A DNA stretch of 61,743 nucleotides, filler included, from Platydemus manokwari (taxonomy: Eukaryota): the NCBI GenBank assembly GCA_037951405.1. It is 5 parts of 5 records of this genome, joined end to end, with 100 filler letters (N's around TTAATTAATTAA, not from the genome) between each part and the next. Parts side by side here need not be neighbours in the genome. Positions count along the whole stretch, not along the records: positions 42,273 to 61,743 come from JBBMOY011911385.1; 4 more parts are not named here. One strand, written 5' to 3'. The position numbers were made by a program, and so were the translations under genes. The notes beneath the pieces were generated by a model. The model saw only the letters and a list, made by a program, of their open reading frames with translations, was not told the DNA's origin and made no database searches. Below, in pieces: positions 1-61,743 of this stretch; position 1 is the first letter of the stretch, and each line of letters opens with the position of its first letter.

Positions 1-545
1 CTTTATTACGAATGTCAAAAAGAGACAAGGCTGAATTGTTGAACCTAGTCCCTATTTGAATTTTGAAAATTATACATGTAGCATCTTCACCTGTACGATT
101 TATTTGATTTGGATCAAATTTTCATATCATTTAAACATCGACAGGTTTGGGATCTATGTATCCAATCTATTAAATAGATATTAAAATACTTATTTTCAGA
201 GACAAAACAAGTACCTTGTTCCTGGCATTTCTCAATAATTTCGAAGTCACTTTTTAATAAAATAAGTCTAAAAATCTTAGATATAATTCCAATTGTTTCT
301 AATGTTAAAAGAAGGGGTCCTCGTTAATTTTTAATTAATTGCATTTTGACCTACTTTGACCCGTATTTCAAATAACTAATTTTTAGGAGATTTTAAAAAT
401 CTTATGCATGTAATATTTCATTCTAAATAACTTAAATTTTACTCAAGTACTTAAATAAAAAATTCAAAATGTTATTAAAATTTTAATTATATAATCTATA
501 TAGATTTTTGCAATACACCCAATTTTTCTCTAAGATAAACGGTCT
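1..545 (+). repeat. Interspersed repeat family A, partial copy
   Basis: 300-520 aligns by eye with 5095-5315 (AATTGCA..GACCTACTTTGA; TACTTAAATAxAAAATTCAAAATGT; TTTTGCAATACACCCAA). 1-300 is only weakly similar. Confidence 0.7.
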
Positions 546-975
546 AAATTTTATTTGTAATTCAATTTTGTATATGTAAGAAAATTCTTTTTGTAGAATT
601 CCAATTATATTTGATAACCTCAAATTAAATTTGTGAATTAAATAATTACAATTAGTTTCAAGATTATTAAAATAAATTAAATAAATATCATTTAAACTAA
701 ATATAAATAAAAACAATTATCCTGAGAGATCGCATCCATAATACTATTTTCTTACTCTTATTTCTAAAATAAAATTTAAATATTTACAAATATAGGAAGT
801 AATTTAATTGAGTTCGTCAATGTAACTCTTAAAATTTAAATTGTTATCTTTTACTTATAGAAATTCTGAGAGTTATTAAAGAATAACAATTGACAAAAGA
901 GCTCCATATATTTGTTTATTTATTTCAAAAATTATAATAAACGCCGTAATTATTTAATTATAGTTTAATAAATAA

Positions 976-7584
<6,609 letters not shown>

Positions 7585-7934
7585 TAAATAATTTTTCACC
7601 AACTTGTTCTATCGGAAATTCAATTAATTATTCAATATTAATGTGTTTGGTGTTTAAATTCAAATTTAATTAATTGGAACGATTATTGGTTTAATTATAA
7701 TTATTTTATTTATAAATTTAATAATATTATTTAAATCTTATTCAAATTTATATGATTTCAAAATTCATAACATATAATTAATAAATAAATTATATATTGT
7801 TATTCGCAAATATAATATAATACGAATAAATATATTTTGGTACAATTAGAAATGATTCGATACTTTATTATTTAATTGTTTATGCAATTCCACATGATAT
7901 TATATTTGCCCGTAATTCCAACGTTATTATATTT

Positions 7935-8075
7935 ATTGTGAGATATTTTAATTGAATTAAATTTTTAATGCAAATTTAATTCTAATTTGATATAAAATCA
8001 TATTTAAATAAATTTTTGCTTTCTTGACATTTCAATTCGCTTTTAATGTGTGGTTCTTAAAATAGTACCGGCTAA
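7935..8075 (+). repeat. Repeat family B, single arm
   Basis: TTGTGAG..AATTGAATTAAA..TTTCAATTCGCTTTTAATGTGTGGTTCTTAAAATAGTACCGGCT matches 39058-39175 and the reverse complement of 20156-20325. Confidence 0.65.
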
Positions 8076-9182
8076 CGTTTATCTTTGATTGTTGTAGAGC
8101 AAATCTCAAAGTTTTGACCAAAATTTACTTTTACATAAGTTTGACTATTTCGTGTAACTGCGAAATTCTGGTCAATCAGTTTATGTATTCATATTTTATT
8201 TATTATTTTAACAATATTATTTCATCATAATATTATCTATCATAACATGACATCACAAGTCAAAATCATTGTCCACTCTCAATTCATTTTTCTCTATCGC
8301 GGTAAACCTCTGATCAACATTATAAATGAATCTAGAACAGGATTTCTAATCCATTGAATCATTAAGAGAGAGATTGAAGTTTAATGTTCAATTGGCTGAT
8401 ATGAAGAACCTTTATACGTTTGTTTATCTCAATTAATGGAGCCAGTCACATTGAAATAAAATGATTATCTAACTAGTTTTTCGGAAATGTTTGTAAATGT
8501 TCATAATTATTTATTATTTTGACCAATTTGCCTTGTATATGTCAATATTAAATCGTAATGGAAAGCCTAACTTGATAATGTTTGGAAAAGAATATTATGT
8601 GCATGAGATTTTAATTATATTAAATAGTGTAAAAATCATTGAATTGTTATGTTATTAATGATTCTCTTTGGTTAGAAGATTTCAAAATATTGTTTTTGTA
8701 AAAGTTGGCGTAGATATATTTGAAATATCATTTGAGTTTATGTTGCTGCTCATGATATAATATATTCATTTAATTTGCTTAAATAAATATAGATTTACAA
8801 ATTTTATACCCAGTTTTCATTGAAATACATAATTGAATTGGATAAGACAATTTAGACCAATTATTAGTAAATGTGATAAATATTTATTATTTCTAAGTCT
8901 AACATTGAAATAAAACCTAATTACGACATGCGTTGGTGTTTTATATAAACATTCAATGATATATTAATTTTGATTAGGTCATTCAGATTGGATATTCGAT
9001 AGATTCTACATGAATCAAATATGCTAAAGTTAAATTAATGATAATACCAGTTACAAAAAAATATTATTTTCACAATCGGTTGCGTTTATTAGAGATTGCG
9101 TTTATAGAGATAAATTATTTAAGGTTTTTATTTTTAATTCCATTAACTCTCATATAATAACCATATCATGTGTTATAAAATA

Positions 9183-9485
9183 AATTGGTTTAATTTGAGA
9201 AAAGGGGTCCTTTGACCTGCTTCCGTAATAATGAATTTTCACACATGTTATAATTTTATAACTTAATTATATTTATAATTGCTATGTTTGACTTATTCAT
9301 ATGATTCATTAATATCTCACTTTTTAGGATGTTTAATATCAACAAAACCAAGTTTCTATCCAAATCACAACATGATAATTTGGGTTTTTAAAATAATTTT
9401 TTTTAAATCATAAATCGAGTTAGTTAATTACAGTCGTGTGTGATGATCTGATATCACTTATTTTTTTAAAAATAATTGTAAAAAT
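9183..9485 (+). repeat. Interspersed repeat family A, left-half copy
   Basis: Aligns with 4750-5070 (GGGTCCT..GACCTxCTT; TGAATTTTC; AATATCTCAxTTTTT; AAATCxAGTTAGTTAATTACAG; AATAATTGTAAAAAT). Confidence 0.75.
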
Positions 9486-11376
9486 CTTCATTACATTTTT
9501 CTCTGTTCTATTTAAAATGTCTTAATGGTCATACATTAATAAAACAATATTTGATAAATAAATAATTATAAAAATGTATAATATACGAACTTGTTTTTGT
9601 TAATGATTTAATTGCAGCTGTGTGGAATTATTATTTTAGATAATTAGTCCACATTTCAGTAGTAGATGAAATTCCACACATTAACTAATAAAATTTGTTA
9701 CTCAGTATTTTGAAAATCTGTTGTTATTTATGTTTTTTATTTAAATACAAACCATAAAACTGTGTTTTTATTACTTAAACATATTGACGCTTTCAAGTAG
9801 TAACGTGAACATTACTTATGTGTTGGAGGCAGTTTTTAGTCTTATATACATAGTCACTACATACTTACATAAAATTAATAACCTATTAATAATTATAAAA
9901 GTTGAATGTTAATTCTGATAAAAAAATCATTCAAGATATTATTTTAAGATATTTGATTAAAGTTAGCATTGTAATTAATCTTGAACTACCTGAGCGCGTG
10001 TTATTCAATTAATAATTTTAATGAAAATAATTATTAAAAAATTTATATATTGATAGAAATATATAGATTCCACCACTAAAACTGATTTCAAATTCAGATC
10101 GATTTAAACTAAAATTTATAAAATAGGCTGAAGAAAGTAGTTGTTAGGATGAACTATCTAAATGTATTAAATTTTAGTGCTGTATATACACGCACCCATT
10201 ATAAAAAGTATTTATTAACACTGTTGTTTCTTGACTAAAAGTGGGTTATTATTCAGTATTCTTGAGCTGGCTTTTAGATTATTTGAAATTCAATTCTTGA
10301 AATTTTCACAATGTAGGTGTATAAATTCATATGAGAAATGAAAGAAAATTTACCTTAAAATGAAGAAATATTAGAATTTCTGCCAGGTCTTACAGCACAA
10401 TCTCTCGATTTCGATAGAGAGCATACTCATATAATGTATCAAGTAAGTACATTTACTCTTTCTAGTTTCCCAAATAGTTCGTGCAAATACTATTGAAAGT
10501 CTCATATTCATTTTTCGATGTTATTTAATGTTGAATAGATAATTTTTCATTAATTAATTCTCTAAAGGGTCACTTGTAAAGGAAACAGCAGAATTTTATA
10601 AAACCAAGTTCCAGACCAACCAAACGCGAAATGATTTTCAAATCATCACAATTTTTTTATTTTTATACTTAATTTTAAGTTTTACATTGACCTACATTTC
10701 TTTAATGCTTGTAAGTGAGCCAAAAGAACAGATGGAAGTGTATTAGCAATGTGTAAAAGAATAGCTTTTGAAATGATATTAAAATAATCTATAAATGAAC
10801 GCCAGTCTTCACTTTGCTACACATTATTAACTCATTTTATGAAAGATTCAAAGTCACTATGGTTAAAATTTCAAAGTCCTGCGCTATCGGAAAAAATTAA
10901 GACCACTTTGAAAAATTACATCAGAACAACACATTTACAGTCAAGTGACAAAATTTTCTTTTATTTATTAGCAAATTGAAATTGATATATTCAATATATT
11001 GTGACTGTCAATCCTATCAAGTATATTTGGATGAATATTAAATAATTTTTAAAAATTTTATTCTACACAATTCTGAATTTTCAACTTTTACTTTTACGAA
11101 GGAAACATCAAAGGATAAACATTCAAAATTCAGTTGAAATCGTCTGAGATCAGTGTTTTAAAATATTTTAAAATCACGTTTTTTTGAAAATATTTAATAT
11201 CATTATGGTAATGCTCAAAAAATTTGATCAGTTGCATAAATGAAGTAAAAAATTATGAAAAATAATAGAATTCATTAAGTTAGACTTATAGTTTTAATTT
11301 GGTAAATCATAAATGTTGATAAAACCTATTTATTTTTCAGTGAATCAAAGATATCTCATTGTTTTGTGGGTTTAGT

Positions 11377-11476
11377 NNNNNNNNNNNNNNNNNNNNNNNN
11401 NNNNNNNNNNNNNNNNNNNNTTAATTAATTAANNNNNNNNNNNNNNNNNNNNNNNNNNNNNNNNNNNNNNNNNNNN
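11377..11476. other. Artificial contig spacer (44 N + TTAATTAATTAA + 44 N)
   Basis: Exactly 100 nt; the central 12-mer puts stop codons in all six frames; four identical copies in the window. Confidence 0.97.
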
Positions 11477-12488
11477 TATATAAATAATAAATATTATAAA
11501 TATCAATATTTCAAACCCGTCTTTTCTCGGAAATTCCAAAGTGTCAAAATATAAAAAATGTACATTAATTAAATAAAAATTAATACACATTTTATACGTA
11601 CTGTCATGCAGATGTATTCACATATTTTTCAATGTAAATTAATTGTTTTAAGTAACTTGTTGGGCCAGAACTCCAACATGTAAACTAATTATTGAGTCAA
11701 ACCCACAACATTTAAGTAATATAGAGCTAAAGGTCCTCGTGTATATTCTTAATTTTTATTGAGATTAATAAATTTTCTATTTAGTTATGATTTAATATTT
11801 TAGATCAAAAGATTTTTCGTCAAATATACATTTTATATATTCACAATCTTTCTGCATAGTCTTATCAAAAATTAAATCCCTAAACATTATCTTAGTTTAA
11901 TATGAATAATATTATCAATATAATTTTTCTAAAGAATTTTAAGCAATTAATTAATTCTTGGTTCAAATTTAGGAAGTTTAGTGTTTCATTACTTGATTTT
12001 GTTGTTGAAATTCTTCAGGTTTACAATTCTTAGCTAATCCCTTAGGAGTTCGTGAAACAGCACTACCAATTGTATAATAAATGTTATTTTTTCAAATTTT
12101 ATATTTTTTAAGTACTCGAATGTTCAGCAGCTTTAAATTTTGATGATAAATATTATATTATTTATATTTACAAATGATTATCAAAATTTTTAAAAATATC
12201 TTCATAGATCAAATTTTTGTCAGATGTTATTTTATATTTTACTGTTTATTGGTAATAAAATTAAATTCTATTTCATTATTAAATAATTATTAATATAATT
12301 TGGTGTTAATTTAATTCATTTTTCTATTGTTATTTATAATCATTTTATGGAACAAGTCTAAGCCTTGCTAAACAAAACGCACAAAACGAAGAGCTTGATC
12401 GAAGTATATATAAAAAATTATATCACCTATATCTCACAGATCAATAAACCAGGGTTAAGAAAAAGTAGAAAATATTTTGATATTTCAT

Positions 12489-15400
12489 CTAGGCGTGGAG
12501 AGGCACAACTTGAGATTTGCGATATTTTACAAATGAATTCACCTCATTATTTTCAATGTTGTAATATCTATTTCGATATTCACATTTCTTGCACGAAATT
12601 GTTTTAAATTCTTCCAAGTCACCTAAATAGAACTTCGAAAGCTTGTAATCGAACTCCCAGTCATTGTCATTGTTTTGGCGAGTATGTAAAATATTGGTTG
12701 TCCATTTAGGAATCTTTAGTTTTGTCATTTTGCGATGAGCTTCATAAAAAATCGATTTTCGACTCTCTAACAAAATACCCTTCAAAAATAATCTGATTTT
12801 TAAGTAAATATAATAATGAAAATCAAAAGAAAATTTTCATCACCTTGGAAATAAAGCTATGGCTGTCGTGATTATAATGATGATATATGTTTTTCCTCTG
12901 GCCATAGTATATTGCAAAACCTTGTAAGGATTATCGGTATTACAGTCAATTACAACAGTACATATGCTATTCAAAATAAACAATTCGAGATAGAATCCAA
13001 TAGCCAAACAACCAATACATGCGGCCCAATGAAGTGGACTCTGAAATAAAGCAAAAGGCTGTTAATAACTACAACTAATTTGATAATGAAAAAATTTAAA
13101 TTACAAAATAATAATTTATTACCGAAAAATCTTATCTAGTATTATTATTTCCGGGTGATGTAATATTAATTTTTTTTGCAAAATAAACTATTGCTGCAGA
13201 TTAATAAGATTTCAGATGAAAAACTTTAATTTCAAAACAACCAATTTAGATTTTTAGACTTGATTTAGACTCTGGAATCAATAAGCAAATTTTATTATTT
13301 CATAAACAATTTATCTTGAATTTCATTGGATAAGACAATTAAATGAAAAATTTTCAACGTGTTTTAAATTTACTCAAATATTGGTATGACAGAAATAAAA
13401 TTTATGCTTGAAATGAAACTGAAACCTAATAGATATGGATAAAATTAAATTTATAATAAATGGAGATTTAAATTAAAAATTCGGAAAAATAAACCCTCAA
13501 TAAACGTTTAACTCTTTACAACAAAAGATAGGGAATTTAACAAAGATAACATTGTTATGATATTTAAATAAATTCATCAAATTCCAGCAAAACTCATGAT
13601 TCCAGAAAAGTATACACGTGAACTCATCAGTTATGTAATACCAAGGTCGTAACATTGGTGTCAACAACATATAGCTTATCAACTGAATAAATGGAGATAA
13701 TTTTAAGGAAATTAACAATAATGCGATGGTATGATTCAAATATAAAGCATTAACGATCGCTTATTATCTAAAAAGATTGTCAGCTAATTCTTTTATACAA
13801 ATATCACCACGTCAGGTTATCTATTTATAGAATAATAATAAACTCAATTAGGTAACCTTAATATTATATTTGAAAACAAATGAAAATGTATATAAGAATT
13901 AATATTAAACTTATTGTTCATCATATCCATTTTGGAAATGTATACAGTTGTGATTCTTTCACATTAAAGAAATGCAATATAGCCCATAACCGTTACTATA
14001 AGATCTATAAATATTAAACAAGACTTAAATTAGTTGGTTTTAACATTATTCCCTGAAAGAAAATGATTCAGCGTGCCTAAATTCAATTTGAAATTTCCAA
14101 AACACATTAAAAAATTCAAGAACACTACTTGTAACCACAGACCCTCATCAGATATTCTATTAAACACTCAAATTTTTAAAGTTCTGTGAGAACAGAGCGA
14201 TGATTTAATCACAACCTTATCATTTATATGTTTACCGTACATTGTTCCACTTGAGTGGTCTTGATTTATTTTAATTAATTATATCTTAAATAATTTTCAA
14301 ACCAGTAACAATCTCTTATTAATTACTTACCCAAAATTTGGATTCTATAAGTAAATGTGCGAACATGGTAATAACAACTATAGAAACGGAGACAATGCCA
14401 AATTCACCCATACCAATCTCAGTATCATCATAACAGAGCCATGGAATGAGAAAAATGCAGAAAGATTGCCAAATTGCATCCAAAATATTTTGCCAAAAAT
14501 CTCGTGGTCGATATATCTGAAATGATTCGATAAAGTAAAATGGGATCTGTCTTCATAGAATCACCTTGGAATTGGTTCCAATTTTATATAATTGTGGATT
14601 AGCCATCAATACTTGGTCATTGAAATCTTTGTCCCAAATACCGTAAATTATTGGCGGTAAACCCGTATGGATGATATGGAATATAATTTGAGTAATCTGG
14701 TCAATTGCTGTACTTCCCGAGAAACCACAAACAAATTGATAGAAATAAAGCACCATACAAATTAACTGTAAAAAATATTAAACATCAAATAGTAAATAAA
14801 TAATGTCTTTAAAATCAGGGTTTTATTTTAAAAATATATTTGTATTTTTAAAAAATTTTTTAATATTTTTAAAATATTTTATCTACCAGATATAATAATA
14901 AATTTAATCGTAACTGATTTTTCTTAGAAAAGTTTTAATAAGCTCTGATACAAATGAGACATCTAAGAAGCTCTTGATCATTAACAAACGGATATCAAAA
15001 ACACTCCAAGTCGAAAAGAAACATTTAAAATTATAAAATCCATAAAAATTAAAAACTATTTGGAAAATTAATTTAATAATCTCATACACCTGTCATTCAC
15101 TCACTCAGGAATTGATTTTTCGGAATAATTTCTGGAATTAAAAAGTACCTGGTTCCCCCACTCTTCCATAAGACTATGAAACACAGATTAAAATAAAGTT
15201 TAATTGTTATAAATAAATATGATAGATTAACTTGAACTGTTTTATTTTTTCAAAATTATGTTATCTATTATTATTTAACAATAAAAATTATCCAATATAT
15301 TTGCCAATAATTGTATTTAGTAAAAGTATTTTTAGATTTATTAGGATTTGTCGCTGGAATACTTTAAAATATGCGATCAGGAGTAATTCCTTAAAACATC

Positions 15401-17954
15401 AATTTTAGACTCTTAAAGTGACTCATCAATATGGACTTCGAAAGCAAATGACAAAAAAATTAGATAAGCAAATAATGTATGCTATCTGCTTACCATATCC
15501 TTGTAAAATAAAAAGAGAGATAATCTTGCTAATTTATCATACGACCAATGACCATGAACGAGAATCAATCTTTTTAGATATTTGAATTTTGTTATTGCAA
15601 AATCTGATGCCATTGTCGCCTGGGAGCCTTCTTTCCCACTAATTCCAATACCAATATCAGCTGTCTGAATCATATTCACATCATTAGCACCATCACCAAT
15701 ACCAAGTGTTCGAACGTTGAAATTATTTTTGATCATTCGAACTACTTCACTCTAGCGACATTGACATAATTTTAAATGTGAAAGATCGACCAATACCTTC
15801 TGAATAGGAGTACATCTGCAACAAACCACACTTCTACAAAAATAGGCCACATGCAGGAATTCATTTCTCAAATCTTCATTTTCACAATCCAAAATGATGG
15901 ACAAACTGGAACCTTCTATAACCAGTCCAAAGTTTTCGTGTTTACATGTTTTCGTTTTCACATTGATTTGGTCATTGTAAATGCTTTTTTCAATGATATA
16001 CCTAATGGAAGTGATCTCTGCTAGTAAATCCTCCTAAACATTTAAAATAAAAGAATGTCAAAGAAAATATCAGAAAGTAATTATTATTAAAATGGTAAGA
16101 AAATCAATGAACTCTGAATTCGTAAAATTCCAGTCGTCAGACTTGAACTAATGTCCTAACCAAAATGGATTATTAATATTACTGATAACTTTCAGAAATA
16201 CTCTGAAATAAAACCCAAACGCAACCACGGCATATGTTGCAAACGTAAGTAGGTGACTGTAAAATTGATTTATGGATTTCCTTAATTATAAAAACAATAG
16301 AAAAGATAAGGGGATTTAAAAGTGAAGTCTCTAAAAGTAATATAAACGGTTCAATCACTATATTGTTAACCAAATTATTATGATTTATATTTGCTTAAAG
16401 AATAATTTGAATCAAAAATTTCGTATGTAAATGATAAGTACACTTGTGGGGAAAAAGAAAACTCTAATATCCACATATTAACGTATGTGGTAAGCAAAAT
16501 ATATCTCAGGTTCAAATAAAATAGAAGAAATAACCATCTTTTCGTCTGTTTTAAATGTGAATAATATCTACTGAAGGATAATTATAAATTTACAACATTA
16601 GATATCAAATGATCCTCAATGGATATCAATATGAGTGCTTATTTAATAAGATAATATTAATATTTGTGGGCCTAGGAGTCTTTGAAATTCATCTTCACAA
16701 CTTACACAAAAAACTGAAAACTTTTCAAATTAAAATATTAAATATTAACTTTATTATCTTTGATAATCTCTAATACGATATCATCTTTTCGAAACAATCT
16801 TGTTGAGTAAGAAATGCTGACTGCTGTTTCCTTTTTGTCACCTGTTAAAATCCAAATAACTATTCCAGCATCTTTCAAACATTCTAATATTTCTGGAACA
16901 AATTCTTGTAATTTATCTTCCAATCCAACGGCTCCTGAAAAAAGAGATAGATGACAAATAGGTAACCCATTTCGAAATAAGAATAAAATATTATCGAAAA
17001 ATATCGAAATAGCACACAAATAAGTTTTTTGTGACCATTTCAAATTTGACCGCTCTGACGATTAAAAAAGATTAATTTAAAAATTCTTAAAATTATAAAA
17101 AAATTTAAAATAATCAATTAATTCAAAGCATTTAAATTGATATTCGTCGAATTTTAAATCTGCTCCATTTAAAATTATTCTGATCCAGATTAATATTATT
17201 TATATCATTGTTAAAATAATTCATGTCCATTAATTTTCTACCGCAACAGCTGAAAAACTATCGATATATCGCTTTTGTAATTTTTTCTTCTAAATTTTAA
17301 TGGTAAGAAACCAAATCTATCATTTTAAAATTCGCTGACTGATATACTGAAACCCAGGTAGCATTTTATAAATTCATCCCATCATACAAATGGATCAGAG
17401 TGAATGTTGAAATTAGATTTTACATACTTATTGCAATTTCTCTCACTCTTCAGTATCGAATAATACATCGAATTTACTATTTCATCATTCACTCATTAGT
17501 GGATTAGAACCACCTCCTACTATTTCACTCACATTCACATAATTGCTTAGTATGTAACTAATGCAAAAATGTTTTACAATTTCTAATGGTTTCATAAAAT
17601 TTATAGTTTGCAATTAATAAAACATCATGTATCAATAATGTATGAAAATAATTTTAAAATAAATTTAAGGGATAATTTTTGGTATAAATAATCAATGATA
17701 TTTAACTGAAGTGGATAATGCGGTTTCCCAGTATATCTATTAAGTCAATTATGGATGAAGAAACATAAATAAAAGCTGTAGTCAAAACAAAAATGAAAAT
17801 CAAATATAAAACCTATATTTCTCTTACCAACAAGTTCCAAATTATTTTCAATCATATCAAACGTTTCTTTAATAGCATGTTCATTATTAATAAAACATTC
17901 TTCAACCTTTAATAGATAATTTTCCCAGTTTTGATATTCGATTTCTTGAAGAAC
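12489..17954 (-). CDS. ATP10: Phospholipid-transporting P4-ATPase, class V (ATP10-like), 3' part; exons 17828-17954, 16750-16934, 15797-16033, 15494-15751, 14565-14765, 14331-14516, 12844-13040, 12489-12792
   Basis: Eight GT-AG exons splice in frame: [98 protein letters not shown], FxCGFS and YRPxxFW are characteristic of the ATP10 subfamily. 5' exons (DKTGT, TM1-4) not found in this contig. Confidence 0.93.
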
Positions 17955-20155
17955 CTTTAAATAAATGAAAAAATAAATCTATTATGACAATGAAAAAGTA
18001 ATTACAAATAATTTTTTATAATCGAATCTCATAACAGAGATTGGAATAAAAGTATTTCCAATACCCAATAATAAACCATATTAATAATTCATCCAAAAAC
18101 AAAGTCAAATCAATGGTTTGAATTTCGAATAAATTATTATTATTTGTAATATATTTGTAAACTGACTTCAGATTTGGTCATTATCGTTGTTACAGATATG
18201 AATCTATTCTATTGAAAAAGGAAAACAAGTTCTATTATCAAGCATAATATTCAAAATATTGTTCATTTTCTCTTAAATTAGATCTGCCTTCTGGCAAGCC
18301 TATATGCGTTGTTGATATGTTAAATTTCTATGATATGTATAAATCGAGAAAATTTACTTAAAATAATCAAATAAACAAATAATGATGAGAAAATAGAATG
18401 TCATTCAATATGGTAAACAACTGGACATCCACTAGTCATCGGAACATAAGATATTCAGTAAGAGAATCTAGTATATCCACCAAATGAAGATCAAAATTTC
18501 ATAAATATATTCATAAATAATATTGGAATCATCTCAATTGAATTGAAATATATAATGATAATTCCCGAATTATAAAAATGAAGAATTATTAGTATTATCA
18601 TACAAAAGATGAAGATAATTTTTTATGTTAGCCAACATTGATAAAAATGAGAATAAATAAGTTAATATTGCCAATAAAATATCAGGTTATTTGAAAAAAC
18701 TACAGTGAAAGAAATATTTCTAAAATTATACAATGTTTATGTTTCTCAAATAAATTTTCAATTAAAAATTCCTGAGATTTCTCACCAACTATCTTTTAAT
18801 TAAACACTGTAATAAATTTGGTTTCAGAATGTTTCAACTGAGTTTAGAAATTTATTACGGCAAGACCATGATATAACATATTGATTAAATATAATCATGC
18901 AAAGACTGTCATAAAATTTAGAATAGTAAAGACCAATTGACTCAATGATCAGGAACATATTATAACTAGGAGAATTGAAAAGATTTTAGAGTTGATACAG
19001 AGAAGATAATGAAATGAATCACGCAAGGATTTTCATGAAAATTTCTGAAAGATATAACACACGTGCAAGAATCATTAATTAAATCTATAAATGAAATGAA
19101 AAGGTAAAAACTAAATCAAACAATTTTTTGAATTTATATATCATAATCTATAATGAATAAAATGGCATAACAGTGTCACTAACTACATTTTAACTGATTC
19201 CAAATTGAATAACTTGGCTTAATAATCAGCCATGACACAATGAAATTTTCAATGATAACCATTGTAAAAGTATTATCTATCTTTTGATACATATTAGAAA
19301 TTACATCAAATTGTTTTTACACGATTTTAAAAGAGAGGGCATAAAACTGTAAAACATCACGCTTTTGGAAATAAATATGGTTTTAAAAAGGTGAAATTTT
19401 TAAGGTTAAAAATTTAATTCAAAAATTTTATCCTTCAAACATTATATGAATAGTATATTCTTTAATATATATTTAAGCATTCTTATTGTATAAATAAATA
19501 TTTTACCAGTTGTTGAACATAAAAACCCGCATATTGGTTTAACTATAATAAATTATATCTTTTTTATATCACCAATTAGATAAAAATTAGTTTTGTTCTA
19601 ATATTGAAAGAAACCTGTGTGATTTTTAAATAAATAAATTTTAATGGAAGCAACTGATGTTTTTATTTCAACTATTATTAAACGAATCAACATTGAGAAA
19701 AGGAACATTTGGTTTTTAATCATGCTATTATAAGCATAATATTGAATATGTACCAAAATATTTCGCAAGTTCGTCTATTTTCCCATTGAAATCAGATTTT
19801 TATTATTTGTTTATTGCGTAAATTAAAAATTTATCTAAAATCGATCAATTTAACTTTCCTTTCGATCTTTTTCCTACATCTCATATATTTTCATGTAGAT
19901 AGAATCCAATATTATGAATTAATAATTTAATTTGATTAATTATCTGGTATTATTTAATTAAATTCGTCTTGAGAATGATTCTAGAAGTCAACACAATATT
20001 ATATTCAAACAAATTCTTAATATAAATTTTCCTTAATATCATTTCATTTGAAAATCTTCAAACACCGATTTGTTTAAATCTTTGATTTTCTCCACACTTT
20101 CTAGTTATCCATTTATTTATTCGAACTATATATTTTGTATATCTTTATCCTTGTT

Positions 20156-20325
20156 AAACGCTACTATTTTAAAAACCACACATTCAAAACGAACTGAAAA
20201 GTCACGACACCAAATAATGTAATTAAATACAATGATTTAAACAAAAGAATTTGATTTCTACAAAAATATTTTTTATAGAATTAAATCATTGAAATTTTTT
20301 CATTCAATTTTAAAAACTCACAATC
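20156..20325 (-). repeat. Repeat family B, single arm (inverted relative to 7935-8075)
   Basis: CGCTACTATTTTAAAAACCACACATTCAAAACGAACTGAAAAGTCA..TTCAATTTTAAAAACTCACAA is the reverse complement of the arms at 7935-8075 and 39058-39175. Confidence 0.65.
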
Positions 20326-20697
20326 CAATATTTTGATTCGGATTTATTCTTTAATATATCAACACAGTTTATGATATCGTATTATCTATTTATTTGAAAT
20401 TTATTCGATATTTTCTGTTCTGCTTTACTTTTCATCATGTTAGTTGTTGCCATCTCTTTAATGACAAATGCATTTTATAGCGATGCTAAGACAAGGTTAT
20501 CCAATTATAATCAAATAAATCATTTACAATTATTTCACAAATGTTCTCAAGCGTATGTGTGGAATTTCTTTATTTGAGTCTATTCAAGTAAAGGATCAAA
20601 TGGCAACGAAGACTTTTCATAAAGTTCAATGATTTATTTTGTATTTTGTTGATTTTATATATTTCTAATACGAATATTAAAAAATGGATTGATTATA

Positions 20698-20770
20698 TAC
20701 CAGGTGTGTCGGTAATTCCTTTCCGGTTTTTGTAACAGATGTCACTGGCCATAAGAAAAATGGTTTGTTG
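20698..20770 (+). mobile_element. Terminus of a mauritiana-subfamily (Mos1/Mboumar-like) mariner, cut by the contig end
   Basis: TA (20698-20699) followed by CCAGGTGTGTCGGTAATTCCTTTCCGGTTTTT (20700-20731), a CCAGGTGT-starting ~32-bp mariner ITR, then a CAGATGTCACT subterminal motif. The contig breaks 40 nt later, as expected at a high-copy repeat. Confidence 0.8.
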
Positions 20771-20870
20771 NNNNNNNNNNNNNNNNNNNNNNNNNNNNNN
20801 NNNNNNNNNNNNNNTTAATTAATTAANNNNNNNNNNNNNNNNNNNNNNNNNNNNNNNNNNNNNNNNNNNN
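20771..20870. other. Artificial contig spacer
   Basis: 44 N + TTAATTAATTAA + 44 N. Confidence 0.97.
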
Positions 20871-21230
20871 GGTTCCACGTAGGCCTAACCTCCAATAAAT
20901 TAGAAACTTTAGGGCTCTTACCGGGAAACCTAAGAGACCACATCTAACATCACAAGCTCTATCTACATAGAGTCAATAAAATCTTTAACTCATAAATAAT
21001 CGTAAATTGAGAGAACCCCCAAGCCAAGCCTGGTTATTTGTCATTATTTATCAAACTTGATTTATTCATAAATTGTATCTGAATATATACATAGATTGTA
21101 ATTTATTATTTGAATATATATTTTTAATAAACTCGTTGTTTTCATAGCATAGTTTTACACAGCACCTTTGGAGTCAGGTGTTTCGAACCTCAATAAAAAC
21201 ATCAGTTGGGATAGAATAGAATCGCGTTAA
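20871..21230 (-). repeat. Repeat family C copy, inverted relative to 29568-29936, truncated by the contig start
   Basis: GGTTCCACGTAGGCCTAACCTCCAATAAATTAG..AGGGCTCTTACCGGGAAACCTAAGAGACCACAT and ACACAGCACCTTTGGAGTCAGGTGTT are near-exact reverse complements of 29865-29936 and 29620-29645. Confidence 0.85.
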
Positions 21231-24200
21231 AATCGATATTAAAACTTATAAACCCCAACAATATTATCAATTAATGAATGTGGGTGGGGATCCCAACATT
21301 ATTGTTAATGAACTAATTTGTGTAACATTTTGCTTTTATGTTGAATATGATCTTCTGTAATCTTTTAAAGTGTAAACCGGAGGGAGTGACAGTGAGCAAT
21401 CAATATTTGCGCAATATAATTAAAGATAAATTAAATAGACAACGATAGCGAGTATATAAGCAAAATAATTATAATAACAACAAAATGAAAAAATGAACAA
21501 AAATAAATAAATAATAACAATGAAAATAGCAGTAACAGTGCTAATAATAATATAAGAGTAAAATATAATAATAGCAAGAAAAATAATAAATAATAATAAT
21601 TAGCGTACAGGTTATGAAAAGAGAGCAACTATTGACAAGTTAAAACAAGAATAAAATAAAAAGTATTTGATCAAATCTGATTTGAAAAAAGAGTAGGACA
21701 GAAAAAGCAGATCATATAACAATAATGAAATAAAGATAGTAACGGCCATTATGTCGGAAAAATACATACAATAGTTTTTTGAGCATAAAATAAAAATGGC
21801 TTCGTCACACGAATGGCACCAGTAGTAAAAACTATACAAGCATACAGCAGCTTCAAAGACTCACACTTAAATGGAACACATACCGTAGAAGTAGTGAGTA
21901 TATACGACTGATATTCTTTGAATGTACAATTCTTATTATCATAAGTTACATTTCGTTTATACGTGCTATCATAATAAGCATGACTTAATTAATCTATAAT
22001 GAATAATCATTTTCGTCGTTCCAAATTACCGCTTTCCGATGTCCAGAACTACTTGCGTAGTGCGTTGCACAGTTGGAAAAAATCTTTTTGTTGATTTACT
22101 GATCACTGTTTTATTAATTTTTCTTAAATATATTTTTATAGTAGACCGTCGCATTTTCGATAACTATAACTGTTGATTTATTTACCATTAATGTGTTATT
22201 TTATATGTCTGATGCTAAACCAGAGCTGTTACAACAAGACCTTTCATTTCCTTGTTTAAACAATCAATCTAATTACTGTTCAATATATAGACAATTTTAT
22301 TGTAGTTTCCGATAGCCCTCATAGGACCAGCACAGCAATAAAATAACAAAAACCACACATTAAATTAATAAACATATAAAAAATCCATGAAATTAATCAG
22401 TAAATCATCAGAAAGAACAGGTGGTTGGAAGGTTAGATCACTTTAAATACGAAAGCAGTAGTTGATCCAGACACTCACACAAAACCTAAGCCACAGTTGC
22501 GATAATCACATTTTATCGGATCAAACAGAACAGATTTATTGAGTCATATTAACTGAATATTCGACATCCAGTGATTATATTTTGTTTGAGCCTTTGAGAA
22601 GATGTACTTCTAGTTTAATTGATTTTTTAAATTGAGCGCAGTAAGGGTTATTTCTTTTTTAAAATGTCTTAATTTTATGTTCTTTTAATTGATGATTAAA
22701 AATGACTCATAATTGCATTTATCGTAATTAACATCTCCCATATAACTGAACTCTTCTTCGTCCGCTTTCGGATTTTCAATAACTCGCTTTCGCGACGTGC
22801 TGAGCATTGGGTAAATTTTTATTGTTATATTTTCGGCTCTTGTTAACTATTTATTTCATAAATAAAAATTTATAAAAATTATCTTTAGAGTTTTGAATTA
22901 ATTTAAGGCACAGAAATCGGTGAAGAAACATTTATCGATCGATATCATAATTTTAGACCTATTATCAAAACATAAGCTAGTCTTTTCATCACGAAACTTA
23001 AATAATTAATATTCATACACATAGCAAATCGAAGTTAGCTTTCATAGCCTTTAGACCGTGCCAGCATTCTTATGAATAACGTGTTCTTCAAAACCCGTTG
23101 TTGAATTTCCTTAGGACTAGTAACCTAACGATAATAAAATTACTTAAACTTAACAACCAATAATCAATTATTAACCATAAAACAAAAACTTTGATTCTAT
23201 TTAATACTTTTATCTCGAGAATAATAGGAAGAATAAAATCTGCATAGCAACAATCCAACCAAAATATTAATTCTATTCTAAGAACGATTAAATCGGAAAT
23301 GTAGTGCTGATTTTTAAATATTAACCTATTATTTTCTTCCTCAATATCGAGAAATTTTTGGACATAAATTCCATCGTTTACGTGTATAGTGTAGTGTAAA
23401 AATATTAGTTGTGTAAAAGTATTGGTTTTGTATTATTTTCATAATTGTAATAAAAAGTTTATCATTAAAACGAGTCTTGTTGATCATTTGGTAGTTGGCC
23501 ATTAGGATTCATAAACTAGTTAATAAATATTTTACTATTGTTCATCATCTTTTGGTAATATTTTTGAAAACAATTAAAAAATAAAAGACTAAGGAGACAT
23601 ATTAGAAAGCATAAGTAAAATTAGTTTAATAAAATCATGATTTACTCCTCTAGATTTATCTCTGTATAAGTCGAGATCATCGAGGTGAAGAAAGGACATT
23701 AATGATTTTGTAATTGAACTAAATTATCGTTTGGAAACGATTTGGTTATTTTTGTTAAATAAATAGTTGGAAACTCATGCAATTTTCATAACCAGCTACT
23801 TTCTTTCTGAACTAGGAACGGTACCATTAACTACCATTCAGAGAACAACACGTTCAACAATTAAATTTGACATTATCATATTTAAACTTCACCTTTACTT
23901 TATCATCATTGAATTATTATTATAACTATTTATTAATTGGTTTGAATTATTAATACTATTTAGTTGCTTTCACTTTAGTGATTTTTGCACTGAACCTAAA
24001 ATTTGAACCTAAAATCTTATTATTAATCTCATTCATTATTATATTTAATCAGGTTTGTGATGAATAACACGACTTAAAGCCTATATATGCAACAAATCTT
24101 TTTTATAAACAAAGAAAATTAATTCATAAGAATACAGTACTTAATCGACACCAAAAAGTTCAATTATTTATTATTAATCTTGAAATATGTTTACAAGCAC

Positions 24201-24656
24201 TCTTTACCATCTAATTAACGATAAGCATTTATTAATAATAAATAAACTATTGAGGTTTAATCTAATTCGATCTCGAAAAACTCTCGATAACCACACTAAT
24301 GAAAATCCCTAATAATTTTTTATGCATGCACTACGACTCACAGATCTTCGGTTTACTTTTGCTTTTTCTTTCTGATTCTCAATAGAAAGAAATTGAATAT
24401 ATTGAGAATCAGAAACTTAAAGCACACAAGCTAACAGGAAGTATGATACTGTAAAGTTATAATTAAAATGCTAACAAATAATTTTTAAAATAAGTTCACT
24501 AATTTATTTCTGTTTTTACTGACATTAATTTTTCAGTTTAATGTAATTATACTCTATTTCCAAAGCTGATTGTTTAAATACTCATTTACAGTTATAAATA
24601 GAATTAATAAAATATTTCATCAATATATTCGAAAAAACATTTTATAATTAAGTAAA

Positions 24657-25379
24657 ATGGTATATGAAACTTAATTTAGTAATCTATCATTTGTGATCTT
24701 TTCCAGAAATTTGGTCTGTTTCTAAAGGCAAATCTCGAGAATGTTACGAATTTGCGTCCCGATAGGGATGAATTTCGATGGTATTTGAAAGTTGTTTTTT
24801 TTATTGTAATACTTACTACTATATTGATTTTAATAGATTAAGTGCTGTTCATGTAATGAAGTTACTCAAGATTTTATTTATTTTACTGAACATGTAAAAT
24901 TTTATTAATTATCCACATTACTTAGATTAATGGTTCATTGTAGGATAGCGTTGACATGAAAGGTGGTCGTGGTCATGTCAATTTTCTTTTAAGATGTAAA
25001 TTTTGCAAATTGGAAAGTTCTATTGGTAAAAATATTGTAATGAAATTCAATTATTACATTATTTAAGATTTAATAAAATCTTCAATTTTACCTTACAACG
25101 TAGAAGAAAATGAAAAGTATAAAATGATTTCCATCTTTGATTGTCGAGGTTTGGAACCAATCGAATTCGAACCCCGTCTGCTTTGGTTGGCTGATTCGAC
25201 GTCTTCGTCGACAAAATTTATGAATATAGATTTATCAGATAAAGTTTATTAGTTTTTATGAAATTGAATTATTAATTTTTTTGTGATTTCAGGATTGGGC
25301 TGAATATGACGAAACGGGAAACTGTACAGTGGGAATTTATGATTTGGAATCTAAGTTTGAAGTGTTAAAGGGTTATTAG
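24657..25379 (+). CDS. CZIB: CXXC motif-containing zinc-binding protein (UPF0587/DUF866, C1orf123 orthologue), complete, 162 aa; exons 24657-24659, 24707-24790, 24837-24893, 24944-25025, 25068-25243, 25293-25379
   Basis: M|KFGLFLKANLENVTNLRPDRDEFRWYLK|IKCCSCNEVTQDFIYFTEH|DSVDMKGGRGHVNFLLRCKFCKLESSI|DLIKSSILPYNVEENEKYKMISIFDCRGLEPIEFEPR..NIDLSDK|DWAEYDETGNCTVGIYDLESKFEVLKGY*. Two CxxC motifs plus GGRG, FDCRGLEP and DWxxYDE family motifs; five GT-AG introns of 47, 46, 50, 42 and 49 nt, all frame-consistent. Confidence 0.95.
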
Positions 25380-25979
25380 TGGCTTTCTTGTGTCTCTGTT
25401 GAATACATTTGTGATTGTTTTCTTAAATATTCTGTTAGATATTCTTGAGTCAGTTTAATTCATAAGATTAATAGAAATTTTATTGATACCACCAAGTGCC
25501 AAACTCGTTTTTAACATTTTGGAAATATTGATTTTATATAAACAAGTTTTTATCATATTTTTGCAGATAATAATTGGAACTAATTTTGTACATTAAATAC
25601 ATTTACACTAATAAACTGATTTCAACTGCCATTGACAAATAATATGCGCTTGTTTGTGATTAACATTGTATTAATATTTTCTGATCGTTTGTACCGATTT
25701 GACGATTTCGAGTATTTCAATATTAATTATTCCATGCTACTCTTGAAATATATATTATAGCTTCATAAATACGATTGCCCTCTATTCTGAATTTATCTTT
25801 ATTATTAAGTAATAATCTGTCACAGTTCGAATTTTTAAAATCTTCAATTTATTTTAGCGAAAAAATCTTTAGAAAATGAATAATTTCCATGCTAACAAAC
25901 ATTTTATTTACCAGTCGATTTTGATCTTAATTCTGAAAACAAATATTTCTTTATCAGTCATTTGGCTAGAGTTAAAATA

Positions 25980-26560
25980 GCGGTTTTAAAATAAAATTTT
26001 ATATTTGCTGAGTGTATTGCAAAATTCTATATAGTTTATTTAATTATATTTTTTAAAAACATTTTAAATTTTTTTATTTAAGTACTTAAGAAGAATTTTA
26101 GTTGTTTGTAATCAAATATTAAATAGAATAGAGCTTTAAAATCTTCTGAATTTAGTTTATTTAAAGATCTCAAAGTAGGTCAAATTGCAATTTATTGAAA
26201 ATTATCTATGACTTCTTTTAAACATTTGAAGCAAATTGATAGATATAATCTATTTTTACATTTTTTTAAATAAAAATAAGCACTGATGTTATTAAATATG
26301 CCTGTAATTAACAAACTCGATTTATAATTAAAAAAATTTAAATTTAAAACTCAAACAATCATATAGAAGTGATTATATATAATTAGCATAGAAATTTCGT
26401 TTTAAAGCTATGTTTTGTTCCTATTCGACATCCGAAAAAGTGAGATATTAACTGAATTATACGAATAAATCAAAGATCGTAATTATATATACAAAGTTCT
26501 AATATTATCTCATGCTTGAAAATTCATTATAACGAAGGGCCCATTTTCTTAACTTAAGCT
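25980..26560 (-). repeat. Interspersed repeat family A, ~580-bp inverted copy
   Basis: Reverse complement of 4750-5345 (GTGTATTGCAAAATT, TCAAAGTAGGTC, TGAGATATTAACTGAATTATAC, CCCATTTTCTTAACTTAA). Confidence 0.8.
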
Positions 26561-28540
26561 GAATTATTTGCTAACGATAAAAAGATTTAAATGTAATTTT
26601 TTTGTAATCATTAACCTTTTATATTTGTTTTTGTTCACTATTGGAGTGCTTTTCAATTACTTACATTTTTAGTTATGAAGAATCTAATAAATATTAATAG
26701 TTTATTTTAGAATTATTTTAAATCGAAAAATTGTGCTAAAATTAACATTAACTTTTTTTAAAACTTAAATTGATTCAATAAGGATTATATCAAAATAATG
26801 ACTTAAATATTGCATCTGTTAGCCTGTCAAATAAGTGTAGACTTTCAACTATTTCAAATAAAGGGTCTTCTATTATAATGTTGGAAAGTTGCGTTCTCTT
26901 TGATAAATTCTCCTTTTTAAAATTTGAATTCAAATATTATCATTCGTAAAAATTTTCAAAATAATTCATTAAAAATGAATGAGATTTATCTGATTCCATT
27001 CCTTATTTTTTGAATTCCCATCATGAACTCTAAAGTGTTGAAAATGATTGACCTTTAGTGGATATTTAATATAATATTTTCGAGATATCACACCAATAAT
27101 ATGGCAACGAGCGAATGCAATCAGCAGTGTCAAATCAAAAATATTTACCCGGAACTGATGGAAACAGATGGATTATAATTTGATTATCGAAAAAGATACA
27201 TGAACATCAACAGCTTGAATGAGTAGCTGGAGAAAAAAAATAGGAAATAATACGTATAAATAAGTCGAAGACAGATATGAAAAATCCAACTACAGATATT
27301 GGCACGTGAAAGCCGAATCCCCAGATGTCAATCCTAGCAATTAAATTTAGTATGTATTTATTCTTTGACTCTTGATATTATTGTATAAATATTCACAATT
27401 TTTATTATTATTATTATTTATTGTATATTATTTCATTGTAATATTTATTTTATAAATAGTTCGTGAACAATTATTTGATCTTTCTTTCAATTATGGTATC
27501 AACGTATATAAGCTACGGAATTTGCTATGTGTATTATTTTTATTAGTCAGTATTTGGTAAACAATTAACAACAGTGTTGATAATAATTAAAAAATATGTG
27601 ATAATGGTAATAATAAAATGATATATGATAGATTATAATAATATAAATGTAGATTAAAATTTTATTATAAAAATTCCAGCTTAAACGAGAGAACAGAATG
27701 TGATATCTGACATGAACAAAATCTTTAATAAACCACAAATAAAATAAATCATATAAAATTACTGCAAACAAACGAGAGCATACTTCATTAACACGAATGA
27801 AATAAATCAGAGAACAATTGCGAATCATTTGAATCTTGTGTCAGAGAATAATTAGTTCTACGCATTGGTAATTTGCTGAGACTTGTATAACATGTTGAGG
27901 TAAAAGTATTCATTTGGAGAATTATTTTTCTAATAGTAAACACATTTATAATTATAATTTTCGAAGATTCACGCTATAGGTAGTGGAAGCATTGTCCATT
28001 GTCAGCTCTTGACCGTAATTACAATCTCTCCAAAACAACCTTGTTTCATCATTATAAATAAAAAAAGTTGAGCTAAAAATTGCTAGGGTCTGCGCTAAAA
28101 TAGATATTTTGAAACAGTGGGTGTCTATTTTGATTTGAACAATATTTCAAGCTCAATATTATTTGGATAATTTTCAAGCGAATCGTACTATTATTCTCCG
28201 TTACAGCGAATTTTATTTATTATTTCTGAAGATTTCTACAATTCTATGATAAGTAATTTTTTTCATTATTGTTTTAATACTTAAAAGCAGTGCTATCCTT
28301 GTGTTTTTTAAAATTCAATAAAATGCTCATACTTCCCCACTTTCACATTTTACAGAGAGGCTTGTTTGAGCACCTAGGCGGCATGTCCTTTACTTTTATC
28401 TTGAGGTCACTGTACTTATACAATAGAATTATATATTGCCTTGTAGTTTTGTAATTAATCAAATATATTTTATTGTTTAATATGATCTTATTTTATATTT
28501 AGTGTTTATATTTTAAATATCATTTAACAATACCCAAGGA

Positions 28541-29070
28541 TTGAATTGTAGCAAAAACCTTACTTGTTGGAGTTCAGAACAGTTAAAGATTCAAAAATCT
28601 TACGACACAAACTTTATCACATCTTTAAAAGAATCTTATCTGGAATTCTCCACTATACACAATGAGCTCGAAACGGAAGATTGCTCATCAATTGCGATGG
28701 GTTTCACCATGATTAAGAATCAAAAATTTAAAGAATATAAAGTTACTTTTGAAACAACTGGATATGGAAAAGCATTGTTGTGTTGGCAAATGTTGAAAAT
28801 AATTCAAAATTGAATAAATCTGATATAGTAAATAATATTAATCTTCGAGAGAAATTTAATTTACGCATCAGACAATGCACTCCAAATTTTCCAAGCCTGC
28901 TTTCTGCCCTTCAAATCGAAAACACTGAGGAGTCAGCTGATTTTTAAATGAGTGATATGTCTGGAATTTGGTGACAAATCTTTCCCTACAGAAATCACAC
29001 CAAATTCGAATCCTACACTAGAACCTGCAGATTTCGATGGTCTAATAAAATCATGGATAGAGATATATTA
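28541..29070 (+). pseudogene. Decayed reading frame, possibly a hAT transposase C-terminus
   Basis: The frame of ORF 28541-28813 continues through four stops to ..WQMLKII..ASDNALQIFQACFLPFKSKTLRSQL..DFDGLIKSW*, loosely resembling the hAT dimerisation motif (ERxFS.LKLIKT.LRS.M..D.D.II..F/W). By-eye similarity only. Confidence 0.3.
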
Positions 29071-29548
29071 ATCTAATTAGTAATATATTTTTTTCATGAT
29101 TTTTGTTGTATAAAATTATCTTTATAAAATGAAAATATTTTGTAAAAATAGCTGTTATAAATCCTAAGTTTTCATTATATACAATTTTAATATTTAAATA
29201 TGAATGAGTGGATGAAGTGAGCTATTGAAATTTGTAAAGGGCTTTTTCTTACTGCTTAAAGTACACAAAAAATGGTAGCACATGAATATGCTACATAATA
29301 TAATTTTAAGAATAACAAACAGAATCCAAATCCAAATTGCGATGTAAATAACGAAACCAGTATCGATAGTGAATATACCATTCTTATTCAAATTCAAATG
29401 CGTTTTGGAACTTCTGAAAAAATTCTGAGTCAAATATTTGATTAAACCAAGCTTTCAAAAAGACTTAAACATGAAGTCACAAGCTGAATCAGCGAAATTT
29501 AGAATGATAGAAATGTTGGAGTTCATATGCTTTAAGTTTACGTTTTAA

Positions 29549-30960
29549 GTCTAAGATCTGAGGTTATCGCGAGTCGATTCTATCCCAACTTATGCGTGTT
29601 CAATATTTATTATTGTTTTAACACCTGACTCCAAAGGTGCTGTGTATAACTATGCTATGAAAACAAAGAGTTTATTAGAAATATATATTCAAATAATAAA
29701 TTACAATCTATTCAAATAATCAAATACAATCTATGAATAAATTAAGTTTGATAAAAAGTTTTTAATAATGACAAATAACCAGGCTAAGGGGTTTTTACTA
29801 ATTTACGCTTAATTAAGATTTAAAGATTTTACTGACTCTATATAGATCGAGCGAGTGATTTTAAATGTGGTCTCTTAGGTTTCCCGGTAAGAGCCCTAAG
29901 TTACTAATTTATTGGAGGTTAGGCCTATGTGGAACCGTAACCTCTTAGACCAGATTTGTTTTATATTTTAGAGTTTAGTAAAGTTAGACTCTAGCTGAAC
30001 TGGGTTCAATCTAGAGTAGCTTTGTATTTGGAATTGTTTAATTAGTGAATAAGTTTAAGATGCGAATCACCAGAACAACAGAACAGAGTTGTTGGTGAAC
30101 GAAATGGTTAGATAGGTTATACGTTGTCAATACCGGAACAACTCTTCTGGGTTGTTGGTATTTGTTAGTATTCTAATGAGTATTATTTATAACCAATATT
30201 TTATTTATGATAATATAATAATCAATATCACAGTATAAATTTTTTAGAGTAATATTCAAAAGTTGTTTATAATTAAGCAAAACTCTTTAAAGAAAGTAAA
30301 ATGACAAAGGCTTACGCTTATCGTTTCTTGAAGATTTCGAACAGAAAATTATCCTTGTAGTATATTATTTGGGTTAGATTTTTTAGCAGAACTTTATTCT
30401 TGGAGGATATTCTTTGAGATAGAATAAATTATTCTTTCTTTTTCTTTTGTTGTGTTTTTTTCTAGTTTCTTTTCCTCTTTTAATATGACTTGGTAAAGAT
30501 GGCAATAATTAGTTTCGACAATCGATAATTTGAATGCTGATAGAAATATTAGCGAGATATTTGAGAGATTGGATGACAATGGGAACTAATTTATTCAGCG
30601 TGAGCTGGAACTAATTCCTTGAACTGATTCAATCTAATTGCCTCATGCTTCTCTGCTTTGGAAAATTTTGTGTTTTAACTGGAACTAATTCCTCGAACTG
30701 ATTTAATCTAATTAGTAAATTATCTACTTTAATTTAGAAAATTTGTGTCTGATTTTCAATTTTTATTTGATTTTTTATACTCTTTCTTTTATTAAATTAT
30801 TTTTCTGTGGTTTATTTTTGTCGTTTCTTATTACGATTTTTGTTTTAAAAATTCTTATTTCCTATTTTTAGATTAATCTTCTATTTATTAGGTTGTAAAT
30901 AAAGTTCGCGGACAAAATTGTAAATAAAAATTTGCCATCACGTTTTGCCATCGATTTATT
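29549..30960 (+). mobile_element. Repeat family C copy (29549-29950) plus adjoining structured sequence running to the contig end; element class unassigned
   Basis: 29568-29936 is an inverted copy of 20871-21230. Short imperfect inverted ends GTCTAAG(ATCT)GAGGTTA and TAACCTCTTAGAC; hairpins 29988-30017 and 30069-30159; 35-bp direct repeats 30605-30639 and 30679-30713. Confidence 0.55.
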
Positions 30961-31060
30961 NNNNNNNNNNNNNNNNNNNNNNNNNNNNNNNNNNNNNNNN
31001 NNNNTTAATTAATTAANNNNNNNNNNNNNNNNNNNNNNNNNNNNNNNNNNNNNNNNNNNN
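30961..31060. other. Artificial contig spacer
   Basis: 44 N + TTAATTAATTAA + 44 N. Confidence 0.97.
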
Positions 31061-33637
31061 ATGATATCTATTAGTGTTCAAAAAACAAAAATAGATAATG
31101 AAAAAATCGTTTGTATAAAAATTGATTTTTTCAAAAGTAACACACATTTTTTTTCGAATATTTAAACAAATCTTAGATTTACCTGACTTAGATAAATAAA
31201 ATGATTATTTTCGCTACTTTAAATATTACTTTCTTTATCAATGAATAACACCGGTCATTCAAATATTGGAGTTTATGCTTAGAATTTATTCTTAAACAAT
31301 GTAAGGAATATCATGCTATGGATTGGATAGAATACAATTCTCACACTCAAGTGCAAAACGATTGTGAAGTTGAGTGAAATGGTCGTGTGTAAAAATCCAC
31401 CAATTATAAAACGACTCAATTGTAATTGAGAGATTCTTTGCCATATTTATACCAAATAAATATTTCGAACCGATCTATCAGTGAACTTTGTGCTGGAATT
31501 GTCAATAGTTCAATTATCAAAATCTCGTGACCTCTACAAAGGATAAGCTCGAAATCTTTAACCGTCAACATCATCATTGAACAATATTATTTTTATATGA
31601 ATTCCAAATAGAACATAATCGATAAGTGATCGAGTAAAAAATTATTGATGAAATTAATGCTCATGATAATATCAATTCAATCATTCCATAATATTATACA
31701 ACACCCTTGTAATGATAACTTAATCTCAACATTAAAACTTCAATGAAATGTATGAAAATCATCGATGAAAACAATTGGTCAATTTAGCTGCTACTCAATA
31801 ATCGGAAGTATTTGAAATGAAGGATTAATGAATTCTTTGGTAAACTCTATTTAATGGCATACAATATAATATCTGGAGATAACCATCAATCGTTATTAAA
31901 TCATCATCATTGTCAATATCTTCATTATTATTATCGCCGACATTATTATAGTTAATATCATAAACATAAGTATTCTTCGTTGTATCGATCTGTTACTATC
32001 ACATATATAAACTTTTATTAATAATACTAATCCCATTACCAGACCAATGTGACAGTGAATGTCTACGTGGTAAAATTAAGTAAGCCCATGTGGATATTTG
32101 TAATGTTCCATAAATGCCAACGCCTAATGCGATGACATCATACGGCGTGATTCATGCTGTATTCCAAACTTAAAAGAAAACTAACATCGGTTACGATCAA
32201 CATAGCTTGTGATAACATTTTGATTAAAAAAAAACGATTCGATTTGTTGACCAAAATGAATTTAACAACAAACACAACAATCACAAACATATATTTATTT
32301 AATGAATCAATCCGGACTGCTTTGTCATTCAAAATTGGCTTCAACGTTAAACATCGATGGTGAAATATTGATGAAAAAAACCCATTGATTTTTATCACGA
32401 ATCATTTATCATTGAATTATATCGATTTTATTGTTTTTATTATTGATTTTATTGATTGAAATTATTGATTAAAAATGACTAATAATTTCAATTTATAAAT
32501 TTCATCAATGATTTTAGAACATTCATAATAATCGATACAATAATTGTAATAATAATTATTATTATTATTGTATAATATCCTAAGCCTTAATTAAACAAAA
32601 AAAATAATTCTGACATTATCATGTGTGAATGGCAACGCTCATGTTGTCTTCCTATAATCGATCAAAGCGTTTTTCTCAGTCGAAAGCAAGTCAGTATAAT
32701 TGATAAAAGAATATTTTTGCAGTAGATATTGCTGGAGTGTCCCAATTAACCGAAAGCAAATGCATGAACTCTAATCATGAATTTTTTATTTAAAATAAAA
32801 TGATCACATTGCTTTTATCCAACAGTTGGGATGGGTTTTTTTTATCGAAGTAATTATATGAGTCGATCATTACGCTTATAGATAATATTAGTGTTCAAAT
32901 TGTAATTCCGCCTCGTGTTACAATTGAATGAAAGAAAATATAATAATACAATATTGATCGCACACAATCGTTTTGATGTTGATGAAAATATTGTCAAGAA
33001 TAAAATCATGAATATATCAGACAAGGAACTTCGATGAAGGCTAAAATGTTATTTTTTTCATGAATATTCGAGAACTATTCCACTAATCATGCCCCGCACG
33101 ACAAGAGCGAAAAATTTTTATTCGTGCAATAAAAGACTTTGTGCTCAGCTTGGATAATTTTCATAACACTCGGCTACGTCTAATCCATTCCTATTAGTGA
33201 ACAAATACAGAAAATACACTGTCAAATATTAGTAGGAAGTTGTTTTGGACTTGTAAGTCGCTATTGCTTCAAGAAGCACACATTGAAAACGACCGGAAAG
33301 GTCATGTCACAAGATCATGTATTATTATTAAAATTATTTCAATAAATTGGTATTTTTTTATATCAAAGTATAAAATGCTTTAACTTTTAAAATTCCCACA
33401 GGACTGATTTGATAACTCATTGCAATATCAGAATTAATTCGAAATAAAAAGTATCTCTCTCAATTAGACGCACTGGCTAATATAAAATTTGATGAATATA
33501 AAATTTGACTTCGAACGTCTTATTATTTTTCAGTCCAATTTATCGACCAATCCAAAATTAAAGTACAAGCTTAACTATGGCAACAACTTTTGTAATTTTG
33601 AATTTATATGAAATTTTTTCTTTGATCATAACAAATA

Positions 33638-34106
33638 CAGGATTGGAACGAAGGTCTTGTCCAATAGAAAATAATATTTATTTAATCAATAAAGACAACA
33701 TGTAAATTGAGAAATATAAACAAAACATGAATCGTCTGTAAATCTAAAAAAGTTCCATTTCCTTCACGATAACGCTCGACCGTATGCAGCAGGTTGAACT
33801 CAAAATAGGCTTGCTGAGATCGGATTTACGGTAATACCATCATACTCCCCACGCCTTGCCCATTCAGACTATCCCATATTTTATCCAATGGGAAACCCAC
33901 TTCGTGGAAAAAAGTATCTCTACGAAAACAGCATAAAATAACTTCCAGAACGCTGACAAAAGTGTGTGGACCTTAAAGGTGACTATTTTCAACATTTCAG
34001 ATTTACAGACAAATGATCTTTTATTTATATTTCTGAATTTACATATTGTCTTTATTGGTTAAATAAATATCATTTTCTATCATACAAGACTTTCGTTCCA
34101 ATACTA
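33638..34106 (+). mobile_element. Non-autonomous mariner derivative (~470 bp) with ~105-bp TIRs, TA target duplication and a decayed transposase C-terminus
   Basis: TA at 33636-33637 and 34107-34108; 33638-33745 is the inverted copy of 33999-34106. Interior reads FLHDNARPYAAG*TQNRLAEIGFTVIPSYSPRLAHSDYPIF..LRGKKYLYENSIK*LPER*QKCVDLKGDYF (mariner HDNARP, YSPxLAxSDY and LPERWQKC..GDYF motifs). Confidence 0.93.
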
Positions 34107-34260
34107 TATTTACCACAAGGGAACATTTTCTCTTTAAAATATTTAACATACGACCGAAGAAAATATAAAACGATAAAATAAAATCATGAATTAAATGATA
34201 TGGGCAGGATATTAATAATAGACATTGAGTATAACAATCATTAAATTATGAGATACTCAC

Positions 34261-34777
34261 AATTGGCTTTAAATTAGCATTTCGAATGGGTGAAGTAACG
34301 CAGCTACTAAATTGAAGGGATAAATTACTGTTTCTGTTCGAATTTGCTGGAGTATATACAGATGGCACACCACAAACCGGGCAACTGGGCCTTTTGCGTT
34401 TAATAGCTGCATATGTGGGATCATAATCATTTGAACTAAGATCATCGCTGCTTAAAATATCCTGATGACTGCCACAACAGCAATGTGAATATTCGGTACT
34501 CGATCGTTGAAATTTATAAAGTTTTGTTGGTGACGGTGAAACAATTTCAAAATGTTCTCTCGATAAAGTGGATTCGTTACAAGAGACAAAGTTCTGCGGA
34601 TCAACCTCCGCTTCATCTGGTTGTTTCAGTTCGTTGTAGTTCTCAGATTCTGTTATCGAAGCAATCTCAGGTTCGACAATAGATTCGTTGAAATTGGGTT
34701 TATTTGAATCGGGGTGGACCGTTTTAGGAATAGGTGGCAACTCTCGATCGATGTGACTTGTTCTACCAGCCTCATGG
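34261..34777 (-). CDS. Large internal exon (517 nt) of an unidentified gene; predicted disordered, Pro/Ser/Glu-rich
   Basis: Acceptor TTAAATAG before 34777, donor GTGAGT after 34261; open frame HEAGRTSHIDRELPPIPKTVHPDSNK..YSHCCCGSHQD..DYDPTYAAIKRKRPSCPVCGVP..NLKPI; GC clearly above the flanks. No family recognised. Confidence 0.7.
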
Positions 34778-34832
34778 CTATTTAATGATAAATACTTTAT
34801 AATTTATTAAATAAAAAAAATTAAGAATACGA

Positions 34833-34860
34833 ATATATATATATGTGTGTGTGTGTGTAT
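34833..34860. repeat. Compound (TA)n(TG)n microsatellite
   Basis: ATATATATATATGTGTGTGTGTGTGTAT read directly. Confidence 0.85.
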
Positions 34861-36379
34861 AATATCAATTTTTCTTTCTTAACATATATTCCGATTAGGT
34901 AAAATAGATTAATAGTATTTTTAATTTTGATTTCTTCTGATAGTCATGAATGGTTAATAAAATCCATTTTCTGGATGAAAAACTATATCCTTAACACTCA
35001 ATCTGTTAAAAGAAAAAACTTGATTGTTATGATACAACATGATATTTCTTAGTACCAGCTTAATACAGTTGAAAGATAGAGAAATCTCTGAACAAAATAA
35101 TAAGAAAGGTATAAAAAACATGTACAAAACCTAATTCATCCAAAATTGGTATTCAGATTTGAACAAGTTCAGTAAAATGGTTTATTAGAGTCTCCCACTC
35201 AACTAATTTCCTTTCATTTTGTCGTGTAATTAAATTCGTGTTCAAAACAATATCAATTATTTTAAAAATCTTATTGGTCGACTCGTCTGAAACAGATTTT
35301 CAGAGAAAAGTAATAATATTCAACAAAATAAACGAATGATAAAAAAAACAAGTATAAATGATTATTAAATCATGGCTAATAGGATGTCTTTCATCATTAA
35401 GTATACCACAGGGATAGTTAATTAAAATTTTCGATGATTTGACTGAACAAAAAAGAAAATTATCCACATGCAGCTATACAAATGGATTGGGAGTGTTTTT
35501 AATTGTATTAGTTGCATCAAATATAAACCCACAGTAAAATCCTCCTCATTAGTAATACGATAATTTCCAAATTATCTAATACAAGAACCGACATGATATA
35601 ATTACCAATAGGTTAAGTTCGTTAGCATCATATATAGATGGGTAAAAAAACAAGACTCGTCAGCATTTGATTTCACCGAGTGATTTCAATTTTGTGTCTC
35701 AGATAGATAGCTAGTGGACTGCAAACAAGATTCATACAGTCATCGATTTTTTTGATTGCAGCACAATTAGTTTAATAACGTGATAGAACATCAATATTTT
35801 ATTTCGCCAGTATTTGAATAGTGAAACTGGGGATAATAAATTCTCATTAAAGCAATATTGAGCAAGATCCATAATGATATGTGATGATTATTATTACATT
35901 TTTTTTTACCACAGTGAAACTCTATGAAAAAAACATCATTCTAAAAAAATAATTTGATTTAATTGGGAATTTAACGAACATATTGGAATAAATAATCATT
36001 TTTCCCATGGAAATACTGAAAAATAAAATTTTAGAAAATTTATATAAAAAAATAAACATAAACATGGTCTCCACGACGCGGTGGGAAAATCCCTCACAAT
36101 ATTGGTTAATTTCGCTTTTTGCTGTTATGATTGAATATGAACGAGAAATCTATCTCAGTCCATTGTTAACGGCAACATCACTGTCAGGAACAAGCTTAAA
36201 GTTGTCGAAATGCTATAAAACGGGCCAATTACAATTCCTTTGAGATGTAATTAGGTTTGGAATTTTAAGTTCTTTTTAGAATAAAAGGATGGAGCAAACT
36301 AGATTATAAATATAGTTTTTTGAATAAATGCCATTTATAATAATGGGGAATATCATATATAGGGTTTGAACCATCGAAG

Positions 36380-36835
36380 ATAAGTACACGACAATCAAAA
36401 ATTGGATAAAACCAAGATGATTTTTAGAATTGTGCAGGAATTCCATAGAAGAATTTCTAAGATGACCCAATCATTATAACAAAAATAATGTTGAAAAAGA
36501 GAATTGGTACTCCTTGCAATTTTTATGGTACATGTTAGTCTTTTGAAACCATTGGAACAGTTCTTGTATCACCAGAAAGTTGATATTAGCCATATACATT
36601 TTATTCAAGATATTACAAGATATTAAAACAACAAAGAATACACGCCCAACAGTTGATAAAAACTGATGATACTGTTATAAGAAATCCATTCTACAAGCCA
36701 TTAAGAAAGAGATTTATTGGTCCTTTCACCATGATAGATATGATATGTAAATAGACTTTCAAATTGTATTACCCAAGACTAAATGAGGATGAATGAAAAT
36801 CAATTGTTAAATTCAGAGCTCTTCGAAAAACATTG
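36380..36835 (+). mobile_element. Degenerate Ty3/Gypsy-like integrase remnant
   Basis: FLELCRNSIEEFLR*PNHYNKNNVEK(frameshift)RIGT resembles the integrase F..LC..GI....PYH.Q.NG.VER..GT motif; downstream KRFIGPFTMI..TFKL resembles the GPY/F module. Many stops; no LTRs seen. Confidence 0.4.
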
Positions 36836-39057
36836 GAAAAAAACGAAAGAAGGAACAAATAGACAAATCAAAAGCAAAAAGCCTGTATCAGATCATGTAA
36901 AATTTATTACCGTGGGGTAATAAACAATGAGAAACAGAAATAAAGGTAAAAGTAAATCACTGAAACAGGAAACCATATAAATATATATATATCGACATTG
37001 AAGATATGGGTGCGATATATTATTAACATTTTCCAACCATGAATAATTTATATTCCTAGTTGAAATAAATAATATTCATATAGAGATAATACATAGATAA
37101 ATACTGAAATATGATCATGATATTAGTTTAATAATATTGAGAATTTAATGAAACCTTGCTGTTTGATTTCATATTCCAGAATCATACCTCATTATAAATA
37201 TACGTTTACATATGAGGTAGCAAAAACATGAACTACTAAATTAATTCTTATCATAATTGATAATGAACATGATCTACAACACTAAATAAATTTGCGATTA
37301 TTTCATAAAATACCGCATTAATTGTTTTATAATTCGTCATTGACTCTATTTTATTGCAACGAGTTATATTAAACAAAAATTTTTCGTTGTTGATATAATT
37401 ATAACTGTTTAGTGTACTTAAACAATGTAATCTAATTGTCATTTAATTAAATAATATTAATATATTAAATTAATTATAATAATTAATGACTAATAATTTA
37501 ATCTTTATTTAATTGCTACAAACCCCACAATAACCGTCTGTGGGATATGGGTTCTTGTAAGAAAATATCCGTGTAGAAAATTATATTTTAAAAATAATAT
37601 TGATAGGAGTTTATCGTAAAGGAAACGTGAGATATCATTTTAATGGAAATAATTCTTGCAATCAAAACATAATGAAAACAAAATTGTTAAAAGAAAGATT
37701 AGCAGAATTTATTCTTAACTATCGAAACTTTAATAGATATAATTCATTAAAACAAAATTCAATTTTAAAGGTTATAATAAATAGCTTTACTTGACTTTTT
37801 ATGTTCACGATTTTACTCAATATGAAATAAAATTTAATCATCAATATACAGAAACAATCAGAGCAATCACGTTTGAAAGGAACTTGTTCTAACCTCAATT
37901 CCTAATCTCTGACAACAATAACAGAATGAAATGATATTACAATGATGCATGATAATCAATTCAGGTTTGTGTGAGAATGAGAATGCTCATTCATTTACTA
38001 TAACAGCCCTCGGCGTTATAACAGGGAACTCTATGTTATTTTTTTTAAATGATAATGAATTTTCAAACAACATCAATAGTTTAATTCAATTACTGCGATA
38101 CCATTGTAATAAATAATTTCAGAAATACAAGAAATATATTTTGTTAAACTTTATTTATAATTTATGAATCCACCATCAAAATTATAAACAGAATTTACTG
38201 TCAAAGAGAATTACAATTCACCTTCCATTTATGCATCATCATATATCGGACTTATTTCATCATACCCAAAAATACATTAGGATCACCACCGTATCTTAGC
38301 GATTCACTTAAATTCATTGTTTTATATGTTCTGATCACCACCATGCAAAACGTAAGAGAACTTTCTGATTGTAACACTCGCAATTTTACAAAGCGATTCA
38401 TAGAAATATTAATTTTGGAATTTTTCTTACTTATTTTATTTATCTACTTATTATTTATCTCTTGGTTCTTATTGCTCAAAGTATTTTGATTTCAATCAAG
38501 ATATCTTTTACAATTGAAGTCCTTGTGTTTGGATTTTCAAGATACAAGCTTTTATATAAGAACGGTTAGAACTCTCAGTAAAAAATAATTCAAATAATTT
38601 AGAATAATTTTATGATCAATATGCAAAAGAAATTGAAATTATACGGGTCGAGGCATACTTCCCGTTTAACGAAAATGAAATCTCTTTCAGACAGAAAAAT
38701 CATTGTATCTGTTTTCAGTTATTTAAGCTTCGATTAGCAGTGTTGAATAAGTTAAAAACAACAATTAAAATTTTAATTTACATTTCAATGTAAAATAATT
38801 TGATGAAAAAACAATAAAAGTTGATCATTTGTTTAAAATTAACACTTTTATATGACATTTTAATGCTACAGTTTTTATTAAATAAAAACGTAGAGAAAAC
38901 AAATTGAAAAGTCAAGACAATAAATTGAAAACAAAATTATTTCAAACAATCAAAAGATTTTGATATTTATTTATAAAACATTTTAAATAAAAATTTTTAA
39001 ATCCTCACACTTCGCATTAATTTGAAATGTTTGATATTCTATGTATTACCTATTATC

Positions 39058-39510
39058 TTTGTGAGCATTTAAAATTGAATTAAAAGTTTTAAAGATATAA
39101 TTTTATAAAAAATCAAACTAATTTGTTCGTTTCAGTTCGTTTTCAATGCGTGTATTATAAAATAGTAGCGGCTGATCTCTGTAAAGAATTCTTCATATAT
39201 TTATTTAAATGAAAATTTCTATTTCTTCTTCAAATATTCTAAGAATTTTCTTCATATTTTCTATGTCTTCTCTTCATATGTTCTATGTCTTCTATCTCTT
39301 CTATACTTCCATGTTCATAGACATTCTCAGAATGGAATCCAAATGCGTGGTCGCCATGTAAGCCGCTACAATTTTATAAAGAACGTAAAGAAAACGAAAT
39401 GAAAAGTTATGACACATAATTAACTATTTAAGAACAATTATTTAAACAAATTATTATATTTTGATATTAATTTATAAAATATTTTTATATTGAAATTATT
39501 AAATCCCCAC
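39058..39510. mobile_element. Repeat family B, fold-back/MITE-like copy with inverted arms around a pyrimidine-rich spacer
   Basis: 39129-39175 (TTTCAGTTCGTTTTC..TTATAAAATAGTAGCGGCT) is the inverted counterpart of 39361-39405 (AGCCGCTACAATTTTATAA..GAAAACGAAATGAAA). A further right-arm-like copy lies at 38862-39010; the spacer/junction matches 2405-2560 on the opposite strand (ACATGGCGACCA..ATTCTGAGA). Confidence 0.65.
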
Positions 39511-42172
39511 AATTATATTGTCATGATTCAACACAGTAAATCATTGGATTTATATGTTAAATACTATCTACTTAATTATCCCATAAACCATACGAGTTTG
39601 AATTTCAGATTTTCTTTCGTGTAGATTATTTATATTTATTTTTATTATTTATTAAATTCTATCAAGACAAAATAACATAAAAAATATTAAATAAATTATT
39701 TATCACTTTCATGAATATAAAATCATTATAAATTAATTGGAGAGAATATTTACAATAATATTCCATATATAATGGAAATATTTTCGATGTGTTTTTGAAA
39801 TGTTTTATTTGCTAGATTTTGAAGCCAAAAAACTGCATTTCGTTTTCGTTAGTTATAAAAATGGATGAATTAAAAAAAATTAAAACTTTCTAATTTTAGT
39901 AACATGATCTGACTCATTTCTGCAACGAATTTCCGAGTAAAATTGTTGTTGTTTGAATTTCAATATCAATAATTGTTTTTTCTGTATTGAATAAAATGAA
40001 AATTGAAAAGTCACCACAAATCAATATGTTCAAGGGTAGACAATAATTGATTTTTCATATGTTGGATTGAAATTAAAAATTAATTAAAACTAATTAATTA
40101 CGATTATTATGTAAATAGTGATAATAAAACAGGGCAAAGAAATTTTGGCTAGCATTTTTTGTTTTCTTTCTCGAATATTGTAGTTAATCTTCTAATAATC
40201 ATGAGAATAGATCGAAATTTGTTAGCAACAAATACAGATTTGGAGAATCTCTATCGAATTGAATTAATGTTTTTCTTGTTTTAAATAATTAATTTAATAA
40301 CATAGTTTTGATTTATATAGTTTTGGAATTAAATCAATAAATGATCTTACTCCGACATTCCTTCGGATGTGGCAGCAGACAAATCAGGAATCTAAACATA
40401 ATAAAAATCAGATCTTAATATCGATGTTTTACAATAACGAAGATAAGTATTAAATGACAATGATATTAAAATTCTTTCGAATATTTGAATATTTTAACCC
40501 AATATTTCCCACTAGAATCAAACTAGAAATTTTTCATCAGAACCACGAGAGAGAATTAGAGCCGATTTTGGGGTCAAATTAATCCCGTTCAATTACAAAT
40601 CATTTACCTAATTTGATAATATAACATGTACAAGAAAATTTCCATTAGTTCACATGGCACAAGCATGACAAGGACATTGTTCCTATTAAAATGTTGGCGA
40701 CTTTGTGATATTTAATTACGTCATTACAAATATTGATAGACGGAAAATAAAATTAAATAATTTTATTTCTTTATAGATAAACATAAAAGTAAGTAAAAAC
40801 CACTCGTTTTTTATGTAACTTCGGTAATAAACTGCAAGACGGGTTCGTACTTGTCGAAAAGATTCATTTGATTAGTTAGAGATCTTAAATATAATTCTAT
40901 TAAAAATTTTCTTTATTTTGATAAAAAGAAAACGATTACTCCAACTAATTGAAGAATTGGTAACCGAATTTAATTTAATTTTTAATAGGTTTAACTTGAA
41001 ATTGTGTTGAAGATTTTTGATTATTTTGATAGAAAAATATGTAACAGCATTTACAAAACAAATTTCGTATCAATTTATTAAATATAACTAAAGATAGATT
41101 TACAGTTGTAGTTCGATTAAATATGAATGGTGATAAAAAAATTCATAAATATTAACAAATTTAAGAAATTTCATTGGTTCAATAGATTTACTGAGCTCAG
41201 CCAATATTGATACTCCATTATGACAACCGTTTTCCCGGAACAATATTGATTAAGATCGACTACACACACATAAACACGCATATATGCGTATGTGTGTAAG
41301 CCATCGAAAAATACATTTTACAGTAAATCACATTAATATAATAAGGTTACTGAGATTTTATATTGGTTATACATAAATGTAGTAGTATTGAGGGTATATA
41401 ATGGGAGAGCATATAAATAAGCTTTTAAATGAAATATTAATTTCAATAAGCACTTAAAAACGATAATTTATAATTTTCTAATTAACACTCAAAAACAATA
41501 GTCATGACATGATTTTATTATGATACAATTTTTTTTAGAATAAATGTAGAATGTCGTCGTAATTCGTTCAACTACGTATTGGTTCTAAAAGAGAAACAAT
41601 TCTATTAATAGATACAAAAATGCATTAGCATATTAAATTTAATGTTTGTTTTCTAGACAAGTTGATCCAATGATTTCATTTTTAAGGCATTTTTCATTCA
41701 ATAGGTTTTCCAAAATTCTTGATAAAATTAATTCAACAATAAATCGATGAAAGCTGAAAAATTATGAATTAAAAAGTGCTCATTAAATTATTCAGTTAGG
41801 TATAATGTTAAAATATTAATATCAGGTTGAGATTTGATAAATTTTGTTGAGGTTTATTATTTTATCATTTATCGAAATGTTTCGATTTGCCTACCATTTA
41901 ATACAAATAAATTAATTTCTGGCTGCCATCGATTTTCAAAAATTCTATGAAAAATACTGATCTATAACATAGTTTTGAAATTATATATTTATTTTTGATT
42001 TATTTGTAGAATTTTCTAAAAATAAATGTTATTATCATTGAAATAAAGCTGCTGGAATACGATTTTAGTCTAGTTTGAAGAGAAAAATAATGAGCAATAT
42101 AGAATATTATGACAATGTACATTATAATTATCAGAATTATTAATGATAAACCAAAATAGTTTTAATTTATAA

Positions 42173-42272
42173 NNNNNNNNNNNNNNNNNNNNNNNNNNNN
42201 NNNNNNNNNNNNNNNNTTAATTAATTAANNNNNNNNNNNNNNNNNNNNNNNNNNNNNNNNNNNNNNNNNNNN
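42173..42272. other. Artificial contig spacer
   Basis: 44 N + TTAATTAATTAA + 44 N. Confidence 0.97.
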
Positions 42273-43972
42273 ATTTGATATTTGTAAAATATTATGATGA
42301 GGATCGAACGATAAAATATGCAAAACCATATCCAGCACATTTATATAATCACGAAATAAAGTGATTTATTTTCGAAATGTTTCTTTTCCTCTTCTTCATT
42401 TACGACTTTTTAATGGATTTATATATTTTAAAATCATATTTTCATTCGTGATAAAATTTCGTTATAACTTGTATCGAAATACAAACATCATGTTGCCAGT
42501 ATTAAAAATGTACCAGTTTATGAATCTGTCAATGAAACTGTGAGAAGAGATCAATTCTGGACTTTATCAAACATTTTATAGACTGCAGTTCTTTCAATTT
42601 TTTTGAAAATTTGATGGGGATTTTCATTGGTTTAAAAAATTCAACGAGTAAATTGATTTTTATCTTTTTAAAAGCGTAACATTTGATTTAATATTCTTCA
42701 CATTCCATTTAATCAAACCAAAATAAAGTTACATACTCTTTAGTAAAGGAATTTCCAAATTATTTTAGGCCTAATACCGGTGAAATATTGATTGATACAA
42801 GATATATTTTGATTCGTGTATTTTTTATGAAATAATTGATTGATTTGTTCATCGTGTTTTATCCAACTGGGTTTAAATTGTAATTCGATATAGACTTACA
42901 CGCATACACACACGTATATATGCATGTATGTGTGTAATTTTGCAGGAAATTGTGATCGATATGATTTAAATATATCCATCAATGTTTGAGAATAGTTGAC
43001 ATAATTTGTTTTATTCTCTTTCTGGAATAGAAAGCTTGAAAAATTGATAACTCTCTGCTTTGAAGTAGTGCAATATTTTACTCGCTTAATTAATGATTAT
43101 CGAAGGATTAGTGAGGAGGCAATATTTTTCTGTGATACACGATTTTCAGTAAGAGAACTGAATTTGTAGAAGCCAGTTTTTGAAATCATTTTTAAAATTG
43201 CCTTCACTGTAAGCGATCTACATACAATACATTCGCTAATTGGATCATAATGAATAGCTCGATAATTAGGTCATCTCCAATTAAATAGATCCAGTTTAAT
43301 GCTAATCAATAATAATGAAATAAATTATCTCCAATAAAAACAAGTTAAAGAAATTAAAAATATTCATGATTATAAAATCTCTGTTAACCATACAAAATTT
43401 TACATGTCGGGTAGGTTATTTAAATGTGGGCATCCAAATATTTGTGGAATTATATATTTTTAAAATTTAAATATTTTTTTTTTATATTTCAAATTTCTAC
43501 TAGGTTTTCCAAACTTGTCAAGTTTCATTAAAAGATATAAAAGATGTATTTATATCATTTTTAATTTTTTATACCCACGTAATAAAAAATAAATTCGAAA
43601 AATACTTTTTTCTTTAGTGGATAAAAGATTTTGTTATTTTTTAAAATTTACTTGTTCTGACGTTCTGTTTTTTTTGTTAATTTCGTCATTTAAATGACAT
43701 TACGGTTTGAATCGATTTTTAAAATATTTGATGTTCTTTACCAATTGAAAGAGAAATAAAACAAGAAAGGCTGACGGTTTTTTATTACGGCCTCTACACA
43801 AACTAGCTAAAATCGCTCATTTGAATGCCGTTTATGAAAAATTCTATGATTCGTTTATACATTACGGATATACATAAAATTAGACATGGCTCTTTGTTAA
43901 ACACGCGAGAAACTGTTGACAATAATTGATTGCAAATACTTTATAATTAATCAATATATATATTTTATTTAG

Positions 43973-44276
43973 AGAGTTTGCTATTGGTTTCGAATTAGAG
44001 TCAGTGGATCAGTATAATACCAGCAATCCCAATAATTTCAAAAAGAAATTATCTGGGGATTATCGGTAATAGAATTATTGATTTTTATGCTTGGATAATT
44101 TCACGTTGATAATTTCATTTTCTCGATTCAGCCGAGGATTTGTTGTTTCAGAATTCAATAATATGTCAGGAGGTATTTATAATATCAGAGTTTCCACTTA
44201 TTCTCCCAACCAAGAAGGTCCATTCATATTGAAAATTGGATCGATCAGGGACCTCAGTCTTTACCAACTAACATAA
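43973..44276 (+). CDS. CAPN7: Calpain-7 (PalB-like), last two exons 43973-44065 and 44132-44276
   Basis: EFAIGFELESVDQYNTSNPNNFKKKLSGDYR|RGFVVSEFNNMSGGIYNIRVSTYSPNQEGPFILKIGSIRDLSLYQLT* matches the calpain-7 C-terminal domain (YSVGFE..SGDYRxGF..GIxNI.PSTF.P.QEGPF.L); 66-nt GT-AG intron keeps frame. Upstream exons not recognised in this contig. Confidence 0.88.
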
Positions 44277-45364
44277 ATCAAACGTTTATTTTATCATTCA
44301 AACTTTGAATAACGATAATAAAATGTCTTGTTATTATCTTCTATTATTTTCTGAAATATTTTGGATGTGGTATTAAAATTTCAAAGGATATCGATTTATT
44401 GAAAATGAGGTGAATTTATTGTATTAGATAGTAATTGGAATAACATTAGCGAGCGTTGTCGTAACATTATAAAAATGTTTTGTATTATGTCAAACTGATA
44501 TCCAAATGCATGAGGTTCGTGAGAGGTGAATATCATTTATTTATATTGGAAAGTTCTAAACGATATTATTCAAGCCACAAAGCATAAATACACAATAACT
44601 CGGAATTAATTTCATTCTTGTCATTACATTTCAGATACAATTATTCAACGTGAACGATATACAGATTTCAAAACTTGATAACCGATTACCGTTATTCAAA
44701 ATCACAAGCGGTTTTTTTAAATTGTGAATATTTTTTATTAATTCTTGAGCTTTTGAAATTCATTTTAAGGAATAAAATTTTTGTTGAGTTTAATAAGAAG
44801 AAAGATTTTTTATTATTCCAGATTATATTGTTAATGCATAATAAAATCTCTATCTATAAACGCTACTTAATTTCTGAGACAATTTAGATTTTTTATGAGA
44901 TTTATTATATCACATCGTTAACCCAGGATATCTTAATTAATAAATGGATTGAAAGAAATATTATCGACAAATTATTCTAGATAAATATCAATTACTTATC
45001 GACAAAACAATAAACCTAATCGTTAATATTAATGCGAAATATGCTATTAGATATACAATCCATAAGGGTTTAAACATACATCAATAATAAGTATTATATA
45101 GACACAACAAATAAAATACGATAAGATACATAATATATAAGATTATGAAATCAATAAAATGTGGGCGTAAAAATTTTTTGAATAACATTTTAAAATCAGA
45201 AATTATTAATTCGAGGGAAACCCGTTGTGATGATTTCATAAAAACCATAGATTTTAAAAATAAAATTCATATCACCGTGGCAACATGGTAAATTATCACA
45301 ACGAAAGTAAAATATCACAAAAATGAATCATCACGCCCACAAAATTCAATTATATATAAACCAG

Positions 45365-45900
45365 CATCACAAATCAGTGATTGCACAAAATGTTCTCGCT
45401 ACAAATCGCATACGTTCACATAAGCACATAGAATTATAAGATCATAGAATTATTTTCCGATATTTCAGACGGGATTTGCAATCCAACAAGCATTCGCAAG
45501 CAGAATCATTCCGTCATTATTTCGTACTTGCATTCAATAAATTTATTCAATTCAATTCACACTTCAATTTTATACCGAAACATGGCAACCATTATTATTA
45601 TCATTGTTAGACTATTTGCATCAATCTCTGACAGGAGACGTGTTGTGAAATAATAACTACGTTGATCCTTCAAATTCTATTAGAATTTGCTGGGACAATT
45701 AAATCAAAGCTCCAATTCTTGTTTCATATCACAGAAGAATGTCATTAGTTATATCCAGGGATTATTGGTCTCTTCAGGATACATTATCCCATCTGTCGAT
45801 TTTAAAGCATTTCACATTTGTTTATCATTATTATGTTCAATAAAGACTTTTATATCAGTTGTCTTATTTTGATCATAGTAGTTTGCAACTTATTAAAACT
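45365..45900 (-). pseudogene. Heavily decayed frame, possibly a piggyBac transposase 3' remnant
   Basis: Minus-strand frame with scattered stops (..FIEHNNDKQM*NALKSTDGIMYPEETNNPWI*LMTFFCDM..) followed by a Cys-rich end (CLCER/AICSE/REH); loosely piggyBac-like, by eye only. Confidence 0.2.
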
Positions 45901-46108
45901 GTTAGATGACAGATCTTTGATGGAATCATTAACTATCTGTTCTAACTTATATCATTAACTTAAGGACTAAATGATCGATAAATTATTGTTGATTCATTCA
46001 TATACATGTCATGTCGCAAATTCCATAATTATAATAATTATCAAAATATATAACAATAAAGAGAAATTTCATGAAAAAATTTATTAATAAAATATGATAT
46101 CTAGTTAT

Positions 46109-49100
46109 TCAGTGTTTACTATCGATATAAAATTCAACAGAAATATTATCAGGTAATTCTGAAGGTAACTGGTTAATTTTTCTGTCTTTAGGCAATGGTT
46201 TTGGAATATTGGGAACTGGTATGTACTTCTTATTGACAGTGGTCGATTTTGTAAACTGCTTGCTTATTAAGTCATTGATTCTAGAAACAGTAATTCCATT
46301 AATTGGTTTTCCACTTTTCTTTATCATCTTGTTAGATTCGTATCCACCTCGACGATCTTCTTTTTGTTTTTTACACACTGAACCATTTCGTTGAGATTTC
46401 GATGTACTAACACTTGAAGTAGGACTTGATAACAGTAGCGACTCAGGAATTAACTGACGGGGAATTTCAAAACGATCGCAACGATAATTGGAAAATTTCG
46501 ATTCTAAAGCCTTCATCACAGCTATAAAATACGGTGGTGAAACCATCGCACCAATTAATTTACGCCCATCATGGAGTTCTATCCGGCTTATAAGACATTT
46601 TCTGATGACAGAACCTATTGATTTAAAAGCAGAAAAAACAGCCCCAGTTATAAGATAACTTGTTTTTGTTCGTTGACCGTAAGAACAAAATCGTTTCGGA
46701 CAGTTTTCATTGCAAATATTATGCAGGCAACGTAATCTACTCTCGTCATATACATACTCCCAATCTTTTTTAATATCACATGCTTCACTTTTTTCCCACA
46801 TTGATTCGAAAGATTCTTTGCTTATAGTCTTTTCCGGAAAATTCGGAGTAATTAATACCAACTCATTCGACGACTTGTAAATTGCCAGTGCCAAAAACAG
46901 ATTTTCAAAATTTTTCGATACGCAAAAGAGATTATTGTTCGTGTCAGCAGAATATATTTTAAATGCTTTTTCCCACGACACTCCATCTTCGACATTAATG
47001 ATCTTATGAATCTTGATTATTTCTTCATCGTTTGTGGAAGCTTCATTGAAAATAACCGTTTCTTCTACATATACAGTATCTTGTTCATTGACAACATCTC
47101 TGATTCCATAATCGAATTCGTTTCGAGCTTTGGCTTTCTGTGATTCATTTTCTATTATGTCAAGAAAATATTGGAATAAAGCATTCTGCATATCAATATC
47201 AATCCCAAGGATTCTATTCAAAAATTTCGTTACGGTCATATGTTTAGTTTCGTGCAAACCAACATTCTTTAAGGTTTGCTGAGCGATACTACGAAAAGTT
47301 ACGTTATTATTTCCATATAAATGTAGATACCCAGTAGGAAATGGAACAGTAGGAGACTCGCTCCTATTAATAGACTGAATCAAATGATAAATAGCTTTTA
47401 ATCCTAATTCGTTATCAAAGTTAAATTGAGCAAAGTCTTTATTGTTCGCACATCTTCTATCACCATGGGTTAAGGCTCCCAAACACTCTAAACGTTTGGC
47501 AATTGTCGAAGCAAATCTTCGTTCACCTGCTAAATCCGATATGAGAAATACGTAATGAGGAGAAATGACTTGATTAGAACGATGAGTACGTCCAAATTGT
47601 TGAACTGCTTTATCTGCAGACCATGGTAATTCAAGGGTAATATGAAATCTTTGACGATTGTTTTTAAACCTCTTATCAGAGTGAAGAGAAATGCCTGTAC
47701 TAGCAGCATCGGATATAATAGCAATAGGCTTTTCACCATTATTGAATCTGTCTTTTTCCATTAAATTTATTTGATCAATAGCGACATCAGCTTCTTTTCT
47801 TGGTTGATATGAAATACAACCTTTATTTTCCAATATTCTGCCTTTACGACCCGTCATTTCTGCAACCATGTTTGGGCCTCCTAATTCATGAATCAGTTGA
47901 TCCAATGCATTAAAAGGAAACATGCTGTCAATATCCTCAATTGTTTTTAACATGTTTTGCTTAATCTGATTATCTAAAGACGAATTTTCATTTTTGATTC
48001 TCACAGATTGAGGAATGTATGCACTATTATCTTCATTGATAAATATAACATCATCGTCTACATCATTCTCAGTTATGTATGACATCACTGACTCCCTAGT
48101 ATTACTCTTGTTAAAACTTTCGAAATATTCTTCTAATTCTGTGTCGCTTTCAGTTTTCTGTTTCTGATCTCTTAATTTCTGATTTTTTCTTAATTTCGAT
48201 TTTTCTCTATTTTTTACAAGATTTTGAACACTCGGATAATGGTTTTCTATGAGATTTTTAATAACTCCTTTTGCGCTTGAAACAAAATCAAATATATCCC
48301 TCGTGGATTCTTCTAATATGTCCAAAGTTTGTGCTTCACCAGTCGACTGTAGACCAATCACAACACATTTATCTCCCTCCTTAATTTTTGATTGAACAAT
48401 TTTCACGCACTGTTGAATTTTGCCTGCAATGCATAGGTATTTAAAAAATCTCTGATGCGCTGACCAAAATTGAGCTTCGAAAATATTTTCATCTTTTTCG
48501 GTAGACTTATTTCTTTCAAAAGCCTCTTTGAAGCATTTATATATTGAATTCCACACCTCGACACATTTGTTGTAAACATCTTTAAATTTATGACCGTTTA
48601 TAGATGAATTAGAGATTGGTAAGTTTAGAATTTCAAACTCAACACCTTGAAAACTGAGTTGCCGAGCTAAATAAATCCCTTTAGTTTTCATTTCTATAGC
48701 AATAAGTTCCATCGCTCCGACACCTAACGATGTCAACGTGCTCTCAAAATCCTCAAATTCCGAAAATCTCTTACCAGGCCCCCACAATCCCAATCTCACC
48801 ATATATGCCATATGTTTCGGCTCCGATGCTCCAGTAGCACTGGCATACACCACACGGGCAAATCTCAGTCGTTCTTGCAACTTTTTCACAATAGCACCAG
48901 TTTTGGTTTTGTTGTTTTGATGCAGATTTTTCGCTTTATGACATTCATCAAATACAATCACTCCATCATAATCTTCTCCAAACCAATCAATTATTTGATC
49001 CAATCGTTTTTTAAATATATAACCATCTTCTTTCTTACTTTTACTAATTAATGATGAATAAGAAACAAATAAAACCCCTTCATTAAAATGACCATTTTCA

Positions 49101-50011
49101 TTGCTATCGATCTGATTGTAGGTCATTTTATTCAAAGCTGCTACTTTAATGTGAGTTTTAATCGGTTTGCCAATATCGCCCAAATCCCGTTCAGCATCTT
49201 GTTTCAAATCACTCGACACCGATATCCAGATGGATTTCTTTCGACCATGTAAATGATTCTCTAAAATAATGCCTCCAATTGTTCGACCTTTACCAACACC
49301 AGCTCCATCGCCGATGAGAAATCCCAATCGTTTATCGTCGTAAAAATCTTCATCGTGCTTTTGACACGCATAAACAACGGCTTCAAGTTGAACATTGGAC
49401 AGAATTCCTTTGTCGATGATCTTTTTTGGTAGTTTCAATTTATACGTTATATCTGGAACTTCGGCACTTACCAAAGATCTTGATTCAACTACCATGTATG
49501 GATGTGGTTTACCGATTTTTAGTTTGGCTGGTTCATAATTCCTGTATGCCTCATTATGTATCAATTCAGCAAATTCTCTATTTTCAAAACCATAATCTCT
49601 ACTAGAAGTTTGCTTAAAAAAGCTTGACGGTTTATGTTGCTGGAATTTATTGATCGATGGTATATTGAATTCGGTTTTCATTTTTTTAGAATTTAAATGT
49701 TTCCTTCTTATTAAATCAGTCGATTGCCTTTTTCTAGATGGTATCGTAGTCATGATTTCAATAATTTGTTGATCTACAGCAACTGCTTTTGCACTAATAT
49801 CAGGATTTTTTTCCAAAATTTTATTTAAATCCATTATAGATAAATAAACATTGGAAACATTAATATTCGTTACTGATGTTGGCGTAGGAATATCATTTAA
49901 GCCATCCATTGATAAATAACCGTTGGAAATATTTTGATCCAAAACTGACATTGTCGGAGTAGTATCGTTGACATCAGATTTTATTGTCGTGAGATCATCA
50001 AATAAATCCAT
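46109..50011 (-). CDS. SBNO: Strawberry notch homologue, paralog A (1300 aa, single exon)
   Basis: Uninterrupted ORF, ATG at 50011. SBNO family motifs: HPxxVVES, QLEAVVYACQKH, Walker A GFLIGDGAGVGKGRT, Walker B FDECHKAKN, YASATGASEP, QFWSAHQRFFKYLCIA, VIGLQSTGEA, VAEMTGRKGR, GISLHSD, ITLELPWSADKAVQQFGRTHRSNQ, FLNRILG. Confidence 0.97.
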   Translation of the reverse strand: MDLFDDLTTIKSDVNDTTPTMSVLDQNISNGYLSMDGLNDIPTPTSVTNINVSNVYLSIMDLNKILEKNPDISAKAVAVDQQIIEIMTTIPSRKRQSTDLIRRKHLNSKKMKTEFNIPSINKFQQHKPSSFFKQTSSRDYGFENREFAELIHNEAYRNYEPAKLKIGKPHPYMVVESRSLVSAEVPDITYKLKLPKKIIDKGILSNVQLEAVVYACQKHDEDFYDDKRLGFLIGDGAGVGKGRTIGGIILENHLHGRKKSIWISVSSDLKQDAERDLGDIGKPIKTHIKVAALNKMTYNQIDSNENGHFNEGVLFVSYSSLISKSKKEDGYIFKKRLDQIIDWFGEDYDGVIVFDECHKAKNLHQNNKTKTGAIVKKLQERLRFARVVYASATGASEPKHMAYMVRLGLWGPGKRFSEFEDFESTLTSLGVGAMELIAIEMKTKGIYLARQLSFQGVEFEILNLPISNSSINGHKFKDVYNKCVEVWNSIYKCFKEAFERNKSTEKDENIFEAQFWSAHQRFFKYLCIAGKIQQCVKIVQSKIKEGDKCVVIGLQSTGEAQTLDILEESTRDIFDFVSSAKGVIKNLIENHYPSVQNLVKNREKSKLRKNQKLRDQKQKTESDTELEEYFESFNKSNTRESVMSYITENDVDDDVIFINEDNSAYIPQSVRIKNENSSLDNQIKQNMLKTIEDIDSMFPFNALDQLIHELGGPNMVAEMTGRKGRILENKGCISYQPRKEADVAIDQINLMEKDRFNNGEKPIAIISDAASTGISLHSDKRFKNNRQRFHITLELPWSADKAVQQFGRTHRSNQVISPHYVFLISDLAGERRFASTIAKRLECLGALTHGDRRCANNKDFAQFNFDNELGLKAIYHLIQSINRSESPTVPFPTGYLHLYGNNNVTFRSIAQQTLKNVGLHETKHMTVTKFLNRILGIDIDMQNALFQYFLDIIENESQKAKARNEFDYGIRDVVNEQDTVYVEETVIFNEASTNDEEIIKIHKIINVEDGVSWEKAFKIYSADTNNNLFCVSKNFENLFLALAIYKSSNELVLITPNFPEKTISKESFESMWEKSEACDIKKDWEYVYDESRLRCLHNICNENCPKRFCSYGQRTKTSYLITGAVFSAFKSIGSVIRKCLISRIELHDGRKLIGAMVSPPYFIAVMKALESKFSNYRCDRFEIPRQLIPESLLLSSPTSSVSTSKSQRNGSVCKKQKEDRRGGYESNKMIKKSGKPINGITVSRINDLISKQFTKSTTVNKKYIPVPNIPKPLPKDRKINQLPSELPDNISVEFYIDSKH

Positions 50012-51676
50012 AATTAATTTTCATAAATATTGTTACTAAAACGAATTATTTATTTTTAATTAAAAATATCCAAAACATAACCCGTTAAAAATATTAAAAA
50101 TTAATTAATTTTTTATAAGGTTTTATATATTATTTTTTAAAAATTTGTAATTTAATTTTTTAACGTTTGTTTTTTAAAATTAATTGAATATATTAATATT
50201 AGTACCATATTATAAATTGAAAAATATTTTTATAATTATTCACTGATATTTTTTATTATTTTTTAATCAAATTTTATAAAATAAAACAATTTCACAAATA
50301 TTTTTGCTAGTATGGTATCATAAGTATTATCAAATCAATTAGAATCTTATTTCCAATATATCAATATTTCAATTCAACTCTTTTATCAAGATTCTATCAT
50401 GATTCTTCATGATTTTGTGATTAATTTTAGTATCATATAATTAAATTTTATTGAAACTAAAGATTTTTAATATAAGGATCTATCATTTCGTAAATTAATG
50501 TCGATTAAGTTGGCTCAATTTCTCAACATTTTTTATCTGTTCTCTCACAAAAACATTTAAGTTTAAAAGTTATTACTACTGATTTACATTGAAAATTGAT
50601 CACTACTAATTTAATTAAATACGTAATTTTAATTAATGAAAAATGAAAATGCTTCTAATTTCCACGTTAAAATTAATTAAATTATATTACTGATTTTCAA
50701 AAGTATAATTTTTTCATCAAATTTTTTATATTATAAAGATATTTTCAAATATTAACTTTAAACTTTTTATTTTAAATTTTATTTAAAATGAATTTCAATT
50801 TTTTAATTTGACTTGTTTTCAGTTATAATTTCTATTATATGATTTAATTTTATTTGTTTTACTTTATTGTGGTTCAGTGAATTCTATTTAAAGTGTAAAA
50901 TAAATTTTATTTTAATTTCGCGATTCATTTGTATTTGTGTAGGTGTGGAAGATTTTTAATTTATTTTCAGTAAATGGTAAATTTAAAAAAAATCGCTTAA
51001 TAGTTTTCAAAATATAATTTCATTAATGTTGCAATTTATATTTTTAAAGTGCATAAATCTTCATTAATTAGTTTACGTCTTATATTAAATAATTAATTAA
51101 TTAGAGTGTGTAATATATTCTCATTCAAGATATCTATTTTATATCTATCCATATGAAAATCTTGTAACTGTTGTAGGGATTCAAATTTACTGTTAAATGT
51201 TTTCTCATAATTAGAGTTGAATGAAATGATGTCGGGCTTTTAATTATCATTAACTCCGACGAATAAAAGGTCATTTATCGGGAAATTATATTACTTATGT
51301 TTTCTGTTCGCACTTCTGTGAATTTTTTTTACAAAAATCATATCTTTTGTAATATATGTGCTTTCATCACAACGTTTTTCTAAGCAAAAATATTAAAATG
51401 TTGTGAAATGGTAAATTTTTCTTGAACAGTTTTTATCGTGTTCAATGTGCGGTATTATATAATGTTTTCGTCTTGCTTCAAAAATCCATTTTGAGGTCAG
51501 AAGCATTGCATTCTACGAAATATATTAATGGAATTTTATTTGTGCCCAACTTGATAATAGCAAAGAACAAATCAACAATAATTTATTGATAAATTATTCC
51601 TTAAATTAATATGAAAAGTTCATATTTTATGATTCAAACAAAGATCTGATATGATACGTGTCACAATATTAACGGG

Positions 51677-51698
51677 ATAATAATAATAATAATAATAA
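51677..51698. repeat. (ATA)n microsatellite
   Basis: ATAATAATAATAATAATAATAA read directly. Confidence 0.8.
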
Positions 51699-54514
51699 CA
51701 AAATTACAATAATAATATTTATAAAATATAATAAGAATTAACTAAAGCATAGTGTTGAAGTTAGGTACAGTAGATGTAGTGCCCTGAATATGGGTAGCAA
51801 TGGCTGGGGAGACTGATGGTAATCTACCTCTAAATAGAAGGTAATTTTAAAATCCCAACAAATTCAGTAGAGCTTTGAATGAGGTTCATAAGTAATAATT
51901 CATTACTAATCCATATCGGAGATTGATGTGAATAGAATAATACGAGATATAAAAATTGAATTTACCATATTGAGCATATAATGCGATTGAAATTGATCAA
52001 TAATGTTTATCTTGCGAATAGACACTTGATTAATGTACTATTTTCCTGCTCGCGAAGTGTTGTTTACGAATATGAAAATTTCTGAGTCAGCTAACGTTGT
52101 ATATGAATCGAGAATTATTTGTGCGCATTTCTGTTAAACTGGGTTGTTTATATAATGTTTACATTCTCGCCAGAATGACTAATTTTCCATATTTTTAATC
52201 TGTATTATGGTAGAGCCGTCAGAGCTAGTGATTTATTTTTTGTTTCAAAAATTAATTATCAAACCAGAATTAAAATTTCATCTGATTCGATAAAATCCAT
52301 TAAAAAATTTTTTACGATGGTCAATTTTAAAATCGTATTGTTATTTTCTTGTTTCTAGTACTTTATGTAGTGGAATTCTATTTCATGATTCTAATAGATT
52401 TAAATCAACAAGATATTCCCGATGATTCGAACCGCTAATAATTTATAAGTAGTCAGTAGCTGAAAATTAATATTTTCAACAATGGACAATATAAAACTTT
52501 TATTGATTATAATAATAATTAACAAACAAAGCAATACCGCGACCCCGAGAATGGAAAATCGACATAGGGTACTACATGGCGCCATACTTTGATGTAAAAA
52601 CTAAAGAAGTACGTGATTTTTAACACCAACAAATTATAATATGACCTTGGAGAGAATACCATTAATATTTCTGAACTAATCTCCTGTAGAGGATTAATGA
52701 GAATAAACTGATAATAATATTATTAATAGTTACCATTGTAGTAAAATTTTAATTAATATAGATTCCAATATGAATGGATTTAGATGTTAGCTGAATAATG
52801 GATAACCTGGCCTAAATTGAAACAGATTCTAACTGAGTTACAATCAAAATTAATACTAATATATTCCAAATGCGTGAATTAAAATTGAGGGAATCCGAGT
52901 GACGTCAATTGTGATGAGAAATTTTGTGCAAATGAATTTTGATTGCTTCTACTCTTATACTGTTTCAGTTTGTGGGTGTTTACAGGACTTATTACTCATT
53001 TTACATTTTCTATAGCAATTCTCTAAGTTGCCGTAGTAATTTCAGATTTAAATTCGGATTACTATGCTTACATCTACCATTTCCATGACAACACATATTA
53101 ATCATGGTTACTAATTTATTTTCCCGAAACTTTAAAAACAATGTATTTTATATTTACCAATTTTTTTTAATGATTACTTAAAATTATATGTATTTTATTT
53201 ATGATTATAATATAATGTAATTGTGTATATTATACGATACCTATATGTATATCCAACCAATGTGTAATGACAACCTCAAGTAAAAGTGGCATAAAATTAT
53301 CATCAAGGAAGTTGATTGACTACTCATAGCTACAGGACATCTTCTAGAAATAGTTTTAACAACAGCGTCTCGTTACATTTGACGCTTGCATTCTTCTGCA
53401 AAAAATAACAATCGAAGAAATACATGTTATTGTACGACTGATCTATCGCACATATAATCACTGTTGTATTTTCAACAAACCTTAGTTTATTCCATTTTAT
53501 TGATTTATATCGCAACCAATAATTTAAAAGGAATAAGTTTACTGTTGATGCAATCCAACATCGCAATAAATAGAACTCGTGACTAACAACAGATGTAAAC
53601 CCCCATCATAATATTGATTTCACTTATATTATTAATAAATTCCATTGATGAAGAATAAACCTTTCAATAATAATTAATGAAAGAAAGTAAATTCCAACAT
53701 AATTAGAATAAATGAAATATGAACGAGATTTTTAAGCGTTTATCAAAAATTCACTTATTTTTATTCTGAAGTATCTTTTCATGTGACCAGATAGGCCAGC
53801 AGTGTGGTCCAAAATATTATAGGATGAAATAATTATTTTAAGCAACCGTTAGAGAGTTAAGTTTATAAAATACAATTTCGGTTTTTCATATGTTAGCATA
53901 AATAAAAGTACTGGTACTTCAGAACAGGCATCACAATAATTATTGCATCAACATTACTTAACGGTAAAATCTGGCATATTACAGCATTTCATTGGGTTAA
54001 AAAATTATTATTTATCTGTGATGAATTGCATTTGACTATGTGATCAATAACTTTAGATTAAGCCGAATTACAATTATCCGTCAATAATAAATATTATTAT
54101 TTCTGATTTCTAAAGATGATAAATATTTAAAGATATTTTTTCATTATAATTAATATAAAATTATAAATCATATAAAAATCACCGTACTTGATAACTGCCT
54201 ACACGTAGTCAAGAGTAGTCAGGGAGTGTCTAATAAAACATTTTTATTGTAATATCACTACTAAATTTGTTTTTATGATATACCTTGAAATTATTATTAA
54301 TTTTGTTTCTCATTCCAATTTATATATTCAACCACGATATTCGATTATGTTGATTCAATAATAGGACTCGTCGATTAATATATGTTATTCAAAAAAAAGC
54401 TCGACCATCCATCGATATGATTCAAAAGGAAATCTTTGAAGAGCGAGTCCCAAATTAAAAGAAAATAATTTATTCATCGAAAAATTTCCCATAAAAAGAT
54501 AAAAATATTATACA

Positions 54515-57500
54515 TTATAAATCTTCTTCCGATATAAAATTGACAATCAAATTCGGAAATTGATAACCCTTATAATTTTGATTGTTAGCCTCTATTTTTC
54601 TTTCTGTTTTGGTAATATTTTTTTTATCATTCGTCCCTTTCACATCTTTTGATGCAATGATTTGGTTTGATTTATTCGTTGATTTCGTTAATTGAGCTCT
54701 AACAATATCATTGATTCTCGAATAATCCAATTGAACTGAATTCACGATTTTCTTCGATTTTTTCTTTGAACCCGAGCTTGGTTCAGATTTGATTTTACCA
54801 GATGATTCCAACTCCTCCGTTGGCAATTCTTCCTTCGATTCTGGCATTTGTTCCATTGGAATGTGTTGTATGGTTGGAACACTATAACCCATCTCTAAAG
54901 CATTCATCACAACTTTATGATATGGTCCCGGTACCAGTGCTCCAATCAGTTTCGTTTTGTCAAATAATTGCACTCGAATTATTTCCAATTTCCTATTAAT
55001 ATGTGCTTTGTCAATCTTTTTCAATGCCAACAATACAGCTCCAGTAATGAGATAATTTATCTTCGTCCTTTTCCCATCCGTACAATTTCTGTGAGCACAT
55101 TTCGTTTTGAATATCTGATGAATACATTTGGTTTTGCTTTCTCCATAAATGAACTGCCAATCATTTTGAATCATTTTCGGTTCCGTTTTGTCCCACACCG
55201 TTTTTAACAAAACTCCATCGATTTCCTTTGTCGGATAATTTGGTCTCATCAGTGAATAAAACCCATTATCATTATATTCAGCAAAAGCCAATAATTGAAT
55301 CTTATTATCTTTCGTTGATTTCGATGTGTAGAAATGATTGGTTCTCGTATTGATCTGATATCGATCCATAACTGATTCCCACGAACTACCGGTAGTGTTT
55401 TCGATTTTATTCACCACTATATCATCATTATCATATCTGGAATCCGTTTTGAATGTATGTGATTCCATCACATAAACATTATCATGATCATTCATTAAAT
55501 CTCTGATGCCATGATCAAACTCATTACGACATTTTGCTTTTTGCGATTCGTATTCGATAATATCGAGAAAATATTGAAACAACGCATTTTGCATATCTAG
55601 TGCCATACCAAGAATTCTATTCAAGAATTTCGTCACGCTTAAAAATTTAATTTTATTCAATCCAACACTGGCCAATGCATCTTGAGCACATTGTCTGAAT
55701 GTTTGGATATCATTGTGATATAATTTCATATATTGTTCCGGGAAAGGAACAACACCAGTTTCTTTATTAATTAATGAATTAATCAAATTGTGAAGTGCTT
55801 TCAAACCAATCTCATTATCTAAATTAAACTGGCTCAAATTCCGTGAATTATCACACCTTCTATCACCATGGGTTAAAGCTCCAAGTGATTCCAATCTCTT
55901 AGCAACCGTTGCTGCGAAACGTCGCTCACCAGCTAAATCGGATATCAGAAACACATAATGCGGACTGTTAACTTGATTCGAACGATGAGTACGACCGAAT
56001 TGTTGGATTGCTTTATCAGCTGACCATGGCAGTTCAAGAGTGATATGGAATCGTTTCCTTTTGTTTGCAAATCTTTTATCGGAATGCAACGATATACCAG
56101 TACTGGCAGCATCGGAAATTATCGAATAAAGCTTTTCTCCACTGTTAAATAAATCCTTTTCAATGATATTGGTTTGATCAACGCTATGATCTTCTAATTT
56201 TCTCTGTTGAAATGAAATGATTCCATTCTTTTCAACCATTCTACCCTTACGCCCAGTCATTTCAGCCACTTTATCAGGACCGCCCAACCCAAAAATCAAT
56301 TGATCTAAAGCATTCAATGGAAACATGCTGTCAATTTCTTCCACAGATTTCAACATTCTCTGTTCACCATCATCATCTATTGAAAATTTTCCATCATATC
56401 TCGGTGTTGAACTGTTACTATGGCAACCGTTTGTGGTTAAAATTGGAGAATTCGAATAATTGTCTTCACTATCAATATCACCATTGGAATCTTTAGATTT
56501 CATATGTTTCAAACTCCTTTTGGCTTTGTTTTTTTCCATATTTTTCACGCTCGGATAATGATTCTTGATGAGATTTTCCACGACACCTTTGGCTGTCGAT
56601 ACAAAATTATCACAACTCCCACTCGTCTCATCCAATGCATCCATGGTTCGTGCTTCACCGGTCGATTGCATGCCAATCACCACACAATTCCCATTGACAT
56701 TCACTTCATGTTTCGATATCCGAACACATTCTTCCACTTTACCAGCAATGCAGAGATATTTGAAGAATCGCTGATGCGCCGACCAAAACTGTGCCTCGAA
56801 ATTGGTTTCATCTTTCTCATCCAATCGATTCCGTTCGAATGCATCATTGAATTCCTTGTAGATATTATTCCACACTTCAACACATTTATTGTAGACATCT
56901 TTAAACCGATGACCATTGATGGTGGAATCTTCGATTTGGATTTGTTTGATTTCACAATGGACATTCTGAAAGCTCAATTGTCGTGCCAGATAAACGCCAT
57001 TCTTTTTCATTTCTATGGCAATCAATTCCATCGCTCCGACACCCAACGATGTCAGCGTGCTCTCAAAATCCTCAAATTCCGAAAATCTCTTCCCCGGTCC
57101 CCACAATCCCAATCTCACCATATATGCCATATGTTTCGGTTCCGATGCTCCAGTAGCACTGGCATACACCACACGGGCAAATCGCAATCGCTGTTGCAAC
57201 TTTTTCACGACGGCACCAGTTTTGGTTTTGTTGTTTTGATGCAGATTTTTCGCTTTATGGCATTCATCAAATACAATCACTCCATCATAATCCTCACCAA
57301 ACCAATCAATCATTTGATCCAATCGTTTCTTGAATCGATAAACACCACCACCACCACCACCGCTACCCCCATCACCACCCTCACCAGCATCTTTTTTGCT
57401 TTTACTTATCAATGATGAATAAGAAACAAATAAAACCCCTTCATTAAAATGACCATTTTCATTGCTATCGATCTGATTGTAGGTCATTTTATTCAAAGCT

Positions 57501-58654
57501 GCTACTTTAATGTGAGTTTTAATCGGTTTGCCAATATCGCCCAAATCCCGTTCAGCATCTTGTTTCAAATCACTCGACACCGATATCCAGATGGATTTCT
57601 TTCGACCATGCAAATGATTCTCTAAAATAATGCCCGCAATCGTTCGACCTTTACCAACACCGGCTCCATCGCCGATGAGAAATCCCAATCGTTTGTCGTC
57701 GAAAAAATCCTCATCGTGTTTCTGGCACGCATAAACGACGGCTTCCAGTTGAACGTTGGACAGAATGCCTTTGTTGATGATGATCGATGGTAATTTGAGT
57801 TGATATGTGATATCGGGTGCATTGGTGCTGCTCAATGAACGTGATTCGACCACCGTGTACGGATGGGGTTTGCCTTTTTTGAATTTAACGGGCTCATAAT
57901 TGGAATAGGCTTCGCTGTGAGTGAATTCGGCAAAATCCAGACCATCATGGTCGTAATCTTTCGGTAAATTAGATGGACTGTTATTTTGAGTGAAATCAAA
58001 TATGTCGAATTGATTTGTTGATTCGATTTTTGTTGGCTCATATGAATCGAATATGTCGATGGTGGTATTGTTATTTACTGGATTGGATTTTGATTCGGAT
58101 TTCGAAGAAGATGGAGAAATTTTGATTTTTTTCGAATCGGTGTTTGGATTGGTTTGTTGAAGAGATGAGTCGGGAAGTTTCTTTTTTGGGATCGATGTAT
58201 TTTTGATTGGTTTGACGAAGTTTGCTTCCGAAGAATTTGTATTAGACGGAGAAATGGTTTTAGGTTTAGTGGAAACGGTTGGCATAATAAATCCAAAATT
58301 GGAACTGTTTGATAAATGAACCGGAGTATGTGAAATGGCTACCAGAGGACTATCCATCGTTCTAGAAAGAGAAACAATACCAGATCTTATAATTGGTGTT
58401 GTACCGGATGTTGTATTATTTGCACTAAAACCGGACTGAAGATCTCGAGGAGTTTTCGGTTGGAAAGTACCATTTTTAAGACTTTGAGTGTTCTTCATCT
58501 CATTTATTTGTTGCGATAATGTTCCGAATTTTAGAATTTTGGCATTAGAATCATCAGATTTTTTTTCTGTTATGGGTCGTTTCAAAAGCGATCTGGACTT
58601 ATTTTGTTCATCTTTTTCTCCTTTAATTGTTGAGAAATTATTTAAAAAATCCAT
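54515..58654 (-). CDS. SBNO: Strawberry notch homologue, paralog B (1379 aa, single exon)
   Basis: Uninterrupted ORF. The track's first M (58657) is a TTG; the ATG is at 58654 (MDFLNNFSTIK, compare paralog A MDLFDDLTTIK). Same complete SBNO motif set as paralog A, with a longer S/T/P/N/K-rich N-terminus and a Gly-rich insertion. Confidence 0.97.
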   Translation of the reverse strand: MDFLNNFSTIKGEKDEQNKSRSLLKRPITEKKSDDSNAKILKFGTLSQQINEMKNTQSLKNGTFQPKTPRDLQSGFSANNTTSGTTPIIRSGIVSLSRTMDSPLVAISHTPVHLSNSSNFGFIMPTVSTKPKTISPSNTNSSEANFVKPIKNTSIPKKKLPDSSLQQTNPNTDSKKIKISPSSSKSESKSNPVNNNTTIDIFDSYEPTKIESTNQFDIFDFTQNNSPSNLPKDYDHDGLDFAEFTHSEAYSNYEPVKFKKGKPHPYTVVESRSLSSTNAPDITYQLKLPSIIINKGILSNVQLEAVVYACQKHDEDFFDDKRLGFLIGDGAGVGKGRTIAGIILENHLHGRKKSIWISVSSDLKQDAERDLGDIGKPIKTHIKVAALNKMTYNQIDSNENGHFNEGVLFVSYSSLISKSKKDAGEGGDGGSGGGGGGVYRFKKRLDQMIDWFGEDYDGVIVFDECHKAKNLHQNNKTKTGAVVKKLQQRLRFARVVYASATGASEPKHMAYMVRLGLWGPGKRFSEFEDFESTLTSLGVGAMELIAIEMKKNGVYLARQLSFQNVHCEIKQIQIEDSTINGHRFKDVYNKCVEVWNNIYKEFNDAFERNRLDEKDETNFEAQFWSAHQRFFKYLCIAGKVEECVRISKHEVNVNGNCVVIGMQSTGEARTMDALDETSGSCDNFVSTAKGVVENLIKNHYPSVKNMEKNKAKRSLKHMKSKDSNGDIDSEDNYSNSPILTTNGCHSNSSTPRYDGKFSIDDDGEQRMLKSVEEIDSMFPLNALDQLIFGLGGPDKVAEMTGRKGRMVEKNGIISFQQRKLEDHSVDQTNIIEKDLFNSGEKLYSIISDAASTGISLHSDKRFANKRKRFHITLELPWSADKAIQQFGRTHRSNQVNSPHYVFLISDLAGERRFAATVAKRLESLGALTHGDRRCDNSRNLSQFNLDNEIGLKALHNLINSLINKETGVVPFPEQYMKLYHNDIQTFRQCAQDALASVGLNKIKFLSVTKFLNRILGMALDMQNALFQYFLDIIEYESQKAKCRNEFDHGIRDLMNDHDNVYVMESHTFKTDSRYDNDDIVVNKIENTTGSSWESVMDRYQINTRTNHFYTSKSTKDNKIQLLAFAEYNDNGFYSLMRPNYPTKEIDGVLLKTVWDKTEPKMIQNDWQFIYGESKTKCIHQIFKTKCAHRNCTDGKRTKINYLITGAVLLALKKIDKAHINRKLEIIRVQLFDKTKLIGALVPGPYHKVVMNALEMGYSVPTIQHIPMEQMPESKEELPTEELESSGKIKSEPSSGSKKKSKKIVNSVQLDYSRINDIVRAQLTKSTNKSNQIIASKDVKGTNDKKNITKTERKIEANNQNYKGYQFPNLIVNFISEEDL
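57344..57390 (-). repeat. Coding (GGT)n-type trinucleotide repeat in SBNO paralog B
   Basis: (ACC)6 plus degenerate units on the + strand; encodes AGEGGDGGSGGGGGG. Confidence 0.9.
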
Positions 58655-61600
58655 CAATCTATGATGACAATGTGTATTTAAAAAAAATAATTTTATTTAT
58701 ATAATAACATCTTACTGTTAAAGAAATAAAATAAAATAGAACTAGTTAGAAAGTTGCTTTGTGAATTTTAATTAAATTTGATTAACTACACCGCTCTAAT
58801 GCATGTTAGTCAAGATTATTCAAACAAATTAAATAAATATATTAATATTATAACTTAATATACTAAATTCTTATTAAAATGTATTTAGCTTATTTGTTTA
58901 TTATATTTATTTCGATAAATATGATTCCTTCGATGAATTTGAAATGAGATTAAAAATAATCTATCATAATTATTGCATTACCTTTATTTAGAATTATGTT
59001 AGAGAAAAAGAAATATATTTTCAAAAATTGACTAGTCTTAAATAAATTTCAACATCCTAATATTTATTTAATCTGATTAGTATTTGTTTTGATAAAAATT
59101 ATAGTTATTATTAATACTTTGATGTAAATACAAACTTTAAAACCATAATGTAAACATAACATGTACCAATGTTACAAATGTAAAAATATCCTCCGCGACA
59201 CTTGTTATTATAACATCAGCAAACTCGAAACCGCCATTATATGCAGATTCTAGCAGCGTTGGGTGTAATTATTTTTATTATTGAGATATTTTGTTGACTT
59301 AATCAATGTTTTAATTTATTCTGTCAGCTATTTTGAGCTATTTTAAGTTTCTTTAGTCTAAGGTAAGTTAAAAAATGCTTTTATGTGATTTCTAAGACTT
59401 GTTTTACTTTGTTTATGACTCAAGTGGTTATGGAAAGGAAAATTAATTTTAGTAAGGAAATTGAGTACCATTTCATTCGATAGCTGCACAATAGGTATGC
59501 ATGAAAAAGAAAAAATAAAATGAATTTTACTATCATAAATTAACGACAGATGTTCAAATTTAACTGTGTTACTCAGAGGTGTCACTGTGTGATAGCCAAA
59601 TAATTTTGTTCTATCTTTGTTTATTTATGAAATCCATTTTTCACTTAATAATTCAATTTACTAAGCTGTAATATCGTATTTTTTGTGAATCATTATCTTT
59701 TAAAGTTTCGAAGTATTATTGTTATTATTTACAATATAATTTTTATCTCCTTTGTATGGGATCAATCAGAATATACCGAAATCATCTGAATTTGTTATTA
59801 AAAATTTTGATGAATGAAATATAATTACATAGTTGTAATATTTCATCAGATCTTGATGCAGTTTGCCACATTATCAAAGAAAAAAAATATAAATTTAATA
59901 AAAAAAATCCCACAAGAATCTTAATTATAGCCAACATCAAATTAAACCCAATGATTTTCATTCGTTTCTTGTAAATAAATTTATTTATTTTATCAAAAAT
60001 TCTCTTTCGAGAAAGTTATATTGGATTGTTTAAGCTGGGATTTTCAGAAAAAAATAATGTTGGCTATTTATTTGACGAATTCCTTTATCTAAATATAAGA
60101 TCTGATCTGTATAGCCATGAAAAGTTTATGTTAAAAAGAATGAAAGATATTTATGAACCTGAAGTACAATAATAATGTCAAATGTGTAAAATTCATAATA
60201 TAACAACAATTTACATTCGAACGTGGTCAATATCACCTAGTTTAATGTCAGTATCGGTATGATTCATTATCTATGAAATATTATTTATTATCATCCTTTA
60301 TTACCATCTTGTTTAATATGATATTCATTTTAATAGAATTGATTATTTTCAAATTAATTGATTTTATTTATTTCTGATTTCTCAATTTAATGAAATTGCT
60401 TTAACTAAATCTACGTTTTTATAAATTGGCTAGACGGTTATTACACTGTTTTTCAATAATTTGAAGTTAAATATGGTCAAAGTCTTTTTATTGAGTTTAT
60501 GTGAATAGAGAAAGACGTGTAGTTTCGAAAACTCTCTTCAGTTCGATGATTGATATGGACGGATTTTTTTAAGGAATCACAAAATACAAATTTTATATTA
60601 AAGAAAAGTATGTCGATTTCCTAATAAAATTGTGAATTCCGTAATTTTTCGAGGTTTTTGAGTAAAAGTTGAATAAAGTAATATTAAAGGAAGTGCTCTA
60701 ACGGGGAGAAAGTGAGATTCATAAATTTACAATTTTCAATTGACTAATATCAGAATTTGATTAAATCATTTATATTACAATTTTTTCTGGTTTTTAATTT
60801 ATTCATATTTTACCAAAATAACCCTTATACTGTTTTATTGGACTTTGAATTCTATATATTTATGTTCTAGTTATTATTCATGTGCGAATCCAATATTGAT
60901 TAATTGGAACAATAGTGCTAAGTGTGAAGCAAAACTAAAACATGATATTTAAGGAAAACATTCCAAAAGTTCGATCCATAGAGACTAGATGAGCACACGT
61001 TCCAATAGCTAATCAGATGTCTTCAATGTCACGAAAGTTAGAAGACAACCTACTAACAAACTGGTATGTGGACTGTTTCATATGAACAGACACACCAGGT
61101 CTGTAAAAGAAGTCGAATCTGGAAAGTAAGTACCAATATTTCTTGGTCGGTAATTTTTGTTCAACTTACTGTTTTGCCTGATTATTTTAATGATAAATCA
61201 TTTATGGTCGTTGTTTATTTCAGGTGGCAATCCCGTTCCTAACTGATTTTAACTTTGTTCTTGAGAATGATTTAAAGTGCAAATATTGACAAATTAATTT
61301 TAAATGGCAACTTTGTGATTATAATTAGATTTTTGAATATTTCGAGTCAGTGAAAATCTTGCAATAGGATAAACTTTAAGTGCACTTGTTTATAATTAGA
61401 GTTTCTATTTACTTTTACTTAACAATTTCATTGGTCAATATGCATTCTTGTTTTAAATAAAAATAAGTATATGTAGTGTAGCTTTTGACTAATTTTATTT
61501 GACAGGTTTTAATAAATTGTATGCAGACTTTTTGGAATTAGAGGAGAATAGTGAAGCTTATAATGCAGCAGTATCCTCACAAATAATATGATGATTTGCA

Positions 61601-61743
61601 ACGGTTACCTCTGATAATGAAGAATTATATGTGTAAGAATAAAAAATTTAATTAATAATAATGGTAAAATCTGATATTTTTTAAGGTGGTGTCAAATTTG
61701 GTTGGTTGTCTTCCTTTGGTAATCCTGTTTGATTACCGTTTAA

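What the first reader, a model, noticed from the sequence alone, without database searches (positions are those of the whole stretch)
46109..58654. Tandem pair of full-length, intron-free Strawberry notch helicase-like genes in an intron-rich genome
Seen: two intact 3.9-4.1 kb single-exon ORFs, head-to-tail and 4.5 kb apart on one contig, whereas every other gene here has exons of about 50-520 nt or less. Both keep Walker A, DECH, SAT and motif VI (QxxGRTHR). They share traces of the extreme N- and C-termini, so the whole ORF was duplicated. Established: animal sno/let-765/SBNO1/2 are multi-exon, low-copy nuclear regulators, and SBNO-type SF2 ATPases also occur in prokaryotic and phage mobile elements. 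Inference: a lineage-specific SBNO subfamily arose by retroposition or complete intron loss, duplicated long ago (many silent differences outside the converted tract) and both copies remain constrained. This is the best candidate for an undescribed system in the window; any function (stem-cell, germline or genome-defence role) is speculation.
Basis: partly seen in the sequence, partly recalled or inferred. Interest (0 to 1): 0.8.

Follow-up and report, generated by a model that had tools for sequence, protein, structure and literature searches.

The report
Tandem intronless strawberry-notch gene pair
Two neighbouring, intact, intron-free copies of the conserved animal chromatin ATPase gene strawberry notch (SBNO) arose by an old local duplication and are both still under selection; this is a tidy case of gene-family evolution, not a new kind of system.

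Summary
Two uninterrupted minus-strand ORFs (46109-50011, 1300 aa; 54515-58654, 1379 aa) lie head to tail, 4.5 kb apart.

They are each other's closest relatives: 60% identical outside the converted tract, against 43% or less to any other SBNO. They sit on a long branch inside the animal SBNO clade. Flatworm affinity is favoured but not proven.

Synonymous sites are saturated except in a roughly 640-nt gene-conversion tract over ATPase lobe 1 (dS 0.25; Fisher p 7e-21). Omega is 0.06-0.5, and 214 and 215 of 230 family-conserved residues are kept, so both copies are functional.

Third-position GC matches the flanks, and a neighbouring calpain-like gene has a 66-nt intron. The pair is therefore native, not contamination.

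Retroposition cannot be shown, and a "new subfamily" cannot be told apart from the lineage's ordinary orthologue. Intron poverty is common for this gene: parasitic flatworm SBNOs have exons of 600-1050 codons, and an unidentified animal with split neighbouring genes also has a single-exon SBNO.

Verdict: a new member of a known kind, of modest interest.

The parts
46109..50011 (-). SBNO copy A: single 1300-codon ORF, ATG at 50011-50009, stop at 46109-46111, AATAAA about 25 nt after the stop
54515..58654 (-). SBNO copy B: single 1379-codon ORF counted from the ATG at 58654 (ORF listing starts one codon earlier, at a TTG at 58657), AATAAA about 40 nt after the stop
48596..49507 (-). AAA_34 (SF2 ATPase lobe 1 plus helical insert) of A, with Walker A GAGVGKGR at aa 236, DECH at aa 355 and SAT at aa 391
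56918..57868 (-). AAA_34 of B, with Walker A at aa 330, DECH at aa 463 and SAT at aa 499 (numbering from the ATG)
47096..47911 (-). Helicase_C_4 (ATPase lobe 2) of A, with motif VI QQFGRTHR at aa 804
55499..56314 (-). Helicase_C_4 of B, with motif VI QQFGRTHR at aa 884
46670..46981 (-). SBNO alpha/beta domain of A (20.7 bits, just under the Pfam cut-off of 24)
55067..55384 (-). SBNO alpha/beta domain of B (34.4 bits, above the cut-off)
48728..49366 (-). Gene-conversion tract in A (aa 216-428), from Walker A to beyond motif III. It is 96% aa identical to B, with a 66-codon core in which every codon is identical.
57047..57727 (-). Gene-conversion tract in B (aa 310-536). It contains a B-specific 14-residue Gly-rich insertion, seen as an 18-nt tandem repeat at 57346-57391.
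50012..54514 (.). 4503-nt AT-rich spacer (24.5% GC), which must hold copy A's promoter. It shows no similarity to the other flanks beyond a weak 89-nt match upstream of both ATGs. It includes a high-copy repeat at about 52355-52551.

Best explanation
The two ORFs are native, functional paralogues of the animal strawberry notch (SBNO/sno/let-765) gene in a fast-evolving, AT-rich animal, most likely a flatworm.

An ancestral SBNO gene of this lineage lost all of its coding introns. The route was either stepwise reverse-transcriptase-mediated intron loss, of the kind that has left giant 3' exons in other flatworm SBNO genes, or one retroposition event. The evidence cannot separate the two.

The already intronless gene was then duplicated in tandem at the DNA level. 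One event explains the shared orientation, the adjacency and the shared start and end of the CDS. The duplication is old, because synonymous sites are saturated.

Since then both copies have been held under purifying selection. Their low-complexity N- and C-terminal tails and the inter-lobe linker have diverged freely, which probably gave them different partners or regulation (inferred). Ectopic gene conversion has repeatedly homogenised about 640 nt that encode ATPase lobe 1.

By homology, each protein acts as a nuclear SF2 ATPase with a Swi2/Snf2-like fold. Such proteins are recruited by transcription factors and work with remodellers or histone chaperones to open promoters and enhancers. 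This last step is inferred from SBNO1 and FGT1 studies and was not tested here.
For: - Domains and motifs are complete in both copies.
- 214 (A) and 215 (B) of the 230 columns that are at least 90% conserved in 39 other SBNOs are kept. Nine of the changes are shared by A and B, so they happened on the common stem before the duplication.
- A and B are sisters with 100% support. Outside the tract they are 60% identical, against 43% or less to any other SBNO.
- Both copies nest in the clade that carries the SBNO alpha/beta domain, and full-length identity to vertebrate SBNO1 is 43%.
- Under LG+C20 they join Macrostomum plus Neodermata (SH-aLRT 91). Their N-terminal motif resembles the flatworm MD..F..AL..L..KD start.
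- Overall dN is 0.335 and dS 1.5 or saturated. Within the tract dS is 0.25 and omega 0.06-0.08. The excess of identical synonymous codons in the tract has Fisher p 7e-21.
- The end branches are symmetrical, 0.27 and 0.29.
- GC3 is 27-34%, close to the 25% GC of the flanks.
- An independent short-read contig set covers the ORF ends and the spacer at an even depth of about 13 with no differences.
- The neighbouring calpain-like gene has a 66-nt intron.
- Relatives show partial intron loss. Schistosoma has a 1051-codon last exon, Hymenolepis has exons of 927 and 344 codons, Cichlidogyrus has a last exon of about 600 codons, and Macrostomum has at least 6 coding pieces in 10.2 kb.
- The predicted structure (pLDDT 81, pTM 0.77) is closest to RapA, CSB, ISW1, Chd1, Snf2h and Mot1 (E 1e-10 to 1e-7, target TM up to 0.65).
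- Function of homologues: SBNO1 binds Yap/Tead4, NICD/Rbpj and FACT (PMC5389439). FGT1 binds promoters and SWI/SNF and ISWI remodellers (PMC5040591).
Against: - No transcription evidence exists. The only public run that holds the locus is not RNA.
- The species is unknown. The flatworm placement is not significant, because a tardigrade grouping is not rejected (AU p 0.36), and the plain LG+G4 tree leaves the pair unresolved.
- The stem branch is very long (0.8-1.3 substitutions per site) and the amino-acid composition is skewed. The pair could therefore be a divergent extra lineage whose canonical parent lies elsewhere in the genome, which I could not search.
- UTR introns and trans-splicing cannot be excluded.
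- Nuclear localisation, ATPase activity and partner binding are inferred only.
Confidence: 0.62

Rival explanations
1. One reading: A and B are a retrogene-derived, lineage-specific SBNO subfamily. An intron-bearing canonical SBNO still sits elsewhere in the genome. One processed mRNA copy was inserted here, acquired a promoter, evolved fast, and was then duplicated in tandem.
For: - There is no intron anywhere in about 4 kb of CDS in either copy, while the flatworm relatives examined keep several introns.
- The common stem is very long (0.81 under LG+G4, 1.33 under C20). Nine shared replacements fall at positions conserved in at least 90% of other SBNOs, as expected for relaxed or shifted constraint after retroduplication.
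- Tardigrades show that several divergent SBNO paralogues can coexist in one animal.
Against: - No poly(A) relic or target-site duplication is visible, though neither would survive this divergence.
- No parent or any closer homologue is visible in 5.8 billion and 1.8 billion protein libraries, even when searching for fragments.
- The conserved ancestral N-terminus and full-length architecture fit in-place intron loss equally well.
- The skewed AT-driven composition alone can lengthen the branch.
- Neodermatan SBNOs show that stepwise intron loss is the trend for this gene.
Confidence: 0.3
2. Artefact: the pair is a mis-assembly (haplotypes or collapsed copies joined in tandem) or a contaminant contig from another organism.
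For: Only one public run holds the sequence, and it may be the sample the assembly came from, so there is no independent confirmation. The exact proteins are absent from the protein collection.
Against: - The copies differ at 40% of residues with saturated dS, which is far beyond allelic divergence.
- The spacer and flanks are unique, and short-read contigs tile them at the same depth of about 13 as the ORF ends, with zero differences.
- GC3 of the ORFs matches the very AT-rich flanks.
- The same contig carries an intron-containing calpain-like gene and a repeat present at about 15 times the local depth.
Confidence: 0.03
3. Mobile-element or viral cargo: the SBNO-like ATPases belong to a transposon, a giant-virus insertion or a prokaryote-derived element, not to the host's developmental gene set.
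For: - SBNO-type ATPases occur in phages, giant viruses and bacteria.
- An 85-nt inverted repeat, 76% matched, brackets copy A (45910-45994 and 51570-51648).
Against: - Phylogeny and the eukaryote-type SBNO alpha/beta domain place both copies inside the animal clade.
- The best phage hits are about 21% identical.
- There are no PADLOC hits.
- Read depth over the ORF ends is single-copy.
- No transposase, integrase or viral ORF was seen anywhere in the 19.5-kb piece.
- Copy B has no matching inverted repeat.
Confidence: 0.03

Closest known systems
Animal strawberry notch proteins (Drosophila sno, C. elegans let-765, vertebrate SBNO1 and SBNO2)
   Same: The architecture is the same: AAA_34, Helicase_C_4 and the SBNO alpha/beta domain. 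Walker A, DECH, SAT and QQFGRTHR are all present. Identity is 43% over the full length to vertebrate SBNO1, and both copies nest inside the animal clade.
   Different: The CDS is intron-free and tandemly duplicated. The shared branch is long, with 15-16 replacements at otherwise conserved positions. The tails are N/K/S-rich with no recognisable domains. Vertebrate SBNO1 and SBNO2 are unlinked multi-exon paralogues (my own knowledge).
Flatworm SBNO genes (Macrostomum, Schistosoma, Clonorchis, Hymenolepis, Cichlidogyrus)
   Same: They are the favoured sister group under the site-heterogeneous model (SH-aLRT 91). The N-terminal MD..F.. motif is similar. The genes are already intron-poor, with exons of 600-1050 codons.
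   Different: They keep 5 or more introns in the 5' half, are single genes at the loci examined, and are about 43% identical to A and B. The placement is not statistically secure.
Single-ORF SBNO genes on unidentified contigs: L007/L008 (protein P0141), L001 (P0156), L002 (P0137)
   Same: A full-length SBNO is encoded in one uninterrupted ORF. In L007/L008 the neighbouring genes (prolyl 4-hydroxylase, tubulin-tyrosine ligase) are split into adjacent ORF pieces, so that genome has introns.
   Different: Each is a single copy, the GC content is 39-48%, and identity to A is 40-44%. They do not group with A and B, so the intron loss was independent.
Swi2/Snf2-family dsDNA translocases (RapA, CSB/ERCC6, ISW1/Snf2h, Chd1, Mot1)
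   Same: They are the closest solved folds to the predicted core (Foldseek E 1e-10 to 1e-7, target TM 0.5-0.65). The core has two RecA-like lobes with helical insertions.
   Different: Identity is only about 11%. There is no Pfam SNF2-rel_dom match and no PDB relative by sequence. The C-terminal alpha/beta module is SBNO-specific. This is a functional analogy, not family membership.
Arabidopsis FORGETTER1 (the plant SBNO orthologue)
   Same: It has the same ATPase core family. It gives the best mechanistic precedent: it binds promoters and works with SWI/SNF and ISWI remodellers (PMC5040591).
   Different: The plant proteins carry extra zinc-ribbon/PHD modules that are absent here, and they belong to a different clade.

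Membership tests
SBNO / strawberry notch family (eukaryotic) | N-terminal AAA_34 ATPase domain (PF13872) | tested here: met
   E 2e-122 (A) and 4e-119 (B), covering the full profile
SBNO / strawberry notch family (eukaryotic) | Helicase_C_4 domain (PF13871) | tested here: met
   E 1e-101 (A) and 6e-97 (B), profile positions 1-271 of 271
SBNO / strawberry notch family (eukaryotic) | SBNO alpha/beta domain (PF25373) | tested here: met
   B scores 34.4 bits against a cut-off of 24. A scores 20.7 bits, just below, but aligns over the same columns and folds as a beta-rich module with pLDDT above 80.
SBNO / strawberry notch family (eukaryotic) | Catalytic SF2 motifs I, II (DExH), III and VI intact | tested here: met
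   GAGVGKGR, DECH, SAT and QQFGRTHR in both copies; 214 and 215 of 230 conserved columns kept
SBNO / strawberry notch family (eukaryotic) | Phylogenetic position within the animal SBNO clade | tested here: met
   Inside the clade with 100% support against the outgroup set, though the position within it is unresolved or weakly with flatworms
SBNO / strawberry notch family (eukaryotic) | Nuclear chromatin or transcription cofactor activity, ATP hydrolysis | not testable with these tools
   Only inferred from homologues (PMC5389439, PMC5040591). The basic stretches in the N-terminal tails are read from the sequence.
Processed retrogene | CDS lacks all introns present in the parent or orthologues | tested here: met
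   Uninterrupted ORFs; flatworm orthologues have introns
Processed retrogene | Poly(A) tract relic and flanking target-site duplications | tested here: not met
   None downstream of either stop or around the ORFs. The test has little power at saturated divergence.
Processed retrogene | An intron-bearing parent gene at another locus | not testable with these tools
   The rest of the genome was not available. No closer homologue is in the protein libraries.
Tandem duplicates evolving in concert (ectopic gene conversion) | Same orientation, adjacent, and each other's closest relatives | tested here: met
Tandem duplicates evolving in concert (ectopic gene conversion) | A bounded tract whose synonymous divergence is far below the rest of the gene | tested here: met
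   dS 0.25 against saturated; 25/199 against 189/371 synonymous codon differences, p 7e-21
Swi2/Snf2 remodeller family | SNF2-rel_dom / Helicase_C sequence signatures | tested here: not met
   No Pfam SNF2-rel_dom or Helicase_C hit. Only the fold is similar, at about 11% identity.
Prokaryotic or phage SBNO-like and anti-phage defence ATPases | Match to defence-system profiles or close similarity to phage copies | tested here: not met
   No PADLOC hit. The best phage matches are about 21% identical over half the protein.

The most novel reading that the evidence does not exclude
A and B are not the lineage's housekeeping SBNO. They are a fast-evolving, intronless, retro-derived pair that coexists with a canonical intron-bearing gene. 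They would have split roles (for example germline or stem-cell versus somatic), while gene conversion keeps their ATPase lobe 1 interchangeable. That would be a lineage-specific expansion of a normally single-copy chromatin cofactor, with modular concerted evolution.
Probability: 0.25. Interest if true: 0.4.

Novelty: new member of a known kind. Interest (0 to 1): 0.25.

Why it matters
SBNO is a deeply conserved, usually low-copy transcription and chromatin cofactor whose biochemical mechanism is still poorly understood and which has no solved structure.

A natural pair makes a useful comparative data set. The ATPase lobe 1 is kept almost identical by gene conversion, while the tails, the linker and the C-terminal module diverge. 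That contrast points to which parts carry partner specificity.

The locus also adds a clean example of complete intron loss followed by tandem duplication for a long gene (about 4 kb). It shows that intron poverty is a recurrent property of SBNO genes in several animal lineages.

It does not reveal a new kind of system, and nothing here links the pair to genome defence.

Tried and rejected
- Exact look-up of both proteins found nothing in the collection.
- A full-length homologue search, an exhaustive representative search and a search for fragment-sized hits with the Helicase_C_4 piece found nothing above about 55-63% identity. Neither the species, nor a sister species, nor a second copy could be identified.
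- A metagenome locus scan found no relative.
- Only one public run, not RNA, holds the locus. Expression could not be addressed, and the contigs only confirm the assembly locally.
- Rfam, tRNA and tandem-repeat scans gave nothing relevant.
- Pfam scans of flank ORF pieces gave only a weak Calpain_III hit. The N- and C-terminal tails and the 303-aa antisense ORF have no domains.
- The upstream regions of A and B share only a weak AT-rich 89-nt match (74%), which I do not count as a conserved promoter.
- The first tree build timed out.
- The LG+G4 tree left the pair unresolved among long branches. The AU test could not exclude a tardigrade grouping, so I do not claim the taxon.
- PDB by sequence gave no hit.
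- Literature searches found no report of intronless or duplicated SBNO genes and nothing on SBNO in planarians.
- I ran no complex prediction, because I make no claim that A and B bind each other.


Full report
**Observation.** In the piece 42273-61743 only two long ORFs exist, apart from an antisense ORF discussed under side observations. They are 46109-50011(-), 1300 aa, and 54515-58657(-). The spacer is 4503 nt. No other stop-free stretch in the flanks or spacer exceeds 91 codons, and the surrounding DNA is 24-27% GC, so the ORFs are not chance.

Pfam finds AAA_34, Helicase_C_4 and the SBNO alpha/beta domain in both copies. GAGVGKGR, DECH, SAT and QQFGRTHR are all present. The proteins are 60% identical over 1178 residues. 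They begin with homologous peptides, MDLFDDLTTIK and MDFLNNFSTIK.

**Duplication history.** A sliding comparison of aligned codons and a codon-by-codon map show a bounded tract: A aa 216-428 (48728-49366) and B aa 310-536 (57047-57727). In it the nucleotide sequences are 90-100% identical, with a core of 66 identical codons.
- Among identical residues, 25 of 199 codons differ in the tract, against 189 of 371 in the other conserved domains (Fisher p 7e-21).
- dS is about 0.25 in the tract and saturated elsewhere. Omega is 0.06-0.08 in the tract and 0.2-0.5 where it can be estimated outside. dN is only 0.21-0.28 in the helicase domains.

So this is an old duplication, with purifying selection on both copies and later ectopic gene conversion over ATPase lobe 1 (Walker A to beyond motif III). 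Outside the tract A and B are still 60% identical, against 43% or less to any other SBNO. Their sister relationship is therefore not produced by the conversion.

Self-comparison of the piece shows that similarity ends at the ORF borders, apart from a weak AT-rich match about 170-250 nt upstream of both ATGs.

**Function retained.** Of 230 alignment columns that are at least 90% conserved in 39 other SBNOs, A keeps 214 and B keeps 215. Nine replacements are shared, so they predate the duplication. Terminal branches are equal, 0.27 and 0.29. The tails have no recognisable domains.

A predicted structure of the A core (pLDDT 81, pTM 0.77) is most similar to Swi2/Snf2-type dsDNA translocases: RapA, CSB, ISW1, Chd1, Snf2h and Mot1 (E 1e-10 to 1e-7). 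No SBNO structure is detectable by sequence in the PDB.

Published work fits this picture. SBNO1 binds Yap/Tead4, NICD/Rbpj and FACT (PMC5389439). Plant FGT1 binds promoters and works with SWI/SNF and ISWI remodellers (PMC5040591). The most likely mechanism is therefore an ATP-driven nuclear chromatin cofactor. This part is inference.

**Native or foreign?** GC3 of the ORFs (27% and 34%) is close to the flank composition. Contigs of the only public run that holds the locus tile the ORF ends and the spacer at an even depth of about 13 without differences. A spacer repeat reaches depth 203.

On the + strand of the left flank, two short exons of a calpain-like gene are separated by a 66-nt GT..AG intron that keeps the frame (43972-44065, 44132-44276; my reading, with a weak Calpain_III match at E 0.02). 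The contig is thus an ordinary intron-containing stretch of the host genome. Phage and prokaryotic SBNO-like proteins are very distant (about 21% identity), and no defence profile matches.

**Whose gene is it?** No protein above about 55% identity exists in the 5.8-billion or 1.8-billion-protein libraries, not even among fragments, and the exact proteins are absent. Identity to every animal SBNO is flat at 40-47%.
- With LG+G4 the pair sits on a 0.81-long stem in an unresolved basal polytomy with tardigrade and unnamed sequences.
- With LG+C20 it joins Macrostomum plus Neodermata (SH-aLRT 91).
- A tardigrade grouping is not rejected (AU p 0.36).

The N-terminal motif resembles the flatworm one. 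A flatworm host is my best guess, but it is not established.

**How unusual is the lack of introns?** I mapped several SBNO proteins back onto their own loci.
- Macrostomum has at least 6 coding pieces in 10.2 kb.
- Schistosoma has a 24-kb gene whose last exon holds 1051 codons.
- Hymenolepis has exons of 927 and 344 codons.
- Cichlidogyrus has a last exon of about 600 codons.
- Three unidentified genomes encode SBNO in a single ORF (L001, L002, L007/L008).
- In L007/L008 the neighbouring prolyl-hydroxylase and tubulin-tyrosine-ligase genes are split into adjacent ORF pieces. That genome has introns, yet its SBNO is single-exon.

Complete intron loss here is therefore the end point of a recurrent trend for this gene. 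It is not a singular event, and it does not by itself require retroposition. No poly(A) or target-site relic is visible, but none would be expected after saturation. Since two independent retropositions landing adjacent and in the same orientation are improbable, the intronless state most likely preceded a DNA-level tandem duplication.

**What remains open.** I could not search the rest of the genome. There is no expression evidence. UTR introns or trans-splicing are possible, since AG-terminated pyrimidine tracts lie 30-65 nt upstream of both ATGs.

**Verdict.** This is a real, well-preserved tandem pair of intronless SBNO paralogues with a clear gene-conversion tract. It is a new member of a known family and an instructive but ordinary case of gene-family evolution. 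Interest is about 0.25.

Noticed in passing
window 43972-44276 (+): Probable last two exons of a calpain-like gene: 43972-44065 and 44132-44276, ending in a TAA stop. They are separated by a 66-nt GT..AG intron that preserves the frame. The last exon gives a weak Calpain_III match (E 0.02, profile end). The gene's 5' part runs off the piece. This is the only direct sign of introns in this piece.
   Followed up: partly
window 52355-52551: A stretch of about 200 nt in the spacer has contig depth 203, against about 13 around it in the one public run. It is a high-copy repeat of the host genome, and many contigs break or join here.
   Followed up: no
window 45910-45994 and 51570-51648: An 85-nt inverted repeat (76% matched, blastn E 2e-11) brackets copy A. 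One arm is about 115-200 nt past its stop and the other about 1.6 kb upstream of its ATG. Copy B has no counterpart, and depth there is single-copy. It may be two copies of a small dispersed element. It remains unexplained.
   Followed up: partly
window 56504-57415 (+): A 303-aa ATG ORF lies antisense to copy B, and shorter ones lie antisense to the same part of copy A. It has no Pfam match and falls in the most GC-rich, strongly skewed part of the gene. It is most likely a by-product of codon composition, not a gene.
   Followed up: partly
window 57346-57391: Copy B carries a 14-residue Gly-rich insertion (an 18-nt imperfect tandem repeat) inside the otherwise homogenised conversion tract. 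It arose, or was kept, after the last conversion, or it marks a break in the tract.
   Followed up: no
window 50035-50045 and 58710-58722 (-): Pyrimidine-rich runs ending in AG lie about 30 nt (A) and about 65 nt (B) upstream of the start codons. They could be acceptors for a 5'-UTR intron or a spliced leader. This cannot be tested without RNA data.
   Followed up: no
L007 7369-11124 and L008 7161-10916: Metagenome contigs (39% GC) from an unidentified animal encode a 1251-aa SBNO in one ORF, while the neighbouring prolyl-4-hydroxylase and tubulin-tyrosine-ligase genes are split into adjacent ORF pieces. This is an independent case of a single-exon SBNO in an intron-bearing genome.
   Followed up: partly
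L004 21974-25126; L005 7751-10531; L006 14061-16043: Parasitic flatworm SBNO genes have very large 3' exons: 1051 codons in Schistosoma mekongi, 927 in Hymenolepis diminuta and about 600 in Cichlidogyrus. Their remaining introns are clustered in the 5' part, the pattern expected from reverse-transcriptase-mediated, 3'-biased intron loss.
   Followed up: partly
L001 3986-7579; L002 1754-6604: Two further unidentified compact, gene-dense eukaryotic contigs (40% and 48% GC) carry single-ORF SBNO genes of 1197 and 1616 aa. These branch near the base of the animal-type clade. The organisms are unknown.
   Followed up: no

Follow-up and report, generated by a model that had tools for sequence, protein, structure and literature searches.

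A nearly identical internal patch in two divergent Strawberry-notch paralogs of Platydemus manokwari, best read as repeated interlocus gene conversion

Results

The window that we analyzed is the whole stretch of 61,743 nucleotides (filler included) from Platydemus manokwari (assembly GCA_037951405.1). One 19.5-kb piece within it (JBBMOY011911385.1) carries two genes, here designated A and B, in the same orientation and 8.4 kb apart. Both are open reading frames (ORFs) without introns, across 3.9 and 4.1 kb respectively, a trait also expected of a retrogene-derived pair. We count the frame of B from its first ATG (58654), one codon downstream of the TTG at 58657 that the ORF tool takes as start.

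46109..50011, minus strand: SBNO paralog A, encoding 1300 aa in one unbroken frame from the ATG at 50011 to the stop at 46109-46111
54515..58654, minus strand: SBNO paralog B, encoding 1379 aa in one unbroken frame, read from its first ATG (58654)
49283..49306, minus strand: Walker A motif (GAGVGKGR) of A, placed by motif search and alignment
48938..48949, minus strand: motif II (DECH) of A, placed by motif search

The predicted products of A and B are Strawberry-notch (SBNO) proteins, judged by domains and motifs. Pfam matches AAA_34 over nearly the full length of the profile in both (A, residues 169-472, E 2e-122; B, E 4e-119) and Helicase_C_4 over profile positions 1-271 of 271 (A, residues 701-972, E 1e-101; B, E 6e-97). 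The SBNO alpha/beta domain (PF25373) scores 34.4 bits in B, above the cut-off of 24, and 20.7 bits in A, below it. All four catalytic motifs are intact in A (GAGVGKGR at residue 236, DECH at 355, SAT at 391 and QQFGRTHR at 804) and in B (GAGVGKGR, DECH, SATG and QQFGRTHR).

The closest matches of the pair in protein searches are metazoan SBNO1 proteins, at 40-55% identity. Relatives above 55% identity were found neither among 1.84 billion protein representatives by a full HMMER scan, in which high-identity fragments of at least 300 aa would have ranked, nor by a word-based protein search; a metagenome scan found no relatives, and an exact look-up of protein A returned no match. In the SBNO tree a very long stem leads to the two genes, which fall outside every bilaterian SBNO sampled. 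The flanks of the two genes share only one short upstream element, and the flanking ORFs and stop-to-stop segments match no Pfam family beyond a sub-threshold match to Calpain_III.

Over most of their length the paralogs are far apart. Nucleotide identity is ~70-75% overall as background, with third positions at 41%, and protein identity outside the segment described below is 51%. There pS reaches 0.76, and codons at conserved residues are identical at a frequency of 0.47, against 0.46 expected from independent draws; silent sites outside this segment are saturated. A and B are ancient, intronless duplicates, and purifying selection appears to act on each of them. The first-pass annotation had linked a conserved engine and variable periphery to conflict or subfunctionalisation, a gloss that finds no support in the dN/dS of 0.06-0.29 where this ratio is measurable.

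Against this background one internal segment, the patch, stands apart. Its limits come from two change points fitted by maximum likelihood on third codon positions; third-position identity is 0.88 within the patch and 0.41 elsewhere (2dlnL of 179, against a maximum of 20.6 in 60 permutations). In the orientation of the gene, the 5' edge in A is fuzzy (49333-49447) and the 3' edge is sharp (48683-48710). The patch of B is 42 nt longer because B carries an insertion.

48686..49348, minus strand: putative conversion patch in A, maximum-likelihood limits from the change-point fit
57005..57709, minus strand: putative conversion patch in B, the counterpart of A 48686-49348 (change-point fit and codon alignment)
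49050..49249, minus strand: identical core in A, probably the youngest layer, 200/200 with 57411-57610
57411..57610, minus strand: identical core in B, 200/200 with 49050-49249
49004..49049, minus strand: diverged island in A, ~16 codons between the core and the 3' shoulder, adjoining an indel
57341..57382, minus strand: 14-codon Gly-rich insertion (mostly GGT) in the ATPase lobe of B, lacking in A by codon alignment

Silent divergence is uneven along the genes, with three levels: zero in the core, intermediate in the shoulders of the patch and saturated in the background. Direct comparison of the core gives 200 identical bases of 200, as the first-pass annotation had reported; none of its 41 synonymous sites differ (dS 0, with a 95% upper bound of ~0.07), and the run of 66 identical codons has a permutation P of 5e-6 inside the patch. 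The shoulders are at dS 0.30 and 0.46. Segment 48707-49009 is 94.4% identical to 57026-57328, where ~94% had been counted by hand, and a repeat search aligns 49022-49321 with 57383-57682 at 96%. High silent-site identity spans ~49400 to ~48690 in A, in accord with the earlier estimate that similarity reaches ~49400. This layering fits the suggestion, made there in passing, that exchange was repeated.

The island breaks the patch. Its pS is 0.75, the level of the background. Among its 13 same-residue codons just 7 are identical, where the shoulders reach a frequency of 0.83 (P 0.016). A Tandem Repeats Finder array at 57346-57391 overlaps the insertion of B, and the core ends ~30 nt short of these 42 nt.

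AAA_34 extends over residues 169-472 of A, and the patch over residues ~222-442 (loosely from 195). Walker A in the 5' shoulder, DECH in the 3' shoulder and SAT all fall within the patch. The ends of AAA_34 outside the patch are as conserved among outgroups as the patch itself, and the patch borders do not match the domain borders. The earlier description of a tract confined to the lobe from Walker A to motif III thus holds for the motifs included but not for the shape, which is not that of a domain and is interrupted by the diverged island. The stretch compared in the second lobe (47460-47700 against 55863-56103) is 75% identical, with 0.84, 0.95 and 0.46 at the three codon positions; its divergence at third positions had been noted correctly. 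As this lobe is untouched, the catalytic core has not been homogenised as a whole, contrary to what had been proposed.

Read-level evidence comes from the only public run found with the locus, stored as de Bruijn contigs and possibly the assembly's own data; the locus turned up in no RNA run. These contigs link the outer shoulders of A to sequence unique to A with 0 differences (46003-48766 and 49304-50319). Beside the core, 15 of 15 alternative letters match B, and each side of the core has branches of both A type and B type. These meet in one shared contig that is exactly the 200-nt core, with T at 49138 in place of the C of both assembled copies. The contigs drop isolated variants (the B letters at 48821 and 48941 are missing from them), so that the reads speak for a nearly identical core but do not prove 200/200; sparse differences between A and B within it could be hidden. 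The core has a depth of 22.4, not doubled, and depth in this run tracks G+C (3.9 at a G+C of 0.17, 7.9-14 at 0.26 and 19-22 at 0.33-0.41); the tool itself also cautions against taking depth for copy number, and depth was therefore rejected as such a test.

Discussion

The patch is very probably the product of interlocus gene conversion in at least two events, and this is our best reading. It rests on a near-identical internal patch flanked on both sides by paralogous sequence saturated at silent sites, a pattern that bears out the first-pass proposal of recent ectopic conversion. In such an exchange, a break in one copy would be repaired from the neighboring paralog, and the donor would overwrite a few hundred bases, silent sites included, leaving the flanks unchanged. 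The older event or events would have covered ~49348-48686, now at dS 0.30-0.46, and a much younger one at least 49249-49050, at dS 0. The 16-codon island may mark the place where the 42-nt heterology blocked conversion, or it may be a fast-changing repeat. For the older layer, codon usage and GC3 hint weakly at B as donor and A as recipient: at 24 of the 27 weak/strong third-position differences in the shoulders A has A/T and B has G/C, and the codon-usage score of the 3' shoulder of A lies outside all background windows of A and within the range of B. The 11 amino-acid differences in the patch, polarised by 33 outgroups, divide into one A-like, one B-like and nine ambiguous.

Could the identity arise with no exchange at all? 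Constraint on the protein is rejected because the second lobe is as well conserved in outgroups as the patch, but A and B are 95% identical in the patch and 72% in Helicase_C_4; identity to the 33 outgroups is ~0.60 for the patch and ~0.56 for Helicase_C_4, and the A-B tree distance is 0.05 against 0.77. That protein constraint is insufficient for the silent identity, as had been argued, is confirmed by same-residue degenerate codons, identical in 181 of 205 cases (0.88), where the codon usage of the patch itself predicts 0.50 (binomial P 2e-31; Fisher's test against Helicase_C_4, 9e-18). Constraint on the nucleotides themselves, by extreme codon preference, an antisense gene or an embedded element (RNA or regulatory), is extremely unlikely to have kept the silent sites alike. 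The G+C of the patch is somewhat above that of the rest of A, and a codon-aligned antisense ORF of 303 aa in B (56504-57415) overlaps the 3' shoulder; but the expectation of 0.50 already includes codon preference, and a discrete functional element would not extend over 660 nt, fade out at one edge and enclose a diverged island. Two specific candidates were rejected: an RNA element (no Rfam match; core folding z of -1.38, nothing unusual) and an antisense gene (frame broken in A; no Pfam family). An assembly artefact, in which a short-read graph assembler with a shared node and popped bubbles created or exaggerated the identity, we regard as very improbable. The piece is a short contig, perhaps from such an assembly; word depth in the run is ~8-23x; the core contig disagrees with both assembled copies at 49138, and isolated letters of B type in the 3' shoulder are missing from the run contigs. 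A perfect core is thus seen in the assembly, for which the run contigs are no independent check. But collapse requires shared k-mers, and copies at background divergence would share none; the copies must therefore be truly very similar at the patch. The assembly moreover retains ~45 differences between A and B within the patch, the isolated ones at 48821 and 48941 included, and the read contigs show both versions flanking the core. At most a few differences per 200 would be artefactual, and the patch itself remains.

Two further readings accept exchange and differ in its kind or cause. The mosaic would be reciprocal in origin if two unequal crossovers, or a crossover chimera that was then re-duplicated, had produced it. 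Unequal crossing-over can act on tandem direct repeats, and in the sequence of one haplotype a conversion tract looks no different from the product of a double crossover. This origin is nonetheless highly unlikely: the patch lies inside each gene, between flanks that are specific to the paralog on either side; at least two nested layers in 660 nt demand several closely spaced pairs of crossovers; and a patch of a few hundred bases has the usual size of a conversion tract (PMC3924818). It is also unlikely, though less remote, that the patch is a selectively kept island of concerted evolution, in which conversion repeated over a long time keeps two saturated paralogs identical only in the lobe from Walker A to motif III, because both must fit a shared partner or a mixed complex. 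The nested ages and the unhomogenised, equally constrained second lobe are compatible with selection of this kind.

Under repeated gene conversion, the location and persistence of the patch may be purely mechanical. Conversion requires long, nearly identical segments, so each event would renew its own substrate at the same place; regions that had once diverged too far would drop out of exchange, the second lobe among them despite its equal constraint. A self-reinforcing mechanism of this kind, dependent on homology, explains the location without selection.

The patch has practical consequences. Trees or dates based on the AAA_34 lobe would make the ancient duplication of A and B seem recent, and the patch therefore needs masking. 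The pair shows conversion persisting in a small patch after the rest of the paralogs drifted beyond reach, which informs models of how concerted evolution ends. The two identical 200-nt direct repeats, 8.36 kb apart, are a substrate for unequal crossing-over, which would delete or duplicate the interval and create a chimeric gene with the 5' part of B and the 3' part of A; the copy number of the interval may vary in populations. Existing knowledge of SBNO function is unchanged by the patch.

The Strawberry notch family includes Drosophila sno, vertebrate SBNO1 and SBNO2 and C. elegans let-765, and animal SBNO genes have many exons. A and B resemble the family in their architecture of AAA_34, Helicase_C_4 and SBNO alpha/beta (the last below the cut-off in A) and in their intact Walker A, DExH, SAT and motif VI. 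They depart from animal SBNO genes as uninterrupted ORFs, and their duplication is separate from the split of vertebrate SBNO1 and SBNO2.

Interlocus conversion between nearby paralogs is documented in Caenorhabditis (PMC3966223) and in yeast, rodents and human disease genes such as CYP21A2 and vWF (PMC3924818). Conversion acts mainly above 80% identity, with a minimal efficient processing segment of ~200 bp and tracts of 50 to several hundred bp (PMC3924818). The present pair is like these systems in its closely linked copies of the same orientation, in a sub-genic tract of a few hundred bases that would have been homogenised non-reciprocally, silent and replacement sites alike, and in the need for a long identical segment, the processing segment of ~200 bp being the size of the core. 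It is unlike most reported converting pairs in being far older, with saturated silent sites. With such saturation and the low protein identity outside the patch, overall identity falls under the usual requirement of ~80%, and only the patch offers substrate. In the GOT1 paralogs of the copepod Tigriopus californicus, islands of divergence are reported within converted regions and read as selected for new function (PMC3728101). A and B show a comparable mosaic of converted and unconverted sequence, in which the island at 49004-49049 and the 42-nt insertion of B persist. The island here sits at an indel and a repeat of Gly codons, and a mechanical block or fast evolution of the repeat is therefore a simpler explanation than selection. 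Seen beside these cases, the pair is an ordinary new example of a known process.

Two Strawberry-notch genes in tandem

The analysed piece (window 42273-61743; 19,471 nt without N, 29.6% G+C) carries two Strawberry-notch (SBNO) paralogs, A and B, in the same orientation and 8.4 kb apart:

46109-50011, minus strand: SBNO paralog A, an uninterrupted open reading frame (ORF) of 1300 aa
54515-58657, minus strand: SBNO paralog B, an uninterrupted ORF (limits from the mechanical ORF list; 1379 aa from the first ATG at 58654)

Both match Pfam AAA_34, the first or ATPase lobe (E 2e-122 in A, 4e-119 in B), and Helicase_C_4, the second lobe (E 1e-101 and 6e-97), while the SBNO alpha/beta domain is over the Pfam cut-off in B and slightly under it in A. 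The catalytic motifs (Walker A GAGVGKGR, DECH, SAT and motif VI QQFGRTHR) are undamaged in both, and the predicted architecture common to A and B is that of Strawberry-notch. Public collections offer nothing closer than metazoan SBNO1-type proteins at 40-55% identity, and in the tree A and B share a very long stem that lies outside every sampled bilaterian sequence.

The flanks of the two genes contain no ORF of at least 100 aa and no Pfam match above threshold. A stop-free plus-strand segment at 44130-44237 resembles the end of Pfam Calpain_III over its last 36 profile positions (E 0.02, under the cut-off), which hints at a calpain-like neighbour gene split by introns, unlike the intronless SBNO pair. 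A short A/T-rich element lies upstream of both start codons at an equal offset of about 165-252 nt (50176-50263 and 58825-58908; local alignment score 59 vs 48 for the best of 100 shuffles), and may conceivably be a retained promoter-proximal element. Gene A is also bracketed by an inverted pair of about 85 nt, at 45910-45994 (about 115 nt beyond the stop) and 51570-51648 (1.55 kb upstream of the start), which scores 78 where the best shuffle reaches 38. The pair may represent a small dispersed repeat present twice, or the two ends of a mobile element.

A patch of silent-site identity on a saturated background

A and B were compared by codon-by-codon alignment. Outside the patch described here, their proteins are 51% identical and silent sites are saturated, with synonymous differences at a proportion of 0.76. 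Where a degenerate residue is conserved there, the two genes have the identical codon in a fraction of 0.47 of cases, no different from the 0.46 that independent draws from the usage of each gene would give. The duplication is therefore old.

A two-change-point likelihood fit to third codon positions delimits a patch at A 49348-48686, equivalent to B 57709-57005, with third-position identity of 0.88 inside vs 0.41 outside (2dlnL 179; 60 permutations reach at most 20.6). In A, the edge toward the 5' end of the gene is fuzzy (49447-49333) and the opposite edge is sharp (48710-48683). Of the 205 degenerate codons in the patch that encode the same residue in A and B, 181 are identical, where codon usage within the patch itself predicts a fraction of 0.50 (P 2e-31). 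The first-pass annotation had noted that 49050-49249 equals 57411-57610 base for base, that 48707-49009 and 57026-57328 are about 94% identical, and that the second lobe (47460-47700 vs 55863-56100) differs at a large share of third positions. These observations hold: in the assembly 200 of 200 core positions are identical, the second comparison gives 94.4%, and the second lobe is 75% identical over 47460-47700 vs 55863-56103 (0.84, 0.95 and 0.46 at first, second and third codon positions).

The patch is layered. The core (49050-49249) spans 66 codons and 41 synonymous sites, all unchanged, which puts dS at no more than about 0.07 (95% bound). This core of dS 0 is nested in shoulders, the parts of the patch on either side, with dS of 0.46 at 49252-49430 and 0.30 at 48700-49003, which supports the earlier reading of recent, possibly repeated ectopic conversion. 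Given the number of differing codons in the patch, an identical run of 66 codons arises in 5 per million shuffles; the core therefore represents a younger event rather than chance. An island of 16 codons (49004-49049/51) separates it from the 3' shoulder and stands at background divergence (pS 0.75), with 7 of 13 codons identical vs 0.83 in the shoulders (P 0.016). The island codons flank a B-specific feature:

57341-57382, minus strand: insertion of 14 codons, mostly GGT, in B

The young tract therefore stops about 30 nt before a heterology. At 49274-49276, three residues past Walker A, residue 246 of A is Gly, while B and 33 of 33 outgroups have Ala; the Gly is derived, and arose in A at a patch site that is otherwise invariant.

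Constraint, nucleotide elements and assembly

Protein constraint is ruled out as the cause of the identity, as outgroups conserve the patch and the second lobe equally (identity to 33 diverse outgroup SBNO proteins about 0.60 and 0.56). Between A and B, identity is 0.95 in the patch vs 0.72 in Helicase_C_4, and the maximum-likelihood distance is 0.05 vs 0.77. Pfam AAA_34 covers A residues 169-472 and the patch about 222-442. Just beyond the patch, outgroups conserve residues 150-195 and 435-465 of A as they do the patch (majority frequency 0.76-0.91), yet between A and B 20-40% of these residues differ; the patch therefore does not follow domain borders. The "domain-restricted" label given earlier is thus right in placing the patch inside the first lobe, but the ends of AAA_34 are excluded. 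Nor is the catalytic core as a whole homogenised, as had been proposed: the second catalytic lobe is wholly untouched, with no homogenisation between A and B. A nucleotide-level element could also hold silent sites fixed, but no Rfam family occurs anywhere in 42273-61743, the predicted RNA folding of the core is ordinary (z -1.38), and the antisense ORF of B (56504-57415, plus strand, 303 aa) has its frame broken in A and belongs to no Pfam family. This ORF is exactly codon-aligned antisense to B, where TTA, CTA and TCA are absent over 325 codons (3.9% of B overall); it is probably a by-product of G/C-ending codon choice in that half of B.

Could the identity be a product of assembly? One public read run, available as de Bruijn contigs only, contains 96% of sampled words from 46000-51999. 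Its contigs 46003-48766 and 49304-50319 show 0 differences each from the assembly and thereby tie the outer shoulders of A to A-unique sequence; further A-type pieces cover 48790-48973 and 48944-49079, and one contig spans exactly the 200-nt core. Alternative letters occur at 16 positions, of which 15, on both sides of the core, are B's homologous letters. In the read graph, then, branches of both types lead into a single core common to A and B, in agreement with the assembly. Copies at background divergence, without any common 31-mers, could not collapse, and the assembly preserves about 45 A/B differences inside the patch; the patch as such cannot be an artefact. The core itself is another matter. 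Its contig has T at 49138 (homologous to 57499) against C in both assembled copies. Read on the coding strand, the change turns GCT (Ala) into ACT (Thr), at a position occupied by S, A or P among outgroups; its source could be an allele, an assembly error or a concealed difference between A and B. Where A and B differ at an isolated base, as at 48821 and 48941, the B letter is missing from the contigs' listed variants, so isolated variants are evidently dropped and sparse differences in the core could be hidden. The run may also be the same data as those behind the assembly. Contig depth over 46000-51999 follows G+C (3.9 at GC 0.17, 8 at 0.24-0.26, 19-22 at 0.33-0.41), which indicates strong A/T drop-out in the library and makes depth uninformative on core copy number, a use of contig depth that is in any case advised against. 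The exact 200/200 identity is that of the assembled copies; the reads support a nearly identical core.

Probable mechanism and direction of conversion

The signal is real and statistically overwhelming, and at the sequence level argues for interlocus gene conversion between two tandem SBNO genes of ancient duplication, with two or more age layers. The events would be internal, non-reciprocal replacements of a few hundred bases between linked genes of the same orientation. In the experimental studies reviewed in PMC3924818, gene conversion occurs mainly at >80% identity, depends for its efficiency on about 200 bp of unbroken identity, and has mean tracts of 50 to several hundred bp. Taken as a whole, A and B are far less alike than the 80% threshold; therefore the patch alone can now act as substrate. 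The process may be self-reinforcing, each event renewing long identity for the next in the same place, while regions once below threshold, including the equally constrained second lobe, would remain out. Such self-reinforcement would account for the location of the patch without selection. The proposed link to conflict or subfunctionalisation draws no support from what can be measured, with dN/dS at 0.06-0.11 for the shoulders and 0.29 for the C-terminal region.

GC3 is higher in B than in A mainly in the 5' halves (0.40-0.52 in B at 56600-58015 vs 0.17-0.32 in A at 48250-49650; the 3' halves are similar), so these neighbours are under different compositional regimes. Of the 27 weak/strong differences at third positions of the shoulders, 24 have A/T in A and G/C in B, and the codon-usage score of A's 3' shoulder lies beyond all A background windows and inside B's range. 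This compositional evidence suggests that the older layer was copied from B into A, and has since decayed there toward A's own composition. Polarising amino-acid differences with outgroups gave no information on direction, and a search of public collections found no sister-species orthologues of A or B.

A literature search on Strawberry-notch genes returned no account of gene conversion among them. Interlocus gene conversion itself is a textbook process, of which this patch would be a new example.
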